From contig CAXXXD010000002.1 in the NCBI GenBank assembly GCA_963663385.2, forward strand, positions 480,001 to 544,000: DNA of 64,000 bases, written 5' to 3'. Position numbers and translations under genes: made by a program. The notes under the pieces are model-generated. The model had not been told where the DNA came from. It saw only the letters and a list, made by a program, of their open reading frames with translations, and did not search any database. Source of the stretch: Oceanispirochaeta sp. (lineage in GTDB: Bacteria; Spirochaetota; Spirochaetia; DSM-2461). Shown here one piece after another: positions 1 through 64,000 of this stretch; position 1 is the first letter of the stretch; the number at the start of each line of letters is the position of its first letter.

Positions 1-2003
1 TACTCCTGTTTAATACCGAATTTTCCGGCGATTGTTTTTACATGGGAGTAAGCGATACTGGCCGATTCCTTCATTACGTCTCCCATCTGTCCGGTAAGCT
101 GTATGCCTCCCTTGCCGGGGGTATTCACAGCTTCGATAATCAGGGTATCTCCCCCCATGCTGGTCCAGGCCAGACCGACAGTCATACCGGGGGCGCTGAC
201 TTTCTTTGTTTCATCCTCCCGGAAATAGGGTTTTTTAAGATACTCTTCCAGGTTGTCCTTTGTGATTCGGATAGGAAACTCATCCACACCCCCGACAATT
301 TTCCGGGCAGTTTTGCGGTTTATCTTGTCGATGGCTTTTTCAAAGGTTCTTACACCGGCTTCACGGGCATAGCCGTCCACGATATTCCTCAGGGCCGTTT
401 TGTTAAATACCAGCTGCCCCTTTTTTATTCCGTGTTTCCTCATGGATTTGGGAATCAGGTATTTCCGGGCAATCTCGATCTTTTCATCGGTAATGTAACC
501 GGATAGACGGATGATCTCCATCCGGTCCAGCAGGGGCCGGGGAATGGTATCCAGTGTATTGGCTGTTGCAATAAAAAGGATATGGGAGAGGTCGTAGGGA
601 AGGTCCAGGTAGTGATCCCGGAACGCTATATTCTGTTCCGGGTCCAGTACTTCCAGCAGAGCAGAGGAGGGGTCTCCCTGATAGGACTGTCCCAGCTTGT
701 CTATCTCATCAATCATAAAAACCGGGCCTTTGGTTTTGACAATTTTCAGACCCTGAATAATCTTGCCGGGCATAGCTCCCACATAGGTTCTTCTATGGCC
801 CTTTATTTCGGCTTCATCCCGCATACCTCCTACGGAGAACCGGAAAAACTCCCGGTTAAGGGCACGGGCAATAGATTTTCCGATTGAGGTTTTTCCCACT
901 CCCGGAGGGCCTACCAGGCAGATAATGGAACCTTTGTTGTCCTCTTTCAGTTTTCGTACGGCCAGGTATTCCAGTATCCGTTCCTTTACGTCTTCCAGGC
1001 CGTAGTGGTCCTGATTGAGGATTTTCTCTCCCTTGACAATATCCACCACTTCTGGCGCCGGATCATCCCAGGGAAGGTGTACGATGGTGTCCAGGTAGTT
1101 TCTGGTTACAATATACTCTGAAGAAGAAGGATCCATCAGGGAGAATTTCTCCAGTTCCCTGTCCACCTGTTCCTTTGTCTCTCCTTCAAAATTGAGTTCC
1201 TCAATTATCTCCTTGAATTTGAGGTACTCGCTGGACTTGGAATCCACCGGTTCACCCAGTTCTTTTTTGATAGCCTTGATCTCTTCTCTCAGGAAGTACT
1301 CTCTCTGGCTCTTCTCAATCTTTTCATTGATCTGGGTCGCAATTTTTTTCTGAATCCGGAGGAGGTCCTGCTCTTTTTTTATGTAGACAAGAACCTGTTC
1401 CATCCGGGTCATCACATCCAGCTGCTCCAGAACTTTCTGCTGCTGGTCCCTGTCTATATTAAGGATGGAGGTGATAAAGTCGGCAATCTTGCCGGGGTTG
1501 TCTATATTCACCATATTCAGTCTCATCTCTTCCGAAAAGAGAGGATTGTCTTCGGATATCTGTTTCATCTCGGAGATGAGAGAACGGGTCAGAGCTTTCA
1601 GTTCGTCCTTCTGCTCCTCCCCTGCGATATCATCCAGGTATTCAACCGCGGCAATTATGGGCGCCTCGCTGGTAAAGAACTTGCGTATTTTGAACCTTTT
1701 CACAGTGGAGATGAAAATATTGACTCCCCCGTCGGGCAGATTTATTTTTTTTACGATTTTCGCGGCTGTCCCTATCTGATAGATATTTTCCGGACCTGTT
1801 GCCGATTCATCTTCCTCTTTCAGAAGAACGAGACCTATTACTTTGTCATTTTCCATTGCCTGGTTGACAATTTCGATATCATCATTGGATGTGATCATGA
1901 TGGGAGTGAAAATACCGGGGAAAATGGGTTTCCCCAGAAGCGGTACGATAAAAAGTTTATCCGGCAATGCCTGTTCCGCTACGATGATTTCTCCGTCTGC
2001 CAT
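1..2003 (-). CDS. lon: Endopeptidase La (Lon protease), runs off the left edge
   Basis: Manual minus-strand translation from ATG at 2003: MADGEIIVAEQALPDKLFIVPLLGKPIFPG (Lon N-domain); Walker A CLVGPPGVGKTSI near 880-920. Absent from the ORF track because no stop falls in the window. Confidence 0.95.
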   Translation of the reverse strand, partial: MADGEIIVAEQALPDKLFIVPLLGKPIFPGIFTPIMITSNDDIEIVNQAMENDKVIGLVLLKEEDESATGPENIYQIGTAAKIVKKINLPDGGVNIFISTVKRFKIRKFFTSEAPIIAAVEYLDDIAGEEQKDELKALTRSLISEMKQISEDNPLFSEEMRLNMVNIDNPGKIADFITSILNIDRDQQQKVLEQLDVMTRMEQVLVYIKKEQDLLRIQKKIATQINEKIEKSQREYFLREEIKAIKKELGEPVDSKSSEYLKFKEIIEELNFEGETKEQVDRELEKFSLMDPSSSEYIVTRNYLDTIVHLPWDDPAPEVVDIVKGEKILNQDHYGLEDVKERILEYLAVRKLKEDNKGSIICLVGPPGVGKTSIGKSIARALNREFFRFSVGGMRDEAEIKGHRRTYVGAMPGKIIQGLKIVKTKGPVFMIDEIDKLGQSYQGDPSSALLEVLDPEQNIAFRDHYLDLPYDLSHILFIATANTLDTIPRPLLDRMEIIRLSGYITDEKIEIARKYLIPKSMRKHGIKKGQLVFNKTALRNIVDGYAREAGVRTFEKAIDKINRKTARKIVGGVDEFPIRITKDNLEEYLKKPYFREDETKKVSAPGMTVGLAWTSMGGDTLIIEAVNTPGKGGIQLTGQMGDVMKESASIAYSHVKTIAGKFGIKQE

Positions 2004-2145
2004 GTATTACCTCTATGCTCTTATATTCTTGGTATGGATTATCCCAGTCATTTGAATTTATTATTTCCATCCCTTAAAGGCAAGATAATTCGAGCAGTAA
2101 GTCTTTTTTGGTTGGATCGGCGGTTTTTTTTAGTATATTAAGATT

Positions 2146-2871
2146 GTGGGGCGACTGATAAAAGACAAATATATTCCTTTGAAGACAAAACCAATGGGAG
2201 ACAACCACCGTACTGTTTATATGCTGACTGCCGGACAGGGGCTGATATATGCGGCTGCATTCGGCGTTTCAGGCAAAACGGCACGGCTCCGTCCGCTTAT
2301 CCAGCCTTTTTCTCTTTGCGACGGGGATTTCTATCTGGATCCAGTAAAAAAGCTCTGGCGCCTGAAAGACGGCACATGTCTTAACAGACATGACTCTTTT
2401 CATTCAAGCCTCAGGAAATATTACGCTGCTGTATTCTGGAGTGAACTGATTTTCAAAACCCATGGAGGGGCAGGTTCCGGTGATTTTTTTCAGCTCAGCG
2501 CTGATTTCCTGGATGAGCTTGACCGGGCCGGAAACGAAGAGGTTCCCCTTCTTCTGATTTCTGTATTATGGATTTTTCTCGGGCAGGAAGGGATCCGGCC
2601 CGATCTGGAACGCTGTGCCCGCTGCGGCAGAAAAGCGCCTGATAAGAGAGCTGTCTGTTACGACCCGGAAGGGCATGTGGTTTGTTCCCGCTGCCGGATA
2701 GCCCAGCTGCCGGTTCTTTCTGAAAAAGCTCGCTCCTATCTATCGGGCGCAGCGGATATCATCCCGAACCGGGATGATGTTGATTCCCTCTATACCTATA
2801 TTCTTTCAATTCTCAAGGTACTTTCCAGCTTCTCCTTTGAAAAGGAAAGTCTGGATATTATTTTTAAATAG
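2146..2871 (+). CDS. recO: DNA repair protein RecO
   Basis: OB-fold-like N-terminus (..LRPLIQPFS..) and zinc-binding CARC...CSRC C-terminal region. Confidence 0.8.
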   Translation: MGRLIKDKYIPLKTKPMGDNHRTVYMLTAGQGLIYAAAFGVSGKTARLRPLIQPFSLCDGDFYLDPVKKLWRLKDGTCLNRHDSFHSSLRKYYAAVFWSELIFKTHGGAGSGDFFQLSADFLDELDRAGNEEVPLLLISVLWIFLGQEGIRPDLERCARCGRKAPDKRAVCYDPEGHVVCSRCRIAQLPVLSEKARSYLSGAADIIPNRDDVDSLYTYILSILKVLSSFSFEKESLDIIFK

Positions 2872-2979
2872 TGAAAATGTAATATAAAGCAATCCAATCC
2901 ACACAGTCTCCACTGTCTGCCACTTGAGAGTCGTGAGTCTTAGTTATATACTTTTTTATCGTACCGGGTTATTTGGCAG

Positions 2980-5088
2980 GTGGTTGAATTCATGACTGAT
3001 AAAAAAGTAAAAGCATTGAAAAAAAGTCTTATTGTCTCTTTCATATTCTACTTTATGATTTTTCAGATTGTCGTATTTCTGGGATTGGGAATTCTCCTCA
3101 GGAGCTCCACCAACAATATGATATTCAGTATGCAGGAAAAGAATCTGATGGTGATGGCCGACTCCCTGGAAGATACCCTGTCCATGGAGATTCATAATAT
3201 CAAGGAGCTTGTATTTGCCCATACCATGAACAGGGATTTTCATGAAGGTTTGAAAAAGGGTGACTACTTTAACGTTGACAGTATTCTGAAACGTATCCTT
3301 AATCAGAACAATTTCTTTGAAACCGTATTCCTGGCTGATCAGAACGGAACGGTTACCGCATCAACCCGCTTTAATAATTTAAGAGCCGATATTTCGGGAT
3401 TGGAGTATTTCAAGGCAACCGTAGAAGAGAATCAGGAAAAATATGTTACCCCCAGTGCCATTATCTCGAAAGTAACGGGCAATCCGGTTATTGTTTTTTC
3501 ATCCCCTGTCCGTGATAACGGTCAGGTTATCGGTATGCTGGGAGTATCTCTGGATCTTGGCCTTTTCGGAGAAGAGACTATTACAGACAAGAAGATAGGC
3601 AACACCGGATATGGTTTTGTTCTGGATAATCATAATGCCATTATCATTCACCCGGATCTTGATGTACTGATGGAAAACACCAGTGAACTGGATTTTATCA
3701 GGGATGTCAGGTCCCTGGGTGATCAGAAGATTTTTTATCCCTATACCCACAAGGGTGAAGCCAAGCAGGGCGCATTTATTAAGATGGAAGGGCTTGACTG
3801 GATGATTATCGCTTCAATACCGGACAGGGAGGTCTCAGCCATCGGACGGAGACTCACGGGGATTCTTGTAATAATTCTGGTTGTCAGTAATATTCTGATG
3901 GGGTTCTACCTGTTTGCCCTGGTCAGGATAAAGATCACCCGGAAACTGGTTCCTCTCCAGCAGTTAATGGGGAAGGCCGCACAAGGCGAGCTCGGTGAGA
4001 GGGGGACTATAAAGGGAAGTGATGAACTGGCTTCCATTACAGACAGCTATAATACTCTTGCCGAATCCCTTGGAGCCTTCTTCAGGGGGATGAATACAAA
4101 CCTGGAGGATCTGGAAAACCGGGGGCTTGAACTTTCGGCCAATATGGAAGAGACCGCTGCAGCGGTTCATCAGATAAAGGCTAATATCAACAGTTCCATG
4201 GGGCTGTTTCAGAACCAGGAAGCGAGTGTCAACTCTACTGTAACGGCTGTTGAGCAGTTGACCAGAAATATTGAGTCTCAGGATAACAGTATCGATAAGC
4301 AGAACGGCAGTATTATCGAGTCCTCATCGGCTGTGGAAGAGATGATAGCCCAGAATCAGGCTATAGGCGCTTCGGTAGAAGAAGCTGAGAACTATATGAA
4401 GATCCTTTTGAAATCATCGGAAGAGGGCCGGGGCAATATCCGTCATGTGGCGGATCTGGTCAGTACTATTTCGGAAAAATCCAGCGATCTGGAAACGGCG
4501 AACAGTCTTATCAGCGGAATCGCCGCGCGGACAAATCTGCTCGCCATGAATGCTGCCATCGAAGCGGCTCATGCGGGTGATGCAGGGCGGGGGTTTGCAG
4601 TTGTTGCCGATGAGATCCGGAAACTGGCGGAACAGGCCACTGCCCAGTCTGCCCAGGTAAAGGCTTCCATTTCAGAGATCAACCAGTATATCAAGGATGT
4701 CGTCGAAGGTTCCCAGTCTTCCGGCCAATCCTATGAGATAATCCAAATGAATATCCGGAGAATGGGTGAGCTTACCAGTACAATCCGCTCTTCCATGCAT
4801 GAACAGTCTGCCGGAGGCAGTATGATTCTGAATTCTCTGACGGATATGCGGGAGCATGCCGCGGATGTTCAGAGCGGTTCTCAGGAGATGACTATGGGGA
4901 ACAGGGTAATCCTGGATGAAGTCAGTACACTCCGTAATATCAACGATCAGTTGAATATGGCTATGAAAGAGATTTCCCACGGGATTGATGAGATAAATCA
5001 ATCCGTACTGGATGTTTCAGAGCTGACAGGTAAGAACCGGGAAAGTATTCAGCAGGTTAAGAGTGATGCCTCTCTGTACAGATTGTAA
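2980..5088 (+). CDS. Methyl-accepting chemotaxis protein (Cache sensor, HAMP, MCP signal)
   Basis: Two TM segments; [38 protein letters not shown] signalling hairpin. Confidence 0.95.
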
Positions 5089-5197
5089 CTGATGGGAGAA
5101 ATATTGAAGGCGTCCGGGAAGATGCCTCCTGGTACAGTCTGTAGGTTAATATAAAATACGAAAACTTTTCTAATATGTTATACTTGGAATCAGAACC

Positions 5198-5752
5198 ATG
5201 AAAAGACTTTTCCTTGCCCTGCCCCTGTCGGAAGAGGCTGCTCTGAAGCTCTGGACAGCCTGGGAACCCCTTCGCTTTACTTCCCGCCAAACAAGATGGA
5301 TCGGTCCGGAGCAGTTTCATATTACCCTGGCCTTTCTGGGAGACTGCAACGAAAGTCTTATCTCCTCCCTGGTTCCTATCATGGAGGAGACGGGAGAACA
5401 CTACTCTCCCATACCTGTCTGTACGGGAGGACCGGGGCAGTTCCCCCCGGGAGATCACCCAAAAGTGCTCTTTGAATCCCTGAGGGACGGGCAGAACAAG
5501 ACGATTAAGCTGAATAAACACCTGCGGCGGCATCTTGCCACCATGGTAGACCTGGAAAAAAGAAAGTTTCAACCTCATATCACCATGGCCCGGATTAAGG
5601 CAAAAAACCTTATCCTTCCTCCTGTTTATGCCCGGACGGATTTTCCCGGAATAAGCGACACTCTGGAGGAGCTGGTCCTTTTTGAATCTCGTCTGACACC
5701 TTCCGGAGCAGTTTATACACCTTTGCATATCACTCCCCTCCGGGGAGGATGA
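5198..5752 (+). CDS. thpR: RNA 2',3'-cyclic phosphodiesterase (2H phosphoesterase)
   Basis: MKRLFLAL start, two HxT motifs (HITL, HITM), C-terminal LFESRLTPSGAVY. Confidence 0.9.
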   Translation: MKRLFLALPLSEEAALKLWTAWEPLRFTSRQTRWIGPEQFHITLAFLGDCNESLISSLVPIMEETGEHYSPIPVCTGGPGQFPPGDHPKVLFESLRDGQNKTIKLNKHLRRHLATMVDLEKRKFQPHITMARIKAKNLILPPVYARTDFPGISDTLEELVLFESRLTPSGAVYTPLHITPLRGG

Positions 5753-5761
5753 AGGAAGGAA

Positions 5762-6625
5762 GGGGGACGGAGGTTCCCTTTCATAAATCTGAAGCAATAA
5801 TTATTGTTTTCGAGGCTGATTGATCCACATTTTCTATCAGATACTATGACATTAAAGTACTTCTGATTAAAAATAATTATCAAAGTAACGCTTCTATCTG
5901 TTATTCCTCTGTATTTTTCAAGGAATATATAAAAACAGATCTCTTCTCCTATGGTCTTCTGGAACTGCTTAAGTAAAGAGGTGTTCGGGAAAGAAGGATC
6001 TCCTTGATTTTAAGAGCTCAGTTACTTAAAAAAAGCAGCTTTAACAGCTCATCCGGAGGATCCACCACTCTTAAGCGGTTTCGTTTCAATTCATATAAGC
6101 CGCTGTAAACATAGTCCTTTGAGTTTTTACAGATTCCGGCTTTTACCGGGTTATCCGAAATATACTGAAATGTATTTAATAATTGTACGAAGCTGCTGAT
6201 AATTACACTCTTAAAACGGTCGTACCAAACATGACCTATAAGGTTGAACATTTTATTAAAGCGGATGGCAAATGTAGCTAAAATCCACTGCATTAATTTT
6301 GACAGGCTTGTGCCGGGCCCCGGTTCTACTAGCATGTGTATGTGGTTACTCATTATAGTGTAATGTTTTAATTTGATACTATATTTATCGTGAGCATCTT
6401 CTATAACACATAGAAGCAACTCCTTCACTTCATCGGGATTCAATAGAAATTCCCCTCTGTTTGTCTTTGCTGTAACATGGTATCTAGCTCCCTCCTGGAG
6501 CGATCTGGGTTTTCTCATACAAGTATTAATTGGAAGAACTTAACTGCTGATTCAATTTCCTGGGATAAAGATCGCCAAATAGAATCCTCCGTCCCCCCCC
6601 GGGATAAAATCATACCTCCGTCCCC
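5762..6625. repeat. Inverted motifs flanking the RAYT: GGGGGACGGAGG (5762-5773) vs CCTCCGTCCCCC (6586-6597) and CCTCCGTCCCC (6615-6625)
   Basis: Exact reverse-complement match read from the sequence. Confidence 0.75.
6018..6518 (-). mobile_element. REP-associated tyrosine transposase (RAYT, Y1 HUH family)
   Basis: MRKPR..YHVT, MSNHIHML (HUH), GHVWYDRFKS, YISDNPVKAG motifs; AT-rich; flanked by inverted GGGGGACGGAGG motifs. Confidence 0.88.
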
Positions 6626-6719
6626 AGCAGCTATAAGGACTGACCAATCCTTTCCAAAATAGACAGATACTTCCGGTCCGGGTTATAATTATTGTTTAGC
6701 ACCGAAAGGAGGCCGGCTT

Positions 6720-8024
6720 ATGAGAGCAGCAGATATAATAATGAAAAAGAGGGACGGAGGTGAACTTACCGAGGCAGAGATCCAGTTCCTGATTTCCGGG
6801 TATGTAAAGGGGGAGATCCCCGACTACCAGGTTTCCGCCTGGCTGATGGCTGTGTTTTTTCAGGGGATGACCCCGTCTGAAACCGGAGTCCTGACCCGTC
6901 TGATGATGGAATCCGGAGCCGTTCTGGATTTGAGCTCTCTTTCAGGTCCTCTTGTAGACAAACACTCCACAGGCGGAGTCGGGGATAAAACCTCTCTTAT
7001 CCTGGCCCCTGTCGCGGCTGCCTGCGGTCTTCAGGTTCCCATGATGAGCGGACGGGCTCTGGGGCATACGGGGGGGACCCTGGATAAGCTGGAATCTGTT
7101 AAAGGATACAATATCAACCTCAATCAGGATGATATTATCCGGGTTATCGATCAATCGGGGTATGTTGTCATGGGGCAGACAGCCGAGATCGTTCCGGCCG
7201 ACCGCAAGATGTATGCTCTGAGGGATGTCACATCCACAGTCGAATCCATTCCTCTTATTACAGCCAGTATCCTCAGTAAAAAACTGGCCGAAGGGGCGGA
7301 AGGACTTGTCTTTGATGTGAAGTCCGGCGCGGGCGCCTTTATGAAAACCGAAGATCAGGCCGGGGCTCTGGCTGAATCCCTGGTTAATACGGGGAGGGCT
7401 ATGGGGCGGAAGATCAATGCGGTTATCACCTCCATGGAGGAACCTCTTGGCCGGATGGTAGGGAACTTTCTGGAAGTGGAGGAGTCCTGGGACTGCCTGA
7501 ACGGACGGGGACCGGAGGACCTGATGGAAGTTACCCTGGCTTTGGCATCCCGGATGCTGGTAGTGGGCGGTGTTTGCTCAAATTCGGAAGAAGCCCTTTT
7601 CCTTTGCCGGGAAAAAATCGATAATGGGGAAGCAGCCGATCGCTTTTTGGCCAATATGGAAGCCCAGGGAGGAGACTCTGAGTGGTTTCTGGCGCAGACA
7701 GGATCCTGGAGAGCCCCCGAATCGGTTAAGCTGAAGGCATGGGATGATGGATTTGTTGGAAGTATTGATGCCTATGCCACCGGAATGTGCGCTGTTGGTC
7801 TTGGTGTAGGCAGGAATAAGGCGGATGATCCGGTCCAGCCTCATACGGGTATCCGGTTTGTGAAAAAAACGGGTGATCCTGTGAAAAAAAATGAAGCCCT
7901 GTGCGAAATTTTTGCTGTAGATAAGGTACAGGCTCGGGAAGCTGTAGAAAAAATGCGCGCCGCTTTTGTTATCGGTGCGGATCAGCCCGGAAGATCTTCA
8001 TTGATCCTCCGGGAAATAACTTAG
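6720..8024 (+). CDS. pdp: Pyrimidine-nucleoside/thymidine phosphorylase
   Basis: DKHSTGGVGDK, SGRALGHTGGTLDKLES motifs. Confidence 0.95.
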   Translation: MRAADIIMKKRDGGELTEAEIQFLISGYVKGEIPDYQVSAWLMAVFFQGMTPSETGVLTRLMMESGAVLDLSSLSGPLVDKHSTGGVGDKTSLILAPVAAACGLQVPMMSGRALGHTGGTLDKLESVKGYNINLNQDDIIRVIDQSGYVVMGQTAEIVPADRKMYALRDVTSTVESIPLITASILSKKLAEGAEGLVFDVKSGAGAFMKTEDQAGALAESLVNTGRAMGRKINAVITSMEEPLGRMVGNFLEVEESWDCLNGRGPEDLMEVTLALASRMLVVGGVCSNSEEALFLCREKIDNGEAADRFLANMEAQGGDSEWFLAQTGSWRAPESVKLKAWDDGFVGSIDAYATGMCAVGLGVGRNKADDPVQPHTGIRFVKKTGDPVKKNEALCEIFAVDKVQAREAVEKMRAAFVIGADQPGRSSLILREIT

Positions 8025-8025
8025 T

Positions 8026-10131
8026 ATGAAATGGAATAAAAAATATATAGATCCCGTTCTGGTGAGAGCCCGGGCTGAGAAGATGCATATTGATCTTCTT
8101 CAGACCGCGATTCTTATGAGGCGGGATATTGCGGAAGAGGATTTTCTCTATTTTCTGGAGGATGATTTGCGTTATCTGCATAATCCTTTTCTCTTCCGGC
8201 ACATGACCGATGCGGTGGACCGGGTTCATACCGCAGTGGAAGAAGAGGAGAAAATCCTTATTTGCGGAGACCGGGATGTGGATGGTATCACCTCTACGGT
8301 TCTGCTCTATGAAGCCCTGAAACGGGAAGGGGCGGATGTCAGCTGGCGTGTCCCTGTGGGAGATGAAGCCTATGGTCTGAATCCCGAGGTTATCCGGGAG
8401 TTCGCGTCCGGAGACGGAACACTGATCTTCTGCGTGGACTGCGGGATATCGGATTTTGCGGAAATTGAGCTGGCCGGTTCTCTGGGAATCGATGTGATAG
8501 TTCTGGATCATCACAATCCGAGGGAAGGGGACCTGCCAGACGCGTTTGCCATTATCAACCCCAAAGTAAAAGAAGATGCCTATCCCTTTGACGGACTGGC
8601 CGGCTGCGGTGTCGTATCCAAGATGATCTGGGCTCTCTGCTTTGGACGGACTGAGCTTTATAATCAGAACTACTGTTTTTTCTATGTAGACAGCGAGAGT
8701 AAACAACTTGAAATCTACAAGTATGTGAATCTGCTGGAAACTGAAAGGAGAATCTATCCGCTGGAAAAACCGGTCACTCTGGATGAACTGTCAGATTTCC
8801 TGAGGGGATGGCTCCTGTTCAGCTACGGCATGAAGGAGCAGAAGGAGTGGTTTCAGAAAATTTTCGGATCTGCTGCCGATATTCAGATCAACGATCTGGC
8901 CGAAGAACTCTGCCGGGATTTTCCCACTCTCCGGGGGCGGGCATTCCGGGAACTTCGGGATAACAGCCGATATGCCCGCTATTCCGCCGGTCCTGTGGAT
9001 AACGGAACTGCGTTTCTCTACCTCTTCTCCGGCTTGATGCTGAAGCGCTACAGTGGTGAATTCAATCAGTTCTCCGGCTCCCTTGATCTGGTTGCCCTGG
9101 GAACTCTGGCTGATCTGATGCCCCTGCAGAACGAGAACCGTATCCTTATAAGAAAAGGACTCCCCGGTTTGATGAGAGCCGGCCGGCCGGGGATGCGGGA
9201 ACTGTTTATCAGGCAGCGTATTCTGGGAAGGCCTCTGGAAACTTCCGATGTCTCCTGGCTAATCTCCCCCTGGATAAATTCTTCCGGCAGAATGGGAAAG
9301 GCTGATCTGGCTGTTGAACTTTTTACTACGGAAGACCCGGCCCGCAGAGAAGTTCTGGCTGATGAGATGCATAGCATAAATCAGGAACGCAAAAAGCTGG
9401 GGGATTCTCTCTGGGAACAGGCTGCTTCGGAAGCCCGCAGTGAGATGGAAAAATATCATAATAAGCTGATCCTGATCAGTCATCTGCCTGTTCCAAGGGG
9501 ATTGACAGGTATTGTGGCATCCCGTATGGTCAGCAGCTTTAAAGTTCCCGCTATAATTCTGTCCCATCAGGAAGACGGATCCCTTTCCGGTTCTGTCCGC
9601 ACCCCGGATGACTGTCCTGTAAAGACCATCCTTGAAGGGATGACCGATCTTTTTACAGATTTCGGAGGGCATGACTGTGCCGCCGGATTCAGTATGGACG
9701 GCGGGAATGAAGACGTCTTTTTCAGGCGTCTGTCAGCTTTTACCAAAGGGTGGGTACCGGAAGAGAAGGTGGAACCTGTTCCCGAAGTGGATGCGGAAAT
9801 CCCTTCAGATTACCTCTCTCCCGAATTGTGGAAGATGGTTACAGATCTGGAGCCTTATGGAGACAGTTTCCGACCCATATTGTTTTACAGCAGGAATGTT
9901 CTTATTGAAAAGACAGACCTGATAGGGAAAGAGCCCCAGAACCATCTGAAATTCCTTCTGAATACGGGAGAATATAAATGCCCGGCCCTTTTCTGGAACG
10001 GAGCTGAGCGTTTTCAGGACTTTATGCACCCGGACAACCGGGTAAATTTGCTGTATCATGTAAGAAAGAACTATTATATGAATAAAGAGACCCTGCAAAT
10101 GGTTATTGTTGATATGGAGCCTGCTGAATGA
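8026..10131 (+). CDS. recJ: Single-stranded-DNA exonuclease RecJ
   Basis: GDRDVDG, VDCG, DHH, GTLADLMPL..ENR, GGHDCAAG (DHH/DHHA1). Confidence 0.95.
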   Translation: MKWNKKYIDPVLVRARAEKMHIDLLQTAILMRRDIAEEDFLYFLEDDLRYLHNPFLFRHMTDAVDRVHTAVEEEEKILICGDRDVDGITSTVLLYEALKREGADVSWRVPVGDEAYGLNPEVIREFASGDGTLIFCVDCGISDFAEIELAGSLGIDVIVLDHHNPREGDLPDAFAIINPKVKEDAYPFDGLAGCGVVSKMIWALCFGRTELYNQNYCFFYVDSESKQLEIYKYVNLLETERRIYPLEKPVTLDELSDFLRGWLLFSYGMKEQKEWFQKIFGSAADIQINDLAEELCRDFPTLRGRAFRELRDNSRYARYSAGPVDNGTAFLYLFSGLMLKRYSGEFNQFSGSLDLVALGTLADLMPLQNENRILIRKGLPGLMRAGRPGMRELFIRQRILGRPLETSDVSWLISPWINSSGRMGKADLAVELFTTEDPARREVLADEMHSINQERKKLGDSLWEQAASEARSEMEKYHNKLILISHLPVPRGLTGIVASRMVSSFKVPAIILSHQEDGSLSGSVRTPDDCPVKTILEGMTDLFTDFGGHDCAAGFSMDGGNEDVFFRRLSAFTKGWVPEEKVEPVPEVDAEIPSDYLSPELWKMVTDLEPYGDSFRPILFYSRNVLIEKTDLIGKEPQNHLKFLLNTGEYKCPALFWNGAERFQDFMHPDNRVNLLYHVRKNYYMNKETLQMVIVDMEPAE

Positions 10132-11081
10132 AAAAAACTCTTGTAAACCTTTTCCTGATTTTCCTGCTGAGCCTTTCCTCTTTGTGGAGCCTGGATGTTT
10201 ATTCAGGCAGCCAGGTTTATCTGGGCGATGTGTTAACCGGGCTTGTTACGGATTGCGGCTGGGAAGATAATATACGATTTATCCTCAAAGATCCGGACGG
10301 TAAAGTCCGTTCCCTTGTCGCGGGGATCCCTTTTCGTGATGAAGACCTGTCCGGAAACAATTCCATCGGATTAATCGGCATAGACTCCGGTCTTCCTGTG
10401 GGGACCTATACCCTGAGGACAGAGATCGACCGGAGATCCGGTTCTCTGGAATTTGAGAAGCCTGTCCTGGTCAGAAGCCGCACCTTTAAAAAGGAAGATA
10501 TCAGTCTGAATCAGGCTATGAGCGATCTCAGGAGCAGTGAGGACCCGGTTAAACTGGAGCAGTCCCGCCGGCTCTGGGCTATACTGGTCACCGTAGGAGA
10601 GGGATCGGCTTCTCCCTGTGAAAGCATGATTTCTCCGGTGGATTCCTACACTATGACATCCTGGTTCGGTGACAGGCGCAATTTTCTCTATACAGACGGG
10701 GGGACCGCCGGATCAGTACATACAGGTGTGGATATGGCTGCCGATACGGGAACTCCCATTGTTACGCCTCTGGGAGGGAAGGTCGTTCTGGCGGAAGACC
10801 GGGTTTTAACGGGTTTCAGTATTGTGCTGGAGCACTTCCCCGGAGTGTATTCTCTCTATTACCATTTGGATACCCTGGATGTTCAAGCAGGGGATATTCT
10901 GGTTCCGGGAGATTCCCTGGGGACCCTGGGCGCCACCGGGCTTGTTACAGGACCCCATCTGCACTGGGAACTCCGGGTAAATACAATTCCTGTTGATCCC
11001 ATGAAATATTTGGACAAAGGTCTTATTGACAAAGATGAAATTATGGCTATGATAGATGCTACTATACAAGAAGGGAGGTGA
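10128..11081 (+). CDS. M23 family metallopeptidase
   Basis: Signal peptide; HTGVD and GPHLHWE motifs. Confidence 0.92.
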   Translation: MKKTLVNLFLIFLLSLSSLWSLDVYSGSQVYLGDVLTGLVTDCGWEDNIRFILKDPDGKVRSLVAGIPFRDEDLSGNNSIGLIGIDSGLPVGTYTLRTEIDRRSGSLEFEKPVLVRSRTFKKEDISLNQAMSDLRSSEDPVKLEQSRRLWAILVTVGEGSASPCESMISPVDSYTMTSWFGDRRNFLYTDGGTAGSVHTGVDMAADTGTPIVTPLGGKVVLAEDRVLTGFSIVLEHFPGVYSLYYHLDTLDVQAGDILVPGDSLGTLGATGLVTGPHLHWELRVNTIPVDPMKYLDKGLIDKDEIMAMIDATIQEGR

Positions 11082-11087
11082 TTTCGT

Positions 11088-11297
11088 ATCGCCAACATTA
11101 AGATTAATGACGACGAACCGCTTGAAAAAGCGATCAAGCGTTTCAAGCGTATGGTGGAAAAGGAAGGTATTATCCGGGAATGGAAAAAACGGGAATACTA
11201 TGAAAAGCCTTCCACTATCAAGAACCGCAAGAAGAAAGCTATGGTTCGGAAACAGGCTAAAAAGCTGAGAAAGATGCAGGGCGGCTCCGGTCGTTAA
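11088..11297 (+). CDS. rpsU: 30S ribosomal protein S21 (apparent ATC start)
   Basis: Manual translation (M)[41 protein letters not shown]...GSGR*; SD GGAGGTGA at 11074-11081; missing from the ORF track. Confidence 0.95.
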
Positions 11298-11302
11298 GCA
11301 TG

Positions 11303-11331
11303 AGAAGGAGGTCCTGCGGGACCTCTTTTCT
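11303..11331 (+). terminator. Intrinsic terminator after rpsU
   Basis: GAGGTCC-tgcg-GGACCTC hairpin followed by TTTT. Confidence 0.75.
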
Positions 11332-11397
11332 ATTTATAAGCCCTTCCTCTGCCTCTCCATTTGCTTATGACAGATAACCCTTGTATTGGATTTTTTA

Positions 11398-12195
11398 TTA
11401 CGCTTCTGTTTCAGAACTGCTCTTTACGATTTCTATTCCGGATGCTTCAAATCTGGCAATTATCTCGGGATCTGCTATCGAATCGGTTATCAGAATATCC
11501 ACATCTTCAATGGAACAAATCCTGCTCAGGGCTGTCTTTCCCAGCTTTGAGTAATCGGCAAGGACAATTATTTTATCAGCGGCTTTCAGCATCTGTTTTT
11601 TTACGGATGACTCGATTATGGTATGATCGCTGAGCCCTGTTTCCGGCGATACCGCTTTGACTGCAAGAAAAAGCAGATCGGCGTGAACCTCCGAGAAAAA
11701 CTGTTCGGCCGGCTGACCAGTCAACGAACGGGATGAAGGGTTGACAATCCCTCCCGGCAGTATCAGGGTAATGTTCTGATTTCCGCTCAGGATATCCGCC
11801 GCTGCCAGAGAAGGGGTTATGACTGTGATGTGTTCCTTCTCCAGAAGTTCCTCTGCCAACTCTACAGTTGTTGTTCCCGAATCCAGTATGATGGTAGAGC
11901 CGCATTTGACAAGCTCCGCAGCCTTTTGGGCGATATGGGATTTACTTTCACGATGAAGGGCCAGGCGGCTGGAAAAAGGAGTCCTGTCATTACTGCGTTC
12001 CAGCAGGGTGGCCCCCCCCTTTATCCTGTAGCAATACCCCATTCTCTCAAGGTCGATTAAATCCCGGCGGATTGTATTTTCCGAGACATCACAGGCTTTA
12101 CTTAATTCGGATACCTTTACAGTTTTCCTCTCTTCCAGTACGGATTTGATTTTATCAAGCCGTTCCGGGTGGAGGAGTTTGTCTTGCGGGTTCAT
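11398..12195 (-). CDS. DeoR/GlpR family transcriptional regulator
   Basis: HTH VSENTIRRDL, DSGTTT, ADYSKLG; start moved to MNPQDKLL (ATG at 12195). Confidence 0.92.
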   Translation of the reverse strand: MNPQDKLLHPERLDKIKSVLEERKTVKVSELSKACDVSENTIRRDLIDLERMGYCYRIKGGATLLERSNDRTPFSSRLALHRESKSHIAQKAAELVKCGSTIILDSGTTTVELAEELLEKEHITVITPSLAAADILSGNQNITLILPGGIVNPSSRSLTGQPAEQFFSEVHADLLFLAVKAVSPETGLSDHTIIESSVKKQMLKAADKIIVLADYSKLGKTALSRICSIEDVDILITDSIADPEIIARFEASGIEIVKSSSETEA

Positions 12196-12270
12196 CCTTC
12201 CAGTATATCCATTGTATCCCGGTTTGGAAACAAACATATTTGCCTTTTTATGATTGAATGTCGTTGAATA

Positions 12271-12305
12271 TGGTGATATATTGTGAAACGCGCAATATAT
12301 CACCA
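12271..12305. promoter_or_regulatory. Perfect 13-bp inverted repeat upstream of the metal ABC operon
   Basis: TGGTGATATATTG-N9-CAATATATCACCA. Confidence 0.55.
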
Positions 12306-12323
12306 CCAGCAGAGGTTAGATAA

Positions 12324-13436
12324 ATGAGAAAATTTTGTACTATCATCGTTTTTTTATCAGCAGTCATTTCGGTTTGGGCCGGAGGACAGGCGGAAGGGGC
12401 CGCTTCCGCGGGCAGCCGTAAGCCGGCAGATACCATTACAGTCACAGACTGTATGGACAGGGATGTTTCTATCCCGGGTAATCCAGAACATTTTGTTGCA
12501 ATCGGCCCGGGTTGTTTGAGGTTGTACTGTTATGTGGGTGATGTAGAAAAGATCGCCGGAATAGAACAGCTGGAAGTGAAGAACGGCCCTGTGGGAAGAC
12601 CTTATATAAAGGCTAATCCTCAGCTGCTGGATCTTCCGGTCATCGGCCCCGGAGGACCGGGGAATGCTCCTGATCCGGAAAAAATCCTGGAGGTTCTTCC
12701 GGATGTAATCTTTACCCTTTATAACTCGGATGCTTCCTCGGTAGAAGAGCTGCAGCATAAAACCGGTATTCCTGTTGTGGCCCTTTCCTATGGAGAAACA
12801 GAAGTATTTGATCCTATGCTGACACATTCCCTAGAACTTATCGGGAAAATTACCGGAAATGAGGCTCGGGCGGAAGAGGTTATCGGTTTCATTGATAGCT
12901 GCAGCAAAGATCTGCAGAGTAGAACGGAAGATATCGCAGCGGCGGATAAACCAGGCATATATTTTGGTGCCATGTCCATGAGGGGCGCTCATGGAATTGA
13001 GAGTACCAGAGGGAATTATTCCCTTTTTCAGGCAGTAAATGCTAAAAATGTTGTTGAAGAAGCGGGAATTAAAACCTATGTGATGCTGGATAAGGAAAAA
13101 CTGCTGGATATGGATCCGGAGATTATTCTTCTGGATGCCGGAGGCCTTGCAAATGTCCGGGAGGATTATTCCGCCAATACCCAGTTTTATAACGGATTAA
13201 GGGCTTTTAAAAACGATCAGGTTTATATGCAGCTTCCCTATAACTACTACTATACCAATATAGATATCGCTCTCTGCGATGCCTATTTTATCGGAACCGT
13301 TCTGTATCCGGACCGGTTTGATGATATGGATATTGCTGAGAAATCAGACGAAATATTTCAGAAGCTTCTGGGGAAAAAGCTCTATTCCCAGGTGGCCTCA
13401 GAGTATTACGGCGGCTATCAGAAACTGACTTTTTAA
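12324..13436 (+). CDS. Iron-siderophore/cobalamin-type ABC substrate-binding protein
   Basis: Signal peptide, TVTDCMDRDVSIP, EKILEVLPDVI (Peripla_BP_2-like). Confidence 0.88.
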   Translation: MRKFCTIIVFLSAVISVWAGGQAEGAASAGSRKPADTITVTDCMDRDVSIPGNPEHFVAIGPGCLRLYCYVGDVEKIAGIEQLEVKNGPVGRPYIKANPQLLDLPVIGPGGPGNAPDPEKILEVLPDVIFTLYNSDASSVEELQHKTGIPVVALSYGETEVFDPMLTHSLELIGKITGNEARAEEVIGFIDSCSKDLQSRTEDIAAADKPGIYFGAMSMRGAHGIESTRGNYSLFQAVNAKNVVEEAGIKTYVMLDKEKLLDMDPEIILLDAGGLANVREDYSANTQFYNGLRAFKNDQVYMQLPYNYYYTNIDIALCDAYFIGTVLYPDRFDDMDIAEKSDEIFQKLLGKKLYSQVASEYYGGYQKLTF

Positions 13437-13455
13437 AATAGGGAAGAGAGAAATC

Positions 13456-14250
13456 ATGACTGAATGGCAGCTGAGAAATACGAATAAAAAGGCCAGTGTC
13501 GATCTGTGGGATTCCATGTCCCGGGGGTTTGAGGAATACAGGCTGCCCACCTTTGAAGACAACCGTTTTCTGAAACTCCTGGCGGATAATGACATGTTTA
13601 GGAAGGACTCTCTTGTCCTGGATGTAGGATGCGGAACCGGAAAATATGCAAATGCCATTGCACCGGTATGCAAAAGAGTGACCGGCATTGACCTGTCTCC
13701 CGCCATGCTTGAAATTGCTGAACGGAAATCCCGGGAGTATTCAGCGGGGAATGTGAACTACATACTGGACGACTGGCATGAACTTGATCTGAAAGAGAAG
13801 GGGCTCTATAAGGAATTCGATCTGGTCTTTGCCCATATGACGCCGGCGGTGCAAAGCTCGGACTCTTTTATGAAACTGGCTCAGGCAAGTAAAGGCTGGT
13901 GTGTCCTGTCAAAACCCACCAGACGTACCGATCCTGTCTCCGATGCGGTTAAAGCCCGTGCCGGTATCAGGGAAAAGCGGGAAAGCAGCGATGACGATAT
14001 TGTTTATGCTTTTGAACTGCTATGGCGGCAGGGGGTTAATCCCCGTTTTGCCTATGAGCAGCAGCACTGGCATTTGGAAAAAACCCTGGAACAGGCCTAT
14101 GCCCTCTATATTAATCGCGTTAAAACCTACCGGGATCTCTCTTCTGATGAAGAGGAGAATTTGAAAGAGTATCTTCAGTCAATAGCAAAAAATGGTCTGA
14201 TTACTGAGGATATCGAAACCACAATCACAACAATCTATTGGCATGTGTAA
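13456..14250 (+). CDS. Class I SAM-dependent methyltransferase
   Basis: VLDVGCGTG motif I, GIDLSPAML. Confidence 0.9.
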   Translation: MTEWQLRNTNKKASVDLWDSMSRGFEEYRLPTFEDNRFLKLLADNDMFRKDSLVLDVGCGTGKYANAIAPVCKRVTGIDLSPAMLEIAERKSREYSAGNVNYILDDWHELDLKEKGLYKEFDLVFAHMTPAVQSSDSFMKLAQASKGWCVLSKPTRRTDPVSDAVKARAGIREKRESSDDDIVYAFELLWRQGVNPRFAYEQQHWHLEKTLEQAYALYINRVKTYRDLSSDEEENLKEYLQSIAKNGLITEDIETTITTIYWHV

Positions 14251-15343
14251 AATGACAGTGCAGTCGGAACTGAAACAGAAAAACGGAATAGCAGGCTATC
14301 ATAATTTTATAAAGAGGAAATGGCTGATTCTGCTGCTCCTTGCAGCCGGGGTCTTTGTTATCTCTGTCTTTTCCGTAAATGCGGGGTCCTCCTCCATCGA
14401 TACATGGGAAGTTATTAAAGCTTTTGCAGGGATGGGCAGCGAAAAGGCGTCCATTGTAATCTGGCGAATACGTATGCCGAGAGTGATAACTGCGATAATT
14501 GCCGGTGCCGGACTGTCGGTAGCCGGTTGTGTAATGCAGAATAATTTAAAAAATCCCCTGGCTTCTCCGTCGACCCTTGGCGTTTCAAATGCGGCGGCTT
14601 TTGGCGCCAACCTCGCTATCATTGTTCTGGGGGCGGGGACTGTAATGAATACAGCCGGAGATGCGGTAGCCATCAATAATCCTTATATGGTCACTATATG
14701 GTCATTCGCCTGTGCCATGGGCGCCACGCTGATTATCCTCGCCCTTGGTAAAATCAGAGGGTTTTCGCCTGAAGCGATTGTACTGGCAGGGGTTGCTCTG
14801 GGATCCCTTTTTTCTGCGGGAACTACCCTTATGCAGTACTTTGCACCCGATATCAAGATTGCCGCGGCTATATTCTGGACATTCGGGGATCTGGGAAGAG
14901 TCTCCTGGAACGAAGTTTTTATTATACTGGCAGTGGTTTGTCTGTCGTCTTTTTATTTTTTTATAAAGAGGTGGGACTATAACGCCATGGATAATGGAGA
15001 AGAAGCGGCAAAAAGTCTGGGGGTCAATACAGAAAGGCTTCGTTTCTTCGGTCTGCTGACGGCTTCTCTCGTTACAGCTGTCAGTGTATCATTTCTTGGT
15101 ATAATCGGATTTATCGGACTGGTAGGGCCTCAGATTATGCGACGGATACTAGGGGCGGACCACCGGTTTCTGATTCCTGCGTCCATGCTGTCGGGAGCTG
15201 TTCTGCTTCTTGTTTCCGATACTCTGGCACGAACCGTTATCTCTCCAGTGGTACTGCCGGTGGGGGCGATTACATCCCTATTGGGGGCGCCGTTATTTAT
15301 TTATCTGCTAATAAGAGGCATGAAAGGAAAAATGAGAAAATGA
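14243..15343 (+). CDS. FecCD/BtuC family ABC permease
   Basis: RMPRV, NPLASPSTLGVS, GIIGFIGLVGP motifs. Confidence 0.93.
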   Translation: MCKMTVQSELKQKNGIAGYHNFIKRKWLILLLLAAGVFVISVFSVNAGSSSIDTWEVIKAFAGMGSEKASIVIWRIRMPRVITAIIAGAGLSVAGCVMQNNLKNPLASPSTLGVSNAAAFGANLAIIVLGAGTVMNTAGDAVAINNPYMVTIWSFACAMGATLIILALGKIRGFSPEAIVLAGVALGSLFSAGTTLMQYFAPDIKIAAAIFWTFGDLGRVSWNEVFIILAVVCLSSFYFFIKRWDYNAMDNGEEAAKSLGVNTERLRFFGLLTASLVTAVSVSFLGIIGFIGLVGPQIMRRILGADHRFLIPASMLSGAVLLLVSDTLARTVISPVVLPVGAITSLLGAPLFIYLLIRGMKGKMRK

Positions 15344-16092
15344 GTTTAGCTGTTGATTCCTTATCATTTCAATACCCTTCCCACGATGTTCTGAACGATA
15401 TCTCCTTCTCCCTGGGAAAAGGGGAATGTCTGGCTATCCTCGGAACAAACGGGGTCGGGAAGTCCACACTGCTGAAGTGTATAAACCGCATCCTTAAACA
15501 GAAAAGAGGAAAAGTCGTTGTTATGGGAGAGAACGTCAGTTCTCTCAACGGGAATGAGCTGGCCAAAAGAATCGGTTATGTATCGCAGGATCATCACTGT
15601 TCCTTAAGTACGGTGTTTGATGCTGTTCTGCTGGGAAGAAAGCCCTATATCAAATGGGATGTTACCGAAGAAGACCTGGAGATCGTTCATGACGTTATGA
15701 AATCCCTTGGTCTGGAAGAGTATGCGCTCCGCTATGTTGATGAATTAAGCGGCGGGGAAGCCCAGAAAGTGAGTATTGCCCGGGCTCTAGCCCAGCAGTC
15801 GGATGTTCTTATGTTCGATGAGCCTACCAGTAACCTTGATTTGAAAAATCAGCTTGAGGTGACAGGCATAATTAAGAATATTGTAAAAAAAAGGCAGATA
15901 TCCGCAATTGTAACCATGCATGATCTGAATATGGCTCTCCGTTTTGCCGACAGGTTTATTCTGATGAGAAACGGGGAGATCTTTGCCATGGGGGATTCGA
16001 GCGTTATAACGACAGAAAATATCCTTGATGTTTATGGCGTTCCCGTTGAGATCCGGACCCACCGGGATCTGCCCCTTGTAATCCCGGTCTGA
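15340..16092 (+). CDS. ABC ATP-binding protein (FecE/BtuD-like)
   Basis: GTNGVGKST, LSGGE, DEPT, MHDLN. Confidence 0.95.
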   Translation: MSLAVDSLSFQYPSHDVLNDISFSLGKGECLAILGTNGVGKSTLLKCINRILKQKRGKVVVMGENVSSLNGNELAKRIGYVSQDHHCSLSTVFDAVLLGRKPYIKWDVTEEDLEIVHDVMKSLGLEEYALRYVDELSGGEAQKVSIARALAQQSDVLMFDEPTSNLDLKNQLEVTGIIKNIVKKRQISAIVTMHDLNMALRFADRFILMRNGEIFAMGDSSVITTENILDVYGVPVEIRTHRDLPLVIPV

Positions 16093-16124
16093 GCCGGAAC
16101 CAGAATTCATTAGGGAGGAAAGAA

Positions 16125-16652
16125 ATGAAAAAAGAACTTTGGGATAAATCAGTGGCTTTTCACGGGCATGAGTGCCCCGGTCTGGCGATCGGAGTCAAGG
16201 CCTGCGAAGCGGCTTTTGAAAAAATGGGTATAGGTGTTTCGAATGATGAAGAGATCGTATGCATAACAGAAAATGATGCCTGCGGAGTAGATGCCATACA
16301 GGCACTATTAAGCTGTACCATGGGAAAGGGAAATCTGATCTACAGAGGTACTGGAAAACAGGCCTTTTCGTTCTTTAACCGTTCTAATGGTGAAAAATTA
16401 AGGGTTTGTCTTAAGGCCGGCAACCGGGAAGGGCTTGATCGGGATGAATGGAAGGAATACCTTTTGAGTGCCCCGGTAGATGACATATTCAGCTTTTCCG
16501 AACCCGGATATGATCTGCCCGAAAACGCCAGGATTTTCACTACCCTTATTTGTGATATCTGCGGCGAGGGAGCTCCCGAGCACAAGATGCATCTCCAGGA
16601 AGGGAAAACAGTTTGCCTGGACTGCTTCAACGCTTATGACCGGGGATGGTAA
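16125..16652 (+). CDS. FmdE family protein with C-terminal zinc finger
   Basis: FHGHECPGLAIG, CGVDAIQ, CDICGE...CLDC. Confidence 0.9.
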   Translation: MKKELWDKSVAFHGHECPGLAIGVKACEAAFEKMGIGVSNDEEIVCITENDACGVDAIQALLSCTMGKGNLIYRGTGKQAFSFFNRSNGEKLRVCLKAGNREGLDRDEWKEYLLSAPVDDIFSFSEPGYDLPENARIFTTLICDICGEGAPEHKMHLQEGKTVCLDCFNAYDRGW

Positions 16653-16824
16653 AAAAGCCGGGATGGAAGATTTCAGAAGACCGGACGGCTCCCGTCGATA
16701 AGCAGAAGAAGGGAGCCGTTCAGGCCGCTTTCCTTTTCGTCAATCTTCTTCTGACCCCTTCCCGGTATGTGGGAATCCTCATCTCCTCTTTCACTGGCCG
16801 CATACTTATGTTACAATCTGCAGT

Positions 16825-17265
16825 ATGACCCAGGTATTAACTGCCGCTGTTGCAGGAGTCGTTCTGCTGGCGGGGATAACATATTTTTTAAGAAAACGTA
16901 TTAATATTCGCCGGAAAAAGAGAAATGATCTCTCTTTGAATGAAAATCTGCAGAAACTGATAAGTCAGGATCAGTTTGAATACTACCTGATTGATGTCCG
17001 TTCCGAGAACGAATACCGTAAGGGACACATCCCTACGGCTGTCAATGTTCCTTATGGAAGCCTCAATACATACCTCCCCTCGGATAATCTGTTTTCCAAT
17101 ATGATTGTATATGGCCGTTCCCCTCTTCAGTCTGCCCGGGCGGCTGCTGTTCTTGAAAATTCCGGTTACTTCAATGTAACCAATTTCGGTCCCTTCTTCA
17201 GTTGGCGTGGAGACGTTACCAGGCTGGAAAGCTGGAAGAAAGACGTCCGCAAAAAAACCAGCTGA
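16825..17265 (+). CDS. Membrane-anchored rhodanese-like protein
   Basis: N-terminal TM; IDVRSENEYRKGHIPTA; no active-site Cys (YGRS instead of YCRS). Confidence 0.8.
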   Translation: MTQVLTAAVAGVVLLAGITYFLRKRINIRRKKRNDLSLNENLQKLISQDQFEYYLIDVRSENEYRKGHIPTAVNVPYGSLNTYLPSDNLFSNMIVYGRSPLQSARAAAVLENSGYFNVTNFGPFFSWRGDVTRLESWKKDVRKKTS

Positions 17266-17412
17266 TCCGTTTTTTAACGAAGAAAACGCTGTATGGACCG
17301 CATCTCCTTGGTCTTTGCAATAAAAAACTGTTCCGGTCCCGTCTCTCTTAGTATATTAAATTCTATTACCATTGAAGTTTTCAGCTGTACAGCAGCTTAA
17401 AGGAGTATAAAC

Positions 17413-20379
17413 ATGTCCTCATCAATATCCTGCCCAGATACATTCTCACTCATTTCTACAGATGACCTGGATGAATACCGCGGCAAAGGTTATCTTTTTG
17501 AACATATAAAAACAGGTTGTCAGATCTATCATGTCCATAATGACGATGAGGAGAATCTGTTCTCCTTCAATTTCCGCACGCCCCCCGCAGACAGTACGGG
17601 GGTCGCTCATATCCTGGAGCATTCCGTGCTCTGCGGATCCCGGAATTTCCCTGTGAAGGATCCTTTTCTATCCATGATGAAGGGGAGTGTCAATACCTTT
17701 CTGAATGCCATGACCTATCCGGATAAAACCCTCTATCCTTCTGCCAGTGTTCTGGAGAAGGACTATTTCAATCTGATGCATGTATACGGAGACGCAGTTT
17801 TCTTTCCTCTGTTAAAGAAGGAGGTTTTCCGTCAGGAGGGACATCGCCTGGAACGGGATGAGAAGGGTAAACTCCGCCGGGTGGGTATTGTCTATAATGA
17901 GATGAAGGGAAACTACTCCTCTCAGGAGGGGATTGCTTCGGAGTGGTCCATCCGCTCCCTTTTTCCCGATAATCCTTATGGTGTGGATTCCGGTGGGGAT
18001 CCCGATTTTATCCCGGCCCTGACCTATGAACAGTTTCTTGAGTTTCATAAGACCTACTATCATCCCTCCAACTGCCGGATTTTCCTTTATGGGAATGTGA
18101 GCCCCCGGAAAAATCTTGAATTTCTGGATGACAGATTCCTGAAGGAGTTTGAAAAACGGGATGTGGATTCCCGGGTTCCCCTTCAGGAAAACTGGACAGC
18201 TCCCCGGGTGTTCGAAACAACCTGGCCGTCCGGCGAGGAGGAAGATGAGGATGGGAAATCTTCCCATTTGCTGAATTGGAAAACTGTTGGACCTGAGGAT
18301 CCCGTCCGCAGTTTGAGTTATTCCATTATGACCGAAATGCTTATGGGAAACAGTGGAGCTCCCCTTCAGAAGATTCTCCATGAATCCGATCTGGGGGATG
18401 ATATCTCTCCGGTCAGCGGGATGGATTTCGATCTGAATGAAGCGGTTTTCTCCATCGGTTTGCGGGGCTCCGATCCGGATAAGAAAGAGGCTTTCAGAGA
18501 GCTGATTTTCTCATCTCTGAAGGAAATTGCAGAAAAAGGGTTTCCGGAAGATCTGAAAGAGAGCTGCATGCGCCTTGTGGAATTCCGGGCCAGAGAGATC
18601 AAGGGGGGGGGACCTTTCGGCCTCCGTCTGCTGAAGAAAGCCCTGAAGGGCTGGAATTATGATCTTCCTCCTGTTCAGACCCTGCGCTTTGATTCTGTCA
18701 TGAAGGAAGTCCGGCGCCGGGCGGAAGAGCCCGGATATTTCGAATCCCTGCTGAAAGAGGGGATTCTGAATAATCCCCACTACTCCCTGGTTACAGTAAA
18801 ACCGGATCCTGAAAGTCGCAATAAACAGGAAGAGGCCCTCCGGAAGGAAATGGCTGCCATTGAGGCATCCTTATCAGAAGAGGATGAGGCTAATCTCAAG
18901 CAGGAAAATGCTGCTCTTAAAACTTTTCAGGAGAAGGTTGATACCCCGGAAGAGCGGCAGACAATCCCCACCCTGAGCAGGGATGATATACCCCGTACCA
19001 TTCAGAAGATCCCCTATCATTTAAGTGATGAGAAGGGAATTAAAGTTCTGAGACAGGGGATTTTCACCAATGGTATCCTCTATTCTGATCTGGCTTTTGA
19101 TCTTTCCGGAGTGGATGAGGATCTCTACCCGTATCTGCCACTTTTCTGCCGCGCCCTGTCCGGAACCGGTCTGCCCGGTATCCCCTATGATGTGGTTACC
19201 CGGGATTTAGCTCTTAAAACCGGCGGTTTCGGGGCGTCTCTGGAAGCGTCCTGTTCCCTCTCCGGTTCCTCCCCCGATCGTTACCTTTATGTACGCCTCA
19301 AAATGCTGGAAGAACAGAGTGCCGAAGCTCTGGAGCTGGCGGGGAAACTGCTTCTGCAGGCGGATTTTGATAATACGGCCCGTCTGGATCAGATTATGAC
19401 GGAGATGCGGAACGATATGAAAGCATCCCTGATCCCCGGAGGGCACTCCTATGTCTCCCTGAGAACAAACCGGGCTCTGTCAAAAGCCTCGGCTCTGGAG
19501 GATGACTGGTTCGGGATCTCCCAGCTTCAGTTCCTGAATGAACTGACGGCAAAAAAAGATAAGCCATTCCTCTTGAAACTTTCATCCCTTATGAAGCAGA
19601 TCCGGAAGGAAGTCTTCAACGCTGAAGGGCTGGTTATAAGCCTGACAATGGATGAATCGGTTATGAACCGCCATAGCCCTGAAATTCTGAACTACTGGCA
19701 GGAGATTTTACCTGTTTCCCCGGAAAAAGGAGAAGGTCTGAATCAGGGGATGCCCCGGATAGACCGGTCTCTATCAGAAGCGGATAATCAGGGAGAAGGT
19801 CTGGCTATCCCGGCTTTGATCGGATTTGTGGGAGCCTCCCTGCGGGGAACCCGTCTGGGGACTGCGGAACACTCGGCCCAGATCCTTCTGAGCCATATGC
19901 TGAAAACAGGTCCTCTCTGGGAGAAAATAAGGATGAAGGGCGGTGCTTACGGGGCATTTTCCTCTCTCTCCGGATTGGAGGAAACCTTTTCGTTTGCCAC
20001 TTACCGGGATCCCCGGATTGAGGATTCTCTGGATGCCTTCAGAGAAAGCCTCGGAGAGTATGTGAATTTTTCAAATCCGGAGGAGCTGGAAAAATCCCTG
20101 ATCAGTGTGATCGGCAAGGAGCTGCGGCCTCTCTCCCCCTCCGAGAAAGGTATGATCTCTTTAAAGCGGTACCTCTACGGGATCAGTGACGAACTGCGTC
20201 AGAAAAAGCGGGATCAGCTTATGAATCTGACTGAATCACAGATTTCTGAAGCGGCGGGGAGCCTGCTCCGGCTCTGGGAGAAGGCTGTCGTCGTTGTTAT
20301 GGCTCACCCCGATCAGCTCGACCGGGCTTCAAAGAGATGGCCCGGTTTAAAAGACCGGAGGATTGACCTTTCGAAGTAG
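17413..20379 (+). CDS. M16C insulinase-family (presequence protease-like) metallopeptidase
   Basis: HILEH..LCGS inverted zinc motif, NAMTYPDKT, IRMKGGAYG. Confidence 0.93.
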   Translation: MSSSISCPDTFSLISTDDLDEYRGKGYLFEHIKTGCQIYHVHNDDEENLFSFNFRTPPADSTGVAHILEHSVLCGSRNFPVKDPFLSMMKGSVNTFLNAMTYPDKTLYPSASVLEKDYFNLMHVYGDAVFFPLLKKEVFRQEGHRLERDEKGKLRRVGIVYNEMKGNYSSQEGIASEWSIRSLFPDNPYGVDSGGDPDFIPALTYEQFLEFHKTYYHPSNCRIFLYGNVSPRKNLEFLDDRFLKEFEKRDVDSRVPLQENWTAPRVFETTWPSGEEEDEDGKSSHLLNWKTVGPEDPVRSLSYSIMTEMLMGNSGAPLQKILHESDLGDDISPVSGMDFDLNEAVFSIGLRGSDPDKKEAFRELIFSSLKEIAEKGFPEDLKESCMRLVEFRAREIKGGGPFGLRLLKKALKGWNYDLPPVQTLRFDSVMKEVRRRAEEPGYFESLLKEGILNNPHYSLVTVKPDPESRNKQEEALRKEMAAIEASLSEEDEANLKQENAALKTFQEKVDTPEERQTIPTLSRDDIPRTIQKIPYHLSDEKGIKVLRQGIFTNGILYSDLAFDLSGVDEDLYPYLPLFCRALSGTGLPGIPYDVVTRDLALKTGGFGASLEASCSLSGSSPDRYLYVRLKMLEEQSAEALELAGKLLLQADFDNTARLDQIMTEMRNDMKASLIPGGHSYVSLRTNRALSKASALEDDWFGISQLQFLNELTAKKDKPFLLKLSSLMKQIRKEVFNAEGLVISLTMDESVMNRHSPEILNYWQEILPVSPEKGEGLNQGMPRIDRSLSEADNQGEGLAIPALIGFVGASLRGTRLGTAEHSAQILLSHMLKTGPLWEKIRMKGGAYGAFSSLSGLEETFSFATYRDPRIEDSLDAFRESLGEYVNFSNPEELEKSLISVIGKELRPLSPSEKGMISLKRYLYGISDELRQKKRDQLMNLTESQISEAAGSLLRLWEKAVVVVMAHPDQLDRASKRWPGLKDRRIDLSK

Positions 20380-21604
20380 TTCTGTTCCGTGTAATCAGGG
20401 GGAGCCCTGCCAGCTGCAGAAGCAGCAGAGGCAGGAAGAGGAATACGGTTCTTTCATTCCCCTGGTGAAACCCGGGCAGCAGGTTTATCAGGATCATCCC
20501 GATAAACAGAAGAGCTTGAATCTGCCAGAATCGAACCAGTATTTTTATCCGGCGGGGATTGTTCCTTTTGGGAAAGAGAAAAATCAGCACCAGATAAAAT
20601 GGATGGATAACCATCAGGTTCAGGTTTTCACTGGCCACCTGGTGGTTGGTGAACAGACTGATGAAGAAGGTCAGCCCTCCTGTTACGGAGAAAACTGTCA
20701 GGAACAGGGTCAGGAGTATTCGGCAGGTGTTTCCGGGGCCGTTTTTCCGTGACAGGGCTCCCGCCTGCAGAAGCAGAAGACATATACCGCTTATCAGGCC
20801 GTAAACCAGAGCCATTTTTATATTGGAAGGGGCGGTATCGGGTACGGCTTCCCGTCCTTCGGCTTTAACCCTGTATTCCGTATTCCGCACCAGAGCTTCC
20901 GTTCCGTTCTCTGTCTCTATGGTCAGTTTGCCAACCTGAATCATCAGTTCATCCGGCAGGAACATGGTATCCCAAACCGTTATATCCCTGTCTATTGTCC
21001 GCCCCTGAAGAAAGGAGAGAAGCCAGTCGGCCCACCAGCTGTGGCTGCTGTACCGGCGGAAACTCTCCCGGAAACTGGTTCCGGCCGACATCATGGTTGC
21101 TTCTTTCAGCTGCCCTCCTGTTGCTGTATCGATAAGATCCCTGATGCGGGTGGAACAGTTATCCAGGTAATGATGGTAGAGGTAGGTATTATTGCCGGGA
21201 GAAACCTTCCATTCCAGATACTGAGCCATATCTGCAATGGCTCTCTGGGACAGGTTGAGGGCCTGAATGGTTACATCCCTGTTTTCGTTTGCTATGTAAT
21301 TGAGATAGGCACGGGCTGAGACTCCCACTGAGGAGTATATAAGTCTTCCCATGGCAAAATTTCTGTAAAAATGGTCTGACTTGAAAGAAAAATTCCCGAA
21401 GTCATAGAACCGTGCTTTGCTGTTTGCCGTATATTCCAGAATCAAACCCGTATGTCCAAACCATATATAAAGTGGATCCCCCGGGCCAACGGTCACAAGG
21501 TAGCAATTCCAGGTCCCCTCCGGGGAATCTGCATTGGACTGTGTCGAAAGGGGCATTATAAGAATGAAAAGAATAACGGGGATAAGGATTTTTTTTTGAT
21601 ACAA
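20297..21604 (-). CDS. DUF4105/Lnb-like membrane protein (putative lipoprotein N-acyltransferase)
   Basis: GPG..Y..FGHT, YDFGNF, YHHYLDNCSTRIRD, FLP motifs plus C-terminal TM helices. Confidence 0.8.
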   Translation of the reverse strand: MYQKKILIPVILFILIMPLSTQSNADSPEGTWNCYLVTVGPGDPLYIWFGHTGLILEYTANSKARFYDFGNFSFKSDHFYRNFAMGRLIYSSVGVSARAYLNYIANENRDVTIQALNLSQRAIADMAQYLEWKVSPGNNTYLYHHYLDNCSTRIRDLIDTATGGQLKEATMMSAGTSFRESFRRYSSHSWWADWLLSFLQGRTIDRDITVWDTMFLPDELMIQVGKLTIETENGTEALVRNTEYRVKAEGREAVPDTAPSNIKMALVYGLISGICLLLLQAGALSRKNGPGNTCRILLTLFLTVFSVTGGLTFFISLFTNHQVASENLNLMVIHPFYLVLIFLFPKRNNPRRIKILVRFWQIQALLFIGMILINLLPGFHQGNERTVFLFLPLLLLQLAGLPLITRNRTTSKGQSSGLLNRAISLKPGRADRGEP

Positions 21605-21753
21605 AAAATACCTCCATGTAGTAAATAGCCCAAAATACGGGATAATATTAATCGATGACGGTTAATTTTTCTACCCTATTGATTTTTTCTATTTATTTCT
21701 TATAAAGAATTGTGATAGAATGGGCCTCAACAAATAGGCATAAGGAGCAATTT

Positions 21754-21939
21754 ATGGCTGAAAAAGAAACCCTGGTAGTATCCTCCAAGGTTAAAAACTA
21801 CATCAAGACAACTGGCGATCTGAAATGTTCTGCCAAAGTTATTGATGTTCTGTCAGACAAAATCCGTGAGATGTGTGACGCCGCAATCGAAAATGCAAAA
21901 AATGATAAAAGAAAAACAGTACAGGAAAAAGATTTCTAA
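21754..21939 (+). CDS. Bacterial histone-fold protein (61 aa)
   Basis: MAEKETLVVSSKVKNYIK...S..VIDVLS..I...C..AIENAKNDKRKTVQEKDF; RKTV---D histone-fold signature; SD AAGGAG; monocistronic. Confidence 0.88.
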   Translation: MAEKETLVVSSKVKNYIKTTGDLKCSAKVIDVLSDKIREMCDAAIENAKNDKRKTVQEKDF

Positions 21940-21969
21940 TCCAGATTATTAAATCTTTTTTTATTGTAC

Positions 21970-22011
21970 AAAAAACCGCTTTGCCGTACCGGGCAGAGCG
22001 GTTTTTTTTTT
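21970..22011 (+). terminator. Intrinsic terminator after the histone gene
   Basis: AAAAACCGCTTTGCC-loop-GGCAGAGCGGTTTTT hairpin with a long T run. Confidence 0.85.
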
Positions 22012-22153
22012 CCCGGCCGGGGTGAGCGGGGCCGATTAAAGAAAAGGACAGTTCGAGCGAAGCCGAGAACAGGTATGACCTTTCTTTTGTTGACTGGACA
22101 AATGGAAACACCCGCCGGATAATTATTTAAATAATATAAGAGGGGGCATAATA

Positions 22154-24291
22154 ATGAGTCAGAAAATCAGCGCATCCGTCAGAAGAAAGGATGCAATAGA
22201 TAAAGCCGCCGGAACGATGGAGTACCTGGCGGATCAATTCCCCGTTTCTCCTCTTCACGGGCGTTTTTTTTATTCAACTGTTGCCAGGGGAAAGATAAAA
22301 TCCGTGGATCTGCCGGATCTGCCCGAGGGATACCGTATTTTCGGTGCCGAAGATATACCCGGAAAAAACGGTATACAGATGATCCAGGATGACTGGCCTG
22401 TTTTTGCGGATAAAGAGGTTCGGTATATCGGACAGGTGATTTTTCTGATTGTGGGGCCGGATAAAGCCGAAATCCTGAAAATCCGGGATGCCATACATGT
22501 GGAATACGAAGAGGAGCCACCCTGTTATACCCTGGAGGATTCTGAAGCTCAGCTGGGCGGAACCCAGCATGGGGATGATAATGTTTTTACCCGCTATGAA
22601 ATAAATCACGGCGATGCTGAAAGTATGTTCGCCAAAGCGGACCGTATCCTTGAAAACGATTACTTTACGGGTTATCAGGAGCACGTCTACCTTGAACCTC
22701 AGAGCCTTTTTGCCCACTGGGAGGATGATACGCTTATAGTTCATGCCTCCGCTCAATGCCCTTTCTATATCAGGCACAGTATGACCGGTGCCCTGGGAAT
22801 GGAAGAAGATAAAATCCGGATTATTCAGACCCCTACAGGTGGTGCCTTCGGAGGAAAAGAGCATTTCCCCGATGTCCTGGCCTGTCCCCTTGGGGTCGCC
22901 GTTTATCACCTGAAACAGCCTGTTTCCCTGATCCTCGACAGGAAAGAGGACCTGGCGTATTCCATCAAACGTCATCCCAGTGCCGTCCATATCCGGACAG
23001 CACTGGATAAGGACGGAAAGATCCTTGCAATGGATATTGATCAGCGCCTGGATGGCGGAGCTTATGAAAGCTGTTCCATGGTTGTACTGCAGCGGGCTGT
23101 TTTTCACGCTGCAATGTTTACAATTTCCCCCATGTTCATGTACTGGGAAGGGCTTTCTGTACCAATAAAGTCCCCTCAGATGCGTTCCGGGGATTCGGGG
23201 CTCCTCAGGCTATTTTTGCCATGGAAAGCCATATGAACTTTCTGGCTTTCGAGCTGGGGATGGACCCCATGGACATCAGGGAGCCATACCTGCTGGCCCA
23301 GGGAGACAGTACTATCACAGACGGCCGGATTCATGAAACGGTTATCCTCCCCGAGCTGATTGAGCGTGTCAGGAAAATCTCCGGTTATCAGGAAAAAATG
23401 ACTGCCTATAAAACAATACCCTGGAAAGGGATAGGCTTGTCCCTGTTTATGCATGGATGCGGTTTTACCGGCAGCGGGGAGCAGGATATTATTAAGGCCC
23501 GTGTCAAGGTTTTGAAAACAGCGGACGACAGGATTGAGATTTCCGCCTCCAATGTTGAAATGGGGCAGGGACTGACCACTACCTTTTGTAAAATCGCTTC
23601 GGAAACTCTCGGGATTCCCCTTGATCAGGTTCAGTATATGATACCCGATACGGGAGCTGTCCCGGATTCGGGTCCCACAGTTGCTTCCCGTTCCATTACC
23701 ATTGTCGGATACCTTATTGAAAAGGCCTGTGAAAAACTGAAAAAACAGTGGATGCCGGGAAAAGAACAGACTGTCTTTCATGACTATGTCCCTCCTGAAA
23801 ATGCCGTTCCCTGGGATAATGACGCCCTTACCGGGGATGCTTATCCTGCCTACAGCTGGGGGGCAAATGTTGTTGAGCTTGAAGTGGATCCCATCACATT
23901 TGAAATTGAAACAAAGGGAATCTGGGGCGCTTACGATGTTGGGGTTCCTATTGATCGCCGGATTGTGGAAGGACAGATACAGGGTGGTATGATTCAGGCA
24001 CTCGGTTACAGTAATCTGGAAAAGCTGGAGGTTAAGAACGGCCGCTTCCGCCAGGCTACCCTGGCGGATTATATGATTCCCACCAGTAAGGATTTTCCTT
24101 CCATGAAGTGTGAGATTCTGGATAATCCCTACGACGGCGGTCCTTTCGGCGCCAAAGGGGTAGGGGAAATGGTATTTAACGGCGGCGCTCCCGCTTTTAC
24201 CGCAGCAGTCTGCCAGGCCGTGGATGCGGAAATTGATGAAATCCCGGTTCTTCCGGAAACACTGATGGAGTTGAAAGATGAAGGAAAATAA
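22154..24291 (+). pseudogene. Xanthine dehydrogenase family Mo-binding subunit split by a 1-nt frameshift near 23100-23110
   Basis: ORF 22154-23236 has QEHVYLEP, GGAFGGK; the other frame from 23110 reads CNVYNFPHV...AFRGFGAPQAIFAMESH and continues to GAKGVGE. Confidence 0.85.
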
Positions 24292-24757
24292 TATTGAGTT
24301 TCGATTGAATGGAAAAAATACGGAATACGATGGGTCTCCCCTGAAGCGTCTTCTGGATGTGCTGAGGGAGGATTATGAGCTGACAGGTCCTAAAGAGGGC
24401 TGCGGTGAAGGGGAATGCGGAGCCTGCAGTGTCATCATGGACGGTAAAATGGTCAACAGCTGTATGGTCCCCATGGGTAGTGTTATGGGGAGAGATATTG
24501 TAACCATCGAAGCATTCAGTCAAACAGACCGGGGAAAGTGCATTGTTGAGGCTTTTGCCGATGCAGGCGCCGTTCAGTGCGGTTTCTGTACGCCCGGTAT
24601 GGTCATCGCCAGTGAAATGATCCTTCAAAAGAATGCCGATCCCGGTGTGGCTGAGATCCGTGAGGGACTGTCGGGCAATCTCTGCCGCTGTACCGGTTAC
24701 GATCTGATAGTGGAAGCTGTCAAACTGGCAGCGGAAAGGGGGAAGGGGTTATGGTAA
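24278..24757 (+). CDS. (2Fe-2S)-binding subunit, XDH/CoxS family
   Basis: GCGEGECGAC, QCGFC, NLCRCTGY. Confidence 0.95.
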   Translation: MKENNIEFRLNGKNTEYDGSPLKRLLDVLREDYELTGPKEGCGEGECGACSVIMDGKMVNSCMVPMGSVMGRDIVTIEAFSQTDRGKCIVEAFADAGAVQCGFCTPGMVIASEMILQKNADPGVAEIREGLSGNLCRCTGYDLIVEAVKLAAERGKGLW

Positions 24758-25623
24758 GCTATTTTTATCCTGATGATCTGAAGGAAGCCCTTGAAATCCG
24801 GAAGGAGAATTCTGTTCTTCCCCTGGCGGGCGGAACGGATCTTATGGTCCGGTATGAAAACTGGAGCAGCCTGCCTCCCGACTTTCCCGGGGATGTCCTT
24901 GGAATTTCACACCTGAAGGAGTTGAAGTATATCCGCGAAGATCAGGATTTTCTGCTTATCGGCGCCGGGATGACTCTGAACGATATCCTTGAGTATAAGG
25001 GGATCCCCGATCTGCTCAGGAAAGGAATCGGAGAAATCGCCGCCCCTGCCGTTCGGAACCTGGCCACCCTTGCGGGTAATATCGCCAACTCATCTCCTGC
25101 CGCGGACTCTCTGCCTCCCCTTATTGTAATGGATGCAGTTCTCAACCTTGTCTCTGTCAAAGGAGAAAGAACAGTCCCGGTCAGGGATTTTATTACGGGG
25201 CCCGGCAAGAACAGCCTGCGGGATGATGAGCTGATCGAGTCCATCCGTATTCCCCTGGATTTTATTAAAGAAGAAAGCAGCGGGAAGGGATTTTACCGCA
25301 AAGTGGGAACCCGGAAAGCCAATGCGCTTTCCAAACTCTCCTACTGCGGCTGGGCTTCAATCGAAGGTTATATGATAAAGGATATCAGGATGGCCGCCGG
25401 AGCTGTCAGTCCCGTCGTTGTCCGCCTGCCAGAGGAAGAGGATAAATTGAAAGGGTGTAAACTGAGGGAGCTGTCCCGGGAGTGGAGCAAAGTCAGAGGC
25501 GCCTATGAACAGAAGATCACTCCGATCGATGATCAGAGATCTACCGCTTCCTACAGGAAGCGTACAGCCCTTAAGCTCTTCGATTATATGATCTCGGAAC
25601 TATCCGCCTTATCCGTGTCGTAG
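24751..25623 (+). CDS. FAD-binding subunit, XDH/CoxM family
   Basis: AGGTDL, VRNLATLAGN..N.SPAAD. Confidence 0.93.
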   Translation: MVSYFYPDDLKEALEIRKENSVLPLAGGTDLMVRYENWSSLPPDFPGDVLGISHLKELKYIREDQDFLLIGAGMTLNDILEYKGIPDLLRKGIGEIAAPAVRNLATLAGNIANSSPAADSLPPLIVMDAVLNLVSVKGERTVPVRDFITGPGKNSLRDDELIESIRIPLDFIKEESSGKGFYRKVGTRKANALSKLSYCGWASIEGYMIKDIRMAAGAVSPVVVRLPEEEDKLKGCKLRELSREWSKVRGAYEQKITPIDDQRSTASYRKRTALKLFDYMISELSALSVS

Positions 25624-25853
25624 GACAGTGCCCGGGCCAGCTGGTCCGGGCAGGAGGTATCCTTTCCCAGACACTGGATACCTCTTAACTGTTCAATTAT
25701 CTCTTTTCTGTTTTTACCGGTAACCAGGGCTTTTATGCCGGTCAGGTTTCCCTGGCAGCCATAGTAAAAATTCACGTCTTTTATTATATCCCCCTCAAGG
25801 GTTATGGAAATCCTGCTGCAGCAGGTTCCGTCTGTTTTATAGTCAATCTGCAT
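25584..25853 (-). CDS. TIGR03905-like TSCPD-domain protein
   Basis: GTCC..I, GCQGNL, GIQC...TSCPDQLA. Confidence 0.85.
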   Translation of the reverse strand: MQIDYKTDGTCCSRISITLEGDIIKDVNFYYGCQGNLTGIKALVTGKNRKEIIEQLRGIQCLGKDTSCPDQLARALSYDTDKADSSEII

Positions 25854-26014
25854 TAATCACAATCCTGAAAAAATCGGCGGCACGCCTTAAACTCCGTGTA
25901 TCTTAAATTGTCCACCCGTACAGGTCAATCCTCAGGATTGTGTATCCGATAAAATAACAGAACTTGTTATTCCTATGGCAAAATATCAATGCCCATCAAT
26001 CTGTCAGTACCGGA

Positions 26015-26902
26015 TCAGCCTGTGACGGAATTCATGCGGTCGAAGACCTTGTAAAGCCCCTGTGTTCCAAGATTTTCCAGGCCCTGAGCCATAGCCGCTT
26101 TATAGAACTGATTGACCAGAGCCAGCCCCGGCAGGCTCAGATTCATACGGTCTGCCTCTTTCAGGGCAATCCCCATATCCTTGACAAAGTGCTGAATCAT
26201 AAAACCCGGATCGAAATTATCCGCGGCAATCCGGCGCCCCAGGTTGTTGATCGACCAGGAAGAGGCCGCTCCGCTGCCGATCACATCGATTATTTCATTC
26301 ATGTCCAGCCCTGCTCTATGCCCGTAGAGGAGGGATTCCACTACACCAATCATGGTACCCGCAATAAGGGTCTGGTTGCACATTTTCGTATGCTGACCTG
26401 CACCGGCTGCACCCATGTATTTAATATTTTCTCCAAAGGCTTCCAGAAGAGGGAGAACTCTGTCATAGGATGCTTTGTCGCCGCCGCACATAACGGCCAG
26501 TGTTCCGTTTCTGGCTCCTATGTCTCCGCCGGAAACAGGGGCATCAATGCTTCCTATTCCTCTGGCTGCCGCTTCCTCTGCAATCCTGACGGCCAGGGAC
26601 GGCTCGCTTGTGGTCATATCGACCAGAACGGATCCGGAGGCAGCTGTCTTCAGAACGCCGGATTCTCCCAGGATGACGCTTTCCACATCCGAAGGATAGC
26701 CGACAATGGTAAAAATCACGTCGCAGCCCTCTGCTGCCTGGGCAGGCGTATCACACCAGACCGCCCCTTTGGCTACAAGTTCGTCCGCTTTGGATCTGGT
26801 CCTGTTGTAGACTCTGACGCTGTACCCCTTATCCATAAGATGACTGCACATGGATTTTCCCATGACTCCGGTTCCTATCCAGGCTGCTTTTTTATCCGAC
26901 AT
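26015..26902 (-). CDS. Beta-hydroxyacid dehydrogenase (3-hydroxyisobutyrate/tartronate semialdehyde reductase family)
   Basis: WIGTGVMG, DAPVSGGDIGA, catalytic K in GQHTKMCNQ, FVKDM. Confidence 0.92.
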   Translation of the reverse strand: MSDKKAAWIGTGVMGKSMCSHLMDKGYSVRVYNRTRSKADELVAKGAVWCDTPAQAAEGCDVIFTIVGYPSDVESVILGESGVLKTAASGSVLVDMTTSEPSLAVRIAEEAAARGIGSIDAPVSGGDIGARNGTLAVMCGGDKASYDRVLPLLEAFGENIKYMGAAGAGQHTKMCNQTLIAGTMIGVVESLLYGHRAGLDMNEIIDVIGSGAASSWSINNLGRRIAADNFDPGFMIQHFVKDMGIALKEADRMNLSLPGLALVNQFYKAAMAQGLENLGTQGLYKVFDRMNSVTG

Positions 26903-27019
26903 GATTTGCTCCTTATCTCTCTATTCGCATAATCTGCTGATTTATTGTATTATATATGTCTTAAGTATAAAGATTTTTACTTAATTGTATACCATTTATA
27001 TATGAGATAAGAGGAATTG

Positions 27020-27229
27020 ATGGAAGATAAAATTATTCAGATGGATACAAGAATCCTGTATCTGGAAGATATGGTCCAGCAGATGAATGTCATTATGATG
27101 GAGCAGGACAGGGCTATCACCAGGCTGAATACCATAGTCAAAACGTTGAATGACAAGATTAAGGAACTGGATGAGAAAAAGGGCGAAAGAGGCATTTCCG
27201 CAGAGATTGAACGCCCGCCTCATTATTAA
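27020..27229 (+). CDS. slyX: SlyX family protein
   Basis: Short coiled coil ending in ERPPHY. Confidence 0.85.
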   Translation: MEDKIIQMDTRILYLEDMVQQMNVIMMEQDRAITRLNTIVKTLNDKIKELDEKKGERGISAEIERPPHY

Positions 27230-27340
27230 TTTTCTGAATTATCGGATGTATAGCCTTACCGGCTATTCATGTCCCGGAATTATTCCTATAATGGTATCGT
27301 CCGGAGACGCGCTTCGGTTACACCCATTTATCCAAACAAA

Positions 27341-27384
27341 TTGACAAATCTGATCTCTTGTTTTATTCTAGTGTTTTAGAACAC
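27341..27384 (+). promoter_or_regulatory. Sigma70 promoter plus operator for the GntR gene
   Basis: TTGACA-17-TATTCT, then GTGTTTTAGAACAC (27371-27384). Confidence 0.75.
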
Positions 27385-27397
27385 TTATAGGCGGCTT

Positions 27398-28468
27398 ATG
27401 GAATTAAAGGTAGATAGAACAATCAGTATCCCTCCCTATCAGCAAATTGTCAGACAGATCCGGGAACGGATTGTCAGCGGTGAGCTGGAAGAGCATGCGT
27501 CTCTTCCTTCGGCCAGGGAGGTTGTTCAAAAAACAGGCGTGTCTCTGGCTACGGCTCAACGGGTACTAAACGAGCTGAAAAACGAAGGACTCATATACAG
27601 TCTGCCCGGCAAGGGGAGTTTTGCTTCTCCCAAAAAGGACAGCCTTCCTTCGGTGATACATATCTTTCTTCCTTCATCAAGACTCTCTTTCTTTATGGAA
27701 ATACTGAACGGGATCTATGACGTTTTAAGCGATAAAAGCATCGAGCTTAAGATGCACAGCCTAAACACGGATAAACTGGTCTGGAACTGGAAAACGATTG
27801 AGGATCTGGAAGAGGCCGTAAGGAATCAGGAGGCGGTCATCTTTATCGAAGAAGCTTTTGATTCTGTGCGGACAACCTGTTTACGGGCAGCCAGGCAGAT
27901 CCCTTTTGTAGCCGTGGAGTGGATGCTCGACGGAGCCTGTTCCGTTATCAATGATTATGAAGAGTCTACCCGCAATCTGATGTCTTATCTTAAAAAGGAG
28001 AAACACTGTGAATCCTTTCTGATTCTGAAAGGCCGGGATTACCAGTACAACGCCTCCATGAAGATGGCCGGGGTTCAGGACTTTGCCCGCAGTTCCGGTC
28101 TGGTGGAAGGAAAGAACCTTTTCTATATGGATACGGACTTTGATGCCTTTTCCGGCTATGAATCGGTAAATGCTTTTCTGAAGGATAACGATGTTCCCGA
28201 TGCAATCTGTTGTGCCAACGATTATGAAGCCATAGGAGTGGTCGGTGCTTTGACGGAGAACGGCTATCTCCCAGGAAAGGACGTACAGCTGGTCGGTTAT
28301 GGGGATATGACGGATAAAACAACCATCTATTTCCCCCTGACAACTGTAAAACAGAACCTGGAGATGATGGGCCGCAGGGCCGTGGAACTCCTTCTGGAAA
28401 AAGCTGCGGGAAACGCTGTGCCTTCTGTTGAAATTGTACAGACTGATCTGATTGTCCGGAAAACCTGA
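27398..28468 (+). CDS. GntR-HTH / LacI-type sugar-binding transcriptional regulator
   Basis: PPYQQI..LPSAREV..VS..T..R..GKGSF N-terminus; ANDYEAIG, VGYGD, LTTVKQ C-terminus. Confidence 0.92.
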   Translation: MELKVDRTISIPPYQQIVRQIRERIVSGELEEHASLPSAREVVQKTGVSLATAQRVLNELKNEGLIYSLPGKGSFASPKKDSLPSVIHIFLPSSRLSFFMEILNGIYDVLSDKSIELKMHSLNTDKLVWNWKTIEDLEEAVRNQEAVIFIEEAFDSVRTTCLRAARQIPFVAVEWMLDGACSVINDYEESTRNLMSYLKKEKHCESFLILKGRDYQYNASMKMAGVQDFARSSGLVEGKNLFYMDTDFDAFSGYESVNAFLKDNDVPDAICCANDYEAIGVVGALTENGYLPGKDVQLVGYGDMTDKTTIYFPLTTVKQNLEMMGRRAVELLLEKAAGNAVPSVEIVQTDLIVRKT

Positions 28469-28576
28469 CCGACCCGCCTCTTTCCATCTCTTCCTCTTTT
28501 CTCATTCTTAAATTCACAGGTTAGCTCCAATTCTATTTTTTCGTTAATGACTTATCCATTGCCTCTGATTTCTCAA

Positions 28577-28620
28577 TTGACAAATATTGCTCTTCGTTAT
28601 ATTCTAGTGTTCTAGAACAC
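28577..28620 (+). promoter_or_regulatory. Sigma70 promoter plus perfect palindromic operator for the kinase operon
   Basis: TTGACA-17-TATTCT, then GTGTTCTAGAACAC (28607-28620). Confidence 0.8.
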
Positions 28621-28663
28621 ATAAAAAATGGCACACTAAAACAGATTCGGAGGATAGAGGACA

Positions 28664-30166
28664 ATGGCTAGATATATACTGAGCGTGGATTTGGGAACGA
28701 CCAGTACGAAAACCGTTCTTTTTGATGAGAAACTGAAGGTGAAAGCTTCTGCAAAGGCAGAGTATCCTACTATATTCCCCCGCCAGGGATGGGCTGAGCA
28801 GGATGCGGAGCACTGGTGGGACGCCCTGATCTCTACTACAGCGGAAATCCTGAAGGAGAGCGCCGTTGATCCTTCGGAAATTGTCGGGGTAGGGGTGGAT
28901 TCCATGTCCAGTATGGCTCTGCCTGTGGATAAAGGGGGCAAACCCCTCAGAAACGGTCTTCTCTGGCTTGACCGGAGAGCCGAACAGGAATCCGCCTGGA
29001 TACGGGAAAACTACCGGGATTTACAGATTCGTATAAACAGTAATGATTCGGATCCTTCCAATTTTGCGCCCAAAATTCTCTGGATAAAAAATAACGAACC
29101 CGAAATCTATGAAAAAACGGATAAGTTCCTTCACTGCAACGGGTACCTGAACTACCGTCTGACCGGAAAAATGACAATGGATATTTCCGAATCGGGTATG
29201 TCCCAGCTCTGCGATATCCGGACGGGACAGTGGTCGGACGAGCTGATCCGGGCCAGCGGCATCAACCGGTCAAAACTGCCTGAAATATCTCTCTGTACAG
29301 ATATCATCGGAACGGTTACTGCCGAAGCAGCGGCTCAGACAGGCCTGAAAGAGGGAACTCCCGTTATTGCCGGAGCTATGGATAATGTCTCCGCCACTCT
29401 GGGACTGGGGCTGCGTAAAGACGGGCAGGCCTATATCTCCGCGGGAACAGCAACCAATGCGGGAGTCTGTGCTTCTTCCGTTCCCGCCGATCCCGGTATG
29501 CTCAACTATCATCACGGTGTCCCCGGACTCTACCTGGTAAACGGGGGAGTGGATTACGGGGGGGCAGGGCTTCGCTGGTTTAAAGCGCTAATCGAAGAGG
29601 AGCGTTTTGAAGTGATTGACCGTCTGGCCGGGGAATCGGGTTATCTGGATGATGTGCTTCTTTATCTGCCCTATATGATCGGACAGCGGGCTCCCCTCTG
29701 GGATCCCCATTCCAGAGCCGTCGCTTTCGGTATGAATCCGGATACCGACCGGAAAGCTATGATTCGAATGGTTATGGAAGGGATCGCTCTTGGTGTTAGG
29801 AACGTTTTCCAGATGATGGAAAACGACGGATATGCCGTTGAAGATATTGTAATGACCGGGGGGTGTGCCAACAGTCCCGTATGGACACAGATTTTTGCGG
29901 ACATCCTGGGCAAGCCTGTCATCCTTCCGGGAGAGATGGATGTAGCCCCTCTGGGAACAGCCATTATGACTGCTGTCGGCGTGGGGCTATACCCCGACTT
30001 TGATGCCGCCCTGGACGTTCTGACCGTACGGGCTTCCCATGATCCGGATAGAGAGAAGGGAGGGTATTACGATGCTCTTTTTAAGGCATTTGTCAATTTA
30101 TATAAGGCTGTCGGCCCGGTCTACAGGGAACTGGATGATATCAGGACAGAATTCCAGGGGAAGTAA
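28664..30166 (+). CDS. FGGY family carbohydrate kinase (xylulokinase-like)
   Basis: VDLGTTSTK, GWAEQD, WLDRR, LPYMIGQRAP, TGGCANS. Confidence 0.92.
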   Translation: MARYILSVDLGTTSTKTVLFDEKLKVKASAKAEYPTIFPRQGWAEQDAEHWWDALISTTAEILKESAVDPSEIVGVGVDSMSSMALPVDKGGKPLRNGLLWLDRRAEQESAWIRENYRDLQIRINSNDSDPSNFAPKILWIKNNEPEIYEKTDKFLHCNGYLNYRLTGKMTMDISESGMSQLCDIRTGQWSDELIRASGINRSKLPEISLCTDIIGTVTAEAAAQTGLKEGTPVIAGAMDNVSATLGLGLRKDGQAYISAGTATNAGVCASSVPADPGMLNYHHGVPGLYLVNGGVDYGGAGLRWFKALIEEERFEVIDRLAGESGYLDDVLLYLPYMIGQRAPLWDPHSRAVAFGMNPDTDRKAMIRMVMEGIALGVRNVFQMMENDGYAVEDIVMTGGCANSPVWTQIFADILGKPVILPGEMDVAPLGTAIMTAVGVGLYPDFDAALDVLTVRASHDPDREKGGYYDALFKAFVNLYKAVGPVYRELDDIRTEFQGK

Positions 30167-30180
30167 GTACCGGAAATCAA

Positions 30181-30193
30181 GTACTAAAGTAAC
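30181..30193. promoter_or_regulatory. GTACTAAAGTA(A)C motif, also at 36152-36163 and inverted at 36217-36229
   Basis: Repeated intergenic motif seen directly. Confidence 0.5.
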
Positions 30194-30269
30194 TTACGGT
30201 TTTTTGAATTCTTATTGAGAATTACAGATACAGGAGGAATGATAAAAAGTCTTCATAGGCTTGTGGATT

Positions 30270-30430
30270 GATACAATGTTCTAAACATCGTTTAGAACAG
30301 CCAGGTTACTGTTCGCCATTTTTACTGGTCTCCGAGACCGTACAGGAGAATGAAGAGCCGTGACCGAAACATTCAATGGTCTTCGAGACCGGATAGGAGA
30401 ATGGAATCAATTCACCGTACAGGCGCTGTT
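30270..30430 (+). ncRNA. Predicted bridge/seek RNA of the IS element (ends approximate)
   Basis: 5' hairpin TGTTCTAAAC-atc-GTTTAGAACA; two loops built on GGTCTyCGAGACC hairpins whose flanks match the target and donor junctions. Confidence 0.8.
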
Positions 30431-30451
30431 TTAGGCAATAGGAGCGAAGGT

Positions 30452-31564
30452 ATGAAGATGAGTATCGGAGTGGATCTGCACAAATCCCAGTTAACAGTCT
30501 GTTTCCTGAGTGATGATAGAAGCATTTGTGAATCAGGAATGTATCCGACCTCTGAGGACGGTTACAGAGCATTTCTTGAGAAAGCAGTGTCCTATACAGA
30601 AGAGGGCCTTGATGTTAGGGCTGCAGTGGAATCAACAGGAAATGCCCGGTTCTTCCGTAACAAGCTATTGCTAGCAGGGATTGAGGTGGTGGTTGTGAAT
30701 ACACTGAAATTCAAAGTTGTAAATGAATCAGTGAAAAAGACGGATAAGCATGATGCCAGAACTCTAGCAGAGTTCTTGGAAAAAGATATGCTTCCCGAAT
30801 CACAGCTTTGTTCTCAGGAGAGTGAGGATATCCGTAGAGTTCTTAAATCCAGAACTATCCTTGTTAAATCAGTCGTATCTTTGAAGAATCAGGTTCACGG
30901 ACTGCTTCTAGGGTATGGAATTGAAACAAAAAGAGCTGCGCTGCAGAGTAAAAAAGAAAGGCAGCGCATCCTCATCGGTCTCGTGGACCATAGGAGTTTC
31001 GGAAGCGCTGCCAAAGCGATAGAACCGCTGCTTTCTACGATAGATCAGGTTTCGAACCAGGTCAAGCAGTTAGAGATAGTCCTGCTGGAACTTGTAAAGG
31101 AAGATGAGGATGTACAGTTATTGCAGACGATCCCGGGAGTCGGATTGATAACGGCATCGACTATTAGGGCCTATACGGATGATATCAAGCGGTACGCCAG
31201 TGCCAAGAAGTATTCGGCTTATGCCGGTCTTGTACCATGGGTGCAGAACTCCAATGAGACGATTCATCATGGGCATATAACAAAGAGAGGGGCTGTAGAA
31301 CTGAGAACGGCATTTGTTCAGTGTGTTATGGGAATGGTTAGAACTCGGAAAACGACTGGCAATTACCGTATCATGACGAAGTACAGAGCGATGAAGAAGA
31401 ACAAGGGCAGCGGCACGAGTATTATCGCCTCTGCAAGAAAGATGAGTACGGTAGTGTACTCCATATTGAAAACCCGTGAACCCTTTGATCCGTTGAAGAT
31501 GGTTCCGGATGATAAGTACTTGAAGATGCAGGCGGCTGCATTCAATGCCGTAAAAACTGGGTAA
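30452..31564 (+). CDS. IS110 family DEDD transposase/recombinase
   Basis: IGVDLHK, AVESTG, KTDKHDA, TIPGVG, YAGLVP...S motifs; start set at ATG 30452 after SD AGGAG. Confidence 0.95.
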   Translation: MKMSIGVDLHKSQLTVCFLSDDRSICESGMYPTSEDGYRAFLEKAVSYTEEGLDVRAAVESTGNARFFRNKLLLAGIEVVVVNTLKFKVVNESVKKTDKHDARTLAEFLEKDMLPESQLCSQESEDIRRVLKSRTILVKSVVSLKNQVHGLLLGYGIETKRAALQSKKERQRILIGLVDHRSFGSAAKAIEPLLSTIDQVSNQVKQLEIVLLELVKEDEDVQLLQTIPGVGLITASTIRAYTDDIKRYASAKKYSAYAGLVPWVQNSNETIHHGHITKRGAVELRTAFVQCVMGMVRTRKTTGNYRIMTKYRAMKKNKGSGTSIIASARKMSTVVYSILKTREPFDPLKMVPDDKYLKMQAAAFNAVKTG

Positions 31565-31625
31565 TCCGGTTCAATTGTAAGCTTGTTAATAGGCTTATGA
31601 TTGACTTTTTATAGGAGTAAAAAAT

Positions 31626-32672
31626 ATGAAAGCAGCCGTATTATACGGAGATAACGACATCCGCTTTGAAGAGTGGGAAAAGCCCTCAGCCGGTCCCGGC
31701 GAGGTTCTTGTTAAAGTAAAAGAGTCCGGTTTGTGCGGTTCTGATATCCCCCGGACCATACACAGCGGTGCTCACTTCTATCCCATCGTTCTGGGGCATG
31801 AGTTTTCCGGTGAAATCGTAGAAGTCGGCGAAGGTGTAACCGCCAGAAGTGTGGGTGACAGAATTGCCTGTGTTCCCCTTATTCCAGACAGGAACGATCC
31901 CCAGAGCCAGAAGGGAAACTACTCCCTCAGCAAGGGTTACAAGTTTATCGGTTCCCGGGTTCAGGGGGGATGGGCGGAATATGTTTCCATGCCCTGGGAG
32001 AATGCGGTTATTCTTCCCGACAGTGTGAGCTATACGGAAGGTGCCTTTTTCGAACCTATAACAGTGGCCCTGCATGCCCTGAATATCATGAACTTCAAGG
32101 GTGGTAAGGATGTAGCCATGACCGGTATGGGAACTATCGGTCTATTAACACTTCAGTGTGTCAGAGCCATGGGCGCCCGGAAGGTTACCGTATTTGATAT
32201 TGATAATGAGAGACTGGACGTGGCCAGAAAGTACGGCGCCGATCTCTGTCTGAATACCCTGGATGCGGATTTTAAAGAGAAGGCCATGGCCTTTACAAAC
32301 GGCAACGGATATGAGGTCTGTCTGGAAACGGGAGGCGTTCCCATAACGGAAATCCTCTGTATGGAACTGGCTGCTCCCAAGGGTACGGTTATGTTTATCG
32401 GAACTCCCCACAAGCCTGTAACCCTCCAGCCCAGTGAATTTGAATACATCAACCGGAAAGAACTGATTGTGACCGGTTCGTGGATGAACTATTCCGCCCC
32501 CTTTCCCGGATGGGAGTGGGAGATGGCGGTTTACCTGTTCAGTAAAAATCTGGTTAAAACGGACAAACTGATAGACCGTAAGATCCCTCTCAGCAGGGCT
32601 TCAGAGGCAATCGCGGACCTTATGAAGCCCGGTGCGGTAAAAGGCAAGATCCTGTTCGACTGTGAAAAATAA
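31626..32672 (+). CDS. Zinc-dependent hexitol(-phosphate) dehydrogenase, galactitol-1-phosphate 5-dehydrogenase-like
   Basis: GLCGSD..R, AHFYPIVLGHEFSG, FFEPITVALH, GSWMNYSAPFPG.EW. Confidence 0.85.
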   Translation: MKAAVLYGDNDIRFEEWEKPSAGPGEVLVKVKESGLCGSDIPRTIHSGAHFYPIVLGHEFSGEIVEVGEGVTARSVGDRIACVPLIPDRNDPQSQKGNYSLSKGYKFIGSRVQGGWAEYVSMPWENAVILPDSVSYTEGAFFEPITVALHALNIMNFKGGKDVAMTGMGTIGLLTLQCVRAMGARKVTVFDIDNERLDVARKYGADLCLNTLDADFKEKAMAFTNGNGYEVCLETGGVPITEILCMELAAPKGTVMFIGTPHKPVTLQPSEFEYINRKELIVTGSWMNYSAPFPGWEWEMAVYLFSKNLVKTDKLIDRKIPLSRASEAIADLMKPGAVKGKILFDCEK

Positions 32673-32698
32673 GACAAATACTATAAAGAGGTTTTTAT

Positions 32699-34006
32699 AT
32701 GAGTGCTAGAGACGAATTCCTGCAACTGATGAAAGACAATAAAGAGGGCAGGCCCAGGGGAATCTACTCCATCTGCTCCGCCCACCCCGATGTTATCCGG
32801 GCCGGTATGATGCAGGCCAAAGCCGATAATTCCATCGTTCTGATAGAATCCACCAGTAATCAGGTGGACCAGTTCGGCGGGTATACCGGAATGGTTCCCG
32901 CTGAATTTGTGGAGTATGTTAACGGTCTGGCAGAAGAGATGGACTTTCCCGGAGAGAAAATCCTCCTGGGGGGGGACCACCTCGGCCCTAACGCCTGGCA
33001 GAATCTTCCCGCCGCAGAGGCCATGAAGAATGCACGTGACCTGATTGCCGCCTATGTTAAGGTGGGGTATCAGAAGATCCACCTGGATGCCAGTATGTTC
33101 TGTGCCGATGACGAAGGGGATAGACATAAACCCCTGGCCGACGAAATCGTATCCTCCCGGGCGGCTGAACTCTGTAAAGTGGCCGAGGATACCTGGAAGG
33201 AGTTCTGCTCCGACAAGCCCAAGCCCATCTACATTATCGGTACAGAGGTTCCCGTTCCCGGCGGTGCCCAGGAAGAAGAGGAGACCGTAACACCGACTCC
33301 CGCTTCCGAGGCTGCTCATACCATGGCTGTAACAAAAAAAGCGTTTCTGGATTTGGGGCTGTCTGATGCCTGGAGCCGTGTTATCGCTCTGGTTGTTCAG
33401 CCCGGTGTGGAATTCGGTGATGATCAGGTTTTCCACTACGACAGTGCTGCCGCCGCAGACCTGAGTGCCCTGATCCACGAGGATCCCCAGTTTGTTTACG
33501 AAGCCCACTCCACCGACTATCAGAGCGAAAGCGGACTCAGCCAGCTGGTTAAAGACCACTACTGCATACTGAAAGTGGGTCCCTGGATGACCTTTGCCTT
33601 CCGGGAAGCCCTCTTTGCTCTGGAGGATATGGAAAAGGAACTGCTGGGCGGGTCAGGCAGGAACCTCTCGGGACTTCGTGAAACCCTGGAGCTGGTGATG
33701 ACGGACAACCCGGGCTACTGGAAGAAGTACTACCCCGGGACGGAGGAGCAGCAGCTGTTCAAGAGAAAGTACAGTTTCAGCGACCGGAGCCGCTACTACT
33801 GGCCCGATGCCCGTCTGGACGAATCCATTGCCCTGCTGAAGAAAAACCTGGATGAGAAGGGAATCCCTTTAAGCATGCTGAGTCAGTTTATGCCGAATCA
33901 GTACAATGCGGTGCAGGAAGGCAGGATCAAGCTGACAGCCCGGGAACTCATTCTGAACAGGATTCAGGATATTATGGGGATATATGCCAGGGCCTGCGGG
34001 TTTTAG
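32699..34006 (+). CDS. GatZ/KbaZ family protein (tagatose-6-phosphate 4-epimerase-like)
   Basis: SICSAHP, ESTSNQVDQFGGYTGM, GGDHLGPN, IGTEVPVPGG, EAHSTDYQ, YSFSDR.RYYW. Confidence 0.93.
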   Translation: MSARDEFLQLMKDNKEGRPRGIYSICSAHPDVIRAGMMQAKADNSIVLIESTSNQVDQFGGYTGMVPAEFVEYVNGLAEEMDFPGEKILLGGDHLGPNAWQNLPAAEAMKNARDLIAAYVKVGYQKIHLDASMFCADDEGDRHKPLADEIVSSRAAELCKVAEDTWKEFCSDKPKPIYIIGTEVPVPGGAQEEEETVTPTPASEAAHTMAVTKKAFLDLGLSDAWSRVIALVVQPGVEFGDDQVFHYDSAAAADLSALIHEDPQFVYEAHSTDYQSESGLSQLVKDHYCILKVGPWMTFAFREALFALEDMEKELLGGSGRNLSGLRETLELVMTDNPGYWKKYYPGTEEQQLFKRKYSFSDRSRYYWPDARLDESIALLKKNLDEKGIPLSMLSQFMPNQYNAVQEGRIKLTARELILNRIQDIMGIYARACGF

Positions 34007-34208
34007 GCACCTCCAACCACATCCAGTCTGATACGCCTCTGGAAAATCTGATCTGTCTGTTTAAAGCAGGTAGAGAATCAATCTCCTTTCCTCCTTTTTC
34101 GGAGGAGGCAGGGGAGGCCTTGTTTAAGGCTTTGCAATTTACGGTTCTGTTGATGAATAGGTTAGTCTATTCAGAGTCAGAGTTGTACCGTCAGCTGAGA
34201 GAGAATAA
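34004..34208 (+). repeat. Diverged direct-repeat copy of 43158-43360 (3' remnants of uroD-like and lipoprotein genes)
   Basis: First 57 nt identical to 43158 onward; the rest is closely similar. Confidence 0.9.
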
Positions 34209-34215
34209 AAGGACG

Positions 34216-34896
34216 TTACCGGCAAATAACCCGCCACTTGTTCAAAGCCTGTGTCCTGTTGGATACGTGGAGCTTGGAATAGATAATGGAAAGATGATTT
34301 TTGACAGTCTGTTCCGCCAGGTTCAGTTCTGTTCCCACGCTCTTGTTGTTCAGGCCTTTCTCAATCAGTTCCAGAATATCCTTTTCCCTCTGACTGAGGG
34401 TTTCCAGTATTTCATCTTCCTGTGTATTTACGGGTATATCTCTTTTCAGGAGGGGAGGCCTCTTTTTTTCCTGCCCGCCGGTCAGAAGCCTTCTGGCAAT
34501 GGAGGGGGATATCTGAATTGTTCCGGACTGGATGGCCCGGATACCGGATATTAACTCTTCGGGAGGGATGTTTTTTAACAGATACCCCACCGCGCCATGT
34601 TTGATGGCTTCATGAACATAGTCATCGTCATCAAATGTGGTCAACATCATTACTTTTATATCAGGGTATTGCTCCTGAACCTTCCGGCAGGTTTCAACCC
34701 CATCCATAACGGGCATCCGCACATCCAGAAGGATAACCTGGGGTTTTACTTCTTCAAGTTTTTCCAGGACTTCCCTCCCGTTATGGGCAATAGCTACAAC
34801 AGATATATCGGTAGTCCGCATTTCCAGTACATTACGAAGGCTCTCAACAAAGAGTACCTGATCGTCTACAAGCATTACAGTCAGTTTTTCTGGCAT
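34216..34896 (-). CDS. NarL/LuxR family response regulator
   Basis: VDDQ, LLDVRMP, LTTF, GYLLK; LSQREKDIL...TVKNHLSIIYSKL HTH. Confidence 0.95.
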   Translation of the reverse strand: MPEKLTVMLVDDQVLFVESLRNVLEMRTTDISVVAIAHNGREVLEKLEEVKPQVILLDVRMPVMDGVETCRKVQEQYPDIKVMMLTTFDDDDYVHEAIKHGAVGYLLKNIPPEELISGIRAIQSGTIQISPSIARRLLTGGQEKKRPPLLKRDIPVNTQEDEILETLSQREKDILELIEKGLNNKSVGTELNLAEQTVKNHLSIIYSKLHVSNRTQALNKWRVICR

Positions 34897-34898
34897 CT

Positions 34899-36119
34899 TC
34901 AGTGTTCCCAGGGAATTAATATGGACAATTCAAAACCGGATGGAGTATTGACGGCATGAAGGATTCCGTTTACCTTATCCAGGCGTTCCCGCATACCTTT
35001 CATACCAATGCCCTCCAATGCATTTTCCTGAGCTCCTTTGCCGTTATCGGCCAGGGATATTTTAGCATAAGATCCGTCACACCAGAACAGAATTCGTATT
35101 TCAGAACAATGGCCGTGCCGGAAAGCATTAACCATTCCCTCCTGAATCATGTGATAGACAATTTTATCTATCTCATTACCGAAACTTATAGGAGCATTCC
35201 CGTATTCAAGTATCACTTCTATGCCGGTAGAGCGGCTGAAGGTCGTTGTCAATTCATTCACCCTCTGCATAAATGATCTTACGGTTTTCTGTCCCACCTG
35301 CCGCAGTTCTCTCAGGTAGAGGCGTATCTCTTCCAGTCCCTTACGGGCAATCGTCCGGGATTTTTCAAGGAGCAGTCCCGTTTTTTCGGGATCAATCCGG
35401 GCAAAGTCCGTGGCGGATTCGGTCATCATCATAATGTTTGTCAGGGTGTAGCCGGCAATATCATGAATCTCCCGGGAGAGTCTTTTCCTCTCATTTTCCT
35501 CGGCGGATCGGCCTGCGTGGATGGCATGTTCCTGAAAATCAATATTGGCTCTGGTCAGATTTAAAACCGAGTTATCCAGGCGTTTCACCTGAAGGCTGTC
35601 CTGTTCCTGTCTGAAAAGAACCTGCCGGATATTGAACGAAAAGACATATACCGAAAAAAGGCTGATCAGCATCAGGATCTTCTCATGATTATCCGGACCG
35701 GCAACAGGCCTGTTCCAGATAACCGCATCTTTCTGTTCCAGGAAAATAAACAGAATAAGAGCCAGGGCAATCCAGGGACTGAGTTTTTTCCCGTATAAAA
35801 ACAGTTCGAAAATAAGCACTCCGCATATAATGGATTCTATATTCATATTATTCCCCAGTGGATAGCCGCAGTACCAGCACAGGATGATTTTTATAATAAA
35901 AATAGGGATCAGCAGATCTGTTTTAATGATCCTGAACAAGGGAAGCAGCAGGGACAGGAGAATGGATATATAGATAACAACAGCAAATTCAGAGGAATAG
36001 ATATAGAGGGTCCTTTCATTGATGATATTCCATTTGAAGAAAAGGAGTGCAAGAATATAAAAACCGGACAGGGATAGGGCAATGGGGAATCGGAAATCCT
36101 TTAACTTATTTTTATTCAT
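34899..36119 (-). CDS. Membrane sensor histidine kinase (HisKA_3)
   Basis: ERKRLSREIHDIAGYTLT, QEGMVNAFRH, DNGKG, GIGMKGMRER. Confidence 0.93.
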   Translation of the reverse strand: MNKNKLKDFRFPIALSLSGFYILALLFFKWNIINERTLYIYSSEFAVVIYISILLSLLLPLFRIIKTDLLIPIFIIKIILCWYCGYPLGNNMNIESIICGVLIFELFLYGKKLSPWIALALILFIFLEQKDAVIWNRPVAGPDNHEKILMLISLFSVYVFSFNIRQVLFRQEQDSLQVKRLDNSVLNLTRANIDFQEHAIHAGRSAEENERKRLSREIHDIAGYTLTNIMMMTESATDFARIDPEKTGLLLEKSRTIARKGLEEIRLYLRELRQVGQKTVRSFMQRVNELTTTFSRSTGIEVILEYGNAPISFGNEIDKIVYHMIQEGMVNAFRHGHCSEIRILFWCDGSYAKISLADNGKGAQENALEGIGMKGMRERLDKVNGILHAVNTPSGFELSILIPWEH

Positions 36120-36292
36120 ACTTTTAAAGCTTTCCTTATTCGCTAAGTACGGTACTAAAGTACCTTAAGAAAATAATAAGATTTTGTATAATAATAAGAA
36201 TATTATAACATATCGGGTACTTTAGTAACTCCTAATCTGAAAAATCCCGCCATAGAATAATGATAAATCTAGATAAGGGAGGTTCATTCTAT

Positions 36293-37588
36293 ATGAACAA
36301 AAAAAGTGTTTTATTCCTGTTGTCGATCTTCACTCTCATATTACCCGCAGTGGCCGGTGGTCAGAGTGAAGGATCTCCGGTTGATTCTTCAGAACCTGTT
36401 GTAATCAACTTTATGGCTGATAACAGAAGTGAGCTTGTAAAAATGCAGGAGCTTCTGCCGGAATTCGAAGCGGAAAACAATATCAAGGTTAACTGGATGC
36501 AGCTGCAGGAGACTCCCCTGCGATCCAAGACAGGACTGGAACTGTCTGCACCCTCAACAGATATCGATGTGATAATGGTCGATTTCCTTTTTATGAACAA
36601 GTATGCCAAAGCCGGCTACCTGGCTCCTCTGGATGAATACTTTGGCAAGGGTTCAACATTTAAGGAAAGTGACTTTCAAAGTCCCTTTATCGATGCGGTG
36701 AAATATAATGGTAAACAGTATGCCGTCCCTCTTTACCAGGATTGTAACATCCTTGTCTACCGGGCTGATCTCTATGCGAAATATGATCTGAATGTACCAA
36801 AAACCTTCGAGGAACTGGAGTATAACGCCAAAGTTATTCATGAAAATGAACCAGGTGTTGCCGGTATTACAATGAGAGGCCAACGTGGTCAGGGTGTTAA
36901 TGAATGGACATGGCCTACATTTCTCAGAGGTTTCGGCGGAACCTATTTTGATCATAACATGATGGGGAATCTGGATACTCCCGAAGCCATCGCTGCTCTC
37001 GAATATTATGCCAGTATTCTGAAAAACTATGGTCCTGAAGGTGTTGCGAACTTTTCCTATATAGAAGTCCAGACAGGTTTTGCCCAGGGAAAGGCCGGAA
37101 TGTTCATCGACTCCGCCTCACTGGCTCCCCGCTGTGAAGATCCTGCTTCCTCCAAGGTCGCCGGAAAAATCGGTTATGCAGTAGTCCCCGGGAAAAGGGA
37201 GATTCAACCCGGATTTTACTCCTGGACACTGGTTGTTCCCGAGCACTCCAAGAATAAAGAGGCAGCCGCCAAATTCCTGGAATGGATTGTCAGCCCTGAA
37301 ATTGCTCCCCGGCTTGGTTGGTCTGCCCCTAATATCGCCCTGGAAACTGTATACGATGTAGCGCCCTATGCCGGATACGATCAGTCTGAACCTCTTGTTG
37401 AAGTTATGAAAAACTCCCTCGCATTAGCCGATCCCGACTACCGTCCGAGGGTTGACGAAGCATCTGAAGTAGGGACACGTGTTTCCATAGCTATTTCCGA
37501 AGTTCTGGCTGGTGAAAAAACAGCCGAACAGGCTTTGAAAGAAGCTGACGCCGATATCGATCAGATTATGAAAGAAGCCGGATACTGA
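36293..37588 (+). CDS. Sugar/polyol ABC substrate-binding protein
   Basis: Signal with GGQSE, CUT1 SBP features (YAVP, YRADL); start after SD GGAGG. Confidence 0.9.
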   Translation: MNKKSVLFLLSIFTLILPAVAGGQSEGSPVDSSEPVVINFMADNRSELVKMQELLPEFEAENNIKVNWMQLQETPLRSKTGLELSAPSTDIDVIMVDFLFMNKYAKAGYLAPLDEYFGKGSTFKESDFQSPFIDAVKYNGKQYAVPLYQDCNILVYRADLYAKYDLNVPKTFEELEYNAKVIHENEPGVAGITMRGQRGQGVNEWTWPTFLRGFGGTYFDHNMMGNLDTPEAIAALEYYASILKNYGPEGVANFSYIEVQTGFAQGKAGMFIDSASLAPRCEDPASSKVAGKIGYAVVPGKREIQPGFYSWTLVVPEHSKNKEAAAKFLEWIVSPEIAPRLGWSAPNIALETVYDVAPYAGYDQSEPLVEVMKNSLALADPDYRPRVDEASEVGTRVSIAISEVLAGEKTAEQALKEADADIDQIMKEAGY

Positions 37589-37732
37589 TATTCGGAACCC
37601 TCTCCCCCTCGACTACGCTCGGGGACCGAGGTGATTGATAAACACAATTATTAAAACATTCCCCCTTCTCCCTTTGGGAGAAGGGTTGGGGATGAGGGTT
37701 TTCACCGGATAACTTATTGGAGAATAAAATAA

Positions 37733-38626
37733 ATGCTTAATAACAAAATACAACTGAAAGATAAGCACTATCTGGTTCTTTTTCTTGCTCCTGCGATTAT
37801 ATCGCTTGCCGTGCTGTCTTTATACCCCCTGATCTTCAGCCTGAAAACAAGTTTTTTTGGCTGGGATCTGATCAAACCCGGATCCGAGAAGAATTTTGTC
37901 GGCTTCCGGAACTATACGACGATTATAACAAACAAGGCCTTTCAGGGAGCCGTCTGGATAACCCTCAAGTATACCCTTGCCAGTGTGACTTTTGCGATCC
38001 TGGCTGGTACAGCCATGGCTTTCCTGTTTTTTCAGAACCTGAAAGGAACCTGGGTAGTCCGTACTGTGGTTATTACTGCCATGGTTATTTCTCCGGTTAT
38101 CGTGGGAACCCTGTGGCGTCTGATGTACAGCCCCGATTTTGGAATCATCAACTATGCGCTCTCCCTTGTCGGGCTGGGACCTTACTCCTTTCTGGCGGAA
38201 AAAGAGACAGTGCTGAGCTCCCTGATCCTGGTTGATGTCTGGGAATTCGCTCCCCTTGTTATGGTTATCATCCTGGCAACTCTTCAGGGAATTAATCCCA
38301 CCTTTTATGAAGCCGGCGTTATTGACGGCTGTAATGCCATACAGCTTTTTCTGCACATTACACTGCCCATGCTTAAACCGGCTCTGCTCCTGGCTCTCCT
38401 GATCCGTACCATGGACTGTTTCAGAACCTTTGATTCCATCTATGCCATGACAGGTGGAGGACCGGGGACCTCCAGTCAGAACCTGAATATTCTGATGTAC
38501 AATACGGGCTTTGAGTTTTTTCAGATATCCAAGGTTTGTGCCATGGCTATTTTGAGTCTGATCATTATTACAACAATCTGTCTGATTCTGGTTAAAAATC
38601 TGAAGGATGATAATTCGATATGGTAG
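37733..38626 (+). CDS. Carbohydrate ABC permease (MalF-like)
   Basis: FVGFRNY, EAGVIDG..ITLP, TGGGPG. Confidence 0.93.
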   Translation: MLNNKIQLKDKHYLVLFLAPAIISLAVLSLYPLIFSLKTSFFGWDLIKPGSEKNFVGFRNYTTIITNKAFQGAVWITLKYTLASVTFAILAGTAMAFLFFQNLKGTWVVRTVVITAMVISPVIVGTLWRLMYSPDFGIINYALSLVGLGPYSFLAEKETVLSSLILVDVWEFAPLVMVIILATLQGINPTFYEAGVIDGCNAIQLFLHITLPMLKPALLLALLIRTMDCFRTFDSIYAMTGGGPGTSSQNLNILMYNTGFEFFQISKVCAMAILSLIIITTICLILVKNLKDDNSIW

Positions 38627-39450
38627 AGAAAAACAGGAACTTTAAACTTGTCATTTTATATATAATTCTGCTGCTGGTGTTTATCTTTTATGCCAGTCCC
38701 ATTATCTGGATGATTTCCAGTTCATTCAAAACCGATGCGGATGCCCTGACCATGCCTCCCAAGTGGTTTTTTAAGCCCACAGGAAGCAACTATTATGAAG
38801 CCTTTTTCAACCGGGGTTTGATGGACAATTTCTATAACAGCCTGATTATTTCGGTCGTCAGCAGTCTTCTGGCTCTTGTTATCGGGACTCCAGCGGCCTA
38901 TGCCATGTCCCGTTTCAGGTTCAAAAAGAAAGAGGATCTGTTTTTCTGGTTTCTCTCTACCAGAATGGCTCCTCCCGTACTGGCGGCCATCCCCATGTTT
39001 ATGCTCTCCAGGAACATAGGGATTTACGATACGGTAGGCCTGCTGATTGTGATGAATATGCTGGTCAACCTCTCCTGGGTCGTCTGGATGATGCGCTCTT
39101 TTTTTGATGAGATAAGTGTTGAAATTGATGAATCCTGTATGGTGGACGGCTGTACCAGATTTTCAGCTCTCTGGAAAATCATTCTGCCTCTCTCCCGACC
39201 GGGACTGACGGCTACGGTTATTTTCTGTCTTATCCTGTCCTGGAATGAGTACTTCTTCGCTCTCATCCTGACAAGTGTCAACGCCACAACTCTGCCGGCG
39301 GCTATCAGTTCCTTCCTGACAGTTCATGGCCTCCTCTGGGGCCAGATGTGTGCCGCCGGAACCATAATAATGCTGCCAATCGTCGTATTTGTTTTCTTTA
39401 CTCAGAAACAGCTGGTTCGCGGTATGACAATGGGCGCTGTAAAAGGTTAG
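38620..39450 (+). CDS. Carbohydrate ABC permease (MalG-like)
   Basis: DESCMVDG, WNEYFFA, GAVKG C-terminus. Confidence 0.93.
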   Translation: MVEKNRNFKLVILYIILLLVFIFYASPIIWMISSSFKTDADALTMPPKWFFKPTGSNYYEAFFNRGLMDNFYNSLIISVVSSLLALVIGTPAAYAMSRFRFKKKEDLFFWFLSTRMAPPVLAAIPMFMLSRNIGIYDTVGLLIVMNMLVNLSWVVWMMRSFFDEISVEIDESCMVDGCTRFSALWKIILPLSRPGLTATVIFCLILSWNEYFFALILTSVNATTLPAAISSFLTVHGLLWGQMCAAGTIIMLPIVVFVFFTQKQLVRGMTMGAVKG

Positions 39451-39454
39451 GCCC

Positions 39455-40948
39455 ATGCAGAAACATATACTTGCTATCGATCTGGGAACTACAAGCTGTA
39501 AAATCGCCTTGTTCGATGAATCTCTTGTCTGTGCGGCAGAGTGGTCAGATTCCTATCATACATCCTTTCCCCATCCGGGATGGGCCGAGCAGAATCCCGA
39601 TGACTGGTGGCGTATCGTACTGAGCGGGATCCGGTCGGTAATCGTATCAAGCGGAATCGACAAAAACTCTATTTGCTCTATTGGACTCGATACAATGGGC
39701 AGTGCTCTGGTTTCTGTAGATAAAAATAATAATGTCCTTTGTCCGGCGCCTCTGTGGATGGACAGAAGGTCCGAAACCGAAGCTGATGAAATCAATGCCA
39801 TAATGGGCCGCGATTTATGGGATATCAATGGCAACAGGAGTGATCCCTCCAATGTGGCTCCCAAAATCCTCTGGTTAAAAAAACACTTGCCGGAAGTGTA
39901 TGAGAAGACGGACTGCTTTTTGCATGCCAACGGATTTCTTGCTTTGAGACTGACGGGAAACAGGTCTATGGATGTCACCGAAACCGGCCTGACCCAGCTA
40001 TGCCGTACAGCGGACAGGGACTGGGATGACAGGCTTCTACAGCTTTGTGGAATTGACCGGTGTAAATTGCCTCCCGTTGTGGAATGTCATCATATTGTCG
40101 GGGGAATCACGTCGGCCGTTGCGGAGGAAACCGGTCTCCCCGAAGGAATCCCCGTAAGCGCCGGGGCTATGGATATGTGCGCCGCAGCTCTGGGATCGGG
40201 TGTTTTTAAAGCGGGACAGGTTTATATTTCTGCGGGAACTGTGACTGCCGTGGGAGCCTGTCTCGACAAGGCGGTTTTTCATCCTGATCTGCATATCTAC
40301 CCGCATATCGTTCCCGGACTTTTTATTACCGCTGCCGGAGTGGACTACGGCGGAGCCGGACTGAAATGGTTCAAAGGGATTATGGAATCCGACGATTACG
40401 CTTTGATTGACAAGGCCGTTCTGGAAGAGGAGGAGGGAGAATCTCCTCTGCTTTTTCTGCCCTACATGGTAGGGCAGAGAGCGCCATTATGGAACAGCAG
40501 TATGACTGGAACCATCGCCGGGCTTCACCCGTCCGTAAACAAAACGGATCTTTACCGGATGTTTATGCGGGGGAATGCCTTCGGTGTACGGAAGGTTCTG
40601 AATATACTGACTGGTTCAGGATATAATATTGATCTGGTTAAAATGACCGGAGGTTGTTCCCATAGCACTCCCTGGATGAACATATTTGCAAACTGTACAG
40701 GTATCCCCTGCGAAGTTCCCGGTTCCAGTGATGTTGCTGTTCTGGGTAGTGCCATGATTGCTGCGGTCGCCTGCGGGCTGAAGTCAGACTATGATGAAAT
40801 ACTGAGGAACAGATCTGCTAAAGCCACATTCAGTCCGGATAATACAAAGGCCCGGAAGATGAGCCGGTTGTACAAAATATATGATGCCTATCTAAATGCC
40901 ATGCTGCCGATTATGCAGGCTTTGTCTGACTATAAATATAACAATTGA
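39455..40948 (+). CDS. Second FGGY family carbohydrate kinase (paralog of 28664-30166)
   Basis: IDLGTTSCK, SDPSNVAPK, GVDYGGAGLKWFK shared with the first kinase. Confidence 0.92.
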   Translation: MQKHILAIDLGTTSCKIALFDESLVCAAEWSDSYHTSFPHPGWAEQNPDDWWRIVLSGIRSVIVSSGIDKNSICSIGLDTMGSALVSVDKNNNVLCPAPLWMDRRSETEADEINAIMGRDLWDINGNRSDPSNVAPKILWLKKHLPEVYEKTDCFLHANGFLALRLTGNRSMDVTETGLTQLCRTADRDWDDRLLQLCGIDRCKLPPVVECHHIVGGITSAVAEETGLPEGIPVSAGAMDMCAAALGSGVFKAGQVYISAGTVTAVGACLDKAVFHPDLHIYPHIVPGLFITAAGVDYGGAGLKWFKGIMESDDYALIDKAVLEEEEGESPLLFLPYMVGQRAPLWNSSMTGTIAGLHPSVNKTDLYRMFMRGNAFGVRKVLNILTGSGYNIDLVKMTGGCSHSTPWMNIFANCTGIPCEVPGSSDVAVLGSAMIAAVACGLKSDYDEILRNRSAKATFSPDNTKARKMSRLYKIYDAYLNAMLPIMQALSDYKYNN

Positions 40949-40964
40949 ATAACAGGAGTTGCAA

Positions 40965-42098
40965 ATGACTGAGAGATATACACCCCGGGAAAGGGTGGCC
41001 CTTATACTGAATCATCAAGAAGCGGACCGGGTCCCTCTGGATATCGGTTCTACCGCCGGCAGTTTTACCAATACCACTTTTAAGATGTTGAAAAAGCATT
41101 TCGGGATTACCTCAGAGGATCTTGTGCCCCGGCCCGATGCCAGTGCCGCCTATTACAACGACGATCTGCTGGAAGCTCTGGGCAGCGATTTCAGACATAT
41201 TTTTCTTATGCCTCCCGATTCCTGGTCCTTTGAGCCGGATGAAAACGGGACAACCCGCAGTGAGTGGGGCATGGAAAAAAGAAAAATAGAGGGGCTGACC
41301 GAAATTGTGAGTGCTCCCCTGAAAGATGCGACAGTTGATGACCTGGCATCCTATCCCTGGCCCGATCCGGAAGATCCCGGCCGGGTACGGGGACTGAAAG
41401 AGAGGATTGAACACCTCTACAACAACACCGATTACGCCCTGGCCAGCCGGGCTGTTTCTCATGGGTTTTTCGAACTGGCCTGGGAGCTCCGGGGGATGGA
41501 GAATTTTATGGTGGATATGCTGGTGGACAGGGAGTTTGCCGAGGCTCTGCTGGATAAGACCCTTGAAATCCAGATGGGCCTGTATACGGCTCTTCTGAAA
41601 GATGCCGGTCCTTATCTTCAAGTGGTGGAAACCGCCGATGACTATGGGATGCAGACAGGTCCCCTTATGTCGGTTGAACTTTTCCGGGAGCTGATCAAAC
41701 CCAGGCGTAAAAAACTCAACGAACATATCAAATCCCTGGCGCCCAACTGTAAAGTATTTCACCATACCTGCGGTTCTGTTTTTGATCTGCTGCCGGATCT
41801 GATGGAGGCGGGGGTGGATATCCTTAATCCCTGTCAGCCTTTGGCGGCAAAGATGGATTCGGAAGGACTGAAGAAGGAGTTTGGAAACAAAATCTGTTTT
41901 CACGGAGCCATTGATGAGCAGGCTGCTCTGCCTGGTACGATCGAACAGCTTGAAGCGGAAATCGAAAAGAGAATCGATGCTCTCTCTCCGGGAGGCGGCT
42001 ACATTGTTGCCTCCACCAGTAATATACAGGATGACACTCCCCTGGAGAATATCCTGTTTTATATTAAGAAAGTAAAAGATTACGGGGTCTATAGATGA
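40965..42098 (+). CDS. Uroporphyrinogen decarboxylase (UroD/MtaA/CmuA) family protein
   Basis: TPRERV..L.H...DRVP, WELRGMENF, DDYGMQ, FHHTCG, GGGYI. Confidence 0.88.
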   Translation: MTERYTPRERVALILNHQEADRVPLDIGSTAGSFTNTTFKMLKKHFGITSEDLVPRPDASAAYYNDDLLEALGSDFRHIFLMPPDSWSFEPDENGTTRSEWGMEKRKIEGLTEIVSAPLKDATVDDLASYPWPDPEDPGRVRGLKERIEHLYNNTDYALASRAVSHGFFELAWELRGMENFMVDMLVDREFAEALLDKTLEIQMGLYTALLKDAGPYLQVVETADDYGMQTGPLMSVELFRELIKPRRKKLNEHIKSLAPNCKVFHHTCGSVFDLLPDLMEAGVDILNPCQPLAAKMDSEGLKKEFGNKICFHGAIDEQAALPGTIEQLEAEIEKRIDALSPGGGYIVASTSNIQDDTPLENILFYIKKVKDYGVYR

Positions 42099-43231
42099 GC
42101 CCTGTCATGGCTCCGCGGGAGAGAGTCCTCGCGGCGCTCGATCACCGCCAGCCGGACAGGGTCCCTCTCTACTTTGGGGGAACCTCAACCTTTATGACGG
42201 ATACCGCTTACTTCAGGGCTCTGAAAGAGTGGGATCTGGGTGAGCCTGTAGAACCCTATCGCTGTGGTCATACGGGTAACTATGTAGACAACCGTATCCT
42301 GGAATTCCTGGGAGTGGATGTCCGTGTGCTGCAGATGAAGATCGGTCTGGAAGTTCGAAGGCTGTCAGACCGTACGGTTAGAAGCGATTGGGGGATTCCC
42401 CTGAAAATGGTAGACGGGTACGGATCCCGTATTAATCCGCCCTTTGAATCTCTGAATCCGGAATGCCGGCCGGATGAGGCCCTGGAGGCGTTGTGTCGCC
42501 ATCCCTGGCCCGACGGGGGGGATCCGCGCAGGGTAAGGGGACTGAGAACGGCAGCTTTACAGTTTCTGGATCAGGGCTATGCCCTTGTGGGCCGGTCTCC
42601 CCAATCCGCCTCCTTTCTGGAGTATGGCTGCTGGCTGCGGGGGGATGCCAATTTCTATATGGATCTTATGCTGAACAGGGAATTTGTTCATGCCTTGTTT
42701 GACAGGATCTATGATGTTCAGAAAAAATTCTATGAATCCCTTTTGTCAGAATGCGGGGATCTCCTGGATATTGTGGAAACCTCGGAGGACTACGGTACTC
42801 AGAGCAGCCTTCTGATTTCTCCGGATACTTTCCGGGAGTTTATTAAACCCCGTCGGGAGAGGCTGAACAGCTTTATCCGGAGCAAAAGCCCGGAAATAAA
42901 GATACTCCACCATAGCTGTGGAGCCATTGAGACAATTATCCCGGACCTCCTGGATACGGGAATCGACATTCTCAATCCGGTCCAGCCCGGGGCGGGAGGG
43001 ATGGATCCCTCCGCTATTACCGAAAAATACGGGAAACGATGTTGTTTCTGCGGTGGTATCGATATGCTGCAGGCCGTATCGGGAACCAGACAGGAAGTTG
43101 AGGCTGAAGCCGCCCTGCGTATAGATCAATTCCGGGGGAGGGACGGAGGTTACCTTCTAGGCACCTCCAACCACATCCAGTCTGATACGCCTCTGGAAAA
43201 TCTGATCTGTCTGTATAAAGCAGGAAGATAA
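42095..43231 (+). CDS. Second UroD/MtaA family protein
   Basis: PRERVLAALDHRQPDRVP, EDYGTQ, LHHSCG, ILNPVQ, NHIQSDTPLEN. Confidence 0.88.
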   Translation: MSPVMAPRERVLAALDHRQPDRVPLYFGGTSTFMTDTAYFRALKEWDLGEPVEPYRCGHTGNYVDNRILEFLGVDVRVLQMKIGLEVRRLSDRTVRSDWGIPLKMVDGYGSRINPPFESLNPECRPDEALEALCRHPWPDGGDPRRVRGLRTAALQFLDQGYALVGRSPQSASFLEYGCWLRGDANFYMDLMLNREFVHALFDRIYDVQKKFYESLLSECGDLLDIVETSEDYGTQSSLLISPDTFREFIKPRRERLNSFIRSKSPEIKILHHSCGAIETIIPDLLDTGIDILNPVQPGAGGMDPSAITEKYGKRCCFCGGIDMLQAVSGTRQEVEAEAALRIDQFRGRDGGYLLGTSNHIQSDTPLENLICLYKAGR

Positions 43232-43360
43232 TCGAATCTCTTTTCACCCCCTCCTCCGGAGGGGAGGCTTTGTTTAAGGCTTTGCTGTATTTACGGTTCT
43301 GTTGATGAGTAGTCTAATCCATTCAGAGTCAGAGTTGTCCCGTCAGCGGAGAGAGAATAA
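43158..43360 (+). repeat. Intact copy of the ~205-bp direct repeat (see 34004-34208)
   Basis: Direct comparison. Confidence 0.9.
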
Positions 43361-43752
43361 GTAACCGTAGTGGCTTCAAAATCATCAGCCGCTTCTTCTG
43401 CGGCTTCTTCTGCTGTGTAATCATCATCTGTTTCCAGATAAACAGCCCATTCTTCTTCACTGCCGTACCATTTATTTCCGTCACTCATGGCTGTAGGTGT
43501 CATAAGAAACTGGGTATCCGAAAGTTTCTCAATATCCCCTTTTTCTGAGGGATAGTATCCATATCCGGGAATCCCCGCATCATATTGATAGTCTGTGTCT
43601 GTCATATCCAGTCTTGAAGTTACTATGAAAGAGAAGTACCAGGTACCCGCATAATCTTCATTCATGGAAGCACTTTCGCTTTCACTTCCGGAGCAGGACA
43701 TAAAAAACAGGACTGTAATAACAAGTAAAGTGACAGATAGAATTTTTTTCAT
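43291..43752 (-). CDS. Hypothetical acidic lipoprotein
   Basis: MKK + hydrophobic stretch + FMSC lipobox. Confidence 0.75.
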   Translation of the reverse strand: MKKILSVTLLVITVLFFMSCSGSESESASMNEDYAGTWYFSFIVTSRLDMTDTDYQYDAGIPGYGYYPSEKGDIEKLSDTQFLMTPTAMSDGNKWYGSEEEWAVYLETDDDYTAEEAAEEAADDFEATTVTYSLSADGTTLTLNGLDYSSTEP

Positions 43753-43954
43753 ATTTTCTCCAAATTATTTTTTGACTCTATTAAGTAAGTCTTAGGATAT
43801 ATGAATTATAGGGTGTGCTTCGATGGAAAAACAGCAGTTTTTCATAAAAAACAATGAATAACGGGATCTTCTTTTTTCATAAAGGAGAGCCGGAGGTCTT
43901 CAGGAGGGACAGTCGGATTGGCACTTGGCAGAGTTGCGTACTATAATTTTATAT

Positions 43955-44476
43955 ATGAGAGAAGTTCGCCTGAATGAGGATCTGAATAAACAGATCAAAA
44001 AGATCATGCCTTTCCGCTTTATGGATTCCGCACCGTCGGACTTTCTGGTGGAGCGGTCGGAAATTCTTCAGTTTGAAGAGGGTGAGACTATTATCCGTCA
44101 GGGAGAGGTGAATCAATCTTTTTATTCCATTATCGAGGGGAATATCAGTGTGACTGTTGCCAATGACGACGGCAGCGAGAGCTTTATAAGTACCATCGGT
44201 GCCGGCGAGGTATTTGGCGAAGCCGGCATTTTCCTGAAAGTCCCCCGCACAGCCAATATTGTCTGCAGCAGCGCTACCCGGGTAGTGATGATACCCAGGA
44301 AGAGCATTTTAAAGCTGATCCGGGAATTCCCCGAAAACGGAAATAAATTCCTTATGATGATTATCTTCAGTCTGCTTCGTAAATTGAAAGGTTCCAATCA
44401 GGAACTGGCGTATGAGCGGAAGGATGATGCCAATCAGGACGATATTGATACACTGGTTCAGGATCTGCTTGGTTAA
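43955..44476 (+). CDS. Cyclic-nucleotide-binding domain protein
   Basis: IIRQGE, GEVFGE...PRTANI. Confidence 0.9.
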   Translation: MREVRLNEDLNKQIKKIMPFRFMDSAPSDFLVERSEILQFEEGETIIRQGEVNQSFYSIIEGNISVTVANDDGSESFISTIGAGEVFGEAGIFLKVPRTANIVCSSATRVVMIPRKSILKLIREFPENGNKFLMMIIFSLLRKLKGSNQELAYERKDDANQDDIDTLVQDLLG

Positions 44477-44596
44477 AATCTCCGCCGGGCAGGATAAATC
44501 AACTGGACCGACGGAGATAGTACCGGGAATCGTAAACCGGAGAAATATATTGTCCTCCGGATTTTCCGAATTGGCAAGGGGATTTCTATCAATTTT

Positions 44597-45763
44597 TCAC
44601 GGAATCATCAAGCCTTTGAGATAATCTTCGTCTCCCATTTTTTTCAGAGTATCCAGTAGTCCGTTCAGGTCTGTTTTATGGGTATACATCCTATGAAACG
44701 GGATTGTTTCATGCCGTTTCAGGATTTGAAAAGCCTTATCGAAAGCACCCGGGTGATTAGCGCTCATTCCCAGGATTCTGGCGTGTTTGCTGCAGATCAG
44801 CCTGGCCGGGTCAAAGGATATCTCCCTACCCTGATTAACCATATTTCCCACTTCCACATAGGTTCCCAGGCGGCGCATCATCTCAAGGCCGTCGACAAAG
44901 GTATTTATATTATTGGAGCACTGAAGAACAACATCCGCCCCGCCGTCGGTCAGATCCCTGACCATCTCGATCCGTTCCTGCCGGCTGTACTGATGGTAAT
45001 CAATCAAATGGTCCGCTCCCGCAATTTCTCTGGTCAGATCAAGGCGTTTCTGACGGCTCCCGATCATTATAACCTGCTGAGCTCCCATCAGACGGCAGAC
45101 CAGAGCGGAAAGGACCCCGACCTGTCCCGATCCGATAATTACAACCCGGGAACTTGTGGTCAACCCGGCTTCCATTACTCCCGGGCTTGTCTGGGCCAGC
45201 TCCACAGCCCGGACTGCTACAGCCAGGGGATCCAAAAGGGCTGCGATTTCAGAAGGCATATTTTCAGGGATCTTCCAGACATATGTTTCCGGGAAGACAT
45301 AGGTATATTCGGCAAATCCGCCCATGAAATGGGGCCAGCGGCTGATATCGGAACTGATGGTTTCCTCCCCCTCCAGACCCAGTTTGGAGTAGGGAACGCC
45401 GTATACAAAGGAGTCATCGCAGGTTGTGCAGGTTCCGGGACGGTGACTAAGGCAGCCCTGACACTTTCCGCAGGTTATCCAGGGGTAGAGTACAATCCTG
45501 TCTCCCTCCTTCAGGGGGCCCCCGTAAATATTGAGGCTTCTGTTTGCCAGTTTTCCCATCTCAGTTATGGTTCCTGCAATTTCGTGACTCATAATGGCCG
45601 GGTAGGGAGGGATATCCTGTATCAGATGACCGTCTGTTCCGCAGATTCCCGCAGCATCCACCTGAAGAAGCATACCATCCTCTCTGACTTCCGGAAGGGG
45701 GAGGTCACGGATTTCTATATTATATTTATCGAGCCATACGGCTGCTCTGCCGGTCTTTGCCAT
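44597..45763 (-). CDS. Zinc-binding (MDR) dehydrogenase
   Basis: GICGTD.H, HE, CGKCQGC...C, GSGQVG. Confidence 0.9.
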   Translation of the reverse strand: MAKTGRAAVWLDKYNIEIRDLPLPEVREDGMLLQVDAAGICGTDGHLIQDIPPYPAIMSHEIAGTITEMGKLANRSLNIYGGPLKEGDRIVLYPWITCGKCQGCLSHRPGTCTTCDDSFVYGVPYSKLGLEGEETISSDISRWPHFMGGFAEYTYVFPETYVWKIPENMPSEIAALLDPLAVAVRAVELAQTSPGVMEAGLTTSSRVVIIGSGQVGVLSALVCRLMGAQQVIMIGSRQKRLDLTREIAGADHLIDYHQYSRQERIEMVRDLTDGGADVVLQCSNNINTFVDGLEMMRRLGTYVEVGNMVNQGREISFDPARLICSKHARILGMSANHPGAFDKAFQILKRHETIPFHRMYTHKTDLNGLLDTLKKMGDEDYLKGLMIP

Positions 45764-45794
45764 TTTATTACCCTCTTTCTGTTTCAAATCTTAA

Positions 45795-45942
45795 GTGTAT
45801 TAAAACACCTGTCAGTTGGCTTGTCAATTTTTTCCTTCGGGGAATATATAAATAATGTAATCGATTGCATTTTATCGGAATGTAGATGAAAATAGAGAAA
45901 GTGGAAAAAACTTGACAAATTTGTTTTAGTGTATTAGAACAC
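45795..45942. promoter_or_regulatory. Divergent promoters, each with a GntR-type operator copy (GTGTATTAAAACAC 45795-45808; GTGTATTAGAACAC 45929-45942)
   Basis: TTGACA on the minus strand at 45822-45827 and on the plus strand at 45912-45917; the operators match those at 27371 and 28607. Confidence 0.7.
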
Positions 45943-45974
45943 TAAGATATACTTTATAAATTAAGGAGCTTAAT

Positions 45975-46409
45975 ATGCTGAATGGAATACCAAAGATTCT
46001 GTCCCCCGAACTGGTAAAAATCCTGATGGAGATGGGCCACGCCGATGAAATTGTTATTTCCGATGGGAATTTCCCTGCTGTTACATGCGGCCAGAGAGTT
46101 ATCCGGGCCGATGGTCACGGCGTTCCTGAACTGCTGGATGCTATCCTGACCCTCTTCCCCCTGGATACCTACGGAGACGAGGTTCCGGTTTCCTTAATGG
46201 AAGTAACTCCCGGTGATCCCGTGGAGACTCCCATCTGGGATGAGTACAGAGAGGTCATTAAAAAACATAACCCCGGGTTCAGGGATTTCAACTTTATCGA
46301 ACGCTTTGAGTTCTATGAAAGAGCCAAGAAGACTTTTGCCATAGTTGCTACCGGAGAAGCGGCGCTTTATGCAAATATTTTACTCCGCAAGGGAGTTGTG
46401 GTAGACTAA
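45975..46409 (+). CDS. fucU: RbsD/FucU family sugar mutarotase
   Basis: MGHADEIVISDGNFP, ERFEFYERAK, TGE.ALYAN..L.KGVV. Confidence 0.88.
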   Translation: MLNGIPKILSPELVKILMEMGHADEIVISDGNFPAVTCGQRVIRADGHGVPELLDAILTLFPLDTYGDEVPVSLMEVTPGDPVETPIWDEYREVIKKHNPGFRDFNFIERFEFYERAKKTFAIVATGEAALYANILLRKGVVVD

Positions 46410-46437
46410 ACCTTAAAAATAATCGATAGGTGGTCTT

Positions 46438-47484
46438 ATGAGCAGTCAGGGCAGCAGCAAACTTCCGAAAATCCTGATTCTTGATACGGGAGGTACCATC
46501 AGTCAGAAACCGGGACGGGACGGAACGCTGGTTCCCTGTACAACCGACTATATCGAGATGGTTCCCCGGCTGCATGATATTGCCCGGATAGAACTGGAGC
46601 GCCTGGAGCGGATGGACAGTACGGATATGTCCACCGCACTCAGGGGCCGCATCGCTTCCCGAATCGCCGGTGAATACGGTAATTATGATGGTTTTGTTGT
46701 CCTTCACGGAACGGATACCATGGCCGATACGGCGGCGGCTCTTACCTATATGCTTAAAGGACTGGGGAAGCCGGTTGTATTAACCGGAGCCCAGCTCCCC
46801 ATATTTGCTCCCGGCCCGGACGGGATGAATAACCTGTTCTACTCGGTTAAAGCGGCCGGCATGGATCTGGGAGAAGTGGTTATCTGCTTCGGCGACCGGA
46901 TCCTCCGGGGCTGTCGATCCTCCAAGGAAAACGTCAACGGTTTCAATGCCTTCGGTTCCCATCGTATACCGCCCCTGGGCGAACTGGGGGTGACTGTTCG
47001 TTTGCTGAATCATCGCATTCCCCGCAGCACATCCACTCCGAAGCTGTTTACAGACTTTGATTCGGGGGTCTGTTATCTTCCCATGTCCTCCGGTTCAACC
47101 CTAAACATGCTGGAGTCCCTGGCCCAATGGAAAGACCTGAAGGGTCTGGTTGTGGGCGGATTCGGTACGGGAAATATACCTTCCATACAAATGGCCGGAT
47201 TGGAGAAAATCTTGAACCGGAGCATCCCTGTGGCGGTTGTGACAACCTGTCTTCAGGGGGATACCATCCTGGATCAGTACGAAGTAGGGCAGGTGGTTAA
47301 AAAAGCCGGTGCAATGGAAGGCCTTGATCTTACCCCGGTGTGTGCCGTTCAGAAGCTGATGTATGCCATTGGCCTGGCCGATTCTGAAAATCAAACGGAT
47401 TCTGATCCGGATAAACGACGGCAGAGAATCCATGAAATCTTTCAAACACCTGTTGCACTGGATATGGCCCTATCCACGAACTAG
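46438..47484 (+). CDS. L-asparaginase (type I)
   Basis: TGGTIS, MDSTDM, HGTDTMA, LTGAQLP. Confidence 0.9.
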   Translation: MSSQGSSKLPKILILDTGGTISQKPGRDGTLVPCTTDYIEMVPRLHDIARIELERLERMDSTDMSTALRGRIASRIAGEYGNYDGFVVLHGTDTMADTAAALTYMLKGLGKPVVLTGAQLPIFAPGPDGMNNLFYSVKAAGMDLGEVVICFGDRILRGCRSSKENVNGFNAFGSHRIPPLGELGVTVRLLNHRIPRSTSTPKLFTDFDSGVCYLPMSSGSTLNMLESLAQWKDLKGLVVGGFGTGNIPSIQMAGLEKILNRSIPVAVVTTCLQGDTILDQYEVGQVVKKAGAMEGLDLTPVCAVQKLMYAIGLADSENQTDSDPDKRRQRIHEIFQTPVALDMALSTN

Positions 47485-47883
47485 GGATTGTTCCTCGGCT
47501 ACTTCCACTCCGCTCAGCACGGCGTCCGCTCGGAAAGCTGTTTGGGGTGTTGCGGGATTAACAGATAGGCTCCGTTTCTCGGCTCCGCTCGACAGGCTAA
47601 ATCCCTTATATGACCTCTCTGATCTTAGCCCCTCTCAATCCGGACCCCTCTCAGTCGGACCCCTCTCAGTCTCCCCTCAGGGGAGAAGTTGTATAGTTTC
47701 CCCCCCCCTTAAACGGAAGACTCAATACATTTTTCCCCTCCTGGACCATCCATTTATCACTATTAGGGAAAGTAACAATATATTTTCCCCCTCCCTGAGG
47801 AGGGGGCCAGGGGGAGGTCCTGAATTGGTCTGATTTTCCCATATATTTGAATCAGAACAGAGCGATTTCCTGTAGATAGTAAT

Positions 47884-48276
47884 ATGGATGATACACAAGT
47901 AAAACCGAATTATATAACTGCAAAATGCTCAATGTATAAAAAGTTAAGAGAGCTTCAGACACTGCAAAGAAAAAAACCAACCAGAGCTGAACGTGTAATG
48001 TGGGAACATCTACGGAATAAGAAATGTGGTTTTAAAATCAGAAGGCAACATATTATTGATCGATATATAGTCGATTTTGTTTGTCTTAGTGTACAGTTAA
48101 TTATTGAAATTGATGGAGAAATCCACAGAAATCAGAAAGAGCAGGATTTGCAGCGTACTGAGAGACTCATTGAACTCGGATATGAAGTTATGCGTTTCTC
48201 AAATAAAGATGTATCTAAGGATCCAAATGCTATCTTTGTAAAAATTAAAGAGAGGCTGGAGGACATGAATCAATAG
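47884..48276 (+). CDS. DUF559 (Vsr-like) endonuclease domain protein, copy 1
   Basis: T.AE..MW..LR, RRQHII..YIVDF, IEIDG..H, D..R...L...GY.V.RF.N. Confidence 0.9.
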   Translation: MDDTQVKPNYITAKCSMYKKLRELQTLQRKKPTRAERVMWEHLRNKKCGFKIRRQHIIDRYIVDFVCLSVQLIIEIDGEIHRNQKEQDLQRTERLIELGYEVMRFSNKDVSKDPNAIFVKIKERLEDMNQ

Positions 48277-48533
48277 AAAACCCCACTTAGTCGGACCCCT
48301 CTCAGTCCGGACCCCTCTCAGTCTCCCCTCAGGGGAGAAGTAGTATCGTTTTCCCCCCTTAAACGGAAGACTCAATACATTTTTCCCCTCCTGGACCATC
48401 CATTTATCACTATTAGGGAAAGTAACAATACATTTTCCCCCTCCCCGAGGAGGGGGCCAGGGGGAGGTCCTGAATTGGTCTGATTTTCCCATATATTTTA
48501 ATCAGAACAGAGCGATTTCCTGTAGATAGTAAT

Positions 48534-48926
48534 ATGGATGATACACAAGTAAAACCGAATTATATAACTGCAAAATGCTCAATGTATAAAAAGTTAAGAG
48601 AGCTTCAGACACTGCAAAGAAAAAACCCAACCAGAGCTGAACGTGTAATGTGGGAACATCTACGGAATAAGAAATGTGGTTTTAAAATCAGAAGGCAACA
48701 TATTATTGATCGATATATAGTCGATTTTGTTTGTCTTAGTGTACAGTTAATTATTGAAATTGATGGAGAAATCCACAGAAATCAGAAAGAGCAGGATTTG
48801 CAGCGTACTGAGAGACTCATTGAACTCGGATATGAAGTTATACGTTTCTCAAATAAAGATGTATCTAAGGATCCAAATGCTATCTTTGTAAAAATTAAAG
48901 AGAGGCTGGAGGACATGAATCAATAG
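48534..48926 (+). CDS. DUF559 endonuclease domain protein, copy 2
   Basis: As copy 1 with K>N and M>I changes. Confidence 0.9.
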   Translation: MDDTQVKPNYITAKCSMYKKLRELQTLQRKNPTRAERVMWEHLRNKKCGFKIRRQHIIDRYIVDFVCLSVQLIIEIDGEIHRNQKEQDLQRTERLIELGYEVIRFSNKDVSKDPNAIFVKIKERLEDMNQ

Positions 48927-49168
48927 AAAACCCCTCTCAATCCGGACCCCTCTCAGTCTCCCCTCAGGGGAGAAGTAGTATAGTTTTCCCCCCTTAAACG
49001 GAAGACTCAATACATTTTTCCCCTCCTGGACCATCCATTTATCACTATTAGGGAAAGTAACAATACATTTTCCCCCTCCCCGAGGAGGGGGCCAGGGGGA
49101 GGTCCTGAATTGGTCTGATTTTCCCATATATTTTAATCAGAACAGAGCGATTTCCTGTAGATAGTAAT

Positions 49169-49561
49169 ATGGATGATACACAAGTAAAACCGAATTATAT
49201 AACTGCAAAATGCTCAATGTATAAAAAGTTAAGAGAGCTTCAGACACTGCAAAGAAAAAAACCAACCAGAGCTGAACGTGTAATGTGGGAACATCTACGG
49301 AATAAGAAATGTGGTTTTAAAATCAGAAGGCAACATATTATTGATCGATATATAGTCGATTTTGTTTGTCTTAGTGTACAGTTAATTATTGAAATTGATG
49401 GAGAAATCCACAGAAATCAGAAAGAGCAGGATTTGCAGCGTACTGAGAGACTCATTGAACTCGGATATGAAGTTATACGTTTCTCAAATAAAGATGTATC
49501 TAAGGATCCAAATGCTATCTTTGTAAAAATTAAAGAGAGGCTGGAGGACATGAATCAATAG
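49169..49561 (+). CDS. DUF559 endonuclease domain protein, copy 3
   Basis: As copy 1 with the M>I change only. Confidence 0.9.
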   Translation: MDDTQVKPNYITAKCSMYKKLRELQTLQRKKPTRAERVMWEHLRNKKCGFKIRRQHIIDRYIVDFVCLSVQLIIEIDGEIHRNQKEQDLQRTERLIELGYEVIRFSNKDVSKDPNAIFVKIKERLEDMNQ

Positions 49562-49897
49562 AAAACCCCACTTAGTCGGACCCCTCTCAGTCCGGACCCC
49601 TCTCAGTCTCCCCTCAGGGGAGAAGTAGTATCGTTTTCCCCCCTTAAACGGAAGACTCAATACATTTTTCCCCTCCTGGACCATCCATTTATTACTATTA
49701 GGGAAAGTAACAATACATTTTCCCCCTCCCTGAGGAGGGGGCCAGGGGGAGGTCCGGGAAACATGTCTGACCATAAGAGATAAACTCTGTCGAATTGCCA
49801 TCCTGCATGATATAATTAATACAATGCCTGGAGAATGTGCCATAAGCTGTAAAATCCGGTTTATGAGATTGTCCACATGGAAAATTCAGGAGGCTTC

Positions 49898-51268
49898 ATG
49901 AGTTCTATATTAATTAAAAACTGTGATACCCTTTTTCAGGGTGCGGATAAACCTGTCCTTAAAAACTGCGATCTGTTTGTTGAGAATAATATTATCTGTG
50001 AAATCGGTGTGGATCTGAAAGTTAAGGCCGACAGGGTCATTCCGGGAGAAAAGCGGGTTGTCCTTCCCGGTTTTGTGAATACCCATCACCATTTTTATCA
50101 GACCTTTACCAGAAACCTGCCTGCCGTGCAGAATGCGGAGCTCTTTGAATGGCTGGTCTACCTCTATGATATCTGGAAGCATATAGATATCGACAGCGTC
50201 TATCATTCGTCCATGCTGGCCATGGGGGAACTGCTGAAAACCGGCTGTACCTGTGCGACCGACCACCATTACCTCTATCCCCGGGATATAGACGGGGATA
50301 TCATGGCAGCCCAGTTCGCCGCTTCGGATAAGCTGGGGATGCGCTTTTCTCCCACCAGGGGATCCATGTCCCTGAGCAGGAAAGACGGGGGGCTGCCTCC
50401 GGACTCTGTTGTACAGACGGAAGAGGAAATCCTGAAAGATTCCGAGCGGGTCATAAAGGCCTATCACGACAATTCGGACTTCTCCATGAAGAAAATTGTG
50501 CTGGCTCCCTGCAGCCCCTTCTCCGTAACGGAGAAGCTGATGAAAGAATCTGCCGCTCTGGCCCGGGAATACGGTGTCCGTCTCCATACCCATCTGGCCG
50601 AAACCCGGGATGAGAACGATTTCTGTAAAAAGATGTATGGCCGGCGCCCCCTAAAGGTGATGGAGGACTGCGACTTTCTGGGCGAGGATGTTTTCTTTGC
50701 CCATGGTATACACTTCAATGATGAAGAGCTGGATATTCTTGCTGAAACGAAGACGCATATCGCCCACTGCCCCACATCCAACATGCGCCTGGGTTCCGGG
50801 ATCTGCCGGGTAACCGAGATGATCCCCAAAGGCATCAATGTCGGTCTGGCCGTGGACGGGTCCGCCTCCAACGATTCTTCGGATATGCTGGGGGAAGTCC
50901 GCAATGCCCTGATGCTGCAGCGGGTACATTATGGGGCTGCCGCGGTAACAACCGCGGATGTTTTAAAACTGGCAACCGAAAACGGCGCCCGCCTCTTGGG
51001 GTACAAGAAGGTAGGCCGTCTGGAGGAGGGCATGGCTGCCGACCTGGCAGTTTTCAATATGGACAAACTTGAGTATGCCGGAGCGTTGAGCGATCCTGTA
51101 GCGGCGCTGATATTTTCCGGTTACAATCATGAAGCTGAATATACAATTGTAAACGGAAGGATTGCCGTGGAAAAGGGCAAACTGACCGGTATGGATGAGG
51201 ACGAACTGAAAGAGGCCTGTATGACCCTTTCGAAATCCCTATGGAAAAAAGGAGGAGTGCAAATATGA
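49898..51268 (+). CDS. Amidohydrolase, 8-oxoguanine deaminase-like
   Basis: PGFVNTHHHFYQT, APCSPFSV, HTHLAET, HCPTSNMRLGSG, VDGSASND. Confidence 0.88.
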   Translation: MSSILIKNCDTLFQGADKPVLKNCDLFVENNIICEIGVDLKVKADRVIPGEKRVVLPGFVNTHHHFYQTFTRNLPAVQNAELFEWLVYLYDIWKHIDIDSVYHSSMLAMGELLKTGCTCATDHHYLYPRDIDGDIMAAQFAASDKLGMRFSPTRGSMSLSRKDGGLPPDSVVQTEEEILKDSERVIKAYHDNSDFSMKKIVLAPCSPFSVTEKLMKESAALAREYGVRLHTHLAETRDENDFCKKMYGRRPLKVMEDCDFLGEDVFFAHGIHFNDEELDILAETKTHIAHCPTSNMRLGSGICRVTEMIPKGINVGLAVDGSASNDSSDMLGEVRNALMLQRVHYGAAAVTTADVLKLATENGARLLGYKKVGRLEEGMAADLAVFNMDKLEYAGALSDPVAALIFSGYNHEAEYTIVNGRIAVEKGKLTGMDEDELKEACMTLSKSLWKKGGVQI

Positions 51269-52059
51269 GCAGCCGGTATTTAAAACCGAAAACGATAGAA
51301 GAAGCCCTGATGATGAAGAAGGAATACCCCGGGAGTCTCTACCTGGGCGGCGGAACGGAAATCAACAATCCGTCTACGGAAATTCAGGCGGAAACCCTGA
51401 TCTCCCTGGATGATCTGAATCTGAAAGCCTGCGTTAAAGGGAACCATAACTATATCCTGGGGGCATCAGCCACCTTTCAGGAACTGATTGACTGGGAGGA
51501 GTGTTCTCCTGTCCTGAAGGAAGCCGCCGGTTTCCTCTATTCCAGGAATGTCCGGAATATGGCGACTGTGGGAGGCAATATAGGGGCCCATCTGAAACAG
51601 TCCTATCTGGTTCCTGTTCTTATGGTGCTGGAAGCGGATGTGGAACTGGGGAATGATGAGGTCATTCCCCTGGAACAGTATGTCAAAGAGGGGCGGAATG
51701 ATCTTATCCTTAATGTCCGTTTTTCCCATATCAAAGGAAAAGCCGCTGTAAAGAACCTTACCAGAACCGCCGGGGGAGAGACAATTGTATCTGCCGCTGT
51801 GGCGGTGGAACAGGAAGATGGAAAAATCACCAAAGCCCTTATTGCGGTAGGCGGTCTTTTTGACAGAGTGACCAGACTGACCTCAGTTGAAGAGGCTCTG
51901 GTCATGGGAAAGCTGAAAACAGGCGAAGAGATTCAGGATGCCGTGAACGAATCGGTCAGTGCCGAAGAGGATTACCTGGGGTCCGCCGCCTATAAGAAAT
52001 ATATCTGTGGAATTATTGTTGCCGACTGCGTGGCAAAATGTATGAGGGGGGAGTCATGA
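51265..52059 (+). CDS. Molybdopterin oxidoreductase FAD-binding subunit (YgfM-like)
   Basis: YLGGGTEIN, SRNVRNMATVGGNI, GSAAYKKY. Confidence 0.85.
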   Translation: MSSRYLKPKTIEEALMMKKEYPGSLYLGGGTEINNPSTEIQAETLISLDDLNLKACVKGNHNYILGASATFQELIDWEECSPVLKEAAGFLYSRNVRNMATVGGNIGAHLKQSYLVPVLMVLEADVELGNDEVIPLEQYVKEGRNDLILNVRFSHIKGKAAVKNLTRTAGGETIVSAAVAVEQEDGKITKALIAVGGLFDRVTRLTSVEEALVMGKLKTGEEIQDAVNESVSAEEDYLGSAAYKKYICGIIVADCVAKCMRGES

Positions 52060-54941
52060 ATCAGAAAATTACCCTGGAATGGGTTCTGAACGGAAAAACC
52101 CTGTTTACAGAAACCGATCCTTTTGTAAATGTACAGGTTCTGCTGAAGCAGATGGGAATCCTCTCTGTCCGCGACAGCGATAATCATACGGGTTTTGCCG
52201 GAAGCGATACGATCCTTCTGGATGGAAAACCTGTTAATGCGGGGTTGATGATAGCCGCTCAGCTGGACGGTCACGATGTGGTCACCGCTGAGTTTCTGGC
52301 AAAGGGCAATCAAATGGATCCCGTTCAGGCCGCTCTGGTGGATGCCGGTGCGGTTCAGTCCGGTTACAACGCCCCCGCCTCGGCTCTGGTCCTGACAGAC
52401 CTGCTCAACCGCTGCAGCAACCCCACGGAAGAGGAGATCCGGGATGCCTTTTCCAGCCTCTACTTCCGGGACAACGGGTATATCCCCCTGTTCAAGGCGG
52501 TTGAGCTGGCTATCAAGTACCGGGAAAACGATACAGAGGATCTGGCAATCGCTCCCGAATTCAGGGACGATCTGCGGGATGTGGGAAAGCCCCGGCGAAA
52601 GATCGACGGTTCCAAACTGGTTATGGGCCGCAGGGCTTTTGTGGAAGACCGGGTGGATCCCAATCCTCTTTATATGAAGGTTCTCCGAAGCCGTTTCGCC
52701 CACGCCTATATCAAAAGCATCGATACCTCCATGGCAGAATCCCTGCCGGGCGTACACAGCATCATTACTCACGAAAACTGCCCCGATGTCTATTACGGCT
52801 CTGCCGGTCAGGGATTTCCCGAACCTTCTCCCTACGATAAGAGGATGTTCAGTCAGAAAATCCGCCATGCCGGAGACCGTGTGGCCGCCGTTGTCGCCGA
52901 GTCGGAACAGATTGCCCTGGATGCCCTGGCCCTGATCCATGTGGAGTATGAAGCCCTTCCCCCGGTTTTCACCGTGGATGAAGCTAAAGCCGAAGGGGCT
53001 CCTGTCGTACAGAATGGAACAATTGAGTATGTTGTCGGCGCTCCGGACGATCTTGAAGAGCAGAACAAAACCGCCGATCCCCGGGACGGTAAGATAATCT
53101 ACCAGTTTCCCATCGGAGCGGATCCCCGTAAAAACATCGCCGCCAGCGTTTCCGGCGGTATCGGGGATATGGACAAGGGCTTCAGGGACGCGGAAGTTAT
53201 TATTGAACGGGAGTACGAAACTACCCAGATTCAGTGTACCCCCCTGGAACCCCATACGGTATATACCAAAATGGAAGGGGACCGTCTGGTCATTCATGCT
53301 TCCACCCAGGTTCCCTGGCACCTCAGGCGGATTGTCGCCCGGGTTCTGGGAATCAAGGAGAACAGGATACAGGTTATTAAGGAACGAACCGGCGGCGCCT
53401 ACGGTTCCAAGCAGGATATCCTTCTGGAGGAACTGGCCGCCTGGGTTACCTGGACCTCCGGACAATCCGTATTCTATCAGCATACAAGAGAAGAGGAGTT
53501 TATCGCCTGTTCCACCCGTTTCCCCATGAAGATGGGGGTTAAGCTGGGAGCCCGAAAAGACGGGACCCTGACAGCTGTTCATATGACGGTGGACGCCAAC
53601 TCCGGTCCCTTCGGGAACCACTGCCTGACCGTTCCCATGAACGCCTGCTCCAAGTCGCTGCCCCTCTTTTTGTGCGACAACTTTCACTTTGATGTGACAA
53701 CCTACTATACCAATATTCCCCCCACCGGCGCCTATCAGGGATACGGCGCTCCCAAGGGATCCTACGCCCTGCAGATGGCCATTGCCGAACTGGCGGAAGA
53801 ACTGAAGATGGACCCCCTGGCTCTGATTGAAAAAAACAGGGTAAGGGAAGGGGCCATGCTGGAAATCCTCAAGTGCCTGGGTGAGGGAAGGGAAGGAATC
53901 GCGGCTCCTGTTGAAAGCTGCGGTCTGGACGGTGCCCTGAAAGAGGGCGCCGAGATGATCGAGTGGGATAAAAAGGAAATATCCGATGACCCGGATGTGA
54001 AGATCGGAAAGGGCGTTGTTATCATTCAGCAGGGATCGGGACTCCCCGGTCTGGACCATTCCAATGCGGATGTCAAACTGATGACCGACGGAACCCTCAT
54101 CGTTCACACCGGCGGAACCGATCTGGGAACGGGACTGGATACGCTCTGTGTTAAAATTGCGGCGGAGGTGCTCTGTACCCCCATGGACGATATCGCCATC
54201 GTGGCGGCTGATACGGACAACACCTCCTTCGATACGGGAGCCTATGCGTCAAGCGGAACCTACTTTTCCGGCGGTGCGGTTTACAAAGCCGCGGGCGTTC
54301 TGAAGGACAAGATCCTGCAGGCGGCATCGGAAATGCTGAAGGAACCGGTGGAAGATCTGAGCCTGGAATTCCCCTCTTTTGTAAAAGGAAAGAAAGGACA
54401 GGTCAGCTTTGAGGATATCTCCCGGGACTCCCTGACCGGCGAAGGCCGGGGGCAGCTGATCGGTTTTGCCTCCTACACCACGGATGATTCCGCCTTCCCC
54501 TACGGGGCGCACTTCGCCCAGGTGGCGGTCAATACCCGCACCGGCGAGATCAAGGTACAGAAGTATTATGCCCTGCAGGACTGCGGAACCCCCATCAACC
54601 CCGAGCTGGCTCTGGGGCAGATCTACGGCGGTGTGGTTAAATCCATCGGCCATACCCTCTACGAAGAGATGGTCTTTGACGAAAAGGGCCGCTGTCTGAA
54701 CCCCGACCTGCGGCGTTACGGCGTTCCCCTGATCGGCGATATACCCGAGGATCTGGAAGCCCGTCTGGTTTACACCGATGATCCCTTCGGTCCCTTCGGC
54801 GGCAAGTCCATCTCCGAAATCAGCGTAAACGGCGCCGCTCCGGTTATTGCCAATGCGGTGCATGATGCCACGGGTATCTGGATACGGAAGTGGCCCATTA
54901 CACCCGAGAAGATTTTAAGGGAGCTGGGGAAAATTAAGTAG
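52056..54941 (+). CDS. xdhD: XdhD-like molybdopterin oxidoreductase (Cys-less FeS-like domain fused to Mo-binding domain)
   Basis: SVRDSD..GFAGSD, VQSGYN.PA, GGAYGSKQ, AYQGYGAP, GKSISEI. Confidence 0.82.
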   Translation: MNQKITLEWVLNGKTLFTETDPFVNVQVLLKQMGILSVRDSDNHTGFAGSDTILLDGKPVNAGLMIAAQLDGHDVVTAEFLAKGNQMDPVQAALVDAGAVQSGYNAPASALVLTDLLNRCSNPTEEEIRDAFSSLYFRDNGYIPLFKAVELAIKYRENDTEDLAIAPEFRDDLRDVGKPRRKIDGSKLVMGRRAFVEDRVDPNPLYMKVLRSRFAHAYIKSIDTSMAESLPGVHSIITHENCPDVYYGSAGQGFPEPSPYDKRMFSQKIRHAGDRVAAVVAESEQIALDALALIHVEYEALPPVFTVDEAKAEGAPVVQNGTIEYVVGAPDDLEEQNKTADPRDGKIIYQFPIGADPRKNIAASVSGGIGDMDKGFRDAEVIIEREYETTQIQCTPLEPHTVYTKMEGDRLVIHASTQVPWHLRRIVARVLGIKENRIQVIKERTGGAYGSKQDILLEELAAWVTWTSGQSVFYQHTREEEFIACSTRFPMKMGVKLGARKDGTLTAVHMTVDANSGPFGNHCLTVPMNACSKSLPLFLCDNFHFDVTTYYTNIPPTGAYQGYGAPKGSYALQMAIAELAEELKMDPLALIEKNRVREGAMLEILKCLGEGREGIAAPVESCGLDGALKEGAEMIEWDKKEISDDPDVKIGKGVVIIQQGSGLPGLDHSNADVKLMTDGTLIVHTGGTDLGTGLDTLCVKIAAEVLCTPMDDIAIVAADTDNTSFDTGAYASSGTYFSGGAVYKAAGVLKDKILQAASEMLKEPVEDLSLEFPSFVKGKKGQVSFEDISRDSLTGEGRGQLIGFASYTTDDSAFPYGAHFAQVAVNTRTGEIKVQKYYALQDCGTPINPELALGQIYGGVVKSIGHTLYEEMVFDEKGRCLNPDLRRYGVPLIGDIPEDLEARLVYTDDPFGPFGGKSISEISVNGAAPVIANAVHDATGIWIRKWPITPEKILRELGKIK

Positions 54942-54963
54942 ATAAGAACCTCATGATTCTTAG

Positions 54964-54992
54964 GATAATCCGCAATCTGATTGCGGATTATC
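54964..54992. repeat. Perfect 14-bp palindrome downstream of xdhD
   Basis: GATAATCCGCAATC-t-GATTGCGGATTATC. Confidence 0.7.
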
Positions 54993-55089
54993 TGCATTTT
55001 AAATGCGTAATTGTATCCATTTGGGTATAGAAGCAGACTCAGTCTGTTGAATATGAGATAATTCTTTGGATTAAAAAAGTCAACAAATT

Positions 55090-55121
55090 AGGCAGTCCTT
55101 AATTAACGGCTGCCTTTTTTT
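55090..55121 (+). terminator. Intrinsic terminator-like hairpin
   Basis: AGGCAGTC..GGCTGCCT followed by a T run. Confidence 0.65.
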
Positions 55122-55189
55122 ATTGTGTTTTTTTAAAACCGTGTATATTATTATCTGTGTTGAAGCTTAAATCTATGGAGTGAAAAATA

Positions 55190-57037
55190 ATGAAAAAGTA
55201 CCTATCTCTTTTTCTCCTGCTGCCGTTCCTGTTCTTTATGAGCTGTGAATTATTTGACAGTGGAAGTGATAAAGACGATGACGATGATGATGATAATAAT
55301 ACTGAGCAGGTCAGCGGCCTACAGTTTAATATCAGCGGGGCGAAGGCGTTAGCCGGTGGCAGTTCAAGCAGTTCCGGGGTGGAAATGTCCCGTTCCGCCA
55401 GAACGGCAATGTCGGCGGATCTGGTGAAAATCCTGGAAGATGGAACCATAGAAGCTGCGTTAAGTTTTGGTGATGACAACTACAGCTGGACCCCCAATAT
55501 TTCCTTTATGTCTGTTGGGGAGGACGGGAGTGTGTATATCTGTTTTGAATCAATGTATTCTGAGTGGAATTATGATGAAACGGATGGTTCCTCATCAACT
55601 ACCTATCTTCAATTTGTTAGAGTCTATCCTGACAATACCTATGATGTCCTATGGCCACATGAAACAGATTCTGATGAGTATCCCAGTGAGACCATTCAAA
55701 CCTGGACCTGGTATACCGATATGGATATGGATCCATTGGTGAAAGATTCCTCTGGTAATATATATTTTATGACACAGAGCTGGACTAATAGTAAAACTGT
55801 AAACCATATTTATAAGTATTCACCGTCTAGTGGTGGAAGCCCGGTAAGGGTTACTCCGGCAAATTCAACAATGACGATTGATACGTTTAAGGTAGATTCC
55901 AATAGTAATCTTTATATTAAGTCCGGTTGGTCAACTTCTGATAGCTGGATGCGCTGTTATCTTTCGGGCGAAACAACACCTCAAAATATATATTTTACTT
56001 CAACTAATGATACCTGGATTCGAGGGTATAATACGGCTCCTACTGGTAGCGCTCTTATAATCAACGGTTATAATGTGCGGGGAATGAGCGGTATTATAAA
56101 AGCAACAGTAAGCTCTGGTTCTAATCCGGAAATCGATCTCCTATATAGCACCAATAGTTCCAGCTGGGTCTCTTTGGCCATGGATACGGATTACACATGG
56201 GATAATCCAACCAGTTTGATGAATTATACTTATACATATAATCAGGCAACATATTCGTATGATTATACTTTCAGTTGGGATAATGATGTATTATCAGATT
56301 CAAATGTTGTGGAAGATAAAATTCTTCAAAGGATTCAACCATATTATATTGGTGCAGTAACCCTTAAATCCGAGCCATCAGCTTCAGGATGGGATCTGGA
56401 TGCTTCTCCTATAGCTTCTGATGGAGGTTTCACATTTTCAACTGTTGGCGAATGGATTAAAGATCAACCGGAGGATTTTCTTAAAACATGTTTCACTGGA
56501 ACAATGATGAAGGACTGGCTTGCAAATAATAACCTGAGTTATTTCAGTTTTGATTATATTCAGAACATGATTTATGACACAGCCGGAAATCTGTATGGGG
56601 TTTACTTTGACTATAGCGGAACGGGAAATAAAATTGTGAAACTGTTAAATAGTGCTGGAGACCGCAATTTATCCATAATCAGTTCAGCCCATGGCGAAGA
56701 TAAACCGAGTATGATAAAATTTATTGGCAATTATATGTATTACAGATACTCTGTTATGGATGCTTCCGGTTATGAAACAGGTTACAACAAACTGGCCAGG
56801 CTTGATATTACTTCCAGTTCGGATAACAATGATGAGGAGATACTGACTGATAGTTTCTTTACCGGCAAGAATCTTCAGATCCTTACCTATGATGTTGCTG
56901 ACGATAATTCTGTGATGTACTTTTCCGCTTTGGATTATTTTACTAATGAAGTTATCTTTGGAAAAGTTGATTTGACAACCATGACATACAGTGATGTGGA
57001 TTATAGTTCTACATTCAGCGAAATAACCGTATTCTAA
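55190..57037 (+). CDS. Hypothetical surface lipoprotein, possibly beta-propeller
   Basis: FMSC lipobox, poly-Asp linker, beta-rich S/T/Y/D composition. Confidence 0.75.
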   Translation: MKKYLSLFLLLPFLFFMSCELFDSGSDKDDDDDDDNNTEQVSGLQFNISGAKALAGGSSSSSGVEMSRSARTAMSADLVKILEDGTIEAALSFGDDNYSWTPNISFMSVGEDGSVYICFESMYSEWNYDETDGSSSTTYLQFVRVYPDNTYDVLWPHETDSDEYPSETIQTWTWYTDMDMDPLVKDSSGNIYFMTQSWTNSKTVNHIYKYSPSSGGSPVRVTPANSTMTIDTFKVDSNSNLYIKSGWSTSDSWMRCYLSGETTPQNIYFTSTNDTWIRGYNTAPTGSALIINGYNVRGMSGIIKATVSSGSNPEIDLLYSTNSSSWVSLAMDTDYTWDNPTSLMNYTYTYNQATYSYDYTFSWDNDVLSDSNVVEDKILQRIQPYYIGAVTLKSEPSASGWDLDASPIASDGGFTFSTVGEWIKDQPEDFLKTCFTGTMMKDWLANNNLSYFSFDYIQNMIYDTAGNLYGVYFDYSGTGNKIVKLLNSAGDRNLSIISSAHGEDKPSMIKFIGNYMYYRYSVMDASGYETGYNKLARLDITSSSDNNDEEILTDSFFTGKNLQILTYDVADDNSVMYFSALDYFTNEVIFGKVDLTTMTYSDVDYSSTFSEITVF

Positions 57038-57061
57038 CACCGGTTATTACACGTTAATCAG

Positions 57062-57092
57062 AATCCTGCTGTTCATCAGCAGGATTTTTTTT
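57062..57092 (+). terminator. Intrinsic terminator
   Basis: AATCCTGCTG-ttcat-CAGCAGGATT + T run. Confidence 0.85.
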
Positions 57093-57322
57093 GTGAAGAT
57101 ATCTTCATATTCCGTTAAGAAATAGTAAAAAAATCCCTTTTAATGTGTGATTTTCTTGTTTTTTCTTTGATTTTCTGTAACCTTTGCTTTATCATTGTAC
57201 GTAGTGTTCGCTTATGGAGAAAAAGCCCCTGCCGGTTATACTATTCATTTTTGCGGATGCGGAATGTTGGTTATTTGGTCCGTCGGATCATGTAAGAAAA
57301 AGAAAATTTAGGAGAAGTGCTT

Positions 57323-59086
57323 ATGAAAAAACGCTTGTTATGTGTCATGATTATTTTGAGCGTAATTAGCGCCGCTGTGTTTGCTGATGAGGATTTTAGA
57401 GAGTCGTATACAAACGATGTCACATCAGGAATTTTTAGTGAAGACCAGGATAACTATCTCAGTACAACTGGTTTTGGAAATCTTGAGAGTAACAAACTGT
57501 TTATGTCTCTCGGTTCTCCTGATGAAAGTTCCGGTGCTTTTCAGATTGGAACAGCAAACTTTTTTGACAATCTATATATTGGAACTAGTTTTTATATAGA
57601 TGAATTGGGTACTCAGGGTAATTCAGGTACAGATGTATCAATTACACAGACATCAGATATCGATTATAATAAAACAGCAAGTGGAACTGTCACATCAATT
57701 ACAACTACTGAAAATGAAAAAATAGAATCAACTTATAAATTCGGTAATTCAGGCCAGGTTCTTGTCGGTGTTGGTGATATTGGTATTTCTGTCTACGGTG
57801 GTATGTTTAAATCTGATACAACCGGTACATATGATGGTTATGGTAGTATTGGAACTTCTCAATCTATAGTAAGCAAAGATATGGATGGTAATGTTCTTTC
57901 TGACTATTCAAAAGATTACGATGGCGGTTACCACAATGATTCAACAATTCAGGTATCTCTGGAAGTTGGAGTACCTGTCGGTTCCCTGGATATTAAAGCT
58001 GGTGTATGGACCGAGATTGTTAATGATGAAGAAAAATATACTTACAAAGAAGTTCGGGAAACACCTAATGCCGGTTTTGCAGAATATGAGGGAACGGATG
58101 ATGTTCAGTACTATAAAAAAGAAACCGGAACAAGTTCCAGATTCTCTATTGATAGTGATTCTCTGACAGATTACTGGGCCAATTCAAACGATGGAAATTA
58201 TATAAATATCATTCCCAGTGTCAGTGTTGATACGGCATTTGATACCCCCCTGTTTGGAGGAACAACTCTTGATGTTGGTCTGGCTTATAAGCTTGGTTTG
58301 ATGCTGAGTCCTGTAAGTGAAGAAAGTACTTCTATAACTGAGTATAAAACCAATAATACTGCCGACCCCGGATATGTTAGGACTACTTTAGTTGAAACTG
58401 AAGAAGAAGAGGCTGATGATATCTCCTATATGAACCACATGATTTACCCTTCTTTCAAGTTGACCAAAGATTTTGGTGATTCTGTGAAACTGGGTGTTTC
58501 TTATAAGCCAATGATTTCAATCATCAATCAGGAAGTAACAGATACACATTCCAAAACAGTTACTACTACCTATGATGACGGCAGAGCTGCAACAGATGAT
58601 GATTATGTAGAAGTTGTAACAACCTCTTATGCTGATGAAACCACAACTACCGAGACTTTCAAATATGATTATGATTTGGGTGTTGGTGCTCAGTTTATGC
58701 TGAAAGAACGTTTGAGAATCAATGTTGGTGCAAAGGCAACTGTTCAGGCTCTGACAATAGCTTCTGAAAAGAAAGATGTTGATGGTATTGGAGAAGTTCA
58801 GACTGTAAGATACAGACCTGATGAAGATGGGACAAGCTACACCACTACTTATTCAGAATCAGATCCGGATCCGGATCCTGATAGTGATCCTTCTACAGAT
58901 GATGGAACAACTCCTGCTCAGACTCAGTATAACCAGAATCTTGGTATAACAATGGCCTATGAAGCTGGTTTTACCTTCTTCTACAATGACAGTCTTACAC
59001 TGGATATGAAAGCAAACATGTTAGGAACAACTACAAATGTATTTGCATTTGATACATGGTCTGCAGAATTCACATTTTCTTACTAA
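57323..59086 (+). CDS. Putative outer-membrane beta-barrel protein with long acidic loops
   Basis: Signal peptide (AVFA), amphipathic strands, C-terminal WSAEFTFSY aromatic signature. Confidence 0.7.
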   Translation: MKKRLLCVMIILSVISAAVFADEDFRESYTNDVTSGIFSEDQDNYLSTTGFGNLESNKLFMSLGSPDESSGAFQIGTANFFDNLYIGTSFYIDELGTQGNSGTDVSITQTSDIDYNKTASGTVTSITTTENEKIESTYKFGNSGQVLVGVGDIGISVYGGMFKSDTTGTYDGYGSIGTSQSIVSKDMDGNVLSDYSKDYDGGYHNDSTIQVSLEVGVPVGSLDIKAGVWTEIVNDEEKYTYKEVRETPNAGFAEYEGTDDVQYYKKETGTSSRFSIDSDSLTDYWANSNDGNYINIIPSVSVDTAFDTPLFGGTTLDVGLAYKLGLMLSPVSEESTSITEYKTNNTADPGYVRTTLVETEEEEADDISYMNHMIYPSFKLTKDFGDSVKLGVSYKPMISIINQEVTDTHSKTVTTTYDDGRAATDDDYVEVVTTSYADETTTTETFKYDYDLGVGAQFMLKERLRINVGAKATVQALTIASEKKDVDGIGEVQTVRYRPDEDGTSYTTTYSESDPDPDPDSDPSTDDGTTPAQTQYNQNLGITMAYEAGFTFFYNDSLTLDMKANMLGTTTNVFAFDTWSAEFTFSY

Positions 59087-59105
59087 GAGAAAAGGAGCAT
59101 AGAGT

Positions 59106-60446
59106 ATGAATAAAACTATAAAGATTCTTTTTTCTCTTCTGATTATGGCTGCTTTGGTGATGACCGGATGTAATGTCGGTAGTTTTTCACCTGAAATCGG
59201 AGGGGAAGACGACGTAATAGCAAGTATTGCTACTAATACGAATGGATTAAGTACAACTAATCTGGTTGTTGGTACTGCAACTGGTACCCTGTCAAATACA
59301 ACCGGTCAGGTAATAACTATCACCTTTACTGGGATTGTAGATGTATCAGGAACAACAATTCCCGGACTGTCCATTACCAATATGGGTACCATTACCGGTG
59401 CAACAGCTGGTGTAGCTAAATCTCAGGGATCGGCTCTGACTTATACTGCTGAAGTCTTCCAGACAGGAGCCAACTCTTCTACTGCTTATTTGACTCTGGA
59501 CTGTACCAGTGCGACAAGCTGGATTGAGCTGATTATCGATGCCGGTTCCGTAACTGGTAACGGCGGAACCATTCATTTGTCATCCGGTGATGATGAGATC
59601 CCCGGTGAAGACGAAGATGATTATATCAAAGAGTTTGCTGTAACCGGCGGTACACCAGTAACCAATGACGGTACTGTAAGGGATCCTGATGCAACCGTTA
59701 CGATAACTCCTCTTGCAATGGGTGTTAATGAAATCACTACTACTGTAACAGATACTGTTAATACCCATGATTTTGCATTGGCTACTCTCAGCTCTGCTGT
59801 AAGTGTTTATTCATTTTCAAATGGAGCCTATACATTATTTACCCATACACCTGCTTTCAATACGACCACCGGTGTATACTCCATCCCCGCGACAACAACC
59901 GGTAATCAGCTCTATAAAATCTACTGGAATGAATATGATATTGTAGAGAATGCTGCCAAGAATGGTTATTTTCACAGAGTCAGTTTTGATCAGCTTGATG
60001 ATGATAACCTGAGTGATAATTCTGCCATTCTTTCTGTTGGAACTTTCAGGTCATTTAATAATTCTGCCCAGTCATTTGCCGGTCAGCCTACTATTACTAT
60101 TGACAGTAATGGTGGTTATATCAATATGGCTCAGATTACTGCAGCCAATGTCTCTGTAAAGGTATTTGTAGATACAGGTAACGATGGTCAGATTGATAAT
60201 CCTAATTCAGACTGGGTGTATGATGTAGATTTTACAGTACGGAAAGTTGATGATGATACTTTTATGCTGTATCTGCCTGCAGAGATCGGTATTGATGGTG
60301 ACTGGTCTTACGTTGTAACTATTCAGCCTGTAATTCAGGATCTTGGTGCTACCTATCCCACAACTCCTGCAGACACAACAGATGACTACATGCATGTCTC
60401 CACAACTTCGGAAGATGGTGCATTTGTTCTGACAGGTAACTTCTAA
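59106..60446 (+). CDS. Hypothetical Thr-rich lipoprotein (Ig-like folds likely)
   Basis: VMTGC lipobox; T/G/V-rich beta composition. Confidence 0.72.
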   Translation: MNKTIKILFSLLIMAALVMTGCNVGSFSPEIGGEDDVIASIATNTNGLSTTNLVVGTATGTLSNTTGQVITITFTGIVDVSGTTIPGLSITNMGTITGATAGVAKSQGSALTYTAEVFQTGANSSTAYLTLDCTSATSWIELIIDAGSVTGNGGTIHLSSGDDEIPGEDEDDYIKEFAVTGGTPVTNDGTVRDPDATVTITPLAMGVNEITTTVTDTVNTHDFALATLSSAVSVYSFSNGAYTLFTHTPAFNTTTGVYSIPATTTGNQLYKIYWNEYDIVENAAKNGYFHRVSFDQLDDDNLSDNSAILSVGTFRSFNNSAQSFAGQPTITIDSNGGYINMAQITAANVSVKVFVDTGNDGQIDNPNSDWVYDVDFTVRKVDDDTFMLYLPAEIGIDGDWSYVVTIQPVIQDLGATYPTTPADTTDDYMHVSTTSEDGAFVLTGNF

Positions 60447-60469
60447 GTTCATTTTATAGCTACTTGTTT

Positions 60470-60505
60470 GGACTGCCCCAAAGGGGCGGGGCAGTCCTTT
60501 GTTTT
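60470..60505 (+). terminator. Intrinsic terminator
   Basis: GGACTGCCCC..GGGGCAGTCC + TTTGTTTT. Confidence 0.8.
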
Positions 60506-60650
60506 GATAAACCCGAAACCGGACGGCACCAGCCGCCCGGTTTTTTAAATTCACCCGGAGTAACTGAATACCCCCATTTTCAGTTTCAGGATAGCTTTTT
60601 CTTTGTATAGGAATTACAATAAACCAATATAAATAGAAAAAGGTTTCATC

Positions 60651-61427
60651 ATGAATAGAATAAGTGATCCGGCCCCTTTCGACCTCCATCCCGTTCCAAA
60701 TGCAGCATTAAGCTCCCTGTCCAAGCTGATTTTTGAAAATGAATACCTGCCCAAGGCTTTTGCCTATGATGTACTGGAAGCGAACGGGCGTTCCTATGAG
60801 TAACGATTGGCCTCCTGTCAGTTTATTACTTCACCGGATGAACCGGTTCCGACTGTATCGGGTCTTTTGACTCTGGGACTGAGTCCTCAGGATTACCTTC
60901 CAGACTCTGCCGTACAATTTTTGAGGATTGACGGAAACGAACTGGCCGACCCGGTACTGGATGAGCAGCTTATTACGGGAACCATTCCGGAAATCCTGCG
61001 GAAAACCGAAGAAAAGCTGATGGCCCATAACAGAACGGCCGTTGATATAACCAGCTCTCCCGTTCATAAACGGAGCATGCCTTATCCTCCGGCTGCGTTT
61101 CAGCAGATACTATACAATGCCGTACTGCACCGCAGTTACGAACGGACGAATGCTCCCGTCAGGGTGTACAGGTTTTCTGACAGAATAGAAATAAGCAGTC
61201 CGGGAGGCCCTTTTGGCAATGTTACTGCCGAAAACTTTGGAAATCCCGGAATTACAGACTATCGGAACCCTAATATGGCTGCTGTTCTGAAAAACTACGG
61301 GTATATTCAGGCCTTCGGCAGAGGGCTTGCCGTAGCGGAAAAAGCCCTGAAGGATAATGGAAATCCTCCCCTGGAATTTGATGTGAACCCAAGCGCTGTA
61401 GTGTGTACTCTCAAGAGGCCTCTCTGA
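60651..61427 (+). pseudogene. Truncated RecG-like C-terminal (HATPase_c_4) ATP-binding protein with an internal stop
   Basis: ATG 60651 in frame with TAA 60801-60803; downstream YP..A..QILYNAVLHRSY, DRIEISSPGG, YRNPNMA..GRG motifs; N-terminal domain missing. Confidence 0.75.
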
Positions 61428-62083
61428 TGGCTGTACCCGTATTTACGCTTTTTTACAACAAAGGCGGAGTGGGTAAAGCATCCCTTCTCTACTACCTGTC
61501 CTGGATGTATGCCGAACTGGGAAAGAAGGTTGTGGTGGCAGACCTCGATTCTCAGGCAAATCTGACAGATGCTTTCCTTGAGGAAGAAAAATAGACAAAT
61601 ATCTGGAAAGAGTCTCCCGAATCCGGGTCTCACCTCGAATTCAAACTTCCCTCAGCGGAAATGAAATCCCTGGGTTATCTGTGTCAGCAGCACAGTGTCC
61701 GATTTGACCGCCCTGTTAAAGCCTATGACCGCTGGGTAAACAGAATCCCTTCTGTTTATCGACAGGCTGTACTGAATGAAACAAATCCTCCGATTATAGA
61801 AATGGCCGATGATCCCTTCTGCCTTGCTACGATCAGGCACTACAGGAGTCTTGTCCCCATGGCTCAGGAATTCCGCAAGCCCATATTTCATCTGACCGCA
61901 GCGGACGGAGCCATTGGGAGTCATGCCAATGCTGTTAGGGACGCCGCCCGTGATTTTCGCAATCTGGCACTGAAAATTTCTTCCCTGATGGAGGAATCTG
62001 TTAAAGAGAATTTCAATCAGGTCCTGAACAAAATAAAGGAAAACTCTAATACCGAAGATCTCCCTGACTGGGATAAAATCTGA
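61427..62083 (+). pseudogene. ParA family ATPase relic: internal TAG and large in-frame deletion
   Basis: NKGGVGKA(T)S, ADLDSQANLT, TAG at 61592-61594, then the same frame continues into a C-terminal part (RKPIFHLTAADGAIGSH). Confidence 0.75.
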
Positions 62084-62089
62084 TAATTT

Positions 62090-62124
62090 ATAGCAACCAC
62101 TGTTACTGTAACAACGGTTGCTAT
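62090..62124. terminator. Hairpin between convergent genes
   Basis: ATAGCAACC...GGTTGCTAT with inner TGTTAC/GTAACA. Confidence 0.6.
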
Positions 62125-62166
62125 AATGTGAAGAACATCCAATGAAAAATAAATAATCCGTATTTT

Positions 62167-62409
62167 TTATTGCGAATCCTGAATGATCTCGTATTCACTA
62201 ATATCTACATAATCATCCCAGCTTAATCCGTGACCACCGACATCAACGTGGACATTTTTAAAGAAGCTATTATCTTTTAACTTTTGAAAGTGTTCATTTC
62301 TATTAATGACTTTATGACAATCGAATAATTTGGTCTGACCGTCCGAAAACTCGACATTAAGTATAAGATTATCCTTTGGAAGCACATTTATAATCTTTGG
62401 TATTATCAT
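62167..62409 (-). CDS. DUF2442 domain protein (putative antitoxin)
   Basis: L.VEFSDG..K.FD...F..L....FF..V.V...GL.W....DI pattern. Confidence 0.85.
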   Translation of the reverse strand: MIIPKIINVLPKDNLILNVEFSDGQTKLFDCHKVINRNEHFQKLKDNSFFKNVHVDVGGHGLSWDDYVDISEYEIIQDSQ

Positions 62410-62657
62410 TATTCTAACCCAGGTAATTTAATAAATTCTTTTGTTTTCCACATTTTCTTAAGTTCCGGTTTATAATCTTCAGCCCATTCTTTTATGAGTT
62501 TAATGGCCTTTCCCGGCAAATCACCTTCCAGCATTTCTAAAGAATCCAAATCAAAAATTCCATTATATTCATTATATATTGCGTGAAAATGAGGTGGCAG
62601 ATGATCGTTAAAATACATCTTGATCAAGATTCCATAGAATATTGTTATTACTGGCAT
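62409..62657 (-). CDS. DUF4160 domain protein (HicA-like putative toxin)
   Basis: MPVITIFYGILIKMYFNDHLPPHFHA.Y...G.LP..A..L..EWA...W. Confidence 0.88.
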   Translation of the reverse strand: MPVITIFYGILIKMYFNDHLPPHFHAIYNEYNGIFDLDSLEMLEGDLPGKAIKLIKEWAEDYKPELKKMWKTKEFIKLPGLE

Positions 62658-62898
62658 ATTTGCTCCTATAATCATTATACAGTTACTATAAAATATCATC
62701 AAATCCATTTAACCTGAATTCAGGTAATCAAATACTGTAAATGTTGATTGCTTTAATGGATTTTGTATTTATAAAAAAAGAACCCTCTCCTCGTGGGAGA
62801 GGCCGTATGCCAGCCTGAGCAACAAACGAAGTTTGTGACCAAGGGCAGGGTGAGGGTTGGCCTGAAGACCTCGACACTATACGATAGAAGCAAGACCA

Positions 62899-62934
62899 TT
62901 TCCCCCTCCCCGAGGAGGGGGCCAGGGGGAGGTC
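62899..62934. repeat. Solo 36-bp REP copy identical to the terminal palindrome of DUF559-array repeats 2 and 3
   Basis: TTTCCCCCTCCCCGAGGAGGGGGCCAGGGGGAGGTC exact match. Confidence 0.9.
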
Positions 62935-64000
62935 ACAGAAACAGACTCGCCTGAGCGTCATCCGCCGCACTGAGAAAGGAGGCCACGCCGCCCACTTCCA
63001 CGCCGTCGATCAGCTCCTCTTCCTTTATACCCATTACATCCAGAGTCATCTGACAGGCTACGATGCGCACACCGTTTTTCATGGCCTTCTGCATCAGTTC
63101 CTCCAGGCTGTCCACGCCAAGGGCCTTCATGCGGGCCTTCATCATGGCCGCGCCCATACCGCCCATATTCATTTTGGACAATCCCAGTCTGCCGGCGTGG
63201 TTCGGCAGCATCATGCCGAACATTCTGCCCATAAAGTCCTTTTTCACCCGTCCGGGTTTTTTCTTTCTCAGGATGGAAAGTCCCCAGAAGGTGAAGAACA
63301 GGGTCACTTCCTTGCCGGCCGAGGCGGCGCCGTTGGCAATAATGAAGGAGGCCAGGGCCTTGTCCATATCGTTGGAAAAAACGATCATGCTGGTCCCTTT
63401 CTGGGGGACGTTGGCAGTTTTCGCCGCTCCTGCCGCGCCGCCCTTTTTAATAACTGCTTCCACCTTGGCGCCCTTCTGGTCCACTGAAAGGACCGTATTG
63501 CCCGTCATCTTGGCCCAGGCGTAAACATCCGTGGCAAACCCCGGGTCAGTGGCTACTTCGCGGATCGCTTCGCCCGGGAGGATTTTGTCCATCTCCTCCT
63601 TCAGCTTCATAACAGGACCGGGGCACTGCAGGCCGCAGGCATCCACCTGAATGGTTTTAATATCGCCCGCCGCGGGGTGAACCGTATGGGCATTTTCCGC
63701 CTGGTAGATCATATCATCGTTACCGATAATATCCCGGCTGAAAATATCTTCGTTGCTCTGCTTCTGGGTGGACATATTGTATGTTTTAAGACCGCCGGAA
63801 AGATTGTACACTTCCTCAAGGCCGTTCATCCGGAGGATGCGTTCGGCAAAGTAGGCTCTTTTTCCCACACCGCAGAAGACAATAATCTTCCTGTCCCGGG
63901 GTACCTCTTCGATTCGGTCCCTCAGATCATCCAGGGGTATATTCATTGCGCCGTCCATGGTATCGATACCGAATTCTTCTGGCGTTCTTACGTCAAGAAA
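62933..64000 (-). CDS. C-terminal part of a rhodanese-TusA-DsrE2 fusion (probably a CoA-disulfide reductase fusion); runs off the right edge
   Basis: Rhodanese FCGVGKRA/NLSGG, TusA DACGLQCPGP, DsrE2 LFFTFWGL...ACQMTLDVMG. Confidence 0.88.
   Translation of the reverse strand, partial: FLDVRTPEEFGIDTMDGAMNIPLDDLRDRIEEVPRDRKIIVFCGVGKRAYFAERILRMNGLEEVYNLSGGLKTYNMSTQKQSNEDIFSRDIIGNDDMIYQAENAHTVHPAAGDIKTIQVDACGLQCPGPVMKLKEEMDKILPGEAIREVATDPGFATDVYAWAKMTGNTVLSVDQKGAKVEAVIKKGGAAGAAKTANVPQKGTSMIVFSNDMDKALASFIIANGAASAGKEVTLFFTFWGLSILRKKKPGRVKKDFMGRMFGMMLPNHAGRLGLSKMNMGGMGAAMMKARMKALGVDSLEELMQKAMKNGVRIVACQMTLDVMGIKEEELIDGVEVGGVASFLSAADDAQASLFL

Follow-up and report, generated by a model that had tools for sequence, protein, structure and literature searches.

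A conserved 61-codon gene of Oceanispirochaeta sp. predicted to encode an HBb-type bacterial histone

Which type of histone is encoded by a very short, free-standing gene of a spirochaete, and how would its product be expected to assemble and to act on DNA? The question is raised by a reading frame of 61 codons in a stretch of Oceanispirochaeta sp. DNA of 64,000 nucleotides, the whole of which is called the window here. Nucleoid biology has come to include bacterial histones only recently, and those of the dimer kind were first studied in Bdellovibrio. To our knowledge, bench studies cover only two bacterial histones, namely the HBb dimer, with its disputed mode of DNA binding, and the HLp tetramer. 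The original prediction, made from the letters of the window, had claimed a stand-alone bacterial histone gene. Our overall reading, which we consider likely, is that the gene encodes an HBb-type dimer that bends DNA and acts as a highly expressed nucleoid protein.

Gene structure and histone fold

The features of the locus are the following:

21754 to 21939, forward strand: coding sequence of 61 codons, filed as an HBb-type, alpha3-truncated ('bacterial dimer') histone
21742 to 21747, forward strand: Shine-Dalgarno sequence AAGGAG, 6 nt 5' of the ATG, read directly
21713 to 21721, forward strand: putative extended -10 element TGnTAGAAT, with TG at 21713-21714 and the hexamer TAGAAT at 21716-21721
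21970 to 22011, forward strand: intrinsic terminator, a 16-pair hairpin (21970-22007) with a GC-rich core, then ten T (22002-22011)
20297 to 21604, reverse strand: divergent neighbouring gene for an Lnb_N / 5TMH_Lnb membrane protein (PF13387, 6.2e-19; PF25221, 5.1e-8)

The frame opens with ATG at 21754 and closes with TAA at 21937-21939, and it encodes a protein of 61 residues, MAEKETLVVSSKVKNYIKTTGDLKCSAKVIDVLSDKIREMCDAAIENAKNDKRKTVQEKDF, which reads MAEKETLVV...AKNDKRKTVQEKDF in short. With a mass of 6.9 kDa, a pI of 8.6 and a net charge of +2 (13 K+R against 11 D+E), the protein is basic, as had been predicted, though just mildly so. A longer, GTG-started frame (21712, 75 aa) was rejected as the gene because the homologues begin at MAEKE and the Shine-Dalgarno sequence serves the ATG. 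AAGGAG or AGGAG before the ATG is retained in the 19 aligned family loci.

The sequence TG-n-TAGAAT is kept in all 11 genus-level upstream regions (the window and L036-L045) amid diverging sequence, and we regard it as a putative extended -10 promoter; if it acts as such, the transcript would start about 25 nt 5' of the ATG. Our scan for consensus promoters and terminators listed neither for the histone gene, and the extended -10 element is absent from it because no -35 hexamer matching at 4 or more of 6 positions is present there. The terminator was assessed by folding: a stretch of 81 nt reached -27.2 kcal/mol (z -4.0), which was equalled by 0 of 200 shuffles. By eye, a GC-rich hairpin with a T-run, unrelated in sequence, follows the stop codon in 17 of the 20 family loci, the terminator being weaker in two and the locus cut off in one. 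The gene's own Shine-Dalgarno sequence and its strong terminator, both of which had been claimed, were thereby confirmed. Given the gaps of 149 nt upstream and 214 nt downstream and the divergent upstream gene, the histone gene looks monocistronic, and it would be transcribed singly, from the extended -10 promoter to the intrinsic terminator.

Two differences were seen just 3' of the gene in other sequencing runs. In run X2, the T-run of the terminator is one T shorter (position 22002), and a contig of run X7 has an intergenic insertion of 30 nt behind 22063. Both are strain or assembly variation.

To place the protein among known histones, we compared it with all PDB chains by phmmer. The best match was HBb/Bd0055 (8fvx, 8cmp; E 2.1e-11, residues 5-60), followed by HLp of Leptospira perolatii (9qt0; E 3.1e-9) and HTkC (9f2c, titled 'hypothetical protein'; E 0.0014), and the archaeal nucleosomal histones reached only E 0.12-0.16. 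Curated family models barely recognise the protein. The Pfam model PF00808 (CBFD_NFYB_HMF) passed marginally (22.4 bits, E 1.5e-4, threshold 21.4) over residues 29-60 only, and gave 21.4 bits in the six-frame search of the genome; the NCBIfam model NF043032 (archaea_histone) gave 26.6 bits, under its curated cut-off of 50. DUF1931 (PF09123), which describes two fused histone folds, scored 14.9 bits against the 21.8 needed, the protein being a single 61-residue fold. The original prediction had expected annotation pipelines to leave such a gene as hypothetical; this holds for some relatives, named 'hypothetical protein', and fails for others, named 'NFYB/HAP3 family transcription factor subunit', 'histone-like protein' or 'histone H3/H4'.

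The AlphaFold2 model, based on an alignment of 73 sequences (A1) and with a mean pLDDT of 84.2, shows the three-helix histone fold, whose absence would have spoken against a histone. It consists of alpha1 (10-21), L1 (22-26), alpha2 (27-50), L2 (51-57) and a one-turn alpha3 (58-60). In alpha3-truncated histones, alpha3 has 3-4 residues and alpha2 falls 4-5 residues short of its length in nucleosomal histones, as described by Schwab et al. 2024 (PMC11390915). The predicted alpha2 has 24 residues, and the model overlays HBb across 56 residues (TM 0.88, rmsd 0.7 A) with the helix lengths of HBb. A Foldseek search of the PDB placed HBb entries at ranks 1-5 (TM 0.85-0.89, rmsd 0.6-1.3 A, 50-52% identity), then HLp (TM 0.83-0.84, 40% identity) and, as a third group, HTkC (TM 0.82-0.83), so that the top nine matches are all alpha3-truncated histones; eukaryotic and archaeal nucleosomal histones came later, with TM 0.5-0.7. 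The R-K-T-x-x-x-x-D signature that had been pointed out is R53-K54-T55...D60, the RxTxxxxD or RD-clamp motif, with R53...D60 as the clamp pair. Since the PDB sequence matches agree with the AlphaFold2 and Foldseek results, we assign the protein to the alpha3-truncated histone fold. The resemblance to Bd0055 and to the Leptospira histone that the original prediction had noted is thus real (overlay TM 0.88 and 0.84, respectively).

Predicted DNA contacts and oligomeric state

HBb of Bdellovibrio bacteriovorus (8FVX, 8CMP, 9EZZ, 9F0E) is the prototype of the 'bacterial dimer'. It is 52% identical to the window's protein across 56 residues and superposes on the model with an rmsd of 0.6-0.7 A. Both proteins have the three alpha1 lysines, an RKT...D loop that carries the RD clamp, an alpha3 of a single turn and, by the model, an alpha2 of matching length. 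Differences are that HBb comes from another phylum, that its chain runs a few residues beyond the aligned D58, whereas the window's protein ends at D60-F61, and that HBb has a T in place of C25, which is typical of the spirochaete clade, and N22 in place of K24.

The HBb residues with the most DNA contacts are N22, R57, S9, T53, T8, S24, K10, K12, K52 and K16 (PMC11317129), and their equivalents here are, in the same order, K24, K59, S11, T55, S10, S26, K12, K14, K54 and K18. Seven of the ten are identical and three are changed (T>S, N>K and R>K). All 129 relatives have the same residue at S11, K12, K14, T55, R53 and D60. S26 is conserved in 126 of them and K54 in 119, and at position 18, the third of the alpha1 lysines, 112 have K and 17 have R. 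HBb is described as contacting the DNA backbone at minor grooves, as binding the genome without sequence preference and as bending DNA by about 84 degrees over 36 bp, a result that draws on TPM, ligase-mediated circularisation and MD (Hu et al. 2024, PMC11317129). Because the DNA-contact residues of HBb are conserved here, we infer by analogy a homodimer that would bind DNA non-specifically and bend it.

In the mechanism that we propose, two chains would interlock by a handshake, with alpha2 lying over alpha2 and with alpha1 and the L1/L2 loops packed across the dyad, to give a homodimer of 13.8 kDa, the dimerisation being predicted. This dimer would grip the DNA backbone through the alpha1 lysines K12, K14 and K18 and through the paired L1-L2 loops (K24, S26, K54, T55 and K59), as in HBb, and the DNA would be bent rather than wrapped.

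The DNA-binding mode of the prototype is disputed between two published accounts. Hocher et al. 2023 (PMC10627809) report for Bd0055, the closest solved relative, an unconventional edge-on, filament-like mode in vitro, and the alpha1 and loop residues involved are kept in the window's protein. It could then be an HBb-type dimer that coats straight DNA edge-on as a nucleohistone filament, without bending it. The sequence does not discriminate between filament and bending, but bending is what Hu et al. 2024 (PMC11317129) report for the same Bdellovibrio protein, and we regard the filament as unlikely.

Concerning the oligomeric state, Schwab et al. 2024 (PMC11390915) describe two main groups of alpha3-truncated histones. 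In their account, bacterial FtF tetramers are found mainly in Spirochaetota (Leptospira), Planctomycetota, Bacteriovoracia and Myxococcota, and dimer histones keep RKTxxxD and three alpha1 lysines without the dimer-dimer residues R48 and N52; the 'bacterial dimer' category rests there on sequence clustering, with K11, K13 and K17 as the lysines of its logo. In crystals, the HLp tetramer sets R49, S52 and N53 against F63, T61 and R55 (Hu et al. 2025, PMC12701072). The equivalents in our phmmer alignment are N47, N50, D51, F61, K59 and R53, and HBb has S, A and D at the positions of R49, S52 and N53. Of the residues that form hydrogen bonds in the FtF tetramer (R49, N53 and R55), the window's protein has the R55 equivalent R53 alone, and both it and HBb are without the FtF tetramer residues. 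The residues at positions 47, 50, 51 and 59 were compared among four sets of relatives:

Leptospira-like loci, 10 rows: R-S-N-T in 10 of 10
The window's own family, 20 rows: R-S-N-T in 0 of 20
Other Spirochaetota classes, 19 rows: R-S-N-T in 0 of 19
Loci from genome_contigs, 80 rows, a biased sample, fetched by a pattern that presupposes RKTV: R47 in 2, N51 in 0

Neither R47 nor N51 was found in any of the 20 own-family sequences. A quick maximum-likelihood tree of 107 distinct sequences, with 47 of its 104 inner branches unresolved, split off the Leptospira-like clade on a branch of 2.9 changes per column (SH-aLRT 100) and placed the window's protein among sequences of Spirochaetia, Treponematales, Myxococcota and Bdellovibrionota; only the Leptospira-like split was used, the finer order being unresolved at 62 columns. 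Because of the HBb match, the absence of the tetramer residues and this split, the protein is filed, from its sequence, as an HBb-type 'bacterial dimer' and not as the Leptospira tetramer type.

We then considered a structure prediction with four copies of the chain. It scored 0.84, against 0.00 for the best of three controls; such a score is reached by 20 of 30 proteins solved as one-chain pairs and by 1 of 23 solved single chains, in a calibration that used two copies and their own alignments, so that these counts are only rough here. The runs agree in at least 85% of the contacts, and the partner pLDDT is at least 85. Confident contacts were listed only between copies 3 and 4, by a program that differs from that of Schwab et al., and residues that it did not name count as 'uncertain'. 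The interface of copies 3 and 4 is made of the handshake surfaces, that is residues 5-9, alpha1, L1, alpha2 and L2. As HBb dimers have already been solved, the four-copy pass may mirror likeness to them.

The absence of the R49 and N53 equivalents together with the four-copy prediction makes a dimer quite likely, in a call that relies on two published determinant residues. Assembly would halt at the dimer because the HLp dimer-dimer contact residues are absent. The chain ends with D60-F61, right after the DF motif, just as the original prediction had it. The question of oligomerisation that it attached to this ending is answered in part, as the four-copy prediction speaks for one dimer and makes no ruling on a larger assembly.

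An FtF tetramer like that of HLp, in which two dimers join into a torus with about 60 bp of DNA wrapped around it, appears quite improbable to us. It would fit the phylum, which is that of Leptospira, the ...DF ending, the HLp match, and two of the six HLp interface residues, R53 and F61, which are present. However, the determinants R49 and N53 are replaced by N47 and D51, and are seen in 0 of 20 sequences of the own family against 10 of 10 Leptospira-like loci; identity is 52% to HBb against 40% to HLp; the long branch of the tree parts the protein from the Leptospira-like clade; and the four-copy prediction lists no confident dimer-dimer contact, which is a weak point as it had no positive control.

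The bacterial FtF tetrameric histones themselves, HLp of L. perolatii and LA_2458 of L. interrogans (9QT0-2), share with the window's protein a similar length, the alpha3-truncated fold and the RD clamp, but the identity is just 40-47%. In addition, Leptospira is reported to be without HU, whereas this genome has four PF00216 matches, and the Leptospira histone gene is described in a neighbourhood of SMC, methionine aminopeptidase and DUF350 genes (PMC12701072), whereas an Lnb-like membrane-protein gene is found here. HTkC of Thermococcus kodakarensis (9F2C), an archaeal FtF histone, is also alpha3-truncated, and differs in being a tetramer and archaeal and in its identity of 26-27%. HMfB, HPhA and HHoB have the histone fold and RxTxxxxD (E 0.12-0.16, TM 0.60-0.70), but they are described with a full-length alpha3, a longer alpha2, four-helix-bundle tetramers and hypernucleosomes (PMC11390915, PMC12701072), features that are absent here.

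A redox pair of C25 and C41, both of which are conserved in the spirochaete clade, was considered and dropped, since no 25-41 pair occurs among the low-error contacts. In the predicted dimer, C41 packs on residues 13, 16 and 17 of alpha1 of the partner.

Conservation, codon usage and coexisting HU/IHF-type genes

The distribution that the original prediction had proposed to survey was obtained with the protein (P0001) as query at E <= 0.001, and 'not found' means by this single-protein query. The search recovered 145 homologues. The genome itself has one copy of the histone gene. All 38 genomes of the window's order, here equal to one family with six genera, gave exactly one match each, even though they include MAGs that are just 71-80% complete. 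In the class sample, 89 of 401 genomes were positive, namely the 38 of the family and 51 of 363 others, and with the same query none was found in several well-sampled families (0/38, 0/37 and 0/17). The phylum sample gave 93 matches in 401 genomes, mostly in the Leptospira-like family (72/75). In all 19 pairwise comparisons with family orthologues, pN/pS was 0.013-0.11, with 0.44-0.97 synonymous differences per site, and the gene is under strong purifying selection.

Codon adaptation (CAI) was calculated with a reference of 28 Pfam-confirmed genes for ribosomal proteins, EF-Tu and RpoA, from the rpsL-to-rplQ cluster:

Histone gene: 0.793
28 reference genes: median 0.712, maximum 0.788
3985 long background ORFs: 99th percentile 0.722, all under the histone gene
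Four HU/IHF-like genes: 0.60-0.68

Random background windows of 60 codons reach the CAI of the histone gene in 0.31% of cases. The codon usage of this 61-codon gene suggests that it is probably very highly expressed. The original prediction spoke of a probable abundant nucleoid protein; the support for this is indirect and comes from the codon adaptation and from the conserved DNA-contact residues. Contigs of the RNA run X1 (rhizosphere metatranscriptome, 0.07 of sampled words) lie on 20909-21120 and 23520-23691, in neighbouring genes, and, being contigs, are silent on the expression of the histone gene either way.

The proposed role would be that of a general nucleoid protein, whose gene probably ranks with the most highly expressed ones of the cell and which would work beside HU/IHF-type proteins; Bdellovibrio has such proteins as well (PMC11390915). 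With four HU/IHF-like (PF00216) genes in this genome, the main nucleoid protein could be one other than the histone. HU/IHF resembles it in the proposed job, that of an abundant, small, non-specific DNA-bending dimer (PMC11317129), but has an unrelated fold, and the four such genes have a lower CAI. Two of the four PF00216 matches are in tandem, 17 nt apart, outside the window (G000:C4:608920-609469, reverse strand). The frame around the downstream match of this pair stays open over 415 aa. This may point to an HU-like protein that is fused or extended, or it may be no more than a long open frame.

A bolder reading, which we hold as a tentative idea, is that the HBb-type histone and not HU is the dominant chromatin protein of the window's family of free-living spirochaetes, possibly with a novel DNA assembly. 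It draws on a CAI above those of all the ribosomal-protein genes tested, on the single copy in 38 of 38 genomes and on a sequence that is almost frozen while synonymous sites are saturated. The DNA assembly might differ from that of the Bdellovibrio dimer as well as from that of the Leptospira tetramer. If this were true, there would be two independent ways of building chromatin from histones within one phylum, one of which coexists with HU.

The name given to several NCBI relatives and the Pfam family that was matched, CBFD_NFYB_HMF, would fit a sequence-specific subunit of an NF-Y/HAP3-kind transcription factor in place of a general nucleoid protein. We consider this very improbable. The genome has one histone-fold gene only, and hence no heterodimer partner; the 61 residues are a minimal fold and nothing more; HBb and HLp, the best matches, bind non-specifically; and a codon adaptation over that of ribosomal-protein genes is atypical for a regulator. 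Finally, a chance ORF or a non-functional remnant, for which one might cite the very short frame and the near- or sub-threshold scores of curated models, is already refuted by the conservation data, with the gene present in 38 of 38 family genomes, low pN/pS at nearly saturated synonymous sites and a conserved Shine-Dalgarno sequence, promoter element and terminator, and by a fold predicted with confidence.

Relation to reported histones and neighbouring genes

The favoured HBb-type dimer adds a sound member to a known type and no categorically new one, because Schwab et al. 2024 (PMC11390915) had already described the 'bacterial dimer' category in the class Spirochaetia. Our full-text literature search found no bench study of a histone of this class among the papers that it covered, and the supplementary lists of Schwab et al. 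may contain this sequence. The useful additions are universality within the family, codon adaptation at the top of the genome and coexistence with HU. Throughout a whole spirochaete family, the HBb type is a core gene present in one copy; it has the strongest codon adaptation in its own genome, and it stands there beside four HU/IHF-like genes. As the Leptospira tetramer type occurs in this phylum too, a member of the genus grown in culture would be a convenient second system for the study of dimer-type DNA organisation and of job-sharing with HU.

Among the best 150 cluster representatives, about 34 matched the histone query in two stretches. The six sequences that were fetched (P0121-P0126) include tandem HBb-type doublets, for example of 126-149 aa, whose units show the pattern ...LVV.SK.K...GRKTVM.RDF twice, and one protein of 216 aa has a Cys-rich N-terminal region followed by two histone folds. 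By their sequence, we read the tandem doublets as natural 'pseudodimers' of the bacterial-dimer histone type.

In every one of the 19 family loci, a homologue of the upstream Lnb-like gene is found no more than 1.5 kb from the histone gene; in other Spirochaetota classes, this holds for 0 of 29 loci. Its protein is 34-68% identical across the same family loci. A functional link between the two genes was considered and dropped: because the synteny is not seen in those other classes, we read it as inherited gene order and not as a functional unit. The 3' end of the Lnb-like gene overlaps by about 80 nt the 3' end of a convergent gene (17413-20379, forward strand) that encodes a PreP-like M16C metallopeptidase of 988 aa (M16C_assoc, Peptidase_M16_C and PreP_C).

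Downstream of the histone gene, two forward-strand ORFs adjoin, 22154-23236 (Ald_Xan_dh_C and MoCoBD_1) and 23221-24291 (MoCoBD_2). They look like one molybdopterin subunit of the xanthine-dehydrogenase type split by a frameshift of 1 nt. The second frame is open back to 23068, and a contig of run X2 has an extra C behind 23111 that would bring both halves into one frame; the frameshift is probably an assembly indel and not the mark of a pseudogene. The genes for the 2Fe-2S (24278-24757) and FAD-binding (24751-25623) subunits lie downstream of the molybdopterin subunit.

Follow-up and report, generated by a model that had tools for sequence, protein, structure and literature searches.

Insertion sequences of the IS110 family move by RNA-guided recombination, a mechanism that has been published (PMC11208160, PMC11208158, PMC11187229), and relatives within the family co-purify with seekRNAs (Siddiquee et al., 2024, PMC11187229). 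Elements of the IS1111 group are described as having subterminal inverted repeats that span 7-17 bp, in most cases 11-13 (PMC11208160, PMC11187229), with terminal extensions of 7 bp to the left and 3 bp to the right of the repeats (PMC11187229). Their RNA usually lies downstream of the recombinase gene, an upstream position being a rare exception, as in ISMtsp17 (PMC11187229). Another member of the IS110 family, IS900 of Mycobacterium avium subsp. paratuberculosis, is known to target translation initiation signals, and its motif CATGNNNNNNTCTCCTT, when reverse-complemented, reads AAGGAGA-N6-CATG; as far as its account of target choice goes, that source describes no guide RNA for the ribosome-binding site (PMC8141618). 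No inverted repeats have been reported for IS900, which we compare by published description only, and in this it differs from the element treated here. Judging from the written form of its motif, the IS900 transposase gene appears to run antiparallel to the target gene.

Here we describe an insertion sequence within a 64,000-nt window, the whole stretch of DNA that was analysed; all coordinates are positions in that window on its forward strand (Table 1). The element belongs to the IS110 family sensu lato, with a DEDD domain, a Tnp serine, a 2-nt shared core and a structured RNA that carries guides. We are confident that it is an active RNA-guided insertion sequence of the IS110/IS1111 family, whose bridge (seek) RNA, with two similar loops, is encoded upstream of the DEDD recombinase. 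We propose that loop 1 reads the target, its U-rich 5' arm pairing loosely with the A-rich spacer, and that loop 2 reads the joined ends of the element, ATAGGAG matching the right end and CATTC the left end GAATG. Recombination at the shared AG would then place the element between a Shine-Dalgarno sequence and its start codon, co-oriented with the gene, and the right end would re-create AGGAG at the old spacing.

Table 1. Features of the insertion sequence, its guide RNA region and the invaded site.
Feature	Position	Strand	Remarks
Left target and core, host Shine-Dalgarno TACAGGAG	30229-30236	+	Guide-read ACAGG 30230-30234; core AG 30235-30236
Insertion sequence, IS110 family	30237-31617	+	1381 bp; 10 full-length genomic copies at ~100% identity
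Right donor half-site GAATG	30237-30241	+	First bases of element; complementary to loop-2 5' arm CATTC
Left subterminal inverted repeat ATAAAAAGTC	30242-30251	+	10 nt, 100% complementary to 31603-31612
Bridge/seek RNA, structured core	30263-30415	+	Outer stem 30263-30269/30409-30415; inside it a 5' stem-loop (30277-30299) and a pair of similar guide modules
Loop 1, 5' arm (right target guide, RTG) TTTTTACT	30319-30326	+	Complementary to top strand AG+TAAAAA
Loop 1 distal hairpin GGTCTCCGAGACC	30327-30339	+	5 pairs, 100% of cells paired, 3 with compensatory changes
Loop 1, 3' arm (left target guide, LTG) TACAGGAG	30341-30348	+	Effective guide ACAGGAG 30342-30348
Loop 2, 5' arm (right donor guide, RDG) CATTC	30370-30374	+	Complementary to left end GAATG
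Loop 2 distal hairpin GGTCTTCGAGACC	30378-30390	+	4 pairs, 100% paired, 2 with compensatory changes (8 and 9 sequences)
Loop 2, 3' arm (left donor guide, LDG) ATAGGAG	30393-30399	+	Identical to right end of element
Small hairpin ACAG-GCG-CTGT, then TTTT	30419-30433	+	Seen in sequence; possibly the RNA 3' end
DEDD recombinase gene, 370 aa	30452-31564	+	PF01548 (DEDD_Tnp_IS110) E = 1.6e-20; PF02371 (Transposase_20) E = 4.6e-19
Terminator-like hairpin (31571-31604), then T-run	31571-31612	+	15-pair stem, then CTTTTTATAG; overlaps TTGACT and right inverted repeat
Right subterminal inverted repeat GACTTTTTAT	31603-31612	+	Partner of 30242-30251
Left donor half-site and core ATAGG+AG	31611-31617	+	Rebuilds AGGAG before invaded gene
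Right target TAAAAAAT	31618-31625	+	TAAAAAATATG follows right end; dehydrogenase ATG at 31626
Invaded gene, zinc-type alcohol dehydrogenase, 348 aa	31626-32672	+	PF00107, PF08240

The element combines traits of both groups. Like the IS1111 seekRNA elements ISEc11, ISPa11, ISKpn4 and IS4321/IS5075 as described in PMC11187229, it has a subterminal repeat (here 10 bp), extensions that, with the shared AG taken as part of the left end, measure 7 bp there (AG+GAATG, 30235-30241) and 3 bp at the right end (AGG, 31613-31615), the C-terminal motif GL-P----S, and an RNA in which the complement of the top strand stands ahead of the segment matching the bottom strand (TTTTTACT before TACAGGAG). It departs from the same elements in the length of its repeat, 10 bp against the usual 11-13, in a motif ending SN rather than SG/TG, in having a Shine-Dalgarno site as its target, and in carrying the RNA region upstream of the recombinase gene (PMC11187229), where the non-coding sequence measures 215 nt (30237-30451) as opposed to 53 nt downstream (31565-31617). 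With the IS4321 transposase, identity is 31% in an alignment of 237 aa that covers residues 58-291 only; that protein has GLVP....TG where the present one has GLVP....SN.

With the IS110 group and IS621 in particular, as reported by Durrant et al. (2024, PMC11208160) and Hiraizumi et al. (2024, PMC11208158), the element shares a DEDD recombinase with a Tnp-domain serine, an RNA encoded upstream of the gene, in the long left end, a pair of pseudo-symmetric loops carrying four guides, a 2-nt core common to donor and target, a long and strict LTG beside a short and weak RTG, an irregular RDG, and, as predicted here, a -35/-10 promoter split over both ends. The left guide is nevertheless 5' in the IS621 loops and 3' here (PMC11208158), the gene-strand core is AG (CT on the other strand) rather than CT, outside the core AGG is common to left target and left donor (PMC11208160, PMC11208158), and the 10-bp subterminal repeat compares with none or 2-3 bp in the IS110 group (PMC11208160). 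A preliminary description of this locus had called it IS1111-type; that label fits the subterminal repeat, the 7/3-bp extensions and the guide order, but not the location of the RNA, which lies upstream of the gene as in the IS110 type.

The recombinase is intact, as had been suggested: both Pfam domains are present, the PF01548 match spanning residues 5-155 (the N-terminal RuvC-like DEDD domain), and the catalytic residues D8, E60, D98, D101 and S267 are invariant in a family alignment of 14 sequences. S267 of the C-terminal Tnp domain sits in an invariant P-W-V-Q-N-S-N stretch, and the protein would be expected to perform the chemistry of its family. We found 3578 homologues, the best 120 of which share 67-100% identity. 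The genome holds ten near-identical copies of the element, differing by 0-2 bases, and among these K209I (A to T at 31077) is unique to the window copy. An AG stands at both junctions in 10/10 copies, with a longer duplication only where the flank chances to resemble the right end, so the element could equally be written as 30235-31615. TTGACTTTTTATAGGAG forms the right end in 50 of 51 copies whose two ends were paired; the exception (L043) ends in ATAGACTTTTTATAGGAG and retains only the last 14 bases. A 10-codon ORF beginning at 30239 was considered and rejected, as three lineages (L054, L057, L058) do not have the ATG.

All of the strings first read at this locus, that is, the flanks, both loops, the hairpins and the element ends, lie where the preliminary description had placed them, and their arrangement as an RNA is supported by comparison. 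Of the 28 pairs that RNAalifold yields on 21 lineages, 10 show compensatory changes; pairing extends to 96.6% of cells, where slid partners give no more than 42.5%, and the covariation score was reached by 0/500 shuffles. The single-sequence fold of the RNA core has z = -3.89, and the two guide modules form a 32-nt direct repeat, 84% alike. It could be argued that the upstream repeats act as DNA, as subterminal repeats bound by protein, but this we consider extremely improbable: the stems keep pairing through compensatory changes, the G-U pairs fit the + strand only and would be A-C on the other (columns 92/107 are U-G in 21/21), and family relatives purify with such RNAs (PMC11187229). A search of Rfam with 29900-31900 returned no family matching at E <= 1. 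The small hairpin at 30419-30433 does not covary with the target, since one genome (G013) has TACAGGAG there and yet a target of AAAGGAG. We also asked whether the start codon might be read by the conserved CAT at the RTG's 5' end, an idea rejected as unsupported: in the consensus fold this CAT is paired to TG on the 3' strand, and the guide predicts a 5-nt spacer where the mode is 6.

The proposal that the RNA is programmed to Shine-Dalgarno sites holds when the flanks of the other copies are inspected. All ten genomic copies follow xxAGGAG, lie 6-8 nt before an ATG and are co-oriented with ORFs of 98-689 aa; the left flank is ACAGGAG in eight, AAAGGAG in one (L002) and GCAGGAG in one (L005). 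In other genomes, 48 of the 50 insertions with readable right flanks have an ATG 3-9 nt downstream (mode 6). Misfits among the 50 are L064, which is aberrant, and L070, which is decayed with 13 stops; a reading of L070 as the same RNA with a divergent recombinase was rejected on account of that decay. Distinct metagenome right flanks have an ATG 3-10 nt downstream in 78/108 cases and none in 30/108.

Could this placement come mostly from selection after insertion, a 7-nt guide hitting any ACAGGAG and copies inside genes being lost? Only about 15% of genomic ACAGGAG sequences (217/1462) are RBS-like, with an ATG within 4-10 nt downstream, and the right-flank guide is weak, both of which would favor such an account. 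We nevertheless think it unlikely. The guide itself is a Shine-Dalgarno sequence in every lineage, and the co-orientation of 10/10 copies follows from an asymmetric guide, whereas there is no obvious reason for selection against disrupted genes to produce it. Furthermore, occupied sites match the TAAAAA read by the RTG better than 116 unoccupied RBS-like sites do (3.88 vs 2.04 of 6 bases, p = 0.0013), and both perfect ACAGGAG+TAAAAA RBS sites in the genome carry the element.

RNA and target are linked by the covariation of the LTG with the left flank. At position -6 the guide equals the consensus flank in 20/20 lineages, with all four bases used, and at -7 in 15/18; in neither case did any of 10000 shuffles reach the observed agreement. 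Relatives with an altered loop-1 3' arm occupy correspondingly altered left flanks. At -8, guide and flank agree in 5/17 lineages, which is chance level, so that of the TACAGGAG match originally proposed ACAGGAG stands and the T at -8 is no guide position. The re-programmed positions are -6 and -7 only, AGGAG being constant in the target guide of all 20 lineages used, and pairing within that block is consequently not demonstrable by covariation. One lineage with 15 copies has the guide TTTAGGAG but a left flank of TATAGGAG in 10/15; its flanks are not remnants of older copies, as their likeness to the right end stops after 8-14 nt.

These features leave some room for a different division of labor, in which it is chiefly the recombinase protein that recognizes the constant AGGAG, as a motif it invariably requires, the RNA tunes -6 and -7 only and the right-flank guide is idle. 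The invariance of AGGAG, the mismatch at -7 tolerated in those 10/15 copies, the similar occupation of TATAGGAG and TTTAGGAG sites, and an RTG near chance across lineages would all be expected from it. Against protein reading, the guide of every lineage holds a perfect AGGAG complement, L064 pairs a ..GAGAG guide with a ..TAGAG flank, a parallel G-to-A change inside the block, and in IS621 all target positions are reported to be read by RNA (PMC11208160). We regard it as improbable.

The remaining guides behave less uniformly. The RTG was initially matched to the right flank, and in the window copy the match is indeed perfect (8/8); the same is true of only 2/10 copies (this one and L007), the others matching at 2-5 of the 6 bases after AG. 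Across 19 lineages the mean match is 2.6 vs 2.35 +/- 0.16 when shuffled (316/5000 shuffles reach it), and the right target guide is thus weakly supported across lineages. The RDG, by comparison, covaries with the left end: relatives show GCATG/CATGC, GCACG/CGTGC, GTATG/CATAC and GAACG/CGTTC, five pair types together with GAATG/CATTC. Among eight lineages with a left end other than GAATG, six are fully compensated, one pairs via two G-T wobbles (L056) and one has a single mismatch (L062). The LDG and the right end are invariant in all lineages parsed, and their pairing is therefore consistent with the model and not assessable by covariation. Neither 8-mer is rare when considered singly: the window contains TACAGGAG 3 times, against 1.29 expected (12/100 shuffles reach 3), and AGTAAAAA 10 times against 2.27 (0/100 reach 10). 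The significance rests on comparison, namely copy flanks, guide/flank covariation and RNA-fold covariation.

Kinase and dehydrogenase genes are adjacent without the element in 9/9 relatives' loci read, at 75-82% identity, an arrangement that corresponds to the empty site; the exact reconstructed allele was not among these loci. A 28-nt left-flank string matched 0 metagenome contigs. Fourteen sequencing runs were listed as containing the stretch, none of them an RNA run, and the contigs of four (X2, X6, X8, X9) contained no empty-site joint across 30237-31617 and no end-to-end joint of a circle, only different flanks of other copies. A -35-like TTGACT stands at 31601-31606 near the right end. 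Within the left repeat lies a -10-like TAAAAA (30243-30248), preceded by TG at 30240-30241; its reading as a promoter comes from the sequence. On the predicted circular intermediate, TTGACT and TG-n-TAAAAA would stand 17 nt apart and may form a junction promoter from which the guide RNA would be expressed.

What insertion does to the invaded gene is a separate matter. AGGAG is restored at the original spacing, as had been claimed, by the right end in every copy, and in that sense the ribosome-binding site survives as sequence. The further claim that it survives insertion in effect is questionable, as a terminator-like hairpin and T-run (31571-31612; -19.4 kcal/mol, z = -4.06) lie directly before the rebuilt AGGAG. 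When 12 lineages were folded, a hairpin ended 0-7 nt before the U-run in seven, engaged the run in two and was absent in three. The terminator-like hairpins of the seven lineages have different stem sequences. Such a conserved hairpin just before AGGAG makes continued expression of the invaded gene doubtful.

It is also possible that the rebuilt AGGAG does not serve the invaded gene at all, being a by-product of duplicated loops or of use to the element, whose left junction is donor-like and right junction target-like. The 84% likeness of the two loops within their 32-nt repeat, the recurring hairpin directly before AGGAG (7/12 lineages) and the single base that separates left flank from right end in the window copy (TACAGGAG vs TATAGGAG) are in keeping with this. 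Because only the core need be common in the published mechanism (PMC11208160), the extra three bases need explaining, and sparing of the host gene is a possible explanation. We give the by-product account a substantial chance, somewhat below even.

A more speculative suggestion, which we offer as doubtful though conceivable, is that target/donor mimicry makes this clade a reversible gene switch, silencing a gene while resident and returning it with an intact ribosome-binding site upon excision. The left target and left donor are one base apart (ACAGGAG/ATAGGAG), so that the left junction is donor-like to loop 2 and the right junction target-like to loop 1. If so, excision could use the one-loop-per-DNA geometry of insertion; excision substrates of IS621, in the account of PMC13626964, bind across both loops and react less efficiently. 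A co-oriented insertion in the 5' UTR would supply the element with host transcription, and the right-end terminator would silence the gene. Since AGGAG is near-universal, a switch of this kind could find sites in any new host with one guide, which may explain a spread over several phyla.

Taken as an RNA-guided element, this insertion sequence adds a new, well-documented case to a mechanism already known; the mechanism itself is not new, and targeting of ribosome-binding sites is already known for IS900. Our literature search found no paper linking a bridge RNA or IS110 elements to Shine-Dalgarno targeting of this kind, and the target tables of PMC11208160 and the supplements of the preprint 10.64898/2026.10.21.760802 may already list the clade.

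Importantly, the locus is a clean natural example of a bridge/seek RNA that can be compared directly with many independent sites of insertion: the positions of ~50 copies across many genomes are accounted for by a left guide of 7 nt, five of them the Shine-Dalgarno core. It has long been observed that some IS110-family elements, IS900 among them, home to translation starts, and the present element offers a mechanism for this. Ends and a guide order of the IS1111 type prove compatible with an upstream RNA, which bears on the relation of the two groups. Engineers would find in the clade many natural variants that differ at two positions of the guide and, possibly, a way of making excision more efficient. 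For annotation, genes in these spirochaetes and in sulfate reducers that seem to carry an insertion sequence 'in their promoter' have been hit at a precise and predictable place.

The element and its guides lie just upstream of the start codon of a zinc-type dehydrogenase gene, and the flank, end and guide strings of the preliminary description were all found where it had placed them. The two loop modules form a 32-nt direct repeat and are 84% alike. Single 8-mers of the guide type are not rare within the window, and the case therefore rests on comparison. A third TACAGGAG of the window, at 61841-61848, is unoccupied; a G+C-rich stretch comes after it, and it is not a ribosome-binding site.

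Features of the element, its guides and its flanks in the window
Feature	Coordinates	Details
Left flank end	30229-30236	TACAGGAG
Element start	from 30237	GAATG
Loop-1 arms	30319-30326; 30341-30348	TTTTTACT; TACAGGAG; on either side of GGTC..GACC hairpin, upstream of recombinase gene
Loop-2 arms	30370-30374; 30393-30399	CATTC; ATAGGAG; on either side of second hairpin
Recombinase ORF	30452-31564	370 aa; domains DEDD_Tnp_IS110 and Transposase_20
Element end	to 31617	TATAGGAG; then flank TAAAAAATATG
ATG of invaded gene	31626	zinc-type dehydrogenase

Ten full-length 1381-bp copies, differing by 0-2 bases, are present in the genome (5.3 Mb, 4 contigs), which has no Transposase_20 genes outside them. 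As had been predicted, the other copies share the same type of flank: 10/10 sit directly after xxAGGAG (ACAGGAG in eight, AAAGGAG in one, GCAGGAG in one), and in all ten a co-oriented ORF of 98-689 aa has its ATG 6-8 nt past the element. ACAGGAG itself occurs 1462 times in the genome, with an ATG 4-10 nt behind it in only 217 cases. In every copy the right end rebuilds AGGAG with the spacing unchanged, so that the ribosome-binding site is restored at the sequence level. The window's kinase and dehydrogenase genes adjoin without the element in 9/9 loci read in relatives, where the spacer ends in (A)AGGAG or GGAG, followed by 5-6 nt and a start codon (ATG in eight, GTG in locus L017). Because these loci come from other species (75-82% identity), they confirm the proposed empty arrangement, not the exact reconstructed allele. 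The stretch from the FGGY kinase gene to the insertion site contains an inverted repeat, GTAAGT ... ACTTAC, with GGTTTTTT behind it (30167-30209). It may be a terminator, and a promoter belonging to the dehydrogenase itself may therefore have occupied the final ~30 nt ahead of the element.

The element's relatives show the same placement. One copy (75% identity) is present in a genome of the same genus and six (71%) in one of the same family, and scanning a single genome for each species turned up 43 loci, distributed over Spirochaetia, Desulfobacterales, other delta-proteobacterial bins, Gracilibacteria, Treponema, Leptospira, and Dysgonomonadaceae and Clostridiaceae bins, some of them on short contigs of uncertain binning. 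Both ends were obtained for 51 of the 60 copies examined, the other nine being cut by contig ends or too diverged. Among the 50 of these with a readable right flank, an ATG lies 3-9 nt past the element in 48 (5 nt in 9, 6 nt in 29); the two misfits are L064, with aberrant flanks, and L070 (772-2198), a decayed copy, with 13 in-frame stops, of an element intact elsewhere in the same genome (L051). The loop-1 3' arm of L070 carries an additional GAG. The 17-nt right end, used to scan metagenomes, matched at least 117 loci, each defined by that 17-mer match; the matches listed include 108 distinct right flanks, with an ATG at 3-10 nt in 78 and absent in 30, and in 73 of the 78 the frame stays open as far as the 60-nt flank reaches. 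In one relative (L054, 2117-2178) the right end carries two tandem copies of the element's final ~29 nt (half hairpin, T-run, AGGAG), and a metagenome contig (L089) has two right-end 17-mers 34 nt apart; both may have arisen by insertion into a right junction already present.

Covariation argues for a structured RNA. RNAalifold of 21 lineages recovers 28 pairs, which make up an outer stem, loop 1's proximal stem and the two distal hairpins, and compensatory changes occur in 10 of these pairs; 96.6% of cells are paired versus at most 42.5% with partners slid, and 0/500 shuffles reached the covariation score. In most sequences several of the pairs are G-U, consistent with a plus-strand RNA.

Loop 1 had been described as programmed to both flanks, and the left side of that claim is the well-founded one. 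For the left target guide, copies were grouped by guide sequence into 20 lineages, with L051, L070 (pattern mis-parsed) and L064 left out. Counting back from the junction, where AGGAG occupies -5 to -1, the loop-1 3' arm agrees with the consensus left flank at -6 in 20/20 lineages, with C, A, T and G all in use, at -7 in 15/18 and at -8 in 5/17; when guides were shuffled among lineages, 0/10000 shuffles gave as high a value at -6 or at -7. This makes N-N-AGGAG the working left target guide. In one Spirochaetia genome, a 15-copy lineage (L029-L042, L049) has the guide TTTAGGAG, yet 10/15 copies have the left flank TATAGGAG, the sequence with which the element itself ends on the right. We rejected these flanks as remnants of older copies, since the likeness ends after 8-14 nt. 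That genome contains TATAGGAG-N4-8-ATG 54 times (the elements' own right junctions included) and TTTAGGAG-N4-8-ATG 16 times; the two kinds of site are thus occupied to a similar degree, and a mismatch at -7 seems to be tolerated in this lineage.

The right target guide is the weak point of the guide case. In this genome, TAAAAA is matched at 3.88 of 6 positions by the eight ACAGGAG sites that carry a copy, at 2.04 by the 116 RBS-like sites without one and at 1.59 by the remaining 1338 (p = 0.0013). Over 19 lineages, cognate guides agree at only 2.6 of 6 versus 2.35 +/- 0.16 when shuffled (316 of 5000). IS621 is similar in this respect: its right target guide spans only 4 nt with the core counted in (PMC11208160). 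The loop-2 5' arm follows the element's first five bases (GAATG/CATTC, GCATG/CATGC, GCACG/CGTGC, GTATG/CATAC, GAACG/CGTTC): among eight lineages with a non-GAATG end, six are fully compensated, L056 retains pairing by way of two G-T wobbles, and a single mismatch is present in L062. The loop-2 3' arm ATAGGAG and the right end are both invariant, so they are only consistent with pairing of this left donor guide.

At the right end, a 15-pair hairpin followed by CTTTTTAT (31571-31612; -19.4 kcal/mol, z = -4.06) looks, from its sequence, like a conserved terminator placed immediately ahead of the restored AGGAG. In 7/12 lineages a hairpin with another sequence ends 0-7 nt before the same U-run; in two lineages the hairpin engages the run, and in three it is missing. 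Just inside both ends lies a direct repeat, TTCATAGGCTTGTG / TTAATAGGCTTATG (30252-30265 and 31586-31599), whose two copies change together in relatives. The repeat may be bound by protein, or may connect the outer stem of the RNA with the right-end hairpin.

D8, E60, D98, D101 and S267 of the recombinase are invariant in an alignment of 14 relatives. The best 120 of its 3578 homologues are 67-100% identical, and it shares 31% identity with the IS4321 recombinase over 237 aa. The window copy alone has T at 31077 (K209I), giving Ile at the family consensus Lys209; the other nine copies have A, as does the collapsed contig of sequencing run X2. Within the gene, a stretch at 30969-30991 shows 77-78% complementarity to the hairpin regions of both loops (inverted repeats I1, I2), probably by chance.

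Starting from the anatomy and target specificity demonstrated here, we infer the transposition steps from the family's published mechanism. The element would excise as a circle, on which TTGACT (31601-31606) and TG-n-TAAAAA (30240-30248), 17 nt apart, would form a promoter for RNA and recombinase. The RNA would then bridge the circle junction (ATAGG-AG-GAATG) and the Shine-Dalgarno site (NNAGG-AG-spacer), with strand exchange at AG, and the element would always land co-oriented with the gene because its guides are asymmetric. Left target and left donor are also identical beyond the core, in AGG, which the mechanism as published does not require. This identity may reflect a duplicate origin of the two loops; more speculatively, each junction of an integrated copy could be read by a single loop, perhaps easing excision (cf. 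PMC13626964).

RNA-guided IS110/IS1111 recombination has been established since 2024. IS900 (IS110 family) is known to home to translation start signals; its motif CATGNNNNNNTCTCCTT is the reverse complement of AAGGAGA-N6-CATG (PMC8141618, which also cites Doran 1997). A 2026 preprint modelled 32,190 bridge RNAs; our literature search, its scope being without the supplementary tables of PMC11208160 and that preprint, returned no paper linking bridge/seek RNA to Shine-Dalgarno sites. By group criteria from PMC11187229 and PMC11208160, the label 'IS1111-type' suits the perfect 10-bp subterminal inverted repeat, the extensions of 7 and 3 bp, and an RNA in which the complement of the top strand stands ahead of the bottom-strand match, the opposite of the IS621 guide order. 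It does not suit the long non-coding region, which lies upstream of the gene (215 nt versus 53 nt) as in IS110, an exception among IS1111 elements seen, for example, in ISMtsp17 (PMC11187229). The element is a new and unusually well-documented case of an established type of recombination, with a mixed IS1111/IS110 layout.
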